Shown: piece by piece, positions 1 to 64,000 of the stretch
Numbering within the stretch: position 1 is the stretch's first letter
How the letters are laid out: each line of letters starts with the position of its first letter
Source of the DNA: Raillietiella orientalis
Taxonomy: Eukaryota
DNA: 64,000 nt
Assembly: GCA_036172245.1 (NCBI GenBank)
Contig: JAYWIR010000026.1
Coordinates: 930,001-994,000, forward strand
Reading direction: 5' to 3'
Notes under the pieces: model-generated
The model's input: only the letters and a program-made list of their open reading frames with translations
The model's database searches: none
Told to the model about the DNA's origin: nothing
Translations under genes and position numbers: made by a program

Positions 1-907
1 GGAAGAGAATGTGCATCGAGTCTTCGGCCTTACCGAACCGGAAAACAGTGGAACAAACCGTGTGTGGAACAAAGAACAGCATTTGTCGTTGTATTTTCAA
101 AGGCAATATAATCATCGATTTCCTGATTCGGGTTTCAACAGTGACTTCTGAACTGGTTGATCTCGACCCAGGAAATTTTGCGGCCTGGAGCCTCCTTGAC
201 CGGCTTCGATTCGAATCAGATTTCCGTAAAAGTGGAAAGAAGATCTTTTTTGCGCTTCTCCAATCGCAATCAATGCACGGGACCCTCAAGTTGTTTTCGA
301 ATGATCCCAGGGTTCATGGAGGGAATCCAAACAACTCAGAACTCACCGCGGCTTGTGCGGAGAAGCAAAGTTTGCGGTTTCACAGTGCAAGCAGACTGAA
401 TTAGAAGGGTCATCGTCGCAAGCCACCAACCAAGCAGGGCTCGAGGCACGAGGATAGGAACCGACTCATGGAGGCGCAGACGAACTTGATCCAACGCTCT
501 CAAACCGAGAACTTCATGAGAACGTGTGGTGTGCCAGTGCTGCCATTGATGCACCGGTTGCAAGTGTGAGAGAGTACGCGTTGGCCAATCCCTCAAGATG
601 CTAAAAAGCGTCGTTGGATCAGGGTAAGGCCATAGGCCGAGTGCTGAGCTTCTGTCGCTTTCGACATCAGGGAATCCAAGAGATAACTTAATGCGAGCAC
701 ACATGCATAATCTAAGGACATACAACTAAGATTTCGAAAGAGGAGAGTCCTCCTAGAGAGGGAAAGAAAGAAAGAAGAGATGAAGAAAACAAAGGGTCAA
801 AAACTAGCATCGGTACCACACCTTGGTTTCATCGCGAGAAAGAGCAGGAAGAAGGAAAGAGTAAGGGAGGGAGGGAAAGGGGAAGAAGAGGAGGAAGGGA
901 AGAGGAC

Positions 908-952
908 GGGTCTGGTTGGATTCACAGCATCTTCTGATCCTAGCTGTTCCGC
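908..952. repeat. 45-bp dispersed repeat, copy 1 (copy 2 at 12978-13022)
   Basis: GGGTCTG(G/A)TTGGATTCACAGCATCTTCT(G/C)ATCCTAGCTGTTCCGC matches 12978-13022 at 43/45 positions. Both copies follow a GA-rich purine tract. Confidence 0.85.
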
Positions 953-2019
953 ACCAGCACCACACCTCGGTTTCATCATTTCTTTCGCACCATATGCTTG
1001 GTACTTGTCAACAGAGCTCTGATGCAGATAGCAGCCTGAACAAACAGAGGATTCCTTTTTGAAACTTCGTACATGTAAAAGCACAAGGACTCGCTGATCC
1101 CCTGGACACCGAAGACTTCTTTAAACTCGATGAATGGCAGCCATGGATCCAATCTGATTTCGAGGACGGAGAGAACGTTAGGCCCAACAAGGAAAGTCTC
1201 TACTGCATCTCAGAAATCGCAGCTGTTTCTTATGAAACTGGAAGGCAGGCCTTGGACGGGTGGGGGGCAACGTGCACATCTCCTGACTGCTCGGTCACCA
1301 TGGAAGGCAGTCTTTATGATTTCGCTTGCGGGAAGTGCAAGTGAAGGGAAGGGATTGCGGACTGAATACCTGCTCGGCGTGTTGCCTCGAAGACCGAACC
1401 GACGCGTTACCTTCCCGCAGAACCTGCAGGAACTTCCCACGCCCGCGCATTTCTTTGGCGAGCCTTCCTTTTGTCGTGGAATCCCTCCGCTGTGATGCTT
1501 TGGAGCCGGTGCTACGATGAGACTTCACCCTCACCTCGAGCATGGAAAGGAGCTGCGTCCAGAAGATCTTGCCTCGGATGAATCTGAAGGATGAAGAAAC
1601 GAAAGCAGGGGGGGGGGGGTTGTGGAACAAGAACAGGAATTGTGGCGCAGAACAAAAGAGGTGGAGAACCGAAGAAAAATCTCTGTCAACTCAACCAACC
1701 CCCCCGTCACACCACACAGCGCCTGCGTTCCCGACCCATGTGTGTAACGCACTTTATGACAGCGCATGGGTGGATGTGCCGAATGTGTGTGCAGGGAATG
1801 CATTCCCTGCAAGCGTTAAACGAGTTCCAGCAAGAACCCATCGTGACTAGCCCACACTTCTGTGAGAGACTTCCGGAGCAACTGTAGCAGTGCAGTGACC
1901 TACCCAGTCCCACCGAATAAGCGCCTTCGATTCGGTGAGTTTCTCATCACAAGAACTATGAGAGCACTTCGCATGATCATCCACAAGAGAGCCCCGCTCT
2001 TGGAACGACGATGCCACCG

Positions 2020-2610
2020 CATCTCACGTCTGGGGAGGGATCCCCCCCGGGAATCTCCACCCTGATTGTCTCCGAAGGGAAGCCCAGAGGGAATCTCCTT
2101 CCTCATTCTCTCCGGAGGAACCCCAGGAGGGGTCCACTCCATTTTTCTTCTCCGGAGGGAACTCGGAAGGTCGTTTGCTCCTCCTCTGAAGACAGTCCCG
2201 AAGGGACGCTTGCGAAATTTCTCAGAAGGGCGCACTCCCCGAAGGGAGTGGCGCACTTCTTTACGCACTCTGGAGAGTTACAACACCCACACTTCACGGT
2301 ACGAGACGGAAGGTCGCCCCGGAAGGGGAAGTCCGCTCCCTTGCGCAACCTAAGGGCAACTACCCATTCCTTGATTCTGCTTCCTGGAAGGACCCGGAAG
2401 TCGACTCTCACTGTTTCAACCCTCATCGGGGCATCTGGTTTTATCCGCTACCGGTGCCGCACCCGAATGAACAGAGGCTAACCAGCGTCTTCTTGCGGGA
2501 GGAACTCGAACCCACGACGCACCCCCCCATTTTCTCGGCGTGGATTCTTTGCGAGTATTCGAACCCGCGGCGCATGGTACCGAACGGCCTCCGACGCGGG
2601 CCTGGAGGGG
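2020..2610 (-). mobile_element. tRNA-headed SINE-like repeat, copy A
   Basis: B-box-like GGGTTCGAATA on the minus strand (2556-2566). The body shares blocks (GGGAGGGATCCC, CCTCATT..CTCCGGAGG, CCTCCTCTGAAG, TTCCTGGAAGGAC) with 4945-5150, 13375-13870 and, in inverted orientation, 39960-40310. Boundaries are approximate. Confidence 0.55.
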
Positions 2611-3999
2611 CGCTGAAACCTTTCCCATCGTATGACCAGTCGCTCTAGAGTTACCTGCTACCTCTGTAAACACGGTTCCAGTTGCAGTTCGTTACGGTTC
2701 AACTCTCAGAGGATACCACGCCGCACTGAGAGAACACACTCCTTCTCGCGAGGATGCTGTTGGCAAGGGAACACTCTGGCAACACGACTTCGAAATGGGA
2801 GTACATGGTTGGCATGGCTGTGCTGACCCCGCCATTTCGTTTCCAAGTGGTCCGACAAGACCGCTTACTTGGATAAGCGCGAGATCGCTTTTGTAGGACG
2901 AGCCTGCGAATCCTTCACAAAAATTCGATCCAGCCATCCTGCACGTGTGGTTTCTGTACGGCAGATTGCAGGACCAGGTGAGGAGTAGGCGGACCGGTCC
3001 CACGGGCGTAGTGTTACATATCCTAGCCGGTGCTCTGGCGGGAAGATCCGTCGGCACAGCTGATAACCCGAGGCCTTCGCGGGTCCTCCCTGTCGCAATC
3101 GCAGTTTGCTTCAGACTCTTTGCTTGTCCCGGATACAGCTGAACGCTGTTCCCTCCCCATTCATTTCACAACATCCTTTGACCTCCCTCAGGCTTCAGGT
3201 TCTCCGGTAGCTCCCGAAAACCCACTTCCGTTGCGAACGGGCTGGTGGTGCCCGTTCTGATAGCTGGTGCGTGCTCAGCTCCGTCCGACCTCAGGGAACG
3301 AGCGGGATCGCGTGCGCGGGGCAAACCGACGCCATCTTTGATTATTGCCACAAATGATCGCAAGGCATCGCCACCTGCAGCAGTCGTTGTACCGTTATGG
3401 CCGTTCGGACATGTACGTACATCTCTCAAGTAGGAAGCGAACACGAACACCTTTCGCAATACATTCTAATAACGCGGCGAATTTGTTGTTTCGGATTTTT
3501 TTTTGTCCATCACATGCTCGTGAGCGGCAGCAGAAATTCAACTTGCCAACTTGGTATAAAAATTAGCAGCCATAAGTCGGTATTTTTCCAGTTTGATGAA
3601 AACGTCGAATGCATTTCAACATTCTCACTGTATTACCGAACTGTATTATAATTGTATTAATCAAAGCGTACCTTTTCTATCTCTCGAGGTGTGCTACTGA
3701 AATATGCTATTATAATACATGTATATGCATCAGGCACCGAATAAAAAAAAAATACTTTATTAAATAATGACTAGCATGAGACAATATCATTATTATGTAC
3801 TTTAATATAACTGCTTTCAATGAAATTAAATTATTATTTTTATAACGTGGGAGCGTGCAGATGAAGTGCTACAAGAAAAAAATTCTTACACTTATTCGTA
3901 ATTACCAATAAATAGCAAGCTGATGAGCTACTGGTAGCCCCGGCACCTGCGTGTTGGAGTCTCTTGCAAGCATTTCATTCAGCAAATGCGTCTGAAGGT

Positions 4000-4560
4000 G
4001 TCACACACGAGTATGCGTTTTTGTGTTTTTCCACACTGCGGCTTCGGAGGGCACAGAGCGCAAAAAACATTCTGGTATGCTCGAAATTCTCGCTGAATCA
4101 TCAGAAAATGCACGAACGTGCAACCACAAGGACCAAATCGACTTCCGTTCTTTATTGCGGCAACATGTCGATGCACACCAAGGAAGGTTACCGAGAGAGA
4201 TCCCACACAGCGAAGTGCGTCCCGATGCAGTTTCCTCCTCAAATGCTCCCCATCCAGGCATCACTGCCGAAGAGGCCGTGCTCCCCCGGATGTCTTCCTC
4301 GGGGACTCCCTCGTTCAGCTCGCTTTCATCTCACCGACAGCAACAGCCTCGTGCGAAACAGCTGCACACCGCCGAAAGTCCCGTGTGCGTGCATCTCGCA
4401 TCAACCGATTTTCGCTGCAAGACTTCCTTTTCGAAAGTTCTCCCGCGGCAGATCGTCTCCTCATGGCGTCACCGTGTCGAAAAGACCCTTCCAGAGTCCA
4501 TTCCCGCGAGCTTCTCTTAAGACACAGCATGCACGCCAGGTTTGCGTTCAGATGCCACAT
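4000..4560 (-). mobile_element. Degenerate non-LTR reverse transcriptase fragment
   Basis: Frameshifted minus-strand peptides GMD..KGLFDTV (like the DxxKAFDxV motif) and, downstream, LNEGVPEEDIRGSTASSAVM (like GVPQGxxLSPxLF) occur in the expected order. No intact YADD. Confidence 0.4.
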
Positions 4561-4944
4561 CCCGCCTTGAGCCATCCCGTGCAAGCACGTGCTAAGACGG
4601 GGCGGATGAGAAACAGAGGAGGTCAAAGAGGTCGGGGAGCGGTAGGGTGAAGGGAGGAGGCTGCAGCGGAAGTGACAGTACGGAGTGCATTGGAATGCCC
4701 GTGCGCGTAGCAAGCCAAAGAGCATTCGTTCCCTATGGCGGCAGCGGTTCCCAAGCTTTTCCTCTGACGGAACACTTCACACATCCCGAGGTTTCAACGG
4801 AATACCCTGGTTATTTCATAGCGCAGGTAGACATTAATAATAAGCAAGGAAACATAGGAGTTGAGCAAAAAACATTCTCAAATTTTAATTATGTAAAACA
4901 AAACATAAACTAGCGTATATATAGAGAGGACGATTGCACCCTCC

Positions 4945-5150
4945 CCGGGTGGCGTGTTATTCTTCAAGATAGGGGGCATCCCTGAAGGGGGGTTCCGCCC
5001 TATGAATCCAGGATGTCTCGGAGTCGGTTCCTCTCACGCTTGGGGAGGGATCCCCCCTTCAGGGGGGACTGCACCTCCCACCCTGGTTGTCTCCGAAGGG
5101 AATCTCCTTCCTCATTGTCTCCGGAGGGAGCACCCCGGAAGGGGATGGAT
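4945..5150 (-). mobile_element. SINE-like repeat, partial copy B
   Basis: 5030-5145 closely matches 2022-2130 (CTCACG..TGGGGAGGGATCCCCCC...TTGTCTCCGAAGGGAA...TCTCCTTCCTCATT(G/C)TCTCCGGAGG). Confidence 0.6.
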
Positions 5151-7323
5151 GGGCCTCTCCATAACGTTCTTAATGACGTCGATATTTCTGGGTCTTGGGG
5201 TTGCAAATCCTTTCGATATCAGGCACACCATACTAGAAAGTAGGTGAGGGGCGCCTGAGTTTCAAACACGTTACCACTTGGCTCGGCCTTTAAGAATTCA
5301 GTAATTCTCACAATTTTTCACGGAACGCTTATTGACTGTCCGCGGGACACCAGTTTTTGGGAAACGCTGCCCTGTGGAGTTCCTGCGTGAAGTCGGATCC
5401 TCGGAACGCCTTCCTGCAAAGAGAGCCTTTTGGAGCCGCTTCCGTAGGAACGCACTCCCAGCCGAGGCCCGACGGCAGGGTCAGAAGGGGAACACGGCGG
5501 CTACCTTGGAAGCACGGATGGCTCTCCAAGAAAAGCTTCAGGGACCACGGCGGCGACTACTTCAAGAACGCAGGCCGCAACGGTGAAAGCAGGAAAGTGC
5601 AGACGGTGGGGGGGAAGGTCGCTTCTTTTAGAAGTGGCGGAAGATGAATCCATGGCACGGGTCCGTCCACATGAAAGAAGTCGTTCGACAGCTGCTGGAC
5701 TTGAAACCTTCTTGGCCGTTGTCGAGAGCGCGCGCACTCCGACTTCTCTGCGATTCATCCTGTTCTTTTCACTTCTTTCTTCCTCCCGCGCAAGGTTTCC
5801 ATTCTACGGAGTTTCGCTGCTACGTGTTGAGTACAAAGTAACGATGCAGAGGGCACACCGAAAGGCAATTCATTTTATTATATTGATTCATTTCGTTATG
5901 CTGGTTGACAATGACTGGGGACGATTTCGAGCGGGGGTATTGGGGAAGCAGGAAGCTCCTGCTCGGCGTTCCTTTCGATCGTTTTTTCGACTTCGGCAGC
6001 TAATTTACTGTCCCAGGGAATGAGGAGCGAAAATCCACGGCACAAAAGCGCAACGTGGACGCAGTCCACCGTGATTTGTTCTTCCGTGACAGGAGAAATT
6101 TTGGGCCGTGCTTGGGACTTTCATGCGCGAAAATGCAGAAACGCATCCAGGGAACAAAGAGGAACGGCCCCTCTTCAAAACATCGAGGACAAACCCGAAC
6201 ACAGTGGTGTCCCGGCACTCGACAGTGTCGGAACTCGTCAAACTCGGCACTCGTCGTATATCGAAGAGAAAAAAATGCTCCGACACTCGACGGCGCATGC
6301 TCGCAACTCGACACCCACCCCACCCTCATGGTGAAACAGGCGAACGGCGTAGCCTCGTGGCAGCTCGCCAACACTGCCAAACACTTCCTTAGAGTGCCTT
6401 CCGAATCGTTGCCCGTTTTTTGTGCTTTCTGTGCATTTGAAGAGTTCGTCATGGGTCTTGAAATGGTTAAAAACGATACCACGAAACCTAGAAAGGAACT
6501 TGTTCGGTACTCGTCGATTCCGGCACTCGTCGCGAGTTCCCGAACGACTTACTGACGAGTACCGCGGTACAAATGTATTTCCAAGTCAGTTTTTCCGGTC
6601 CATGAGAAGGCAGCTACGAGCAACGGACAACTTTTTTTTTTTTTTTTTTTTGTGCCGTGGTTGCGTACAGGTGTGTTGCAATACTTTGCAGCTTCGGGGG
6701 GTCAACTTTCGAATCAACTCTCGGCATACCAACACGGTAAGATTCCTTGCCATTTGTCAAGGGTTGTCCCATCGGAGAAAGCCGGATATCTCCAGCAGGT
6801 CACCGTTCTTAGAAACCACTCTGCAAGAAAACGAGGTACGGAAGCAGCATGAAGTCTGGCACTGCTGCCAGCAGCTCCCAGAGGCGCCTCTCTGGAGCCA
6901 GACTGAGGCCAGTTTGGCTCTTGGGGGTGCATCGCGGTTAGCCTCAGAGTGCTCGAAGTGATCCGACGTAGTGACGAACAGCAGATTTTCGAGAGGAAGC
7001 TCCAGCAGGAGTCCTCGGAATTCCGCCCCAACCCCCGTTTCCTGCTCGAGGATTTCGTGGCGTCCAGGGAATCTTCCGCGAAAGGGTTCGTTCGTTCGGA
7101 GCACTTTCGAACCCTCGGGATCACCATCCCGGCTTCCCTCAGAAAGCTTCGAAGATCGCGCGATGTTGGATCATCGCGATCGCATCGCACCTGCAAGTCT
7201 GACAGAGCGGGAACACTGAAACTGCGCGAACGTTTCAGTGTCGGTTGATTTATGTACTGCATCCGCTTTAGATTTCTTTTTTTTTTTTAAAAAAAACAAT
7301 CCCTTTTCTGTCTTATTCCCATA

Positions 7324-8481
7324 ATGGGAAGCGACGCAGACAGTTCAAAAAGATGGGAGCTAACCGTTTTCTCCCCCACCCTTCCCTCGGCACGCGCCGT
7401 GCGCTTCGCACGCTCGTGAGAGCCGACCAGACGTCCGCCTTCGATCCATCGAGTCAAAAGGCGCGGTCTGACCACTGGATGAAATTTCAGGGTCAGCATA
7501 AAGAAAGTTTTGAAAAAGCAGGAGAATGCCAACAAGCTGGTGGACGACGGCATCGACACCATGCGCAAGCACTTCGAAGATCTCAGGCTGGATCCATTCC
7601 AGATCACGAGCAGGCAAACGTGCTATGGAAAGAAGGCAGGTTTCTCTCCTCCTCTCTTCCTCCTTGCTTTCCCCTTCTTCCCCACCTCCTTCCTCCTTTC
7701 CTTCCTCTTCTTCCTACCTGTCTCCTCTCTTCCTCCCTGCTTACTTCCTCTTCCATTTTCTCCCCCCCAAAACGGGAAAGCTCATCCGTCGAACCAGCTC
7801 TGCGGCATCCGGTTCAACCTGGAAACGGTCTACGATTCGATTTTCCTCCGTGGTCTGAGCAGAATCACCCGCGCGTCCAACGCTGTGGTTTTCGAAGACG
7901 CCGAAGGAGACCTCGTCATGAACGTGAATTTGCACATCGACGTAATGAAGGTCGACCTCTCCTTCCCCCTTCCTCCTGGAATCTCCCCCCTTCCCGCACT
8001 TCCATACCCCTCAGATCGAGATCCGCTGCCTCTACAAGCTGATGAGGTGCAACCCCTCGCTGCATCTGCTCTTCGAGCTGACATCCGTGGTCCTCGCGAC
8101 GAAGATAAGGATGAACTTTCGGAACCTGGACATCGACATTGACAACGTCCTCGTGAAAAGGATAGGGTGAGCGCCCCGGGCGGGAGGTTCGACGGGCGAG
8201 GGTCTGACGGCTACCGCAGGAGGACGAGCGTGAGGACGACCGGTCTAGGACTCTTCAATCCCCTGGTGGCCCTGGTGGTGAAGCTGCACACGAGGAGCAG
8301 GCTGCACCACTTCGCCAACGTGCTCGAGAACGAGATCCGCCTGCGCTGCGAAGAGTCCCTGAAAGGGTTGGACCGGGACGTCATCATAAGAAGCCTGTGG
8401 GATTATCTAAGCAACCACTGCGGAGAGGAACTCTGCCAGAGGGAGCAGCGCCGGAAAAGCGGAGGCGGAGGCCCTTCTTAG
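7324..8481 (+). CDS. Group 7 allergen-like (Der p 7 / TULIP-fold lipid-binding) protein, ~267 aa, 5 exons: 7324-7415 (tentative), 7491-7635, 7798-7950, 8015-8166, 8220-8481
   Basis: Exon phases join into one 804-nt ORF. Spliced peptide NANKLVDDGIDTMRKHFEDLRLDPFQI...FLRGLSRITRASNA...RIGRTSVRTTGLGLFNPLV...VLENEIRLRCEESLK shows the LDP, GLS.I.R and IG....TGLG.N pattern of arthropod group-7 allergen proteins. The first exon and start codon are uncertain. Confidence 0.7.
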
Positions 8482-8577
8482 CTCGAATCGAACCCAGCAA
8501 TCAACGAACGGAAAACCAAAACAAAAAACAAAAGCAAACGGTGGAGTGTTGTCCCTTTTATTCCTCCCCGTCCGAGT

Positions 8578-11500
8578 TCACGTGACGAGGATGGAGCTCT
8601 TGCGCCTCGTTCGCAGCTTCTTGGAGAGCTTCTCCTGCTTCATCTGCCTCCTGTGGAGCACGTAGCAGACCATTGACACGGCCCCACCCAGGAGCGTGGC
8701 GAACCCCGCGAAGTGGAAGGCGTACTCGTAGGACTGCGTGACGTCGTAGATGGAGCCTGGAAGGCACGAGGGGATGCACGCGCTCCGGTTTGCCCGCCGC
8801 TCTCTCCGTCGCGGGGTTGACCCGCGCCTTCCCCCATGCCCCTTACCTGCCACGGGCGGGCCCAAGAGAGCGCCGAGGCCGCAGAAGAACAGGATGTACC
8901 CGAAGACCAGAGCCAGGTTGTTGGGACCGTACACGTGGCCGGGAGCGACGGCCAGCAACACGTTCAGCTGACCGTGGAAGGAGCCCATGGTGACACACAG
9001 CGCGATCAGCCCCTCCATGGTGCTGATCTGGTTGTGGTAGAGGACCGCCGCCCCGCACAGCATCTGCGCGATCGAGTAGTAGCACACGGAGTTCACGAAG
9101 GACCAGGAGCAGATGGTCCCGGCGATGAGGCGGCCCAGGAGGTCTCCCAGGCCGATCCCGGACAGGGCGTAGATGAAGCGTTCGGTGAACCCCCTGCTGG
9201 AGGCGAAGTCCTTGTACAGGACGTAGAGGGTCATAGTGCTCATGACCCATAGCATCCCGGACATGTTGAAGCACCAGAACTTGACGTCCGCCAGCAGGTG
9301 GCGGTCGAATGGCGATAGGCCGTGGGGGTGAGGAGGGTACTGAAAGTCGTCGCCGCCGGGGTGGTCGCAGGCATCCTCCTGCCCTGCGTTGGCCTGCAGG
9401 TCAATGCTCTCCTGGGAAGCCAGCGGCGCTATGGAGAACCTCGGCTCCGCCGGGGGTCGATCTTCGTCCCCGTCGCCGTCATCGTCGTCGCACAGGAAGT
9501 CGTCATCGGCGTCGTCGCCGCCGCTGGAGGGGGCCGCTGACACGGCCTCATCTGCTGAGCGGGGCTCGCTCCCGCTGTCGGAGGCGCTGGGGGAGACCCG
9601 CCGGTCTCTCCCGCCGGAGGGAGGCGCGTCGGTCCTCGGTGTGTTCTCCGGGTTCGAGTCCGCCTGGCTGTCCTCCTCCTTCTCCTCCATGATGTCGGAG
9701 TGCCAGGAGCGGAGGGGCTTGGCATGGATCTTCTTCAGCTGTTGCACGCTTTTCGGCAGGAGCTTCTGGAGGCCCTGGGCCTTGCTGGACTCAGTCTTGC
9801 GCCTGGGGGACTTGTCCTCCCTCTCCGCCGGCTTCTTCGTTCTCCTCTTCTTGCCCTCCTTCGGGGCCGCGGCGGGGACTACCTCCCGGGAGGAGGCCCG
9901 CTGGGCCGCCGCCTCCAGCTTGCGCTTCTCGATGCGCTCGCGCAGCTTCTCCGGCCGGCGAAGGATGCTCTCGGCGAAACTGTGGCAACGGTCCCTGGAC
10001 TCCTCGTCGCTAAGCACCTCCTCCGAGTGGTAGATGGGCAGCGACATGAAGCTGGAGCTCCTCCTCCTGGACAGGTCCATGTCGCACAGGCTGTTGATCG
10101 AGTGGGAGAGGAAGCTGGAGGAAGGGCACAGCTGGAGGTCCTTGATGCTGCCGGACGTCTGCCGGTAGCCCACTCGGATCTCCTTGACCTTCTTGTCGAG
10201 CACGACGGGCCCCGCGGAAGAGACCCTCTGTTCCTTCCCGGGCGGGGGCGGAGGTGACGTCGACGAAGGGGCCGCTTCGCCCCCGCCCCCGCTCCCGACC
10301 CACTCGCACAGGTATCCGGACTCAGCGTACTCGTACACGGTCATCCGCACCGGGTACACGAGCAGGCCGAAGACGCAGAACTGCAGCGCCAGCCCCGCAT
10401 TTATCAGCAGCGACCCGCTCCACCCGTAGTAGGTGACGTTGAGCTCCATCAGCGGGCCGAGGAAGAACAGGCCGCACCCGAAGCCGGTCATCGCCAAAGC
10501 CGTGGCGATGGCGTGCTTCTTCTGGAAGTAGGTCCCGAGAGTGATCACCCAGCCAGAGAAATTGAAGCTCAAACCTATGGCTGTGGGGGAACAAAAAAAA
10601 AAGAGAAGAAAAAAAAAAGAAAAAAAATAAAGGCGGGGCTCGCGGGCCACGTTCGAATGTCGGGCTCGGGTGGTGTTCTTTGTTGACAGAAAGCAGAAAG
10701 CGGCCCTTCCTCCCCTCCCCCTCCCTTCCCGTGCGCGGGATGAGAGGCGGAGGAGCCCTCCGCCGGGGGAACGCGCGCGACCCACCCGTCCCAACTGGGA
10801 AGGGGACGAGGAGGGAGGGAGAAAGGGAGGGGAAAGGAAGTGGAAAGGAAGGAAGAAGAACAAAAGGAGGAGGAGAGGAGAAGGAAGAGGAAGCAAGGAG
10901 GAAGAGAAGAGGAGGAAGAAGAAGGGAGGAAGGAGGAGAGAGGGAGGAAGAGGAGAACGAAGGAGAAAATAGGAAGGGGAAGAAAGGAGGAAGAAGAAAA
11001 AGTAACAGATGGGGAGGAGGATGAGAAGGAAGGGGAAAGGAGGGAGGATGGAATTCTCGAGTTAAGGAAACCAGATAGCTCGTTCCCGTGGCGGCCTGCG
11101 CTTCCTTGTCAGGCGTCTAGAGGGCGCAGCGTTTCGTGCCGAGGGGAGGGGAGAGGAAGGGGGGCGCAAGGCCGCGACAGAGAGAGCGCGCTGCGCAACC
11201 TCGCCCTATTCGGAAGCGCATTTTTCTCCCTCGGGAGGTGTCGCGCGCATTTCACGGTCAGCGCTGCCTCCGCGCTGGATCCAGGTCACATGCTGCGGTG
11301 CCTTCAATTCCCTACTAGGTGGGGTAGGATGAGGTGGAGGTGGATGAGGGGGAACAGGGGAAGAAGACGATCGCATGCGCTCGTCGGGCGCCAACAGAGG
11401 GGTCCTCAGACGACCTCCGCTTGGGAGTTCCTGCGCTTCGGAAGGAGGAAGTTGCAGGCCCCAAACAAAGGGGGGGCCGGCACGCAGAAGGGAAGCTGAG

Positions 11501-14500
11501 TAGGGGTGACTCCGTACCTGCAAGAATGCCGTACGTGAACACGACCAGCGCCAGGTTGGGAGCGACGCTGGACAAGATGTAGCCCAAGGCGGACAATATT
11601 CCTCCAAGCACTATGGTGATTCGGCAGCCGAACCTGAATATGAGGTACGTGGAAACCGGTCCTGCAGACCTGGGAAATGCATTCATTCTCCACAGTGTTC
11701 CCGTGTACCTCCGAGGAAAAAGAACGCACTATACATGGCTCCCACGGTCGCTGTGTAGCCCCGCGACTCTTTGAAGGTCTTCAGGAGCACGACGTACTGG
11801 ATGCTGAATGTGTTGTAGAGGCCTGAAAGGGGAAGAGTCAATCCCGAAATGGAGAGGCGCACAGGGAAAAAAGGGATTACAATTTTTCTTTTCTTTTCTT
11901 TTTTTCAGACCCGTCTCACACGGAAGGGAAGGGAGGAGGAAGAATGGAGGAGGGGACAAGGAATGGAGGACGATAAGGAAGAAGAAGAAAAAGAGAAGGA
12001 AAAGAGAATGAGGAGGAGGAAGACCAGTAGTGACGCTCCTCCTTCTTGTTTTCCTCCTCGCTTGCCTTACCTTCCTTGTGAGGCAGGGGGGAGGACGACT
12101 CGTCTCGGAAAGGAAGCTTGGATCAGCAAGCAGGCAGCCGTCGACGGATCTGCTCCGCTGCAACCCCTGCGCAAGAACACGCATGTTTGTTGACCCCCAT
12201 GTTTCAGTGGTCGACGCGGGCAGGGAGAACTCAGGACTCAAGAGATACCACTAACGAAGCGACCTTCCGGGGAGTTGAGACGCTCAGGAAAGAGGGGCCA
12301 CGCAACCGGCAGGGTTGGCTGCCGCCCTCATCGTGTTAATGGTGCTAACCGAGAGAGGGGTTGCACGCAAGCGGATGCAGAGAGACCTCCCCTCTTCAGC
12401 GCTTTTGCCGACTGCCTCTTCCCTTCAATTCTTCCTGTTGAGGTTCCTTGATGTCGTTATCCTTGGTTGTGGCACCGCTGGAGCGTTGCAGGTGGCGGTC
12501 CAGCCGCCAATGTTGCGTTCAGTGAGGAACCAGTGGACGCTCTGAGGTGCGCTGATGGCAATCCCTGAGAAACCGGACGCTTCCCCAGTGACCATCAAGG
12601 ATCTCTGGAAGCCGCCTCCTTCCTCAGTAGTCCTCCCGTCTTGGTGGGAACGTCCAGCCTCTTCGGGACCCGGTCTTTGGTCGTACACTGCAGCGCGGCG
12701 CCTCCCTTCCGATGGGCCCCGCCTGTTCCTTGAGGACCCTCGGTTCCCTCAACATTTCAGCATCCCCTGGATCCTGTAGACCCCACCGCGGTAGCTCTTG
12801 TAGCACCGCGGGCGTGGGTTAGAGGACTGGACCTCGGTGCTTGCTTGTCTCTTCCAGCCCAGCTGATGAACATTCCTCGGTCTGTCTGACTCTCCATAGC
12901 AGCTCGTCTTCAAGTGCGTACCCGGAAGGGAGGAAAAGGAGGACAAAGGGACGAGGAAAGAAAGAGGAAGACTAAGAGGGTCTGATTGGATTCACAGCAT
13001 CTTCTCATCCTAGCTGTTCCGCTCAAAAAGCCCGCAGCTCGCCACCGAAGGGATGTCCGCGTTGCGTAATCCAGGTGTCCGCGTGACACCTGGATTACGC
13101 AACGCTGCTCCCGGATGTAGCAAATCGGAAGCAGAACAAAAGAGCGTGCTAAATGCCTGACGGAGATCCCTTTTTATTTTTATTTTTAAAAAGTGCCTGA
13201 TGGAGATCCTTTTGGGGTTTTTCCGTTTTCGCTGCTTCCCTTCCATCCTTTTCTTTCTTTTGGTCCTCCAGGAGTGTTGAAAAACTGCTCGCCTGGAGGC
13301 TCACGAAGCTCTTCAACGCTCTTAAACAGTCACACCGTCCGAGGGTGCATGTGACTCTTCAAGTTAGTGGAAGATCACCCCGGAGGGACCCCCTGGTTTG
13401 TGGGGACCGTTCATTTCTTTCTCCAAGGGGACCCGGAAAGGATCAGCTCCCGATATTTCTTCTTTGGAGGGAAGCGCTCCCTGTTCCCTCCTCTGAAGGG
13501 CACCTCCCGAAAGAAGCAGCACACTTCTGTAACACTTCCGAGAGGCAGTTCCCCCCTATCAACCGGCTTCATGGTACGCGATAGAGAGTCTCTTCCAGGG
13601 GAACTTGGGAGGACTCCTCGATTCCTGGAAGGACTCCGGAGGGTCAACTTCCAATCAAGGCCAGCCAACGGGGGCATCCGGCTTTTAACCGTACCGCACT
13701 CGAATAGGTCAACCAGCACCATCCTGGGGATCGGAGGGTGGGGGTGGGGGGCTCGAAGACGATCGGGCACACCCTCCCTTATCAGCCTCGATCCTTCGTC
13801 GGGCGAGATTCGAACTCGAGACGCCTGGAGCCACCACGCGAGAAGACCGCAGCCACACGCGGCCGCCAACGCGAACTCCTTCCAACGGAGAGTGCCCTTT
13901 TCACACGCGCTGATGCGCCACGCACGAGATGGCGGACTCTCCCCCCTGTATCAGAAGAACTCCGCACGAGAAGGCTGTGACCTTGTAAGAGGGACGGATA
14001 ACGCGGCAGAAACAAAGGACAAACACCATCGGATGCAACAATGCCAAGGAATACACGGCGCATGACCCCTGCTGCACTAAAAGGTCAAAAGGCGAGGGAG
14101 GGGGTAGTCCACTCTTGTGAATCCTTGCGCCCCGACAACAGGGCGTCAGGCACCAGCCGAGATGGAGTAGCTCAAAAAGGATGTATCCAGAAGGTCAGGA
14201 GAACGACGCCGAGCGCGCTTGGAGCTCTTCGGGTCCAGAACGAGCCCCAAGGCAGCAACCCCCAAGACCAGGGAAGACCATTTCACGGGGCGGGAGCTGC
14301 TTTGCTTTTAACACTTGGGGTAGGTGAAAACTGAGTGCATTCGGAATGTGCGGTCACTGAGACCAGTCACTGCGACCGGATGCGTTTCCAAGATAGACAT
14401 ATAAATCTGTTTTAACATACAAAGTAAGATTAATATTTATTAACGTATATATTAGTAACATACATATCGAAGATTATAAAAAATATATAAATCCATTACA

Positions 14501-17500
14501 TATATTCTATGTTTTCCCACTATTTTTAATTGCAACCACTGTTTTTTTAATAATTCCATACTTATATATTCATTTAATACATATTTATTATTTACATAAA
14601 CATATATTGATATATATGACAAGTTTATAATGTGTGTTTACAATGTTTACCATACATCAATAATATATTAATAATTGCATGTTGATAATATATGTATGTT
14701 AAAATAACTGTGTACATCATTATATATATATATATATATATATGTGTGCTTTATATTATAATCTTTATAATACACACTGACCTGTATATAAACGTGTACA
14801 TTAATACATATAAATTTTATGATCTTAGGAGAGATTTCAGCGTTCGGGATTTCGATCGGCACCCTTGCGACGCAACCTTGGCAACATCTTTCCATCCGGA
14901 GAATCACCAAATGGGATGCGCCAAGGCATCGGTGTTTTGGGAGAAATGCGGCACACCACGCGTTCTGCGCAAGACGTGCATTTCGTGTCTCTTGAGCAGC
15001 AGTGGGTCGACCGGCACACCTCGGACGGGGGAAACGCTTCCACCGGCTGCGAACAGGAAGCCCTCAGACTTCGCATCTTGCTCGCTCCACCCCTTAGCAC
15101 CTGCCTCCCCCCCAAACACCCCAAAGCCAATTCGCGAAATGACGATATCCCGGCTTTCGGTTTCCTCGATGGGTGCAACTTGTTCGCGGCCAGCTCGATT
15201 CGTGTTTCATGTGTAGAGCAAATCGCACACGTTCCGTTCCGCGGATCTTTCGACTGCCGTCTTTTCCGACCGACCGGGTCAGGACGGTTGGGCACAATGC
15301 CAGTGCGCCAACGCAACGGGCTGGCTGGAAACCGCACAGAACCACGAAGAGCGACGGAGGAGGCAGGACCTAGATCCGCAGGCTGTGCGGCCAAAGGAGA
15401 ACAGCCTACGAGATCAGGACAGAACGACATCCAAACAAACGAGTCGGCAGCCAGCCGCAGAAAAACCCTCGAATGGCGAGAAAAGAAGCCTCGCTTTCTT
15501 GGAACCATGCAGGCAAAAAAAAAAAAAAGAATAGAATGGAGGCAGCATCAGAGTACCGGATGAAAGAGGCGGAATGTTGCAAACATTTTCCGGCTGTGTT
15601 TATTCCCTCTAAGCAACGCAGTTCCAATATGGGCCATCGCGAGGTGGCTGTAACTAATTCGTTCTGTGGTTCCGAACCTACGGGTTGTCAAATGAACGTC
15701 AAACGAAGAATCATCAAATGACAATGACGCGAAACCTAAGCCTGCGTGGCAAAGTGGTGGCAAGAGGATGAGAAGGGTTGCCAAGGGAAATCTCTGTTCG
15801 ATGTACCGAAACACAAAGAGCAGATTTGGGGACCTCACCAAGGCGCACACCGAGGGGGCTGCTTCCACGCCTTGAAATGCTCACCAACGAGCGGGGACAA
15901 CGCCTGGCCTTCCGGCGCCGCAAAGCGAAAGCCAATCAATTTCGTTTGCATTATTGTGCCTATTTTTATAAGCCAGCGCAACAGCGTTGGGTCCACTTCC
16001 ATTGTTGCGACTCTGAGGGAAAGAAGTGCAGTGCGTTCGGTCAGTGCGCTGCTCCGCAGGCTTTTCCGAAATCCCGCCGGGACCCGGCGCTTGCGACTAG
16101 GAGGGAGCTCTTGCGACTTCCCTCCGATCGAATGCTTTCGATTCTCCTTCCAGATACGGTTTTTCCCGTCTCGGGGCTCCTCCGAACAGCACATGACCGG
16201 GGTGGATGAAAGCCCGGAAGTGTCCTCACTTTTTATCCTGTTCCCCCCAACCCCCTCCTTTCGGACGTGCTGTGCTCAAGAACAGCGATGGAAGGGGAGG
16301 AGAAGGAGAGCAGACGTAGTCGACGGATGCCTCACTCCAAAGGAGGCGCCTCAGTACCACCTACCGCGGGCGCTCGCGGTAGGTGGCACTGAGAGAACTG
16401 CAGACTCCGAAAAGAGCAGGCAGGGAGCACCAGGATGATGGCGTGTTCGAAACGTGAGGCACTCCAGAGGTACGAATCGGAAGCATCGAGTAGGTCACCG
16501 CCCGCACGTTTTCCCGTCAGCCCCGTCGTGAGGACGGGCCGAAGACAAGAGACAGTGGAAATTCCCCCTTCCCCTCCTCGTTTCTTTGCGCATCCATTCT
16601 TGGCGCGCACGCAATCGACAAAAATGTTGAATAAAGCGACTACCGGAAGTCAGTCTTGATGAGGGCAATTTCGTTTCCGGTGACTGGTCTCCACAGTGTG
16701 GATGCTTCTGCGGAGACTGCGATTCGCAGCTTCCGTTCGGCATGGTTCCGCAGCCACTGCTCTGCACGGTCCGTTTGCATCTCGCTGATGCCATGGCTTC
16801 CCCCTGTGCTTACAGCCGCAGCAATCACACTGATCGCAAATGGCATCCGTGCTTTGAGTGCGTGCTGCCGTGGCGCACTCGCTCACCACCTGCAGCATCC
16901 ACGTCAGGGACGAATTCCATGGCGTGAAGGTCCCTATGAGCCGTGCAGGATAGCAGAATATTCGTCCTATCATTTACCGATAGTCAATGTTCGTGAAACC
17001 AGTGCAGAGGACAGTGACTCCGCAAGGACAAAGGGATGACCGTCACTCTGCTCTTGCTGTCATCCCTTTGTCCGTCCGGAGCAGTTTCTGCACTGGAGGG
17101 CGTGGGTGGGTGCTGAACTTGGGCCTCGTTTCCTTGAAAACGAGAGGTTGGCTCTCGAGAATCAGAATCCGCCCGAATCGTCTTTGCGAATACTTCGGAA
17201 CCCTGAAGGCACGTCTGAAAGTGTCCCCCTTACCTGTTGGGCCAACATTCCTTGGAACTTTGCCAGCAAAAGGGAGAGAAAGGAAAGAAGGAAGAGTGGA
17301 GTTCGTTCCCAGGGTTCGCAACGGGATTCTTTTCCTCTGGATCAAACCTGTCCGGACGGCGAGGTCGGAACCAAGAGAGGCCAAAAATTCCCTTTCGGCG
17401 AAGGACAAGGAAGGCCGACTCCGGGTGCACGCGGCGCCCGGGTTCTCCTGCTTGCGGGTTTCTCTCGAGAGTGCTTTCCCGGTCTAATCCGGCGTGCCTA

Positions 17501-20500
17501 GAGGAAAAAGCTGACGTTGGTCGGATGCCCTTGGGAAGATCGGCACCCTGTTCAGCGCTCGGGTTCTCTTCGCGGTCGTGTCGCTGGCTATCCCATTGCC
17601 CACCATCGCGTAAGAACCTCTTCTATTCGGAGAGCGCTGGCTGGCTCAGCAAACGGCGGCAGAAGGGAAAGTCAACGCCAAGGGTGGCCATGTCATCAGA
17701 TGACTACCGCGTGTCGGCTGGCGATCGTCTGCGCAGGAGAGAGAGTGAGGATCAGCGACCGCAACCTGCCTCTCCGTGGCTGACCCTTCACGGGGCTTCG
17801 GCGACAAAACTTCCATCTTCGTTTGATGCGGCTCTCTAGGTTGACCTCGGCGGCTGCCCGACGGAGATGATACCAGGCATCGCCAGCCACGGCCAGGAGC
17901 CAGGGAACCAGGTCCACCGGCCCCGGTGCTGCCAGCAGCACCGCGCGACAAGAGGCGAGGAAAACTTCGCCCCTCCCTTCTCTCACGGAACACCCTCAGA
18001 CGGACTCTGCCTAGGGAGGGGTGCACCTGGAATAGAAGGACGTGCCCCGTGCTTCGGCCTCCGGCGGTCTCAGAAGGGTGACCTCTCTCACCACGGGAAG
18101 GAAACGGAGCCCGTTCTAACTCGGCAGGTCTGCACCGGGCGTCAAACGAGTGCCGAGGGAAAGTCCTCTTTCGGTGGCTTTCGGAAGCCCTGGCTCGCAG
18201 ATCACACAGGGTATCAAAAGAGCGGGTGAAACGCGACGGTGGGGTTCACCTGCATTCTGCGCCTGTCCTGAGAAGGAAGGATCGCAAACCTATTCTCTTT
18301 ATTTATCGTCCTCTTCCCTTCTGCTCCATGCTTCAGAGCCTTCTGAGACCGACTTCCCTATCGCTTATTCCTCTCCGCGAGCTTCTTGTTGTTTCCCTTG
18401 GCAACTGAGTCCCATATTTTTTTTGTTCATTTATTATTATCATTATTTTTTTAAGTAAACACCCCAGCGTGATCAGGTTAAAAGCGTCAAACAAGCGCCG
18501 AAGAGGGGCACCACCTGAGAGTCCTTCAGCAGTCCCCGGAATCCTTTGTGCACAAATCTTCCGCTCACTCCCCAGAAAGCGATATCAGGCCATGTGAACC
18601 CATGTCCGTATTTTGGTCACGATGTGCCCCTTATTTCCCGGGAAGTTCCAGGAAGTGGGGAACGAGGTGTCGCGCCACGAGCGGTGGTTCCTGGCCGCAG
18701 GCGCCCACGGTGTGTGACCCCTCCCCTTCCTCCTTCCCTTCTCGTCTTCCCGGAAGGTCTCCATGTTTTGCGGTGGTCACTGGGGTCAGCTCTCCTCCCT
18801 TCCTGTTCTTGCGCCCACGAACCCGGCGTCGCTTCCCTTTCGGTACGTTCGTCGCAAGCCTTCTCGACAGAGACGCGTGGCGCACGGGCATCCCTTGCCA
18901 TCGTGACAAACCGCACCGTAAGACGAGGTGGCCCGCATGCCGCCAGCTGGAACACCTCCAGCAGAGAAGGCAGGGATCTGTTCGGCTCGTCGCTTAGCAA
19001 CTCCTCCCCCTCCCTCGCGCGCGCGCGCCAACTGCGGAGGGAGACGAGGAACTGCACATTCCCTGGAACCTGCCGCAGGCTGCGATCCGTTTAGCTGGGT
19101 AAGAGAGGTTTGAGGAACTCACCCCTTCCGTCCACAGCTCTGGAGGGGCTTTCGAGCAGCGCCCCGCACTTGGTTCGACCCTGATCCCTCTCGGGTTACC
19201 CTTCTGAAACTCATCTTTCAAACAAGACTCTTCGGGGGGAAATACGTTCGGAATTCCCACCCACACACGCACCCGACCGCGCTACTCTCTCGGTCTGCCC
19301 CATGCCGCTGGCCCAGAGGTGAGGCATCCGCTTCGCCTCGTACCGGCGTGTGCGCAGACGCAGTGCGACGGGGCGCCGCGGGGGAGGGGCGGGGAAGGGA
19401 GAGATCGGCCGCAGTCGCGCAGACGGCGCTGTGCGCATCGCATCGCGCGCGTTCGCACACGCTCGAGTGCTCGGGACTGGGTTCGAATGCTGCACCCCCT
19501 TCTCCTAATCCTCTTCCCCATCCCCCACCACAATCGCTTCTCACGGAAGTGCACGCTCACCAGCTGCATCTTGGACCGTGCAACTTCCGGGATTCATGGA
19601 GAGTTTTGCATCCATTCGCGGGTCTGCCACTGCAGCCCGATTGGCGCGCCATTGGGTGCCTGCCGGGCGACAAGCCACGCCGTACCTGGCTCGAACAACG
19701 GGTGCGATCTCACTGGAGTTAAGCATCGGGATGAGAAGCACTACAAACCCCGGAAGAACAATTTTCTTGAGGCGGACCGAGAAGAAGAAACGGGATGACG
19801 GGTGCCATGACTGGGACGCGGACGCAGCTTTGCGAGAAAACGCGCGCTCTCGCAACGACTCGAGCAAAAGACGCACAAATTTCCTGAGCAAATCCCCCAC
19901 TGCTTTCGTTTTATTATTATTATGTATATTTTGGGAGGAGCTAATACGAGCATCCTATCCCCTGTCTTTCGCCCTCTCTGGCCCTTCGCCGGCTCTCTGG
20001 CTGACTGACGGAGTGCCGTATTTCGCAATCACGTCTTTCCCCCATAACTTCTTGAGGCAGGAGCGCAACGCATCTGCTAAGACGGCGTATCGGTTTTGCT
20101 TTTTACTTTGTTTTTTTGTTTTCTCCTCCCCGTTTTCCTTTCTTTTCTTTTTTTTTAACTGGTTACCTCGCGCTTGGTACATCGCACAGCCTCACGTGGG
20201 ACACCGGTAACCAAGATTTCGGTGGAGGAAAGAAAGCAACCAAGAAAAGGAGTTGCCTATGTGTGTGTATCTTTCGTTTATTCATTTGCATTAGTCCTCG
20301 AGAGCCAGACACGAGTAGGAGAACCGGGAATTTTTTCAGAGCACCCCTATGGATAACAGAATGCCGGAAAACCTGCACTTGCGAAGTGGGCCATGAACAA
20401 TCAGGAATTCCTATCTTGTGGGTCGTTTCCCGTTCGGTGGATGAAATTTCTTCTTTTTTGCTTTTCTTCGGATGTCGTGACATTAGAGGCATAGTCTGAA

Positions 20501-23500
20501 ATACGATCCCTGCATCTCTTTTTTTCATCTGACTGCATCTGGCATTTTTAAGCTCGCGAAACAGCTTTCGTGGTTAATGTCGAATGGTAATCATTTATCT
20601 GCTCATTCCGGGCACTTGCGCATTCTTTAAAATAATAATATTCGTCAGATCAAATCGTCGGTCCAGCATCCAAACTCAAAGATTGGATACCATAGGGTAG
20701 AAAGTCCACTTGCCCGAGTGCAACTTTCTAGCTTAGCACAAAAGTTTACGACAATCAAGAAAGAATCTCGCCACTTGACAGAGATTTAGAATGAATAGAC
20801 GAAAACCATCAACTCCTTTGCCACAGAGTATCCGAAGGCCATGGGAATAAAGCGCATTACCATGGAAACATGTGAACTGAAGAACGTTCCAATGGTCCTC
20901 AGAGCCATCACCCCTCCAGCAACAGTACCATCAACGTCACCCATCCGAATTATTTCAATCTATTCTCCAATCCCCCATCGGACAGGAATAAACTCCACAG
21001 TAAACTCGTCTTCTCACATTTGCGTAACTTCATCACCTACTGATTAAACTCATGCAGGTGCATAGAGCACTTACAAAATAAATCAAAGGGTATCCACACA
21101 CCGTGACGTGCCCTCTTCTACAGAGTGAGCTACTTAATAACCGATCCGTGTTTACGTCACGCCGCGAAGCCGGACTTGAGACAGTGTTTTCAGATTGCAT
21201 TGTTGGTCGCTACGCCAATCAGGCATGCTGACGTCACGCCGCGAAGCCGGACTTGAGACAGTGTTTTCAGATTGCATTGTTGGTCGCTACGCCAATCAGG
21301 CATGCTGACGTCACGCCGCGTAGCCGGACTCGATACGGGCCGTTTCCAAGTCCCTCAGGTATATAGCTCCTATCAATATTCACTGCTGAGCAACCTGCCT
21401 GCTGAAGCATACCAAACGAAAACCAAGAGCGCAAAGTCGGTGAAGCCACGATTTAAGCACACAGGCGTAGATTTGAACAAACACACTGATACAGACACGC
21501 CAGATTACATTCGAAGGAACACTGGAACGGAGGCTCGACGCAGATGCTCAGTGTTTAAGAGAGCACAACGCTCTCCAGCGGTGACGTGCTTGTGAGCAAC
21601 ACCACATTTCACGAGAACGCGCATCCTTCCCTACAGAACCAAAAATGTCTCTGCTGCACGGTAATTCCAATATACATTACCTCTGATTGACGTAAGTTCT
21701 TTCGCACACCTGAAGACAAGCCACAGAGGATGCGCAAGAGACAGTTTTCCATGCAGTTGCAGCACCCGTGTGTGGTGCACGTAAATGATCACCGCAGACA
21801 TAAAAAATTTCTCCTTTTCGCGATGAAGGCATGTTTGCAAATCGACCCATGTTTCCAAAACTCTTCAACCACGCACTCTGAATGTTTTTCCAAAACAAAA
21901 CAAAAAACAACAACCTTAAATATAAAAAGTACACTGCGCGTGCATAGCCATGTGCGTATCAACAGCTTTCAAGTGTGGTCCGAGTATGGCAAGTTCTCCC
22001 CTTGAGAGCAGATTTCCGAACGTAAACGACACTTCTTCTCCTGAGATGGAAAAATGTACCTTCCACGGCAAGATGCCATTCCGAGTCGTTACAAGGCGAA
22101 CCGGCCTGTATCAATTTCATTCTCTTTAGGTTTCCAGGACCGCTCCCCTGCTCGCTTTTCGCTGGCTCAGGATTCGATGAAAGTTTTCCCAGATGCCGGA
22201 ACGGAAACCGCGAAAGCAAAGTCTCGCAATCCGCCTCTCATCTTCGTTTTTTTCTTTCAACGAACTGGAGGGTCGCCGTTAAGGCCAGCAGGTACTCATC
22301 AACGCCCAATGGCAGACTAGCGGTTCCGTCGACACCCAAATGACAGATAGGATCGATAGGATAGTTGGCTTCGTGGATGTCTTAAGGAACCTTCTGCAAC
22401 CATTCCCTTTCAAGGGTCGTGAAGCTGAGAACAATGGGTGCCAGAAATTGGCAGTGGAAACCTCTGTTCCCGGATGCCGTCGCCTACTTTTGATGCTCCA
22501 CAAGATGCACAACACATCTTTCCGTGTCTATGGTCACCAAATTCGAAATATGCATGACGTGTGCTCGTCATGTTGCAAATCCCGGAGACGGTGACCGAGT
22601 CTTCTTGGAGGGAAGTCTGCTCGCGAACCGAAACCGCGACGAAAGTGACCGAAGTCCATTTCCTTCTCGCACGAGCACGTGCTCAACGGAGTCTGCGAGA
22701 CCACAGAAAACGCAAAGAATGCTTCCGCATGGAAGGCAAAACTCACGCAAGAAGGAGAGAAAAAAAAAGAAGATTCGAGAAGAAATTCTACGAGATAAGA
22801 GAAAATTAAATTACTAGACTTCCAACCACAAACGACTCGGGCATGCGAAAGAACCTTGAGTGGATGGAAGCACCAGAGAATCCCGACTTGGCAAAGCGCA
22901 CAGTCCTGAGTCCATGCCGCCTCCGCCAGGCGGTTTCCAGGATCCTGTAATATCCTCTCCGTCTCCGTGCTCCTCCTTTCAGGAAGAACAGCGCTGGCAC
23001 CTCAAGAACCTTGCACCTCTCAAATCTGGTGACTCTCTGCGACGACCAGAAGGTTCTCGAATGTCACCACAAGGTGCTTGCATCAGAAAGCACCCAAGGA
23101 GCGCTTCTTCGTCACGAACACTCATGAGGATGCCCACCTCGGATGATGTTGTTTCTATGTTTTCCCACCTCTTTCCCTGCTCCTCTCTTTCAAGTTCAGG
23201 ACCCTAGAACCTTCTCCATCCTTCAGGAAATTTCCCCCCGTTTTCCCGACAAGCTCGCGGCCAAGCCCTCGAACTGGATGGTTTGCGTCGCAGGCGGATT
23301 GTGACCACACCCTTCCCGTGCACGAAAACTCAATTTTCCCGAGACGTCACCCAGGATCGAAATCAAAACCGGAAGTGCGTAAAAATTTCATCCTCCCCTG
23401 ATCCTGCAGGTCGCTCCGCTCTTTTCGTGTTCCAGGCGGAGGGAGCTCCCGGTACAAGCGCTCACCTCAGAGCCGGGAACGAAGTTTGCGCCTCGCTGGG

Positions 23501-26500
23501 TGACGGCGGCGTCCGGCCAAACCACGAAAATTTCGGCGGTGATACGCAGCGCGTGGAAAGGACACAAACGCATCCGGAAAGCGGCCAGAGCAGCCAACCG
23601 CCCGGTGGTGACCACCGACGGAACGCAAAGGTCGGCTGGCACCTTCGCCTCCTCGTTTACGACCGGTCAGGAACGGCAAGCGATTGCTGGGCGAACGGAC
23701 ACCAGAATGCTGTATCTGCTCTGTGTACACGCACAAGTCATTCGGATCGTAACAGCTGACCCAGCATCCAGCTGTGTATCACTTGCAAGATCCGGAAAAT
23801 CGCCTCTTTCAGATGCTCGGCAGACTTTGAATTGGCAGCGATATTGGAAAGTTGCTCTGGGATCAGCACGAAATTCTTCTCGTCTTCGAGCCGCACCCTT
23901 CGCACCTCACTCGAGCTCACCTTTCATTTCTACCGTTTCGTGGACGACAAAGCGGAAGTGACGCAGGTTCCAAAAAAAAGAAAACGCTTTGAAACCACGT
24001 CGTCAGAGCCATAGCAACCTTTTTAGCTTATTTGCCACTACGGCTGCAGTCCGCAGACAATCTGACTTACGCGAAACTGAGTTAAAAGCCTTAAATCCAG
24101 CATGCAGAAAATGTTCAAAAAATTAATGATAATAATAATAATTGAACGTCTCTGCGTTAATTTTTCAGCCATCGATGTGAAGTGCCTTTGGCACAGATGG
24201 AGCGAAAGATGTCTGCTTGCATCCATCCATACTCAAAACTCAACGATCGGAAAGGCGTTTGCTTGACATGGTGCATGCCATCGGCTGTTTTCGGAAGGAC
24301 TTGTGACTCGCTGATGAACTGTGGTTTACGGCTGGCCGTGGGACTGGTCACTTCTCCCCAGTTAACCTGCATGACGACCTAATCTGACCATGGACACTGA
24401 CCCAATCCATTTAAGACTTTGACGCTTCTATGCTGACCACACAAACCTGTGTGGAGCTTTCCTTTACAGGCTTGCAATACCTTGTTTAAGATGAGATAAA
24501 GAGCAAAATCCATAAAGTGGAAACATGCTTCGCCTCCATTTCTTCAGCTCTGTTGCAACTTAGGGTAAAGCGTGCCAACAAGAGTCTTCCGGTATGTGTT
24601 ACACGATCACTAGACTTGAGAGACCTCGGATGAAACGACCAATCAGTAATGACGCTGTTCATTTGCAAGCCGGGTTTCATTAAACTGCCGAATGCTGGCA
24701 TTGGGTCAAGAAAGAGTTAACGAAAGAAACTAACTCCAATAAGCAAAATGTTCCTTTCTCGTATATTGGTTTCAAGATGACGTCATTTCTCTTTTGATAG
24801 TGCTGAAACTACCAAACAAGATAAGCCAGCAGCTGTTTCTCCCAGTCGCTGGATCGAACGGTTTCGCATCACAGAACAGTCTTCTTACATCCGGATGTGG
24901 ACTGCAAGAAACAGATTACCAAATGCTGATGCCTACCATGTTCATTATATTTCGGAAATGATTTGCAAACAACCGAAAAATAAACCGGAAACCTGCAAAA
25001 GCAAATTTAGAAGGAAGTGGGTTTCGAAGCCAGGGATTACGAGCACGGGGAGCCGAAGATCCTTGTTTGAAAACACTAAAAGAAACGTTGGAAACCCAGG
25101 ATTTAATCCAGAAAATTCAGCGGCTGCTGGTCGGTATCCAGTACTTTATTCAACAGCCCTCTCCTCTTTAACTGTATTCACGAAACGAAATTCATCAGGC
25201 GGAAACTACACGTAGACTAAAAGGCCGCGAGCCGCTGAACGCTCAACAACATCGACAACCACAAAGAGCATCCAGCCAAAAGCGGATACCTGACCACGGG
25301 ACTTGGAATACTTAAAGGAGAATCTACTTGTTTTTTTTGTGTACGTAATGTTTTTCATTAGACGCGAAAACCCATCGTACTGTACAAGGTTCACTACTCG
25401 CGAGCCTGGCATCAGTCAAGAGTACCGAGGAGAGGGCAAACATGAGTACGGCGGAAGACTGGGAGTTCCATCTTACACAAGATCGCACTCCTTCTGACCG
25501 TTCGGATTCGATCCACGAGCTCTGCATTGCACTTCTGATGCGGAAAATTTGTTTTCAAACGAGGTTCGCTGCGTTTGGGAGGACATTTTATCTTTTTCGA
25601 AAGAAGGAAAAAAAGTGCATCCTTGAAATAAGTTTCAGCAGTGATCTTCACAATGTGGCGTCTCCACAGTAACTATATATTCAAGATGCAGTACACTGAG
25701 ATGCTTTAGGAAAACGCTCCATCCTGAGAGAAGGCAATTTTGTGTGGCCTCAAGAAAGTGGAGTCGAGAGGAACTGAAGCCCTCGGTCATTTAAACAACC
25801 CATCGACATGAGCCATTATGTACTGAACAATCATCTGTTTCCCTCAGCTCATTTAAAACGGTCCAGTGGATTTTCAGCCAAGAATACGTTTAAAATTGAC
25901 TGACTGCTTATGCATCCATTGCTTATATTTCATGGGTGAGCGACATCATGTCCAAAGTATGCCTACAGTAGATCTAAAGAGCGAATCTAACACAAGTTCA
26001 GGTATGCAGGCAAATGTGTACGAGACAATGTATAAGACAGTGTTTATACGACATCTTCCAGCAAAAGCCAGAAGCGGTGGAGAATCCTGTGTAGGAGCAT
26101 TTCCAAGTCTTAGACAGTTTTTGACTCACGACAACGGACAGAAGCAATCGGAAAAGAAATACACAACAGCAAATACTATCACATAAGAACACGGGTACGG
26201 CAGGTACCAAGCTAGAAGTCAGCAGAGAAGATGACAATCTTGCGATAAACATCAGTGTTTTTGTAAATAGCACCAAGCAGCAGGCTGCGTATATCTTGAA
26301 AGTGGAGTTGTTGTTGTTGTTTTTTGAAAAAAAAAAAAAACATTTCGAGTGGTTCAGAGAAGGAAACGCCTAACCAAAAGGAGTGCGGAATTGTCTTCCA
26401 CAAAATTCAGGTAGGTCCAGGTTTGAATGTCCAACAGTTTGAATGACTGCTCGTGAAGTACCTGAATCTAACCGCTGACACTTGAGGGAGAACGTGAAGT

Positions 26501-29500
26501 AACCAGCTAACAGACGACTGGAACAGAGAAATCCTCTACCTGCTTTCGCATAACCAAAACAGAGGCTGAACCAGTTACAATTTTGGCCGAAAATTGCGTC
26601 AGTACCATTTCAAGAGACCATTGCTGGGGTCAAGGCCTCCCTTGAACGGAAACTATTTACTTGTTTCTCATAGTTTGATCAGTTAACATACTCTGGATCA
26701 GTTAACATTGTGGTTTAACCGTCTTTGTTTAACCCTTTGACTTGCATGGAATGGCTCCAAAGCGGCTCCAGGCCATAAACTTCAAGTTGTGTGTCCCGAC
26801 GACCGGCCTAATCTACATGGCATCATTTATCGTGCTGTTTTGAATGAAGCATCGGTGGGCTTCGCACCGATGGTACTGAAGGAAGAGAACTGGCAAACGG
26901 TCACAACGGAACTCCATGCCTTAGGAGCTACCAACCAGTCCGGCTCCACCCGCGGTCGAATTGTGTATTTGCTGCTCGGTACGAAGCAAGCGGCATTCCT
27001 GGACTATAAGATGCTGCCCGGATCAGATTAATTTCTCTTGATCGGTTTCCTGACATGCGCCTCCCTACATGAGGCATGTCATTTCCAACGCCTGCAGTAG
27101 TAAATAGAGATTCACCGTTTTTCATTGGAGTCTCCGAGTTTATCTCGAAAATCATCACAGCAATATGATTGGACTGCCTACCAAGCGGCGAGTCGTCAAA
27201 GCTGCGAACAAGATCAAAGATAACACGGCACGGAAGAAGAAAAAGCACACATGGCAATAAAAGCCGATGACATTTTTGTCAAAGGAGAAAAACTTTCAGT
27301 CACCCTACAAGAGAACGGTCGACCGCGATCACTACTGTGCCACCAATGGTTCCTCCTCACACACAAGAACAAAAGCAGATAATCCACTGATGACGCAACC
27401 AAAATTGCAAATGCTCACAAACTATCGGGAAGGAAGCAGAGTCCAGTCTTATTGGCTGTTCTTCCAGGGAACCGCTGAAGCAATCAACAGGGACAGTTGC
27501 TTTGGACTGAGCTTCTAATCGTAAACAGACCAACATCCTATTGGCGTTCTTTTAGTACGTTCTTGTGTCACTTGCACGCTTCCCTGCCACGTCCTCCGTA
27601 GGGGAGGCGAGTGGCAGAATCGAGAAACCAGGATGGACAACGGTGCATTCGGCGGCGTGCACCGCTGCTGCAAGGACGGTCAGAACGGCCGACGGCCACC
27701 GAGAGGCTTGCGCATCCTCAGCCCTCACGTTCCAATTCCTTGGTGGTTCGATTTGCTCGTCAGGGAGGGAAGAGAACAAAAAGATTCTTTTGGCGCATAT
27801 TTAGGACGGATGCGACAAGGTCATGAAAGTAATGTGTGTTGCCGAGCAACACAGATTCCCGACTAAAACCTAGACTTCCGCAGAGGTGGTCACGAGAATG
27901 CCGTAGTATTTTCAAGATGTATTTATTCCTGAGTGTGGTTGTGGGCGAGTCGTTGAAAAGCCAGTATGCAAGACAGTTTCTTCCATTACTGCAAGAAAAA
28001 AAAAAAAAAAAAGAAAACGCAAAAACACGAGGTCGAAATTTCACTTCGCGAGATGCCGAGACGATTCTCTTATGGCTTCTACTACAGATCCGTAACCGAG
28101 GATTACCGATTCTTAGCCACGATTCCGTCACGAGGATCCGACGATGCAGTTTGAACCCTGGTCTCGGAAGACTTTGCCTGGAAACTCTGAAATCAACAGA
28201 TCTTTTGTATCAGGGATCGTTCCCGCCGCACGCTTCGAGCATCTGCAACGACAGGGTCCTGCTACAAGGCAGCATCTCCCTCCGAGCAAACACGCGCGAG
28301 CGCATGAAGCCGCCATGACCCCCAAATCTCCGCGGCTCCAAGCAACGCCAGCCTTTGATAACAGATCTCGCATCCTCCGTCGCCCTTGCGAAACACTAGG
28401 ATTCGCCGAGTTTCGTTTCTGTCGGGCTCAGGTTACAGACATACGAAGCGCAAAAACACGTGATGGTGGCACCGCAGCCATGCGATGGACCTGTCCGTGC
28501 TCATCATGCTGCCGCCAATTCCTGTCTCCCCCTCCATCCCCCTCCCCAGTTTTCCTGCGTGCCGTGCACTCACACGAATCTCAGCAGAATCCGATTCACT
28601 GATTCAGCAAGAATTATCGGTAATTTCAAGACCATCATGACCCCCGTCGCGAAGAACAGCCAAGAGAGAGGACAACGCAGCCGGCGTTCCTGCCAGTTTG
28701 TTCCGGGGAGTGCGTTGCTTCGAAGCAAGGGGTACGAAAACTTGTTCCTGTGGAGTGAACTGGTCCCGAAGAGGAGCCCCCGATACACGCGCAAAATTCC
28801 GCTGGAACACGGGAGAGCTGCGCTCACAGACGGGAACACGGCCTGTGCCGTTCTTCACCAACTCCTCCCTCACTGCCGATGGCAACCTCTTTCACCTTGT
28901 TGGTCCAACAAAGGTGGAGAGGGTGCAAAGAGAAAAAAAATCAGAAACCAAAGAATCAGAAGAGTAGCTTCGAAGCATAACAGGGCGAGCGTACAACTAC
29001 AAAAAAAATTGGTTTCGTGACATCGGAGTGGGTGAATGGGTTGGGCTTGATGACAGCCCAGCACGCTCACTTCCCATCCGCATGTCCGTGCACGCATTGG
29101 AACCAGCAAAGGGAGCTGGCAAGCAGGAAATCTCATGCCGTGTCCTCTGGCCAGGAGCACTCTCGTTCACCCTAAACGACCCAAACGCTTCGTACATATC
29201 ATGTTCGAGATACACATCAACGGCTCTTTATAGACAGGGCGTGTAGACTATTTGGAAACATCAATGCGTTCTTCTAGTGCATTCGATTCTTCCGGCGAGA
29301 AACGCTCTTGCAGCTAACCCTCAGTAAATTCGGAATTTTTCGTTAAGTACATTACATCAGAGAATACGTGTATAAACCATTACAAAGACATTGGAACCTT
29401 ACACTTCATTTTGAGAATCTGAGCTGGTATCCTAGGCACCTCTCTCAGACTTATTATCCGACTAGAACTTTCCCAGCCAGGCTCTCTAATCCACAACAAC

Positions 29501-32500
29501 GAACTTTACATCATCATCATTACCGCTCACGCTCTAACTATAATCTTCTTCCTAGTCATACCCGCCACAATAGGAGGATTTGGCAACTGACTCACCCCTC
29601 TCATACTCGGTGCTCCAGACATAGCATTCCCGCGACTCAGTAACTTCAGATTTTGACTGCTACCCCCATCCTTCTCTACACTATTCCTCAGTATCCCCCC
29701 CCCCCCCACACACACACACACGAGTGCGTGCTGCTCGCGTAATTTCTAAACGAAGGTATGAAAATTTCGACCGTGCGCGGTCTCTCACAAATGAAAATAA
29801 AAGGCCATGAAATCCGTTGGGTTCCATTACAGCGTTCCCGGTTCGCGCGTCTTTCGAAAGGCGTTACTTCTCCAAGACGACGACGACGATGATGATTTCA
29901 CAGCAGCATCCGTATCACTCTCCATGATTGCGGGAAGATTCCCTCGGCGGTCCCCATCCCGACGACTTCGGGACTTCCCGACGCGAAACGGAAGCGAGCA
30001 AACTCCTACGCTCAGCACATGTGACCGGCAACCAAAAAATACACGTCCGGAAAACGAAGGCACGCAGAGAACAAGAAGGAAAAAAAAAGGGTCCAACGGA
30101 AAGCAGCAGTCGCGGTTGCCGGCAGCAGCCCGGGATTCTGCATCAAAACGGAATTTCCAGAATCATGTCCGGGAACGAACGGAGATTGGAGCGCCCCAAC
30201 GAGATCTCAGAAGACGTGTCCGATGGAGAGAACGAGAATTCCGCGTTCCGTGAACGGAGCAAAGGTTTCCCATCGGCACGATGCAAGAGACGGAGTGGTT
30301 TCCGGTTTACAGGCGGAGGGAGAGGAGAAGAGGTTGCTTTGGAGGCAGCAGCAAGGCATACGGAAGCCGATTTTGTTAGACGCATCATCCTACTGAAGCA
30401 TCTCCACCATTCCAGGATGGGAAACCGCGCTTGGAACAAACTCTAACCTGCTTTCGTCTTCGTTTGCAAACACTGCAAACACAGAAATTGCAACCTGAAG
30501 TCAATGACGTGCCCACGCAGGGGTGCCTCATTCCCATCCGGGTGCTTCGAAAATCATCTTGCGGAAGGAGCGAACCCCCCCCTCAGGGTTTGCTCCCTCG
30601 GCACGATGTAAAGTGCATCCACTTCGCTAGAGAATTTTTTGAGAAATAGAAACTTCCGAAAGAAACTTTGTAGGGAATTCCATAACTGCCACACACCTTA
30701 CGAGCTTCGTCGGTGAGGACCTACATTTCAGAGTTCTTCTAAGACAAGGCAACCGCTTACAAGAAGATGCGAGACATCTACGCGATAGGTCAATCATAGT
30801 ACAGAATGCGATACAATCCATGTTCCCGAACAGCCCTGAACAAAAACATGTGCACAGCAAGGAAAAGAGCAGAGATCCTGTCAAGGGGGGTGGAATCCTC
30901 GATGGGAGTCCACGAAGCCGAATCACACACTCTGCTTCGCGACGGAGCCGCGCGTAGCAACAGCGGCGAAGACCTTTTGCCGGAGTGACTGTTACTCTTC
31001 GCTGACACGGAAGTCACGCTGAGGAGCACGGTTTGGGTAAGCGCAAATCGGGGGTCGGGAGCACCAGGTTCACCAGGCGCCAGCATTACTGCCTAGCACT
31101 CCCGCAGGGAGGTTCCGGCTCGAAAACACGACGGTATCCATGCAACAACGATGACGGCAAGAATAAGTCTTGAGCTTGCGTTGCTACCAACCGGTTTCTG
31201 TCTTCGTCAGTCTGTCATCGATTCACTCGCGTTGTGAGCTGCAGCGCGTCCGCAGTGCCTTTCGGAAAAGCCAAAGACCTGAAAAAATCGGATCAGCTGC
31301 CACTCGATGAAACCAAGCGAGTGATGAACGGACGGGGTGGGGGTCGCTTCGGTAGAAGGGGGAATGATGGCACGCCGCAGCAAGTGGGCAAAGCCGACAA
31401 AAAGTCGAAAATTCCCATCGGCTGGAAACACCCGGAACCGCGACCGCTTCACAGAACGGTCCAGGCAAGCCAGCGCATCCACGGATGCGACAAAAAGGCG
31501 CACGCAGCCGCCGTCGACGAAACATTTCATCGGATGGGCAAGAAGAAGAAGGAGAGCACGTCCGCAACCCAGTCGTGCGCTCCCACGAATGAAGAAAACG
31601 CACACACAAAGAAAAGGTACGCGGAAGCACCTCTGGGTGTGACCGCGCATACCCGCCGAGCACACATGGGGGGGGGGGGGACTGGCAGCTTATTTTAAGG
31701 TGAGCAAACGCTCTTCCAGGACCCTCACAAGAAGAATCCTTGTTTAGCAGGGGGTGCTTTCACGCACGGGAAATAATCGGAGCCGCGAAAAATCGGTGGA
31801 GGAAGCTGTAAATTTTCCCCGAGTTTCGAGATTTTCCCTTTTTCGGTACTTGATCTCTCGAGCGCTTCTCCTGTGTTTTTCGGTGGCCAACTCGTCCAAG
31901 CACCTGCAGGGACACCGGAAGTCCGCGCTCGCACGAGGAATCTCATCTCGACCCGAAGCAGCATCACTTGGGATTTCGAGCACTTGGGCTCGCGTGCATC
32001 CAAAGAAAAAATTCGTGTCCGGACGCGTGTCCGCGTCCTTTCAATTACGATCCGCCGAGGTTCTTACATTAAGGCCTGCTCTCCCATTAATGACTCACTC
32101 CATTGCGATCTGCTCAAAAAATAAAACTCGAAATGCGTTGCAGCTCGGGGGATTCTAAGAAATAACAATTTTTCCTACTAATAATAACCAATACTGCTTT
32201 TTAAAGAATCAAAGATTTCGCAACGGCAGTTCGAAGTGTCCGTTGTGCGTGCTAAACGCGCATGGTTACGGCGAGGTTACCGACTCTACGGAAGGGGAAC
32301 CATGACAACCGTGGGTTTCTTCGGCAGGTACTCAGCACAGTCCCCGTTGTACCGAAAGGAACGCTGCCGCGAGAACCGCTAGCGCACCCTCCCTACCCCA
32401 TGCTTCTCCTTCTTCTGCAAGAGTCGCATGCTTGAGGATCACAGCACAGGAGCTGACCACTCTGAAAACCCGTCATCAAGAAAGGAACAGCAGCAGGACC

Positions 32501-33120
32501 CTCCGGAAAACGACCGACTGAACGCGTCAGATAAAGGGCAACGCCGGCACGATCTGTGCGTACAAATAATTTCCCTCGCGTGACTCCGGAAGCTCGATTT
32601 ACGCGCTCTCTACTTTCCAAGGAAGACACACTGACACCAATTCTTTCTGGCGACTCCCATCTTGATCCCGCGACTCCCAACCGTCCCTCGTTCCAAACAC
32701 CCAAAAGAACGCAAAAGGGAGTAACGCTCCCGACGGCAGCTTCCAGCGCGCGCAACTCGGACGGGTCTGCAAGAAAGCAGCAGGTTGGCACGCGCAGGCG
32801 GAGCTTTTCATTTTCCCAGCCCCCTCCCCCTGCTTCTGTTAGCGGCTGCACGTTCCAACGGATCTCTCGGGCTTACCGGACAAAAGAGAAAAGGCCAAAA
32901 AGCCTCCCAAGAGAATCATCCACGCCCATCCTTGATCTATGTCTCTTTGCTCCTCCTCCTCCTGTTCGTGGATTTTCCTGAGCAAGGGATCTTCTATCTC
33001 GCTGAATTCTTGGCCCAGAACGGTCTTCTTCCACGTGTCCATCAAAATCGCTTCCCCCTTCAGGGAGCATTTATCCAGCATGCTGTCGTCGAAGCACTTT
33101 CGATCACGAGTGGGCTCCAT
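8578..33120 (-). CDS. SLC16 / monocarboxylate transporter-family MFS protein, ~804 aa, 5 coding exons: 33120-32877, 11822-11709, 11661-11518, 10580-8847, 8756-8578
   Basis: Exon 1 encodes the MCT N-terminal signature [13 protein letters not shown] and ends at a phase-1 GTAAG donor that joins [10 protein letters not shown]. It continues [32 protein letters not shown], a long low-complexity loop, [29 protein letters not shown]. All introns are GT-AG and the total of 2415 nt is in frame. AATAAA lies on the minus strand at 8557-8562. An alternative ATG is at 33081. Confidence 0.88.
10765..11050. repeat. GA-rich polypurine low-complexity tract in MFS intron 3
   Basis: Nearly pure G/A runs (GAAGGAGGAAGAAG...). 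Similar tracts occur at 750-905 and 11920-12025, and a pyrimidine version at 7640-7770. Confidence 0.85.
12978..13022. repeat. 45-bp dispersed repeat, copy 2
   Basis: 43/45 identity to 908-952. Confidence 0.85.
13059..13105. repeat. Perfect 21-bp inverted repeat with 5-nt loop
   Basis: GCGTTGCGTAATCCAGGTGTC-cgcgt-GACACCTGGATTACGCAACGC; the arms are exact reverse complements. Confidence 0.95.
13375..13870 (-). mobile_element. tRNA-headed SINE-like repeat, copy C
   Basis: Minus-strand B-box-like GAGTTCGAATC (13807-13817). Body 13410-13650 is similar to 2140-2400. Confidence 0.55.
14830..15150 (-). mobile_element. Degenerate RLE-type (R4/Dong-like) non-LTR retrotransposon fragment, pre-endonuclease zinc-knuckle region
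   Basis: Frameshifted peptides [11 protein letters not shown] (like ETEGFxxAAQD), DTKCTSCAE (CxxC) and DALA...DVAKV occur in the order expected for R4-like ORFs. The fragment is truncated at the AT-rich island 14395-14830. Confidence 0.45.
17560..17940 (+). mobile_element. Degenerate L1/Tx1-like ORF1 (gag-like) fragment
   Basis: VAGYP...IRRALAG...[17 protein letters not shown]...NLPLRG*PF is followed by a broken zinc knuckle (*CGSLG...GCP). This resembles Tx1-type ORF1. Confidence 0.4.
20665..21460 (+). mobile_element. Possible Penelope-like element 3' end and pseudo-LTR
   Basis: Stop-interrupted peptide HPNSKIGY...LAR...SRHLTEI*NE*TKTINSF..EYPKA weakly resembles a GIY-YIG C-terminus. It is followed by a CCAAT/CRE tandem repeat, a TATA-like GTATATAG (21359-21366) and a degenerate hammerhead-like core. 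Confidence 0.35.
21154..21330. repeat. 77-bp tandem repeat, 2.3 copies
   Basis: Units start at 21154, 21231 and 21308. The first two are identical; the partial third has one mismatch. Units contain GCCAATCAG, and the junctions form TGACGTCA. Confidence 0.95.
25100..26300 (+). mobile_element. Possible highly decayed Penelope-like reverse transcriptase
   Basis: Colinear fragments [32 protein letters not shown]...GHLNN and DLKSE...MQANVY..FIRHL resemble Penelope RT/thumb motifs. The catalytic DD is not recognisable. Confidence 0.3.
29374..29694 (+). pseudogene. COX1: Nuclear mitochondrial insertion (NUMT) of the COI 5' region
   Basis: In the invertebrate mitochondrial code (TGA=W, AGA=S, ATA=M) it reads [100 protein letters not shown]. 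It is truncated, carries substitutions at normally invariant sites, and ends in a C-run/(CA)n. Confidence 0.95.
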
Positions 33121-33299
33121 CGGAGAGAGAGCGCACGAATCACATGGAAGCAAAAATTCTTCAGCCGGTTCGCACTCGGTGAGGCAGCGAGAGACGAGGA
33201 TCGAAACGGTACGGAATCAATGGAGCTGCGGCATGACGTCACGCACACTTTGTCGAAAAGTCGGCGAGAACGGGGGCAGCAACCATCCGCGGCCACTCA

Positions 33300-33760
33300 A
33301 AAATCGGAGGCGACGGCACACATCGCCCTTCGCCACCTCCGCAGAGCACATGCACGAGCGGCACATGCAGGAGTTCGATTTATTTCCCTCTCCCGACAGC
33401 GCAGGCGCGCTCGCACGGGAAGCTGCGGGTCGCGCGCGCCGGGACCGCGCGCGGACCCGGCGCGGCGGACGAGCCCTCCTCCGGGAAGGCTTTTCGCGGG
33501 CGCACAGGGAGGAGGAGGAGGGCGCGGGAGAGGCGGGTCACTCGGGGAGAGGGCGCAGGGACACGGACGTCGCCCCGGGAAGGCAAGCGATCCATGCGAA
33601 TCGCGTCGCCATGGAGGCGGCCGATGCGGCTGCGTGCGGGCATTCCGCACGCGCACGGTGCACACAACACACCACCAGCGTTTTGAGATCGCCTCCGGGG
33701 TCGTCGTGGGGCGTGTGCTCGCCGCGGGACCGGGCCCACTGGGCCCACTAATAATAACCT
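33300..33760 (-). promoter_or_regulatory. GC/CpG-dense region upstream of the MFS start codon (probable promoter/5' UTR)
   Basis: Very high GC and CpG density, 200-650 nt upstream of the first coding exon. The call rests on position and composition only. Confidence 0.4.
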
Positions 33761-36239
33761 CGTGCCATCTTTCGCACTGCCCATCAAAAAGTTCTGCCCC
33801 AGCAAAATCACGTCCAGCGGCACGCAAGTCCCTACAACCGGGGATCGCGTCGTCATGGTGGTCGGGGCGTCGCTCGGCAGTGGTCATTATTCTATCCCAA
33901 GTTGTCAGTATTTTATTTCGACGAGCCTTCTGTCCGAATCAGCGGAAACTTTGCATCCTGCTTCCAGTTCATCCTCCCGAAAATTCCCTAGAAAAGTCCC
34001 CAGTACGCGTAGGTCATCATCTCGTGCTGGACAGGTCATTCAAAGTAAAGGCTCTTCTCATGCTTGACTCTTTTCGAGATTCTGCGATTGAAAAAAAAAA
34101 AAAAAAAAAAAGAAGCACGCACGAAGCAAATTACGCATATGTGTATAAGGAAAAAAGAGCATTCCCGATATTCTTTTTTTGCTTATACGTTCTTTTTGGA
34201 TGTTATTTCCCGATCGTGCCCTTTCGAAGATGCAACTTTGAGATTTCGATCGTGTCCCCTACATAGTTTCGAGAACCTCCATGCGAACCGAAGACCATTT
34301 ATCCACCATCCAAAGTTTTCACGAGGAGGCTTTTCTGGGAAAAAGGGGAAAAAAGACGCATAAATCAAGGCATGCAGGGGACGTGGTGCGCACGTTGGAA
34401 AGTGAGGCGAAAACGGGACACATGCCCTTTTGTCTCCCCATCAGAGATTTTGCTCCCCCTGCCTCTTGCATCTCACCGCGGTGCCTCCTCTATCCCCATT
34501 CCGAGAGTGAAAGGCGTCAGCGGTTCCGCGGCGCTTCCTCGGATGATTCCTGGACCACAGATGAAAAGGAAATTCGCGCTCACCGAGAGTGCGAGGGCGT
34601 GGCGTGCCCAAGAGCAAGAAAGAAGGTTTGGTTGAATAATAAGAATAAACAAAAGGCCAATACTGCGTGCACACCTTTTCCTTTCCTCGTGTCTTTCAAA
34701 CACCTATGCGTAAATACGTATTCCTTACCGACAGGGTTTTTCTAATACTATTAATAATAAACATGGCAAACTTGCCTGCCCTTCATCAAAGCACTCAGTG
34801 TGGTCTGTTTACGCATTTCCTTAGATATCCTGTTTTCATCAAAGCTTTATGGACGCTTCAGAAAAAAAGTGAATCTTCACTTTACTGTGTTTTCCTGCTT
34901 TAGCGAGGAGAGGGTGTAAGACGACGAAACTGACAGGGAATAAATCGTGACCTCCACGTTCAAAAAAAAAAAAGGGGGGGGAAAGGCATGGTCGGCGATT
35001 TGGAACGAAAGCAGAAATTCGAAATCGCAGCTCCAAAGTCAGGACTCCCTTATCTTCCCGTTTCGCAACACGCGACTTTTTCTGCACGTCTAAAAATAGA
35101 ATAGGTCCTTCACTCTGGATCCGAAGCTGTTCCCACGGAAACGGAAGGCACAGCTCAGCTGCCTCGGATTTCAACCGTCCGTCGCCATCTGACTGCAAAG
35201 TTCGCGTGTACCAGCCGTGACGATTCCAAGACGTCCCCCTCCCCCCATCACTGTGGATGGACCGCTACGCAGTCGACTCTGTGGACCAGGAGCCCAAACA
35301 TTCCGACTTGTTCATCGGAACACGGGAAGAAAACACGGAAAGCCTGAGCAAGTCCGTGGAAGCCGATCCGCACGAGGCGACGGCGGATCTGAAGCGCTGG
35401 TTTCCCTGGAGACGGGAAACCTTGCGAGGTTTGAAAACGCGCCGCGACCGACCAACCAGGGATCGTCACGATTTCGGCCCGGGTGGGCGTTGGGGAGTGC
35501 AGGTGTCACCCGCGCCGTCTGTCACAACTACGACCACCCCGCTATTCTCTCCCGTATTCCCTTCGCCGTTAACCGCCCCCCTTAAAAAGAATCCGAGGAA
35601 GGCACTGCATCCTCTGTTTGACCCATCCTTCAGAAGACAGACGGACGAGAGAGAGAAATCCCGACGAGGTCAGTCCCAGTAGTTTCTCGAGAACTTGCCT
35701 TCAGGGTTTCCCATACATTTCTGATGTCAAGGCCTTGCTGTTTCTGATGTTGAATTAGAGCGTCCAAGAATCCGCGCTTCCATCCAGATGAAGGAGGGCT
35801 GCGAACCCCGGAAGTAAGGACCGCGCAGGGGTCAAGTTCGAAGACGCTTGCACTGCTTTTCCTTGAGAGAGGCAGTGTCCAGGAGACCGAGGCAGCTAAA
35901 GAGTGTTTCGAGATGCCAGCCGGAAGAGAACTTTCGGAAGTGGCTGCTCCAGAACAAACAAATCCAGAACAAACCAGCTCAGGGAATCAGTCACGTCAGG
36001 AGGAGGAGCAGCGAGGGAGCGCGCAGCTTCCCTATGGGTTCCCGGGAAGGGTTTGCGCCTGAGGAGAAGCAGGCGTCCGGGCAACCAGAGACCCTGAAAT
36101 GAGGCGACACATCCATGGTTCCGGAGGACGAGCGAGCTTTGCGCATCTCTCTAAGCAGAAATGGGAACCCGGTCACGTCGGGACGTTTATTAAAAAAAAC
36201 TAAACTACAAGTCCAAAGGGAATGGTATCCCTTCAAAAA

Positions 36240-36680
36240 ACAAGGAATCCCCCCCCAAAAAAGAAGTTGTCAAGGATGACCACCCTCGTGCAGGACGGCT
36301 TCTCAAAAGCAGGGAACGGAAGGGGGGAACAATAAATGAATAAAAGAAGACGGCAGGGTGGGGACAGCGATCTTTGGCGTAAGACGTTCCTTTACTTTTA
36401 AAAGAGACTCTGTACGGTGGCGATTTCCTCGACAGCTTCTTCTGGCAGATGAGGTCACCTTGCTGCTGCCTTCATGTGGGCTGTTGCCATGCTGGTGACC
36501 TCTCCGCCGCGAACCTGACCCCAACATGCGTCGGACTGTCACTGTGGCGCGGATGCAACCGATTGCTGCGATCACAGGTCCAGTCCGCCTTCGGTGAAGA
36601 ATCGCCGCAGAAGGTCCTTTGCAGTGTCCTGCGGTCGACGGAGCGCCGAAGGGAGTCTCCACCGTTCAGATGCGCGTTAA
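36240..36680 (-). mobile_element. L1/Tx1-like retrotransposon 3' end fragment
   Basis: Clear nucleotide similarity to 41870-42150. Peptide CWGQVR...AAR*PHLPEEAVEEIATV is homologous to ALRWPHLEREEKELDVI of the 42400-43480 copy. Confidence 0.6.
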
Positions 36681-37129
36681 CGAGTCGTCCTCCTGATGGT
36701 ATGGGAGGACTCGCGGATCGGGGGGTTACGGACGGGAGAGCTTCGCGGTGGGTGCGATCGCAACCCGGGACCAGAGAGCGGCTGGGATGTCACGGAAGCT
36801 GACCGCACTTTCGTTCGCCGACCCGCCCTCCTCCCGGGAAAGGGACGCCAAGGAGGGAGAAGGGAAGAAGAAGAAGAGTCCTGCGTGTGCCTCCTCTTTC
36901 CTTCCCACTTTTCCACTGTTCGCCAAGACCGATCTCGAGAAAACGCCTCTCGGCGCTGCGCTCACTCCGGAGTCTCGACGAGGAGCCTCCAATAGGTTAA
37001 CACCCGGTTGCACCGGGGTGCTTCTTTATATAGAATGAACATAGATTTCTTGGTCCTGCCACGTTACAAATGTTACCATGGCAACCTGCCGAGGACCGGC
37101 ACGCAGACCGGCGAAATTCGCGTCGGCAA

Positions 37130-37690
37130 CAGAACGGGGGGGAGGGGCAAACAAAAACAAAAAAAAAACAAAAAAAAAATGAACAATATGTACATTTTAA
37201 AAAAATGGGGAAGAGGATTCGGGAAGGGGTCAATGAGTGCTGGAGGACATCCTCTGCATCCTTTCCAGGATGCCGGTAAGTTCCTGTTTCATCGTTCCCA
37301 GATGGCGCTTCAAGAAGAGGACCGCAAAATAGGTAGCGTCCCTGTCGTCCTGGAATCACTTGGCGTTGCTGCACGCAGCCACGGTCCCTCCGAGAAGGCA
37401 GCAGAGTGCTGCTGGGGACGCGACCGACATGAGGGCGTCGCACAGGAAGAGGCGCTTCAAAACGTCTCTGGAGTTGCACCCGGGCATCTGTAGGGATCCG
37501 TAGCGATGCCGCCTATAGGGAACCGCGTCCGTTCCTCGTGCGCCGTGGCTTACGAAACGAAGGAGTCGAGTGCCCTGGGGCTCCACAATCGGAGAACCGC
37601 GTCGAGTCGTCGCTCGCGCCAGCGACACCTGGGTCCATCTGGAGGAGGCCTCGCGCCTGGTTCAGGGATGATTCCGGGACTTGGGTGGCA
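37130..37690 (-). mobile_element. L1/Tx1-like retrotransposon 3' end fragment
   Basis: NSRDVLKRLFLCDALMSVA and RHLGTMKQELTGILERMQR match DPRDSFRPLFVRDSMTPAA and PHLEREEKELDVIPQGMQR of the 42400-43480 copy. A T-rich tail lies at 37145-37205. Confidence 0.6.
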
Positions 37691-38296
37691 TTAAAGGGTG
37701 CGCAGCGTGCGACATCCTCTTCTGGAATTCAAGAATCTGCTGCTCGTTGTTTTGTCTTCCGGACGTAAGTGAAATGAGGAATACTGAATTGGCCCTTCGA
37801 CACTGATCCCTGTTGCCTTCTGTTCGTCCCTCCTCACGTTCGGGAGACCCACGGACATCCCTCTAGCCGAACAGGCACTCGTGTTTCCTCATGGATGATG
37901 GAAGGATGGAGAACTGGATGGCCGTCCCGGGATGGAGTCGTTCCGGTGAAGAACCTGGGAAAACGGACGGCACTTTCGGAGGTCATTTGTTCATCCGGTT
38001 TGATTACGGAGGTGATGCAGTTTTCGGAAACGCGTAGACGAGGGAAAACGACCTCACTCGGATTTCACCTCACATGAAGACACGAAATACCCGGTCACCT
38101 TCACTATCGAACCGTAAGTCCACTGGCCGCACCTTTCGGAAGACGCAAGGACTTGGCATGTTCTTCGCTCCACCGCAAGGCAATGCTGGCAGCATTTTTT
38201 CATGCCGCTATGATACAGAGTCACTGGCTCTTACGGACATCCACACGCCCATCGAAAATGCTGCGATTGGGGATTCAGTTATTGTTTTAGAAAACA

Positions 38297-38662
38297 TAGG
38301 TCAGGTCAGGTGAGATGAGGTTAGCTTACGTAAGGCGAGGTGGAATTTCGTTAGGTCAGTTTGTGTGCAGTGTAGGTTGTGGGAGGTTGGGTTGCGTGGC
38401 GAAGTGGGTGAAGCAAAATTGGCTCGGTTAGGTCCAGGTACCAAGGTGAAGTGATGTTTGCTGGGTTGGGTGAGGTTATGTGAGGTTTGGTTGTGTGAGA
38501 TGAAGGGAGGACTTGCCACGAGTGTGGGGTGGAGTGGAGTCATGTGATGTGAAGGTAGCTGAGGTGAGAGTAGGTTTGGTTAAGCGATGCTTGCTTAGAT
38601 TAGGTGATATTAGGTTGGTTTAGGTTTGGTGAGGAGCTGCAAGGTGAGGTGAGGTGAAGTTA
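38297..38662 (+). repeat. Degenerate pentamer array resembling (TTAGG)n / (TGAGG)n
   Basis: G/T-rich strand with 5-nt periodicity (TTAGG, TCAGG, TGAGG, TTGGG variants) over ~365 nt. Confidence 0.7.
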
Positions 38663-39959
38663 TGAATGGGAAGAGTATTTACACAGCTGTGTCACGCTGG
38701 AAGCTTTGCATGTTTCTGAGGTCTTCCTCTCAAAGTTGGTTTCCTTGGTGAGATTTCTGGGAGCTCTCTTGTTTCACTCTTTCGATTCGAGGGTGACCCA
38801 GTCCGTGCGATTTGCCGATCTCATTGAGGTTATGCATTTCGCAGGAGTGGATCATGCGTTCTTAGACGATGTGTGCTTTTTGTTTTTTGTTGTTCTTGCT
38901 TTTGATTTCGATATTTCTGAACAGCAGAAGATGTCGCTGCTCATCTTCGTGCTGAAGATTCTCGCAAGGGCTGTGTGGGGTCCTTTGCGAAAGGAGGGAT
39001 ATCTGAAAATTTTACGATTTGCCGCAAGCTGCTGGCTCCTACCCGGAGCGTGAACGCTTCCCACTTGCCGTCCTCTCCAGCCGAAACCAGAGTCTTATTC
39101 TCCGTCGCCTGCATCTGCGAGCCCTGCATCGGGATAGGAGGGATAGGAAAGTGGGAGAGCGAAATTGCACCTCTGCGAAAACACACGGGGAAGCGCTGCC
39201 ATATCGAGCAGGGAAAAATCTTTGATTTTTCGGGATCAAGAATTTCTTGCCCTTCTCAGAAGGTGAGGATCTGGTGGATTTTGCACGCCAGAGTAGCCCG
39301 ACCTCCAGCAGGCGTTGCAAGGTAGCTGCTGATCTTCCAGGTTGCAGTCCTGCTAGCTAGTCGAACTTTAGAACGAAGAGAGATTAATGGTGTGGTGCGT
39401 AAATCAACAAGTACGAAGGAAACAGCTGTTTGCAAAGAAATCTTTCGGGGTGAGGAAAAAAAAGAAGCGTTTATTGACCTCGTGAAACGAGTCGTTTCAG
39501 GAGGTCAATAAACGTGATCTAACAGTGTCAGTACGGCTTTTTAGTTTTGTTCCTTGAACGCATTTATCTTTCCTGAATCCATTCTTCTCAGGGGTGGATG
39601 ACCCGATTTCTTCCGTTTGACGAAAAGGGAAAAAAGGATCCCAGACAGGACTGCTGTGATGTTGTTTGGGAAGAACTCGGGAAAGAACCGCACCCACTAG
39701 TCAAACTTGACTTTGATAGCGTTTTAGAAAACAACAAAAAAAATCACCCAGAAAGAGCGTTTGTTTCTGTTCACTCAGGTTTCCCCACTCTCGAGAAATT
39801 TCTTGGCGTTCTTCCTTGAGGCTTCCTTCGAGGAACACGTTTTGGCACGGAAGCCTGTGCTGGACGGTTCCCTCTTTCCTGTCTGAGGCTCGCGACCCGC
39901 TCAGGGCGGCTGTCGATTCGGCAGCGCCTTCCACCTGCCGAGATCGAAGATCTGGAGAT

Positions 39960-40310
39960 TATTCGCCGCGTCGGCGGCAGCGACCTTCGCGCATGGTGTC
40001 AGACGTTGCGGGTTCGAATCCCCACGTGGAGAATTGAAGCCAGGCAAACGGGTTGCTGGTGAGTTTCGAGCTCCCTAGCAAGATGACGAAGATTGGTCTA
40101 CAGACTTCGGATGCGGCGCTGCTGGAAGCCGAAAACCAGATGCCTCCGTTGGGAGCATCTGATTGGGATTGGAAAGGTCTCGGGGTTCTCCTCAGAGGAG
40201 GAGGAAGCAAAGAGGGAGCGGTTCTCTTGAGGGCTCCCTCCGGAGAGGAAATGAGGAGCGGTCTTCACTTCGGGATCCCTCCCAAGCGCAAGAGGGAAGC
40301 GAACTTTCGA
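39960..40310 (+). mobile_element. tRNA-headed SINE-like repeat, copy D
   Basis: Canonical B box GGTTCGAATCC at 40011-40021. The body is the reverse complement of blocks in copies A-C (CTCCGGAGAGGAAATGAGG, GGGATCCCTCCCAAGCG). Confidence 0.55.
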
Positions 40311-41759
40311 CTTTCCCGGTCGCTGGTGGCAAAAATTATTCATGAGCTCAAGCAGCTCGACGACGTCTCATCGCTCGTAGCACACTGATAAGACCCTTCT
40401 GCGCGGTCTGCTTTGCTCCGCCTTTCCTCCTTGGTGACGACCTGTGACCACTTCTGCGCCGCTTTCCCGCTCTCGTGTTCGCGTCGCCTTACCGCCACTG
40501 ACGGCTTGCGTTCCCACGGGCTCGCGTCTCCCTCGCCAGGAGGCAAGGGGGTCTCCTCTCGCTCTCAGAGACCTGCGGCACTCCTGCAGCGCCCTCCGCA
40601 AAACTCCACTCACGCGAACGGGCTCCGACGCGTCTCTGTGGCTGGCCACGCCCCGGGACTGCAGCACAGTCTCGCGACTGCTGGACCGGTGGATTTGAGC
40701 CTGGAGTTTTCTCCTAGCTTCCTTCCCATCCACGGCAGCACTTCTCGTTGAATGCAGCGGCCCCGTTTCCCGTCCGTGCACGAGTGCAGTTTGAGAGATA
40801 AAAATGGAATGCTTTCTTTTGAAAGGGAACTTTGTTATCCTTAGTGGTCACCATGATCACTAGGAAACAAAAAAAAGCATTTCTTTCGTTCATTCTTTCG
40901 GTCATCTCCGTGTAAATGCACGAGCGCGGCACACGCCTTTGATCCCTCAGTCAAAGAATAATTGTCATGATGGGGTGTTTCTTCGGTCGCCTTGTTGTTT
41001 CTCTCGCCGTCCTACCAGCAGTGACGGGAGGTTCTCCCCGAGGCGTAGAAGCTGCGCAGCAGCTCGGAGCGCGAGCGGTGGATGGTGCGGGCGGAGTCGG
41101 GAACCTGGACTTTCGAACCTGCTGCCTCGTTCCTGCCTTTTTTTCCTGGGACCTTTGCGACTTGGAAGGTGCGGTGGTGCTGTCCGGAGACTTTCCCGTG
41201 CAATATCCCCGATCCTCGAGGAGCGGGAACGCTCGGCCAGCAGGTACTCCCCTTCAGGTTTTCTTTTTTTTTTCCGGAATCCCGAACGCCGAAATCCCGA
41301 TCGATCGCAGCCCCGAGAGATCACCAAAAATCCAACACACATGTTTATTACATAGATCACTACATATATTTATGTGTGGATTAATACACAAATCTATTTG
41401 AACGCACGTATTTATTATCTGTTAACACACGTATGATCGATATAATTAATCACATGGATTAATGTATATATTAGATGTATATACAAATATGCGTGCGTGT
41501 TTATTATAGACATTAATAAATACATATTCAGTGAATAGATAAGTATAGAATTATAAACATATTTACATGAATCGAATTCGTCATTTCCTGAGAAAATTGC
41601 TGGATTCTTGGAGAATTCGTATAAAAATGGAGTAGATGTAAATTTAGAACGGTGGAAAAATTCACCTACGCGACATTCACCACAATCCATCCCTGCTTTA
41701 TTCCAAAGCGAACAGCCACAAGGATGCAAATAAAAGGTATTTACCCGGTGACACCGGGA

Positions 41760-42150
41760 CGTTCATGAGAAAAAAAAAGTACTACAAGAGGGAAACCCTC
41801 AAAAACAAACCAATGGCAAAAAAGAAAAAAGAAGTTCTTTCAGGTTAACCACCGGCGCGCAGGCTGGCTTCCAAAAAGTAGGGAACAGAAGAACAATAAA
41901 TAAATAAAAAAAGATGGGAGGATGGGAACAGGGGTCCTTGGTTGAAGACGTTCCTTTCCTTCTCGATGCGGCTGTAGATGGTGGCGATCTCCCTGGCGAC
42001 TTCTCCTGACAGATGAGGCTACCTTGCTGCTGTCCTCATGAGGGCTGCTGGGATGCCGATGGCGCCTCCTTTCGCTGCGAACCTGACCCCAACACGTGGT
42101 GGGCTGTCTCGGTTACACGGATGCAACAGAGGGTTGCGATCACAGCACGT
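41760..42150 (-). mobile_element. L1/Tx1-like retrotransposon 3' end fragment
   Basis: Peptide ALMRTAAR*PHLSGEVAREIATIYSRIEKE followed by a T-rich 3' UTR. Paralog of 36300-36580. Confidence 0.6.
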
Positions 42151-42399
42151 AAGAGAATTAACGCCCCGGAGCACCCAGGTGTGAAATCGCAGCACCGAAG
42201 GACCTCCTTCGAAAAGCCCTCTGGAGAAATGGGAGGTCCCGAGTCCGATTAAAAGACTTCTGCGCTTCTCGTCGCGACGGAGGACTGGGACTCCTGACGT
42301 TGGAGCGCATGGAAGTTCAACTGAACTTCCGAAGGCTGACCTTCGCAACCCTGTTTGCGTGTCACCATCGCCGGCTTCCATCCTGTGGCTTCCCTCTCC

Positions 42400-43480
42400 G
42401 GTGTGTGGCTGCTCAAAGGGGAACGGGAACACGAACGTGAAAGCGAACACGTGGATTTGCTGCCGCCTTGAGAACACTCCGGCCTGCCTGCAGAAAGAAG
42501 TGAGGACGTTGGTCCAGCTCATCCGAGTCCCTCCAGAAGTTACCAGCTGCCGAGAGTTTCAGAAGAACAGCAGAAGAACACTGGAGGCGGTGGGTAGTGA
42601 GCTGACCAGGTTGGCCTACCCAGCAGCCACCCCCTTCGCTGCAGCTGTGCCCTCCGCTGTCGGGGTACGTGGAAACTGCCCACTGGTGAATTGGGAGGTT
42701 TCCTGCGAGATCTCGGCACGCAGTAAGCCTATCGGTGGCTGGACTACGCATCAGCTGACTGACTCAGCAACAGCAAGAACCGTCTCTAAAGGACTGGAAC
42801 GTTGGGGCAAACTCTTCTCCATTCAGCTTGAAGAGCTGGATGTATCCTCTTTGTTTATGGACTGTAAGCTGCTTCTTCTCAAGTGGCAGCAGTCAGCGCT
42901 GCTGGTGCTGCACTGGGGTCTCCCGTGCAATGCGCGCTAGCACCACTGGACGAGGGGAAGCGCGCCACTGAACTGTGCCAGGTGTGGAGAGAAGGAGGCC
43001 ATCCCCCACCTCATAGTGCAGTGCGTCGCCCTCCGGCACTTGTGGGAACGTTTCTCCGCGTCCCTTTCGCACCCCATGGGCGATCCCAGAGACTCTTTTA
43101 GGCCCCTCTTCGTGAGGGACTCCATGACGCCCGCAGCCCAATCGCAGCGCTGTGCAGCGTGCGCGGTGTCGTCGCGGCGAAGTGCAGCGCCGAGAGAGTC
43201 TGAAGCGATGGGAGGTTGCCCTGCACGGCATCTTGCAGATAGCGTTAAGGTGGCCTCACCTGGAAAGGGAGGAGAAGGAGCTCGACGTCATCCCTCAAGG
43301 GATGCAGAGGCCTCACCTATCACGAAATGTGATCCCTTCCCTTCCCCCCAACTAATTTTTGTTTTTGTTTTTTAGTTTTTATTGTTTGTTATAGTCTGTT
43401 TCTTTTTTTCCTAGTTTTGTTTTATCCCTCTTGCCCTTCGTGGACGTGATGGACCTCGCTGGCCTCCCCTTAGTTTTTAA
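42400..43480 (+). mobile_element. L1/Tx1-clade non-LTR retrotransposon, 5'-truncated ORF2 C-terminus and 3' UTR
   Basis: LHWGLPCNAR*HHWTRGSAPLNCARCGEKEAIPHLIVQCVALRHLWERF matches the zf-RVT CxxC..H..C..W finger of L1/Tx1 ORF2. It has an in-frame stop and a T-rich tail at 43355-43425. Confidence 0.75.
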
Positions 43481-43599
43481 TGTAATAATTGGGATCGGTG
43501 AGTCCTTTGGCTTCATTGATCACTCTAAGAGGAATCCTCATCCTTCCATTCGGGTGTAAAATCACAGCACCGAATGGAAGGATGGACAATTCTCCACCT

Positions 43600-44120
43600 T
43601 CCTAATTATTGGAGCCATGCTACGAGGGGCGCCACAGCGGGTTTCACTCATCAGGACGTCTCATGAGGTGTCTTGGGAGAACTCCTTTCCGTCCGAGAGC
43701 TGCCCCTCGTCGCGGGGTTGTCCCAGGTATTGGGCGTCATCCGACCCAGCCCGATTGCAGCGGATACACGAGGAGACCTTGAGGTTCCGCATTTCATCCT
43801 CATGAGCAAGTGGGACGTCCGGTTCACGGAGGACTTCTTCGTTGCTGGGGTCCCGAGCTCCCAAAGGTCCAGTCAGTGGTGACTACATCGACTCCTTTTT
43901 TGGATAGTAGGTCGGCGGCATCTTGATATTTGGACGCTTCCTAGTTCCTGGCGATGCCGGAGGCAGGGGGGAGCTACGTCTGCAGCACTACCATCCTGTT
44001 GGCCTCCTGCAATACCGGATCGCGCCTCAGGACGGAACCGAGACCAGGGACGCGGACGAATAGGTTTCCGTCTCGCTGTTTGCTGTCGCTGCTGTTTCGG
44101 TCGCCTCCACAGCCGCTCCA
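43600..44120 (+). mobile_element. Possible Tx1-like ORF1 / endonuclease-start remnant
   Basis: LGELLSVRELPLVAGLSQVLGVIR...LEVPHFILMSKWDVRF resembles Tx1-type ORF1, and ILLASCNTGS resembles an APE N-terminus. Heavily deleted. Confidence 0.3.
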
Positions 44121-44419
44121 TGCCTGGCCGCATGCAGAAGAGAGTGCCTCGTGCAGGGATTCGTCCAGATGAGGCGACCCCTCCCACCGACCAGAACGGC
44201 GACACGAGCGATCAGCATCTCTCCTTCTGGCAGCTTCTCTTACGAGAAAGCAGATTCTGCCTCGCAGCGTGGGTGAACCTGCAGTCCCCAAATCTCCAGT
44301 GGCCCCCCTTTGCAAGAGTTCGAAGAGATCCGCCGTGGGACAGAGCTTCTCCTTCATCCTGATCCTTCTGCATCAGGAATTTGCTGTGCCTTCTCGCGTT
44401 GTGCAGCTCTTACGAAGGG

Positions 44420-45320
44420 GGAAAGTCATCCCCTCGTGCTGACGTCAGCAATCATCTCGCCAATTTGGATTGTCGGCTCTTCTCTTTGAAACTTCCAAAC
44501 TGAACTCTTCCAAACTCCTTCGAAGAAACCTGTCTCTCGATGGTCCACAAGCTTCGCACATCTCCGTTCAGTCTGTAAAACTTTCCAGATGTGTTTCCCG
44601 ACATAAGTTTGCCAAAGATCATTTTTTGTGAGTGTCGAAAGGATTTTCTGCAGCACCATCGGGCAAACAGTTTCGTGGTCTGGTTTTCTGGAAGCATCAC
44701 CCAGTGAGGGTGACAAGTGTTGAGGGTGAAAGTGATAAGTGAGACCATCTTGTAACAGTTGTGTCAACACTTATTACACAGCTGTTCCAAGATGAAAATC
44801 TCCGAATCATCCGACAGCTTCCTGAGACCATGACAACCTTCTTCCCTCCCTCGCTAAAGGAATTTATTGGCTGCCTAGGACGGAAGATACAGCAGTGTCT
44901 TGTTCGTCTGTCTTGTTTCGTTGTCCAGTTCTCTTTCTCAGGCGTTCTCAGTGCCTCTTGCAGTGTACAAGACTGGCGAAGAGACGGTTTTCATAGCATC
45001 GATTTTTCGACAAGCTGAAAGACCACGATTCAAGATGCACGCAGGCAAGAATTTCTTCCTTCGTCGTATGGGTCTCGAATATATTTCCATTCCAAGAGGC
45101 CTTCCTAGGTACTTGAAGGCCTCTGATGTATTGATGTTGGGAACTGAACCGCTGCTGACGGTCAAATCTCGAGGTGTATCGCCACAATAGAAAAGGCGGG
45201 AGACATGTGGAAGGATTAACTGCTAAGCCAGCTCTAGCAACGAGATCTTCAAAATGGCGTGGCCGCTCTATTAGATGCTTTTCGGGATCTGAAAGGACCA
45301 CCAAATCATCCGCAATTACG
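44420..45320 (-). mobile_element. RLE-type (R2/NeSL/Utopia-like) non-LTR reverse transcriptase C-terminal fragment
   Basis: IADDLVVLSD...AGLAVNPSTC...EAFKYLGRPLG...ILNRGLSACRKIDAMKTVSSPVLY corresponds to the RT catalytic ADD, GLxxN and KYLG motifs plus thumb. Frameshifted. Confidence 0.75.
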
Positions 45321-45732
45321 ACAACGTTTTCATATTCAGCTTTTCTTTTTCCTTTTTTTAATTTGCTTGCCTTTTCACATTTTTTCCACCATTTTCAGTT
45401 CTCCCAATTATTTTTTGTTTTTTTTTTTAATTCCATATTTATATATTCATTTAATGTATATTCATTAAATATATAAATATGTATTGATGTATACAACAAA
45501 CGCATATATTTTTACAATCTTTAATGTTTACATTAATAGTGTACTAATCCATATCCATTATATCACTAATACATATGTTAATAAATGTTAATCGGTATGT
45601 GTGCTGAAAGAATACTAATATTAATAAGATGTGTTAATAAATATATATGTTAAAATAAATTTGTATTCTCTAAAATATATTTGTGTATCATTTGTATATA
45701 TACTCACATATGTATATACAAATACAAATATG

Positions 45733-45819
45733 TGCATAATAGGCATACATATATTTATAGTTATGCATAATAGGCATACATATATTTATAGTTATGCATA
45801 ATAGGCACACATATATTTA
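45733..45819. repeat. 31-bp tandem repeat, 2.8 copies, in an AT-rich island (~45330-45890)
   Basis: TGCATAATAGGCATACATATATTTATAGTTA units start at 45733, 45764 and 45795. Confidence 0.9.
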
Positions 45820-45999
45820 CAATCCTTATAATTTATAATCTATATGCAGATATGTATGATAAGTAAATACCTCTATTTTTTATAATCCTTCGCGCGATTT
45901 TGATCTGCATCTCCCTTGAAGGTAACCTCCCTCTTCCTTTGTCTCCAAGTGCAGATTTTCGCTTTTGAATGTAAGGTCCGTGTCAACCTCATGTGGTTT

Positions 46000-46900
46000 C
46001 CATATTTTGTTTTATCTGCTTCAGGTGCAAGAAGTTTCCCCTTCGAGGAAGGACGGCATGTGGCTGCAGTCACTCTCTAGTCATCATGGTTCGCCGCAGG
46101 CTCTGTACGCCATCACACCAAACGCGTCAGCACGCTGATCAGGCACTGTTTGGACCCATATTCACCGAGGCGACCACAAGCTTGAAGCTGGCCTTCTAAT
46201 CTTGCAGTCGGTGGCAGCTGCTCTTCAAAACCTATCCCGGGCACTTCCATCCGTCTGAAAAAGAGTTGTGCCATCCGTGAATGCCAGAGACGGTTTACTT
46301 CGATAGTCACGAAGGACCTCAGACGGTCCTCCACGGTTCTGTTCTCTGAGGGAGCGTGAGGATGTGAAACCAGTGCTGCTCCCATCTTCGTGTTTCCAAC
46401 TCTTGTAGAAATAAGCAACTCTGAACGCAACGAATCATCCCCTGCACTTTGGTTTCCACTTTTTCAAAATCCATTTCTCAAAAAAAAAGAAAAAAACGAA
46501 AGACAAGATAGAGGAATAAAGGGAATCTAGGATTACAGTCACCATGAACCTCGATACCATAGTAGGAGATCGATACCTATAAAGTATGGTACCAACACAT
46601 ACGAATATCCAACTTTTTTGAAGAGAACGGCAGTGAGATGGGAGGAAGTCGCCAGCTTCCAGTGCTTCAGGTTAGCTCCTTTGACCTGGGTCACAACTCG
46701 TCACGCCTCTCTGCAATAATCTCTGCCTGTTTATCAATACACTTCTTGAGGGATGTGGCATCTCAGCGCAAATCCTCCTGTTTTTTGCACCTCGAGCACA
46801 GGGGACTGTCAACACCTTGTCTGATGAGCGATGCCTTCGCATATCAAGTCACGCTACGTGCCATGGTTCTTAATTTGCACACAATAATTTATGCTTAATT
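46000..46900 (-). mobile_element. Decayed RLE-type non-LTR element C-terminus (zinc knuckle + restriction-like endonuclease)
   Basis: SPLCSRCKKQEDL...KC...EIIAERRDEL (CxxC...C...RHD-like) is followed by FVTIEV/TV and FKLVVASV, similar to the IIDVTV and PIVVG endonuclease motifs. Many stops. Confidence 0.45.
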
Positions 46901-49039
46901 CGGACTTGAGTTCCCCTCGAGCTTCAGGGTCGGCGATTGATGCAAGTCGCTTTTGCACCATCGAACTCAACGTCCAGGGGAATAAATCTTGCACTGTCGC
47001 ATCTGCAGAAGTCAGCAGTTTGAAACAAGTGCAAACCTAGCCTTAGTTAGGTGGTTTAGGTAGGCCGACACATTTTCGGATGGTGCCTTCTTGATGGCTT
47101 AATTATTTGGTAAACTGACTCATTTTTAAACGAACTGTCTGGTGCTGTTGTTTAGGAACGTCCATTTCGGCTTCCTGAATATCCTCAGCCATCGATGATG
47201 CATCAAGACAGAAAACGTGCTCATGGTATTTGCACGACTTGTTGAAGTCGTGTTCCGCCAGACCACTTTTGCCGATCTTAAAACTGGCTTTTCCTACTTC
47301 TCCTAACGTCTTGTAGCGATGACCAGTTGTTGGGATTGAGCGGTGGTTTGTATTCTCCAGGAACCATGAGGACTCCAGCAGAGCCCATCGTTTGGATCCT
47401 CTCTCGAAGCCGCAACGCCCTGATAGGTTAGTACGGAATTTCCCCCAAGCGACAGTCCAAGCATTCTTGGATTGAAATCAAGAGTTTTGCTAAAGAAAGC
47501 GGATCTAAAGGGATGTTTTTGCTTCATTCCTCAGGGAATCCAAACGTTCCTCATGATCAATACATTTCTGTGTACAGACGCATTTTGACGATTTCCGGCT
47601 TTGTGACGGATAAGTATTCTAACCAAAAATTAAGAATGTTTTAATCATTAAAGTTGTGCACTGCATGGAGCATTAGTTGACAACTATGATGAAATTATCA
47701 GTAGCGAGGTACCGTACAGGATCATTTCATAATAATGATGTGCATTTAAAATTCATGCACTAGAAACAAATTGTAACCAGTTGTTAATATGAATTTTTGG
47801 CACTCCCTAAATTTTTCATTCGGCGAAGAAAGATTTGGTTTTATATTAAGCATAAGATCACTTGATTTTATATTCAATAGAATAAACTATCCGAATATAC
47901 TGAGTTATGGATTTTTGATTACCTTCTTTCCTTATTATTTATTCTTATGTAAATGGAATTCATCTTCAAGCACTCAGATCTTTCAAGGCAGATATCTAAT
48001 AAATTCATTAATTACACTTTAGGTAATTTTTGGTGCATTTCGGAACGCCGATCTCCTTTTAAGTTCACCGAGCACTCTACATGCCTAAATCTGTGCCCAA
48101 ACTAAATCTTTACAAGGGAAGCAGACAAATTCTATAAATTGCTCTCCGTGATCGAGTTAACAGTAACTTGGAAGCACTTTTGTTCCTTAGTCTTCGATGT
48201 ATCATAGTAGTTGCTACGGTAATTGGAGTATGCAAGTCCTTCTTCACACACTGTGCTTTAACGTTCAAACTTTCCTTCTCTACGAATGCTATATGCTAAC
48301 CTTCCAATACAAATCTTTTTAACATATCAAAGTTTTCCTTAATCCTCATTTCATAATTAAATTTTCATGTTTGAAAATAATCTAGGTCGATTGCATTTTT
48401 GAAAATAGATCTGAGTGATCTGAGTATATCTCTTCACATATCTGCATGTATTTTGTGTTTTATCGTGTCCGTGGTTCACGTAACACGAGATTGCCGAAAA
48501 AGTTTTATGATTGAAAAATTATTGAGAATCATATGCTAATCCATAATCTATAAGAATCTATAATTTTTGTATGCTCTTTTTATGATAATATGAATAAAAT
48601 AATCTTCTATCGACTGTAAATGACAAAATTTAAAAATTAAAAGCCTTTGTGATCTAATATATGTCAATTCAGAAGGTTTCCTCCATTTACGTAGAAAACT
48701 TAGTTTTTGTCAGTCTAAGAAGTTATACGGAGCTATTTGGAAATTTCTGAATTTTTTTCTACAGCTGATTCGTAATCTTTTTGGAATAGAAAGTGAATAT
48801 ATGAATAATAAGTGAATTTTTCTGTAGCTGGAGGTGATATGCTTGGCAATTCTTGAATATTTGGAATGAAAACATAACCTTTGTTATTGAGTATGACGAA
48901 ATATTTACGCATACGAATACAAAAGGATATAACGTAGTTGATTTCACATGAAGTATGCAAAATGAAAGCTTCGTAATACTAGGTTTGGTATTATGTTGAA
49001 GCTTCTCATGTGCATAACTGTGTTTTCTTAACTACTAAG

Positions 49040-50345
49040 ATGTCATCGCTTCCTGAAGCCATCATTAAGAAGTATTTTGAAAATTATGCTTCTTGTGATT
49101 TTGATATCCTTTATGTGCCTAAAATTAATCAAAGACAGCGGATTCCTTCTGTATTATTGATGGATGATTGCGACATTGATCATGCTGGGTCACAAGCAGA
49201 GATTTGTGAAACTTGTTGTGGTGTAAGAGAATTGGATTTGGCACATAATAAATTAACTTCTTGGAAAGAGGTATGATATTGTGCAACTATTAATATGTAT
49301 ACTTTGGATCTTTGTTAAGGTAAATAAAATTCTTAGCCAAATTCCAAATCTACTGTTTCTGAATTTAAGTTTTAATAAATTAGGAGAAGATAAAACCGTT
49401 TTCTCAAAAGGCTTAGTACTTCCCACATTAAAGAAACTTGTTTTAAATGGGACCTTTATCAGTTGGTCTACAATTCAAAGCATATTAAGAAACGCACCAT
49501 GGTAAGTCAGATATATGTGCAGGAGACAATTTGTTGTGATCAGTTTAGAAGAACTTCACTTGAGTTTAAATGGTTTGGAGACAGTGTTCTGTCAAGAAAG
49601 ACATTCTAATGTGAAAGTTTTACATTATTCAAAGAATCCACTGAGGCAATGGGAAGAACTTCACAAGATGGGAGAAGTGTTCCCTCATCTGCAACATTTG
49701 ATATTGGCAGAGTGCCCCATTTCAATGTTTGGTCCCCTTTCATTTTCTTTAATGTTTCCAGAATTGCAATCCATAAATCTAAATGAATCACTGCTGGATA
49801 GTTGGGAAGAATTGGACAAATTAGCAACTTTGCTTTCATTAGTAGACCTCAGATTATATCGCTGTCCATTATTAAAGCACTACAACCATACTGAACGTAG
49901 ACAATTGCTAATAGCCCGATTACCCAATATCCATCGTCTTAATGGGAGTACAGTAACTTGTCAAGAAAGAGAAGACTGTGAACGTGCTTTTATTCGACAC
50001 TGCCGATTGAAGCAAGAGCCCCTACCTGCACGATTCTGGGAATTAGTCAAAATTCATGGACTGCTGGATCCTCTAATTGATGTTGATTTTAAGCCCCCTA
50101 CCGAAGCTCTTATAAACATTCAATATGGAGAGCACGAAGAACAGTTAACTGTCTCTGTGTATTTAACTGTACAGCAGCTTAAAAGGCTCCTGTTTCCAAT
50201 AACCAAATTGCAACCAAAAAGTATGCGCCTTTATTATGTTGATCAGGAGGGAATCTTTGGGCCTGAGGAGATGCGTTTCAAAAATAAGAAATTGTATACA
50301 TATAACATGCAAAGTGGTGATGCGATAATAGTAGACAACAAATGA
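49040..50345 (+). CDS. TBCEL: Tubulin-specific chaperone cofactor E-like protein (LRR + C-terminal ubiquitin-like domain), 404 aa; exons 49040-49270, 49320-49501, 49544-50345
   Basis: PSVLLMDDCDIDHAG...VRELDLAHNKLTSWKEV, LRRs, RRQLLIARLPNIHRLNGS...EREDCERAFIR, HGLLDPLIDVD, GPEEMRFKNKKLYTYNMQSGDAIIVD. No CAP-Gly domain. GT-AG introns of 49 and 42 nt restore one frame. Confidence 0.93.
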
Positions 50346-53259
50346 GGACTTCACAGCTAACCGATTAAATTAGTCTTTGACATTTCAAAGCGTTTATGAT
50401 GAATCCCAGATGAAATTTCTGAATTGATACCAGTGATATCAATTTCTTTACATCCCATTTGATTGATTGTATTGAAATTCCGAAAACAGTAAAATAAAGT
50501 AGTATTTTGGGTCATTCACAATGTTTCCTGTGAGTTCTTGTTTGCCTACTAATAGCTCGAATCCATGACGCAGTTGCTTCAGCGACAGCAAAATTCGGGA
50601 TGGGTGGTGTTTTGGAACCACGAACGTGTCCAAAGTGGTTTGCACCGAACGTTTTGTGCCCAGCGTACGTGTTTAGTGTAAATCCTAAATCGTGCACAGG
50701 AAGTAATCACGAATTTGCACAAGTTTACTTTGCCGCATCGTTTCACGTTAAACGCATGTAAATGTGAATATCGTAATGCAAGTGTTCCCTAATGAACTGC
50801 GAATATTCCAAAAGTAAACCGTGATTCACGAACTGGGTGGACGTGAAACGCTAAAAAAAAAAAAAAAAAAATCCATTTACGCAATCCCTTCGCAGTCGAT
50901 ATTTCGAGCAACGTGACCAAAATTTCATGAACGGCAGGGGAAATCTGTCTATTGAGCACAACTAGTGCTACTTATTTTTGCATTCTGCATTTCATTCAAT
51001 TCAAGCTTGTTTCTCTTTTACTGTCGCCTCTGTATTGACATCCTGTACTCTTTTGAAAAGAAAGAAAGAAAAAGCCCCATAAGACAATACCGTTCTTAAT
51101 GAGGAAATTTTCCTCCCCTGGGGTTTGGCAACGCACTTCCTCCCGTCATTCATGCGTCGTTGCTAGGATACAACCAGTTTTGCGTAGACGCTTCCGTCTC
51201 GACATCCTTGCATCAGGTTTGTATCTCTCGGATCCCGCGGTCAGTAAAGGAGAAGGTCGCATGGTGGTTTTGGCAAACTGAGGTTGATGGAAATCGTTGC
51301 AGAGCGACTACGCTGTTCTATGTTTCCTTACATCTTCCCTTAGTAGCCTTTCGCCCATTCATCAACAATTCCACTTCTCTAGTAGAAAAAATCCTGACGA
51401 AAGAACGTATAGGGAAAAAAAAAGAAAAGAAGTGGACGCGATTACACCTCCTTTGAGATAGAATCAGGAATGGATGTGCTTGCGATTTAGCGATAAGATG
51501 CATCATTCTGTTAACATACTCTTTCGTCTTGGTCGACTGTTCAAAATATTTCGATTTCCATCTCATCATTTTTTATTGCATACATACATAAGGTAATACA
51601 ATGATTGCGTCCAAAGCGCTCCAGAAGGATTTATTGTGTGAGACATTCAGTTCACTTTTGTTTACTGGTTTTACTGTTTGCTTTCCTCTGTTTCTCCGAT
51701 TCTCTACAAGCACTCATCTAGCTCATGTTGGGTGCTTCGCGACAACTTATTCGGAAAACTGATTAATCTCGTAATTTCGAAAAATTAGCTCGTGTAGGCA
51801 CCTGGTGCTTCAGGATACGAACGGTGGTAATCAGCCACAAATCGTTCATTTCAATCTGTTATAAATCGCAGCGAACCTTCGGCATCCCGTCTGAAAATCT
51901 TCATTCGAGTATTTAGGTACTCAGAGCATCCTTCACCTAAGTTTTATGACCTAGGGAATCTCGTAATCGCGAGCAATCTCTTTTTTTTTCTCTTCGAATC
52001 AGAGTGTGTTAAACAGTCTATACAGAGTCTTTTGCATTCTGGTCTGTGTGACGCTAAGGCTTTTTCACAAGGACTGCACTGCTTTCGAAATGATCTGCAC
52101 CGAGTTGCGGATGAAGCAAAAGATTGTATTTGAAAAATTTAGGAGGAAATGTAAAACACAGATGCATTTTATATGAAAAGATTTGACTCCTTTAGATTTC
52201 GTATCATTATACTTAAGAGCCGAAAAGGAAAACTTTTCGAGACATTCTCCTGTTGTTTTAAAACGCACAAAATGCAGAGAAAAATTTTTCTGTGTTTTGA
52301 ATCTGAGCAAAGCGTTAGAAATATCCACTGGTAAGGGTATCTGCGAATATATTTTTATAAACCTCCCGAAATCTGAATAAATGCAAACGATAGATTTAAT
52401 GGATTCTGACATCAGAAGTTAAATAGCATCCATGGGAAAGAAAAAGTAAAGCTAATCCATCTATGAAGTGAGTCAGATGGTGAAAATTTCATAAACCCTG
52501 TTTTTCTCATAGCCTTTTTTTTTCTCGTTTGATTTTATATGATAACGATATGGGTCTCCTATGCAAACCAAGGGATTTAAGCAGCCCCTGGTCCCAGATA
52601 GGAGTCGGTTCCGTAGATAAACCACATATATTTCTAAAAGCCTATGGTAAACATGCTTCAGCTTTTTCCGGAAAGTCTCGAGAAATAATAACGAAAAGAT
52701 GACTGTCTGCATCGTCATCGTACGCGTCCAGAGCGACGCCAAATTGTCTTTGGGGGATTTACAACACAGCCCCTGGCAAACGGAGGTCCCCGAAACTTCT
52801 AAAGGTCTTCTCTCGTTTGTTTCCGTTCATCGTATTTCGTTGCAGAGCACACTGCCATCTACAACCATCCTCTTATAAAAATATCGATTTGCCATTTGCA
52901 AGTGTCCAAATTTGTAGAGAGCACTTTGTGGAGAGTAACGTACCGCTCGGTGTTCTTGTGGGAACCCTCTGCAGCAAAACTGATTGTGTCTCACCACTTA
53001 TTGAAGGATTTCACGAGACTGACGGTTGCATAACCGGCGACCAGTTGACAACAGTTTGTTCATTACAGAAAGTTTCCCCTAGAGCCAGGAAGAGAGAACG
53101 TTTTGTGAAGTAGGCCGTGTTCGGTTGTCGGAATCCCAGGAGCAAAGCAGTAAATGCAAGTTTAAAAGTGATCATTGCTATAGTCGTACTTTGGTTTGCA
53201 GCAGAAATGTTAAGCGTACGTTAGGTGTTCAAAGGTAGCATTCTGTATTTTAACGAAAA

Positions 53260-55872
53260 ATGGAAGTTTCCGAAGTGGCGAATGCTCATACATATGACGA
53301 AGAACTGAATCTTAGTCATCAGAATTTGGAGCATTTAGAAAAGTCTCCCAATTGCCAAGTTTCGGCCCTAATTTTGGACCATAACAAATTGACCAAATTA
53401 GAACATATCGAAACTTATGGGAATCTGCAAAAGGTATCATGTAAAATTCGTTTCCACTGTTTACAGTTTTGTGTTCCTATAGTTGTCTGCAGCCTATAAT
53501 GGATTAGCACGAATGTACAGTATATCACGCCTTTATACAATTAAGTACCTGGATTTATCAAACAATAATATCGTCTCCATAGAAGGCTTGCGGGATATGA
53601 TTCATCTGAAATATTTAAATCTTTCTGGAAATAATTTAAAGGTACTGTAATTGTTTTTTGTTCATTTTCTACTGTTTGACATATTTAGGTCCTGGAGCAT
53701 CTTCTTTCAAACATTAACATTGAACATCTGGATGTATCCCATAACAGCATAGTCAAGATATCTGACCTGTCTCATATGATCAAGTTAAAGGTTAGACTGG
53801 AGATAGGTGCAGTTGAAGCTGCTAGGAATATTTACAGCGGCTACATCTGCATGCCAATCGTATCAACACTCTCAAATGGTGTGAACGCTTCCTCCCTCTC
53901 TCATTAGAAGTGCTCACATTAGCCAGCAACAGGATTGCAGATCTCACTGAGTTATGTTATTTGCGACATCTGACAGTATTACAACAGTTGACAATACATT
54001 CCAATCCATGTGTTCAGAACCTGTATCCTTTGCAGTAACCATTATGTTTTGTAATTCTTAACACACCAGTCAGTTCGATCCTCGTCCTTATATTATTAAT
54101 TGGTGTCTTAGTCTTTCTTTATTAGATAAAGAAAACGTTACGCCTAAGGAATGGTTAGTAGAAGTCGTTTGTTTGTTTTTCATTTTGCTTTCACAGTCTC
54201 AAGGCTGAATGGTTATACTCCCAAGGGCGAGGACGTGGCTTTGCTCCTGGAGAGCATTTCAAACTTTGTGAATACTTGAAATCTGTTTGTCCTCTAGGAC
54301 AAGATTTGGGAGCAAGTCGGTCTGAGGAAGATGAGCATCTAATGCGCATTCTTTCCAAGGCTAAACAGCATCAAAAGGAACTCCAAACCTTGCCCAAAGA
54401 GGTGAGAATCAGAGGTTGATAGTGAACAATGAGCACTTTTTCAGAATTCGCCCAAGAAGATTTTCAAGAAAAGCACATCCAAATTGCGTATGATATCTCA
54501 ACGGGGAAATAATGTTAAGACTTCATTACACAGAGGACGTCCTTTCAACTTCGAGCTGTTGTCTTCAATTTATGGAGCTGAGGATTCGGGAGTTGATTTA
54601 ATGACTCAAAGCTGTGTAGGCAGCTTGTCATCCCCCTCTAACTATATTTCTTCAAAAAGTGATCTGATGACCCAAAGTCTGGATTCGCATGCTCTGTCTT
54701 TATCTTTGGGAAGCACTGACCTGCAGCAACAGAACGGATGGACATGTAAGAGACCAAACAGCTTGCAGGTGAGCCAACATTCTAGTCGCAGTGATGCATC
54801 TACATTGGACATTAGTGAAGGTTTGTAAAGAATGTTGTTATGGCATAAACAATTCACTTATTAAAGGATCAATGTGCAGCCAATTATCTGGAATCTCTCA
54901 GTTCGTTCCTGCACCTGAAAGCATTCTTAGTCCTGATCTCTGTCCACCTTGCAGGAAACCAATTGTAAATCAGTCATTTAGACGTGTAACTTCAGGTGCA
55001 TCTGCACACCAGCACAAAACAATCACAAACATAAGAACAGTTCATAGTGCACCTACTCCTCTTAGAAACACTACATCTGTTAAAATTCCAAATAAAAAAG
55101 AAACAGTTGTGAAAACAGCAACAGCTACATGTTCCAGAATGCCTTTGTCCAATGATTATGCAGGTGGTGATACTAGTGACAGCAATGAAAGTGAAATCTC
55201 CATGTCAAAGCTGGTGGTCATCAGAAAAAAGGCATCTCAGAAGCGAATGCAAGAGAAACCTCAGCAAGAAAAACTGCAAAACAAAGCAGCTAGTCTTATC
55301 CAAAAAGTATGGAGAGGTTATGCAACACGCCATTTAAATCCTCGAGTGTTACGCATTCTCCAACAAATTCAAATCCATAGAGCAGAGGAACATATTTGGT
55401 GAGTTCATTTGACTACTATCTCAGCTGATATTATTTTGTAGTAAACTGACTAAAGATCTGATGCAGACACGAGTAGCTCTGGATCGGGAAAAACAACTGC
55501 GATCTCTTCAGACAGATGCAATCCGTGGCTTATGGCAAGAGGTGATTGGAAAATTTAAAGTTTGTTTTATGCTGCATTTAGGTTCAGGCCCTACATTTGA
55601 AGAGCCTCCCTGCTTCTGGATCAGAGACTTTCATGGATAACAGTGCTGTTCAAGGAGCCATTCAGGAAGTATCCCATACTTGCACTATGCTGCAGGAGCA
55701 AGTACATGGCATTCAACTGATGCTACAGGCGATGTTACAACCTTCACTGAAGGTTGCTGTGGGCACGAACACCAATTGGACTTTCACTTTCATTATGGAA
55801 ACTATTCTTATGTATGCTGAACACTTGGTTACCAGCATATTACAGTCAGCCTACAGTGAATGGAAATCTTAA
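53260..55872 (+). CDS. CEP97: Centrosomal protein 97 (LRR + IQ motif); exons 53260-53433, 53483-53641, 53689-53790, 53838-54022, 54070-54153, 54197-54401, 54445-54820, 54867-55398, 55442-55541, 55582-55872
   Basis: N-terminal LRRs, then NPCV..FDPRPYIINWCLSL...LKAEWLYSQGRGRGFAPGEHFKLCEYLKSVCPL (characteristic of CEP97). These are followed by IQ motif AASLIQKVWRGYATR and a coiled coil LDREKQLRSLQTDAIRGLWQEV. Nine introns of 40-49 nt, all phase-consistent. Confidence 0.92.
54023..54069 (+). other. U12-type (minor spliceosome) GT-AG intron, 47 nt
   Basis: 5' site GTATCCTTT, branch-site-like TTCTTAAC at 54055-54062, no polypyrimidine tract, 3' CAG. Removal restores the frame NPCVQNL/QFDPRPY. Confidence 0.85.
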
Positions 55873-55940
55873 TTTTCAATGCTAATGCTCAGATAAATTC
55901 TAGTCGTATTAATGGTAAATCCTTTATTATCAAAAATTTC

Positions 55941-58900
55941 TCATGAAGAAAAATTGAGGATCAGATCATATTGCTGGTCAAGGCCCAGATAGCAATCTGA
56001 CATCAAGTAGAGGATCAAACACATTTTATCTAGGCATACAGTAGACACACATAGTCTTAAATCTCCTTACCTGAACATGGCCGAGGTGTTTGGAAAGACA
56101 GCAGCTGTGTAGTTGAACTTCTAAAGGGAGCTACCCTTTTCAGTGCCAGTAATTCTCCAGAATCAGGAAGCCCCAACAGAAGGAACCAACCCTCTTCTTT
56201 TGTCTTGGGGAATTTAGGACAAAATGCAAATCTGCTGTATTTTTTGGCAGTGGTGCAACATGTCAGCTTTACATGCAGTGAATACTGCTGGTCATGAAGC
56301 ACAGAAAATGTAGGCACACAGCTATCCGTTGGACACATTTCCATCAGAGTTCCTTTACATGACTGCATTCTCAAAACTATCCTTATCTTTGGCAGCACAT
56401 GCAATGTTTGCAAAATATCTTCTATTTGACTTGATTCTAGTAAAGCTCCCAGTTTGGAATAAAGCTGCTCACTGATGGTATTGCAATGTAATAAATCCGG
56501 TAGTGTAAGCATAGGATACGAGGCTGATCTAAAAATCACATTTTTTTACATAACATAAAAACCACCTCACTTCAGGTAATAGAGATGACGGTTCTCTAAA
56601 TGGGGAAGAATGGTGATACTATTGCTGGTTAGCCAGCAACCTTGAACTACCATTTGCAACAAGTGTATAACAAGCAAACTGGTAGACAGCCAACTTTGTG
56701 CAGCACACATGTCAGTCATTGCCTACAAAGACAGTTTTCATTGAATTCCTACAGCAAAATTACCTGTAGTACTCTAATAGTCTGATCCAACACGGATTTC
56801 AAGTCAGTTTCATAATCTACACAAGGCAAGGGGATTTGAGAGAAATGTGCTTGCAACAGCAAGAAAGTCTTGGTATGAGGGTTATCAAAGGGCATACTGC
56901 CAACAGGCAGAGGGCACATTGATGCCATATTGCTAATAAACATAAGTAACAAAACAATTATTAATTTTTTTGGCCTCTTGCCTGTTCATAATGTCTTCAT
57001 TATGCCGAACAGGCAATTCATTATATTCATGTGCATGACAAAGTAGTATTAGCAGGGATTCGAGACTACTGTTAGCTTGCAAAGACGTCCTAAACAACTT
57101 AATCGTGATATGAGATATGTAATAATACGAGGATATCTGCCCTAAAGCAGTTGGTGAAACAGATCCATCCTCCTGTCGAACTGCTTGTGAACATGCTAGT
57201 GGATGCAAAACAATGCTAACCTTAGTTATAATGCAACCCGCATCTTCTAGTTCGTTGAATGATTTCTGCACTGTTTCGGATAAATAAGCGTTGATAGTTG
57301 ACTGCTCCAGATTTTCCAGTTGATAATAAGAGGGGTTTTCCAGTAAACGACGGAAAAAGTATGTCCATGTGAGGTAATCCAGGGCATCTTGTCGTGTGGC
57401 GATAGTAGCAGCAACAATTTCAGCATTCAAGTGCTCCGGTAACACACACTGAAGACTGGATTCTACAGGAAAGGGCTCGTACAGGAATTTCTTATAGAAA
57501 TTTTTCTTGATATCGTGAACTAATATGACTGCTACGCCATGGTCATCAAATTGAGGTCGGCCTGCTCGTCCCATCATTTGTAGAACGTCTGTAATGGGAA
57601 AATCTACGTATCGCTTGGTCTTGCCATCATAATATTCAGTGCCTTTGACCACCACTAAGTGTGCTGGGAAATTCACTCCCCATGCTAAAGTGGAAGTTGC
57701 AATCAATACCTAACAGCAACATAGTTTTTAAATTCACACTGCTATCCGCTTACTTGAATTTTTTGTTGCACAAATAATTCCTCGATCAGACGTCGATCTT
57801 CTTCCTGCAGTCCTGCATGATGGATGCCAATACCAAATGATAAAGTCAGCTTCAAATTAACATCATGTACACAAGAGAGAATCATATCTAACTAATAACA
57901 GAAGAATGCTGTCTTCACACTTGGCAAACCATCAAAACGGTAAACCTCTGTTTCTCCAATATGAATCCACTGTTTTGGATTATCTTCTGCTGCCAAATGA
58001 GATATCAAATCTAGTGCTGTCAAGCGAGTTTGTCGGCGTGATGATACAAACACTAAGGCAGGTTTCTCAGGAGAATGGGTACGGATAGCTGAAGACAGCA
58101 TTTTATGTGATTTCATTTATATGCACTTTACCCTGAAATGTGGGTTTATTCATTGTTGCCATACGTGGACAATAATGTTTCCCTGGGAATCCAGAAATAT
58201 GTACTTCCAGAGGTACAGGGCGTACAGAAGGACGGAAGTTATATAAACCCATCTGAACAGCAAAGAGGAAATAAGATGTTATCCTGCTGTTGAACTGCTT
58301 ACCTCACCAATACCCAGCCAATCAGCTAAGTCAGGTGCATTAGCCAAGGCTGTAGATAGACCTATTATACGTAAGGTGCGCCCAGTGTGACTGGCAATGT
58401 AATTCACTCTTGAAACAATGACTTCCAACACAGGACCCCTATCCTCTCCTACAAAACTGCATGTTCTATCATCTCAAAGACAACAGGTCAATCAATACCC
58501 AAAAGATGTATTTCATCAATGATCATAAGAGAGATAGCACGTACATAACTTCGTGTCTGCCAGCTACGACTTACACCATCCCATTTCTCAGGAGTGGTTA
58601 TGATTACATCTGCTTTAAGAATTGACTGGATATCTGGTGTTACGTCACCAGTGAGTTCCGTAACATTTTTTCCCAGGTGGCCCTGCAGGCGTTTGGTCCA
58701 ATCAAGCATTCTTTCTCTTGCGAGTGCTTTCAAAGGTGCCACATAAACTACTTTTCCGTCAGGATATTCTTGAAATACACGGAACATGGCAATTTCAGCA
58801 GCAATAGTTTTCCCTGAGCCTGTTGGTGCTCCCAAAAGCACATTGTTATCAGTGTAATACAGACAATGAAATAATTGCGTTTGAATAGGATTAAAATAAG

Positions 58901-61900
58901 AAAAGGGATACAATTCTTGCAATGTTGGATCCTTCAATGCTGCTGTGGGCAATGGTTGGAGATCTAGTAATTCTAGGGAGATAATCAGTTTAAATGGCTG
59001 TTCTTTTTGCACAAAAACCATTTACTTGTATGTGGTGGATGACGAACTGGTAAAATCAGATGCTGAAAGTTAAGGGAGAGAACATTATCACATCCTAGCC
59101 AACGATCACTGAGTACCCGTACTAGATACCAAGAAGGCAATGGTTCGGAGATAGGAATGGCAAATACAACGAGGACTTTTTCTTTTTGAACCACCTACAC
59201 CCAAATAACCACACTAAAGAAGTCAGATTCCTGACCTGCTTTTTGCTGATGATCACAAAATCATGATGATACATATGATTGGTGTTGAGATCTTCCACCC
59301 AGATCCAGAAAGATTCCCCTGTCCGTCCACTAATTGCATCTACCCACGTAAAATCTGGTTGAAGTGTCAGGCGAACCCTCAAAATGTTGCTTGTGATTGG
59401 CTGCAGCACAGCATCCAATTCCAAGTGTGGCAAGCCACAAGCAAGCTTCTTGACTTCATCAGCCATTCTTTGGTTTTGAATTAAGTGTCCTAGGCAATAT
59501 TTTATGATTGACGAATAATGTGTTCTCACCTATTTCTTTTGGATCAAGGTCTCTCAATTTCTCCAGACCTAATTTTTTACTTTCAATCTTATCCAAAATC
59601 TCAACACTCAAACCAGACACTTGTCTTAGTGGATGCATAAAATGCCACTGACGTTGTTCCAACACTTTGCAAAGAGTCAGTAATCTGCCTGAAAGAAGGG
59701 GCCAACCACGGTGCAATACAATCTCAAATAATCCGCGCAGTATTCTTGCAGCATTCTTGAATACACATGAGAAAAAATCACATATGATAATTTTAACCTT
59801 ACTTGTGAGATGTATGCCATATCGGAAACAAGAGAGAAACTCTCGAGCAGACTACGACCAATATATGTTTGCAGCAAAATGTTCACCTTGCCATATACAT
59901 TTTCACAACCTCCTGGAACACGTACTTGGCAGTCTTCATTTAAATGACTGTCTAGTTCACTCAGTTCATCATCTCTCACCTGATAACATATGGTAACTAC
60001 CATCATAAAAAAGTTGCTCAAATGCAATACCTTGAGCTGGTTAAACTCTTGTGCTTTTGAAATAAGAGCCAATAAATCGGCCTCTGTCATCATAGGTAGC
60101 AGCATTTCATTGAAAATTTCAATGGTGTCATGTTTGATGTAGAAGTGACTTGCAATACGTCCTAGGTCTTCAAGACACAAATATATGATACCATTTTCTT
60201 ATTATAAGTTCACCTGTAGCAAATAAATAACCATTGCAATCATCATAGCGAATCATGTGACTTTTATCTAGAGTGCAAGCCGCTTGGTGCACTATCTGGG
60301 TACGATAATTGACCAGAAACGGATCATCTAATACTTCTTGATATTTAATGCCATATGTCTGTGGACTAGCACGCATTCGCACATACAAATACGTGTAGCT
60401 AAGCCAAGTAACAGCTTCCTGAATGGTACCTACTGTACCCAACGATATCTGCGAAAACACAATTCTTGTTGATTTAAGAAAACAAAATTACCTCAGCATT
60501 TAGATTGTCAACTAGCTGTTGCACAAAGCTGCTTTCAATAGGGTATTGACAAGTTAGCAAGGATAGATAGTGATTCAATTTTGCATGAGAGGTTAGGATG
60601 ATTCCATGACCAATTTTATCAAACTGAGGTCTTCCAGCACGTCCAAAAATCTGCATGACATCCAAAACACTCAGATCAACAAAGTTACCATATTTGGAAT
60701 CATAAATATCTGTGCCCTGTTGCCTGGTTGATGAAATGAATAAAATAAACTGTTTATTTTCGACCTTGATGATGACTGCATGTGCTGGAAGATTAATACC
60801 CCAGGCCAATGTAGATGTACATACAAGCACTTTGATTAAGCCATTGGCAAAACATCGTTCCACTAAAGTACTGAATCCAAATGTGCGTAAATATAAGACA
60901 AGAAAAAATAATTACCGATCAGTTCTGAGCATACCAGCATGATGAATGGAAAAACCATCTGCAAAAAGTTCCCTCAATTGCTTGTTTTTGGAACGGAGAA
61001 TTGCTTTATAAGCTGTGCCATATTCAAGAGATGAAACACAACGAAAATTCAATATCTCATCTGAGTGCAATGCCAAGTCACGCAACACAAGGGCTGTGCG
61101 AACAGTAGCATTTCGTGCATGAACAAATACCATCACCTAAAGCATGACTTCTTTCTTCAAGATATAAACCTACTTGAAACCCTTCTTTCACAAACTGCAA
61201 CACCTTCCTAAAGCACACTTGATCCATATCCTGAAGTTGCTGTAGAGGATTGGTCACTTTCATTCCTATGAAAGTTTGAGAAAGTGGCACTGGTCTGAAA
61301 AAGCTATTAGAAAATTTCAAGCAACACAACAACTACCTAAATCTTCCATCAAAATAAAACAATCCAGTAGAGGGATTCACCTTGAGAAAACGGGCTACAT
61401 CCACATAGCCAGGTAAGGTGGCTGATAAGCCAACAATGCGAATCATGGATTGTGAAGATTCCACCTTAATTTGAAGAAGTCATCATATTCTAGATAAAAA
61501 ACATACCTGTCGTAGTGTTCGTGCGACTAAGGCTTCAATAACTGGACCACGATCACCATGCAGCAAATGTACTTCATCAATGATAAGCAACTTGGTTAAA
61601 GTGACCAGAGTGGCATCACCTAGTATAGTTACCTATTAACTACTTTTCACACTACACATAAAACTACCTGGTTTTCTGGTGATTACATCCCATTTTTCTG
61701 GAGTGGTGACTATCATCTGAGTGGATAAGATTTCCGACTTTGTGAGTTGCATGTCTCCAGTGAGTTCACGAACTTTCAACCCAAGAGGATCCAAGTTCTT
61801 ACTAAATGTTCGCACCATTTCAGCTGCCAGAGCCTTCATTGGTGCCACATATACAATCTACAAATGATTTAATCCAAGAAAGGCAAATTATAACCCAACT

Positions 61901-63735
61901 TTGAAGGAGTCTTTAAGTATGGTTGAACCTTCCATGTGCATTTTAATCTGATGACCAACAGTAAGCAAAGCTATATTCGTTTTTCCAGCTCCTGTGGGAG
62001 CACATACCAGTAGATTCTCATTACTATGATAGGCAGTATTCAGCACAACAGACTGAATGGGGTTCAAGTACTTGCAGCCACGAAACAACAATTGTCCAAG
62101 CTAACTAGATGATAATAAATGCAAGTTGAATGCATACTCACATCATCCAACTGATCAATTGCAATTCTTTTCTGATTATGTAATGGGGAAGTAGTTGTAG
62201 CAGGAATGAAAATTTCCTCATAATTTGCTTCATTGGTGCATTTGTAATCAGAAGGCAATGACATTTTGCAGCCAGAAATATAAGCTGTGACATCAATAAA
62301 AAACATGGATTAATTCACCAATCATTCACCTGCTGTATTTTTAGTTTCTTGGGAAGAATCAAATACAAAAGGATAATTTACTTGTGATGAAGAACTGTGG
62401 AAAAGTGGTTGTGATGAGGAACCATGGAAAAGTGGTCGCACTGAAGCAGCTAACAGTGCATTTTCTCTACAAAAAGCACTGCATACACTAAGTGCAAATA
62501 CACCTTACCTTTCTTTCTGAAGCTCCTGCCAGGTTTCATTATCTTTTCCGCTGGACTTGTTCATGAATTTTTTTTCTTCTTTACGAATCATTTTTCTCAA
62601 CTGCTTTTCCTGTTCTGACTCTACTAATACCATTCCTTGACAAACTGGCTGCTTGAAACGTTCCTCTTTCCTGTATGTGGAATAAATACTCGAATCTGCT
62701 TTACGATTACCACATCTATTTGAGCTTCCATGACAGAGTTCTAGACGATGTGCAAGGATCTGACTAATTAAATCTAGTTGATTAAAACCTAACAGTTCAC
62801 AAAGCTTTCACAAGAGATAAATCAACTCTCAAGGTTTACAACACACCTCATTTTCTAATTCCAAATTGCTTTTAGAAGTCATTAATAAGGTTATCACTGA
62901 AGCAGCCATTTCAGAGACTGTGACATTAACATCAGGGCACAACTTCTCTTTTAACCACTGCAAATCAAACTTGACTCTGTTTGCTGCTATTTGAGGTGGC
63001 TTAGTAGAAGCTTTCACAACAGACATAAAACTTTCTCTTGTCAACAGGCTATCTAGAGGTTCGTTGAAGCTAAGTTTGAAGAGTTTATCTACTTCAAGAT
63101 CTTTCAGTGGATCCGAACATGAGAATCTGATGTTAGTTCCGAATGCTTTTGTCAACAGTTTCCATGCATCTGAGGTGTCATTAGTGAAGATCAATTCCTG
63201 ATGAAAATTTTGCAACAATGCCTTAACAATCTGAAATACTTCTAGTGACATAATTAAAACAAGGTAAAACAAACTTTAGAGGCATCGTCAAATAAACGCC
63301 TATCAATAATTCCAAATAAATTACGCAGCTTAATGAAATCTTGGGTGTCAAGAGAATCTTTATTCAACAAGATGTTGAATAAATAGCATATTACATCTTG
63401 AATAATTTCAATTTTTTCTTCTGCACACATCGTACTGCGTATAATTTTAATCAAATTTGCCAGTTCTTTTTGCAAATTTTCATCCGGGGACTTCACTAAC
63501 GTTTGCAACTTATTCCAAGTAATGTGAACATTCCTAATAATAGAATCAACAAATCAATAAGCCTGCAGGTTAATATTGAAGGAGTCCGAAACCTTTTATG
63601 CCTTTCAAACTGTTCTATGTACTTCTCATTTAGATTGAAAGATTCACATGTTGTCTCTGCAGTACTTAGAGATGTATGTGCAATAAATGCTCCTGATAAT
63701 CGTGGAACATCCAATTGATTGATAAAATTTTCCAT
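55941..63735 (-). CDS. ASCC3: Activating signal cointegrator 1 complex subunit 3 (tandem Ski2-like helicase + Sec63 cassettes), ~32 exons
   Basis: N-terminal VPRLSGAF (ASCC3-type rather than BRR2). Two helicase cassettes: [26 protein letters not shown] and [26 protein letters not shown]. Sec63 regions and C-terminal [15 protein letters not shown]. About 31 introns of 40-59 nt. AATAAA on the minus strand at 55923-55928. Confidence 0.96.
56933..56981 (-). other. GC-AG intron (49 nt) in ASCC3
   Basis: Exon ends ATG AAC AG|GCAAGA and the intron ends TTTATTAG. Splicing gives [18 protein letters not shown]; no GT donor of workable spacing is available. Confidence 0.8.
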
Positions 63736-64000
63736 TTAAATATGCTATTGCTTAAATATACTGGTAAAAATACGATTGCAACATTCATAGGTTCAACTCA
63801 CAAGCTTCGCATTTATGAAAAGAGCACGGAATGTATAGAGCCGTACGCTTCAAGTTTTCCTCTTTCAGACTATTTTGAACTGTCTTTTAACAAGTGTTAC
63901 CAAGTTCATGACAAAACAACCAACCAACCATTATAAAATCATAAAATTATTTTATGATTTCCCAATATATATTATCAAATCATCATGAAAAACAACGCTC

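Follow-up and report, generated by a model that had tools for sequence, protein, structure and literature searches.

A probable 47-nt U12-type intron in CEP97 of Raillietiella orientalis, shrunk from an ancestral minor intron

Can an animal intron of only 47 nt belong to the minor (U12-type) class, and if so, with which ends? The question is raised by one interval of the window analysed here, a stretch of 64,000 nt that corresponds to positions 930001-994000 of a contig in the 210-Mb genome of Raillietiella orientalis. The initial annotation placed there a minor-spliceosome intron of CEP97, with a GTATCCTTT donor, a TTCTTAAC branch site and adenosines 8-9 nt from the end, and these elements, as well as the 47-nt length, are found in the sequence as described (Table 1). 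The adenosines 54060 and 54061 of TTCTTAAC lie 9 and 8 nt, respectively, before the last intron base, and the latter (or the former) is the likely branch A.

The host gene was identified through a downstream exon, for which 530 relatives were obtained; the named ones among the 120 matches listed are almost all CEP97, and the best matches are insect proteins, with at most 63% identity. The homologue search started from the leucine-rich repeat (LRR) exon gave no matches, and no solved structure of CEP97 matches the query exon.

Class assignment and orthologous introns

Concerning class membership, the donor agrees with RTATCCTT through GTATCCTTT and the branch site is TCCTTAAC-like through TTCTTAAC. 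The intron lacks a pyrimidine tract, has its acceptor near the branch, interrupts the frame in phase 2 and is conserved in position and class among orthologues, while the U1-type donor and the pyrimidine-rich acceptor seen in local introns are both absent from it. Local introns are represented by a reference set of 29 U2-type introns, composed of the 24 of 29 ASCC3 candidates that passed a support filter plus five CEP97 introns, with donor scores computed by leave-one-out; they measure 37-54 nt (median 45). The remaining conserved CEP97 introns (49, 47, 47, 43 and 43 nt) are U2-type without exception. None of the 29 neighbouring U2-type introns shows a U12-like branch motif in its last 25 nt, and the window contains the donor-branch-AG pattern a single time, against 0 of 100 dinucleotide shuffles.

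Table 1. Features of the CEP97 locus (window coordinates) and of 14 further short U12-type introns of the same genome. Tail: distance in nt from branch A to last intron base.
Feature	Position	Strand	Length and tail	Basis or remark
CEP97 coding region, ATG to IQ-motif exon	53260..55399	+		Gene's 3' end lies past 55399
CEP97 exon upstream of intron, leucine-rich repeats	53838..54022	+		Ends with NPC + 3 codons + 2 nt (orthologues 7 + 2)
Probable GT-AG U12-type intron, phase 2, fourth CEP97 intron	54023..54069	+	47 nt, tail 8	Motifs and orthologues
U12-type donor GTATCCTTT	54023..54031	+		Predicted pairing with snRNAs of this genome: U11, 6 bp, -5.3 kcal/mol; U6atac, 6 bp, -6.4
Inner in-frame GT (GTAACCATT), 12 nt into intron	54035..54043	+	Would make intron 35 nt	7/9 donor identity; orthologous-donor register
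In-frame TAA inside intron	54036..54038	+		Retained intron would give truncated CEP97
U12-type branch site TTCTTAAC	54055..54062	+		Predicted pairing with the genome's U12: one G-U, bulged A
Acceptor AG, without pyrimidine tract; conserved Phe codon 4 nt on	54068..54069	+		Register shared with 8 orthologous loci
Further AG, branch A +12 nt	54072..54073	+		U12 donor joined here gives frameshift and early stop
CEP97 exon downstream of intron, FDxRPY motif of LRR cap	54070..54153	+
Other frame-keeping excision, GT	54035..54069	+	35 nt
Other frame-keeping excision, GC	54032..54069	+	38 nt
Other frame-keeping excision, GT	54012..54073	+	62 nt
Replication factor C intron			44 nt, tail 10	Both-sided Pfam
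TsaD/OSGEP intron			47 nt, tail 7	Both-sided Pfam
eIF2A intron, AT-AC			47 nt, tail 8	Both-sided Pfam
Formin intron			46 nt, tail 9	Both-sided Pfam
Derlin intron			45 nt, tail 11	Both-sided Pfam
DRAP1-type intron, AT-AC			50 nt, tail 8	Both-sided Pfam
Strawberry notch intron			63 nt, tail 7	Both-sided Pfam
USP intron			56 nt, tail 10	One-sided Pfam; ends from frame and known homologues
PIGN intron			53 nt, tail 10	One-sided Pfam; ends from frame and known homologues
SETD1 intron (L028), AT-AT			59 nt, tail 9	One-sided Pfam; ends from frame and known homologues
Prefoldin intron			43 nt, tail 12	One-sided Pfam; ends from frame and known homologues
ACTMAP intron			69 nt, tail 10	One-sided Pfam; ends from frame and known homologues
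FKBP intron, AT-AC			76 nt, tail 10	One-sided Pfam; ends from frame and known homologues
PARP intron			62 nt, tail 10	One-sided Pfam; ends from frame and known homologues

A metagenome scan provided 40 CEP97 loci that were compared at the protein loop in which the intron lies: 17 have an intron within the loop, 22 have none, and one ends there. Wherever the donor sequence of an intron-bearing locus is covered, it is U12-type. Five loci (L150, L151, L155, L163 and L175) present a GTATCCTT donor in phase 2, seven codons after the NPC motif, and eight (L150, L151, L155, L164-L167 and L175) have their AG 4 nt upstream of the Phe codon, the same as in the window. Seven other loci have a phase-2 AG 1 nt before the Phe codon, with a GTATCCTT or GTATCTTT donor in the four where it is covered, and L180 has a ATATCCTT donor with an AT start. 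L163-L167 match termite proteins P0008 and P0018 in the loop region, and the insect-like loci L150, L151 and L163-L167 carry the intron in the loop, phase and acceptor register of the window. The U12-type call of the initial annotation is thus borne out by an orthologous U12 intron in other animals, with class, phase 2 and acceptor register in common. The difference lies in size, since the orthologous introns measure 107, 176, 195, 195, 267, 268, 558 and 560 nt and have tails of 11-14 nt (15 loci; the branch call is weaker at degenerate motifs), versus 47 nt and 8 nt in the window.

Across animals (L146-L185) the distribution of the CEP97 U12 intron is patchy, and one group has its acceptor one codon downstream; the intron is absent from the fish-like L159 and from rotifer-like loci. 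In the Timema CEP97 model P0047, a peptide inserted before the LKAEW motif resembles the translation of a U12 branch site, a hint that the following CEP97 intron may be U12-type and mis-annotated there; its counterpart in the window, at 54154-54196, is U2-type.

Table S1 in Janice et al. 2012 (PMC3291851) includes, as no. 67 and with Mount et al. given as source, a GT-AG U12 intron of honeybee Cep97 (GeneID 726438). Gene, class and terminal dinucleotides are those of the window intron, and as the table gives neither position nor length, the two introns are presumably, rather than demonstrably, the same. Human and mouse CEP97 are absent from the Minor Intron Database tables in eight supplementary files of PMC6717393, where RFC5, DRAP1, SBNO1 and DERL2 are found, and the main texts of the literature searched hold nothing relevant on CEP97 with a minor or U12 intron.

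Taken together, the U12 signals and the presence of a long same-class intron at this site in other invertebrates make a shrunken copy likely. We hence regard 54023-54069, with a probability of roughly 0.87, as an ancestral, already catalogued CEP97 U12-type intron, reduced in size to 47 nt and probably excised by the minor spliceosome. Both the intron and its size class are already in print.

As described in PMC3584512, U11/U12 engages donor and branch site jointly, no pyrimidine tract is needed and the acceptor is picked by distance. For the CEP97 intron, the U11/U12 particle would bind donor and branch site at the same time, U6atac would take over from U11 at the donor, and the A at 54061 (or 54060) would form a lariat of 39 nt. 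The AG ending at 54069 (+8), as the first one at least 7 nt past the branch A, would be preferred over the AG at +12. Loop and tail may have been shortened by the same deletion pressure as the U2 introns (~45 nt), and both could lose bases since a pyrimidine tract is not required in U12 introns. The protein loop bearing the intron would have lost four codons, a change tolerated in the family.

Two donors for one acceptor

The initial annotation also held that the frame is restored only by the 47-nt excision. This does not hold, since GT/GC-AG excisions of 35, 38 and 62 nt keep both the frame and the NPC motif. The 38-nt GC and 62-nt GT forms were dropped (donor scores -5.4 and -4.1), as were AT-AC excisions at the locus, whose donors carry no U12 motif, which leaves the inner GT as competitor of the outer donor.

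The loop between NPC and FD counts 5 residues after the 47-nt excision and 9 after the 35-nt excision. Nine residues are found in 85 of the 94 measurable orthologues (mostly birds). In the wider family, 59 of 150 matches are measurable and range from 4 to 20 residues, with 9 in 34, 4 in one, 6 in one and 7 in two, so that a loop below 6 residues occurs in just 1 of the 59 representatives. Given the range of 4-20 residues, loop length cannot decide between 47 and 35 nt, and was rejected as arbiter. A class-blind spliced aligner with a flat intron cost, run with 30 orthologues, placed the acceptor at 54069 in all 30, and chose the 35-nt form in 18 and the 47-nt form in 12. It should be noted as a warning that homology-based gene finders tend toward this, probably wrong, 35-nt intron in CEP97.

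When scored as U2 donors, the 47-nt donor reaches -2.0, under all 29 local introns, and the 35-nt donor 0.7, under 28 of the 29 (local range -1.5 to 9.5); hence, neither is good as a U2 donor. The acceptor at 54069, scored as U2, reaches 1.8, within the low quarter of the local set. Predicted pairing with the genome's U11 and U6atac amounts to 6 bp each for the 47-nt donor and 2 bp for the 35-nt donor. The donors of the orthologous genes, together with the acceptor register, favour the 47-nt reading.

The inner GTAACCATT is identical to the outer donor at 7 of 9 positions, a match equalled by 1 of 643 intronic background 9-mers. It is possibly a decayed ancestral donor, or the product of a 12-nt duplication. 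Either four exon codons were lost, the likeness to the donor region being due to duplication or to chance, or the donor shifted 12 nt upstream.

The best placed of the rival explanations, although improbable, is that the true intron is the 35-nt 54035-54069, removed by the major spliceosome after the ancestral U12 donor decayed to GTAACC, with GTATCCTTT being coding. Such an intron would keep the loop at its ancestral 9 residues and start precisely in register with the orthologous donors (NPC plus 7 codons plus 2 nt), it is the choice of the aligner in 18 of 30 cases, and coding sequence does imitate such a donor elsewhere in the genome (L026, L067, L085). However, it would be shorter than all 29 local U2 introns (37-54 nt), it would combine a donor scoring 0.7, under 28 of them, with the lack of a pyrimidine tract, and a perfect U12 donor and U12 branch would have to survive functionless.

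Marginally less probable still is the use of both donors in a twintron-like choice, yielding CEP97 forms that differ by four residues of the LRR cap. Two donors stand in frame with one acceptor, their likeness is rare among intronic 9-mers, and Drosophila prospero and dUrp provide examples of U2/U12 twintrons (PMC3584512), but the inner donor lacks pairing with both U11 and U6atac, is weak as a U2 donor and should lie within the footprint expected for U11 bound 12 nt upstream, and none of the orthologues examined has two donors at such spacing. The least probable reading, in which the 47-nt ends are correct and the major spliceosome uses them with the U12 motifs as relics, would explain a length at the local U2 mode and the GT-AG ends, and GT-AG introns are documented to have converted from U12 to U2 type (PMC2831892), but it would have to accept the lowest U2 donor score of the set, a donor and a branch both at consensus, and intact minor snRNAs.

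Minor-spliceosome machinery and other short U12-type introns

That the lineage kept the minor spliceosome, as first proposed, is supported at the level of the snRNAs: Rfam searches of the genome recovered U12 (98.7 bits), U11 (80.9), U6atac (91.3) and U4atac (69.5), all over their cut-offs and with canonical donor- and branch-pairing stretches. Among the proteins, the U11/U12-25K family matches with 78 bits over 88 of 89 positions, PDCD7 gives a marginal match (27.6 bits), and matches to zf-U11-48K are present, not assignable to SNRNP48. No match to the CCDC84/CENATAC and SCNM1 families came out of the exon-by-exon search, in which short exons are easily missed. U6atac has 14 genomic matches (C36, C19, C30 and others), three of them near full score and some followed by poly(A), which suggests retrocopies, and a second, damaged U11 copy lies 4 kb from the first (L003).

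Genome-wide, the bare motif pattern is not enriched over a reversed control (109 vs 125 and 65 vs 129), and neither are other loose scans (212 vs 261, 86 vs 85, 17 vs 33 and 12 vs 30), with the strictest pattern giving 3 vs 0; the pattern is therefore meaningful only in exon context. Candidates were read in that context for 61 short-bin donors (100 of 109 matches listed; 8 others already included and 3 repeat copies skipped) and for 39 of 50 in the long bin, while variant-branch scans added no convincing intron among 18 donors read. After an open-frame screen, 27 loci were picked by eye and 53 exon pieces were scanned against Pfam. Both sides fall on consecutive domain positions in seven loci, one side only matches in another seven, and the 13 without a match were excluded. 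Where both exons occupy consecutive positions of one domain, the intron ends are therefore fixed. Gene names beyond the Pfam family are our own labels. The SETD1 intron was rejected as a 63-nt AT-AC form, whose frames fail to join, whereas 59 nt AT-AT fits.

Including CEP97, the resulting 15 U12-type introns (Table 1) measure 43-76 nt (median 50), 11 of them being GT-AG, with tails of 7-12 nt (median 10) and donor-to-branch loops of 31-66 nt (39 in CEP97); as the scans were confined to introns of at most ~98 nt with tails between 7 and 17 nt, the length and tail distributions are both censored. The proposal that this lineage shrank its U12 introns to the size of its U2 introns is right for many of them (43-76 vs 37-54 nt), but not universally, since longer U12-type introns exist. 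A candidate is L084 (C27:2049755-2050955, minus), in what we take to be a GAK-like kinase gene, where a perfect GTATCCTTT donor directly precedes a branch-like motif and AGs follow at 35 and 39 nt; the next exon, however, begins only after ~390 nt and lacks a clear U12 branch ahead of it. Two further short U12 introns are likely at L012:1501-1552 (52 nt) and L044:601-649 (49 nt), presumably in a TCP1-like and a DONSON-like gene, respectively; their exon pieces had no Pfam match. In L026 (CTDP1-like), L067 (PSMD11-like) and L085 (unnamed), coding sequence imitates a short U12 intron in its donor, branch and AG, and such mimicry is a trap for motif scans.

Several of the genes that carry the 15 introns (RfC3, CG7414, dia, Derlin-2, FK506-bp2 and C19orf54) are also present in the insect U12 table (PMC3291851). 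The human minor introns of RFC5, DERL2, DRAP1 and SBNO1 measure 934, at least 713, 95 and 91 nt, respectively (PMC6717393).

Branch-to-acceptor distance and short minor introns elsewhere

Short size by itself is not exceptional. The view that U12 introns lack a very-short class, from which the 47 nt would stand out, is contradicted by Blastocystis, where the median minor intron measures 39 bp (PMC10639083), and by honeybee, corn and fugu, for which short-intron peaks are described in both classes (PMC7367187). Across species, minor and major intron lengths are reported to correlate with rho 0.903, Drosophila and many insects nevertheless retaining long minor introns alongside short major ones (PMC10639083); a mean of 687 nt for such long minor introns is given in PMC3291851. 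The genome studied here thus differs from flies. The available text of PMC2831892, PMC3033335 and PMC11347168 contains nothing on intron length or branch spacing.

What sets the CEP97 intron apart is mainly the unusual proximity of its branch point to its end. The short spacing that had been pointed out is real, with 8 nt versus 11-14 nt in CEP97 orthologues, and tails of 7-10 nt are found in 13 of the 15 U12-type introns, independently of intron length (rho -0.17). An optimal U12 branch-to-acceptor distance of 11-13 nt is given in PMC3584512, and is to be read as a typical value and no limit. Tails in the 15 introns are shorter than in eight CEP97 orthologue groups (p = 0.0002), a comparison of 15 different introns with one intron in other species and thus only suggestive. 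The unusually compact U11/U12 recognition geometry that had been expected applies to the branch-to-acceptor tail, but does not extend to U11/U12 bridging, given a donor-to-branch loop of 39 nt in CEP97 and of at least 31 nt in 15 of 15.

As for the choice of the end, no same-class end nearer than +7 is used in the 15 introns, and AGs at +3, +3 and +5 are skipped. CEP97 offers an AG at +8 and a decoy AG at +12, and SETD1 a non-canonical AT at +9 and a decoy AC at +13; use of either decoy would produce a frameshift. Tentatively, and with somewhat less than an even chance, the minor spliceosome of this animal may work with a shortened ruler that takes acceptors at +7 to +10 and skips the textbook 11-13 nt, which, if true, would mean that minor 3' splice-site selection has changed specifically in this lineage, its snRNAs being otherwise canonical. 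Introns of 43-47 nt and tails of 7-8 nt are likely within the reach of an animal minor spliceosome whose snRNAs are canonical. Structural models of how minor 3' splice sites are chosen would find in these introns a natural lower bound, and in the paired decoys a direct test. No report of 7-8 nt tails in an animal was found in the literature searched, older experimental papers and per-species survey tables being outside its scope, and the per-species tables of large surveys may already contain such animals.

Two known systems come close. Blastocystis ST1 has 346 U12 introns and all minor snRNAs (PMC5608401), and resembles the present case in its U12-type introns of ~40 nt (mean just under 42, median 39 bp) and its four minor snRNAs, but it is a stramenopile with 77% AT-AC introns, whereas here an animal has 11 of 15 GT-AG introns at ancestral positions. 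In Physarum polycephalum the terminal A of the motif lies 9-12 bp from the splice site (bioRxiv 10.1101/2020.10.12.336362), which compares with -9 for CEP97 on that count. Physarum, however, has an altered branch motif, TTTGA, and more than 20,000 gained introns, in contrast to the canonical motifs and snRNAs found here, where some branch As are at -8.

Concerning the rest of the window, the GC content falls from ~52% to 40% near 44 kb, where its gene-dense part starts. Upstream of this point lie the long frame of an MFS transporter (8578-11061, minus strand) and a 513-codon open frame without Pfam match (32725-34266, plus strand), and within the gene-dense part, at 49506-50345 on the plus strand, a TBCEL-like exon combining LRR and ubiquitin-like parts. 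The ASCC3 helicase gene (~56070-62850, minus strand) stands tail to tail with CEP97 and contains ~28 introns of 37-54 nt, including one GC-AG intron (49 nt, donor 56981) and one of 37 nt (donor 61173).
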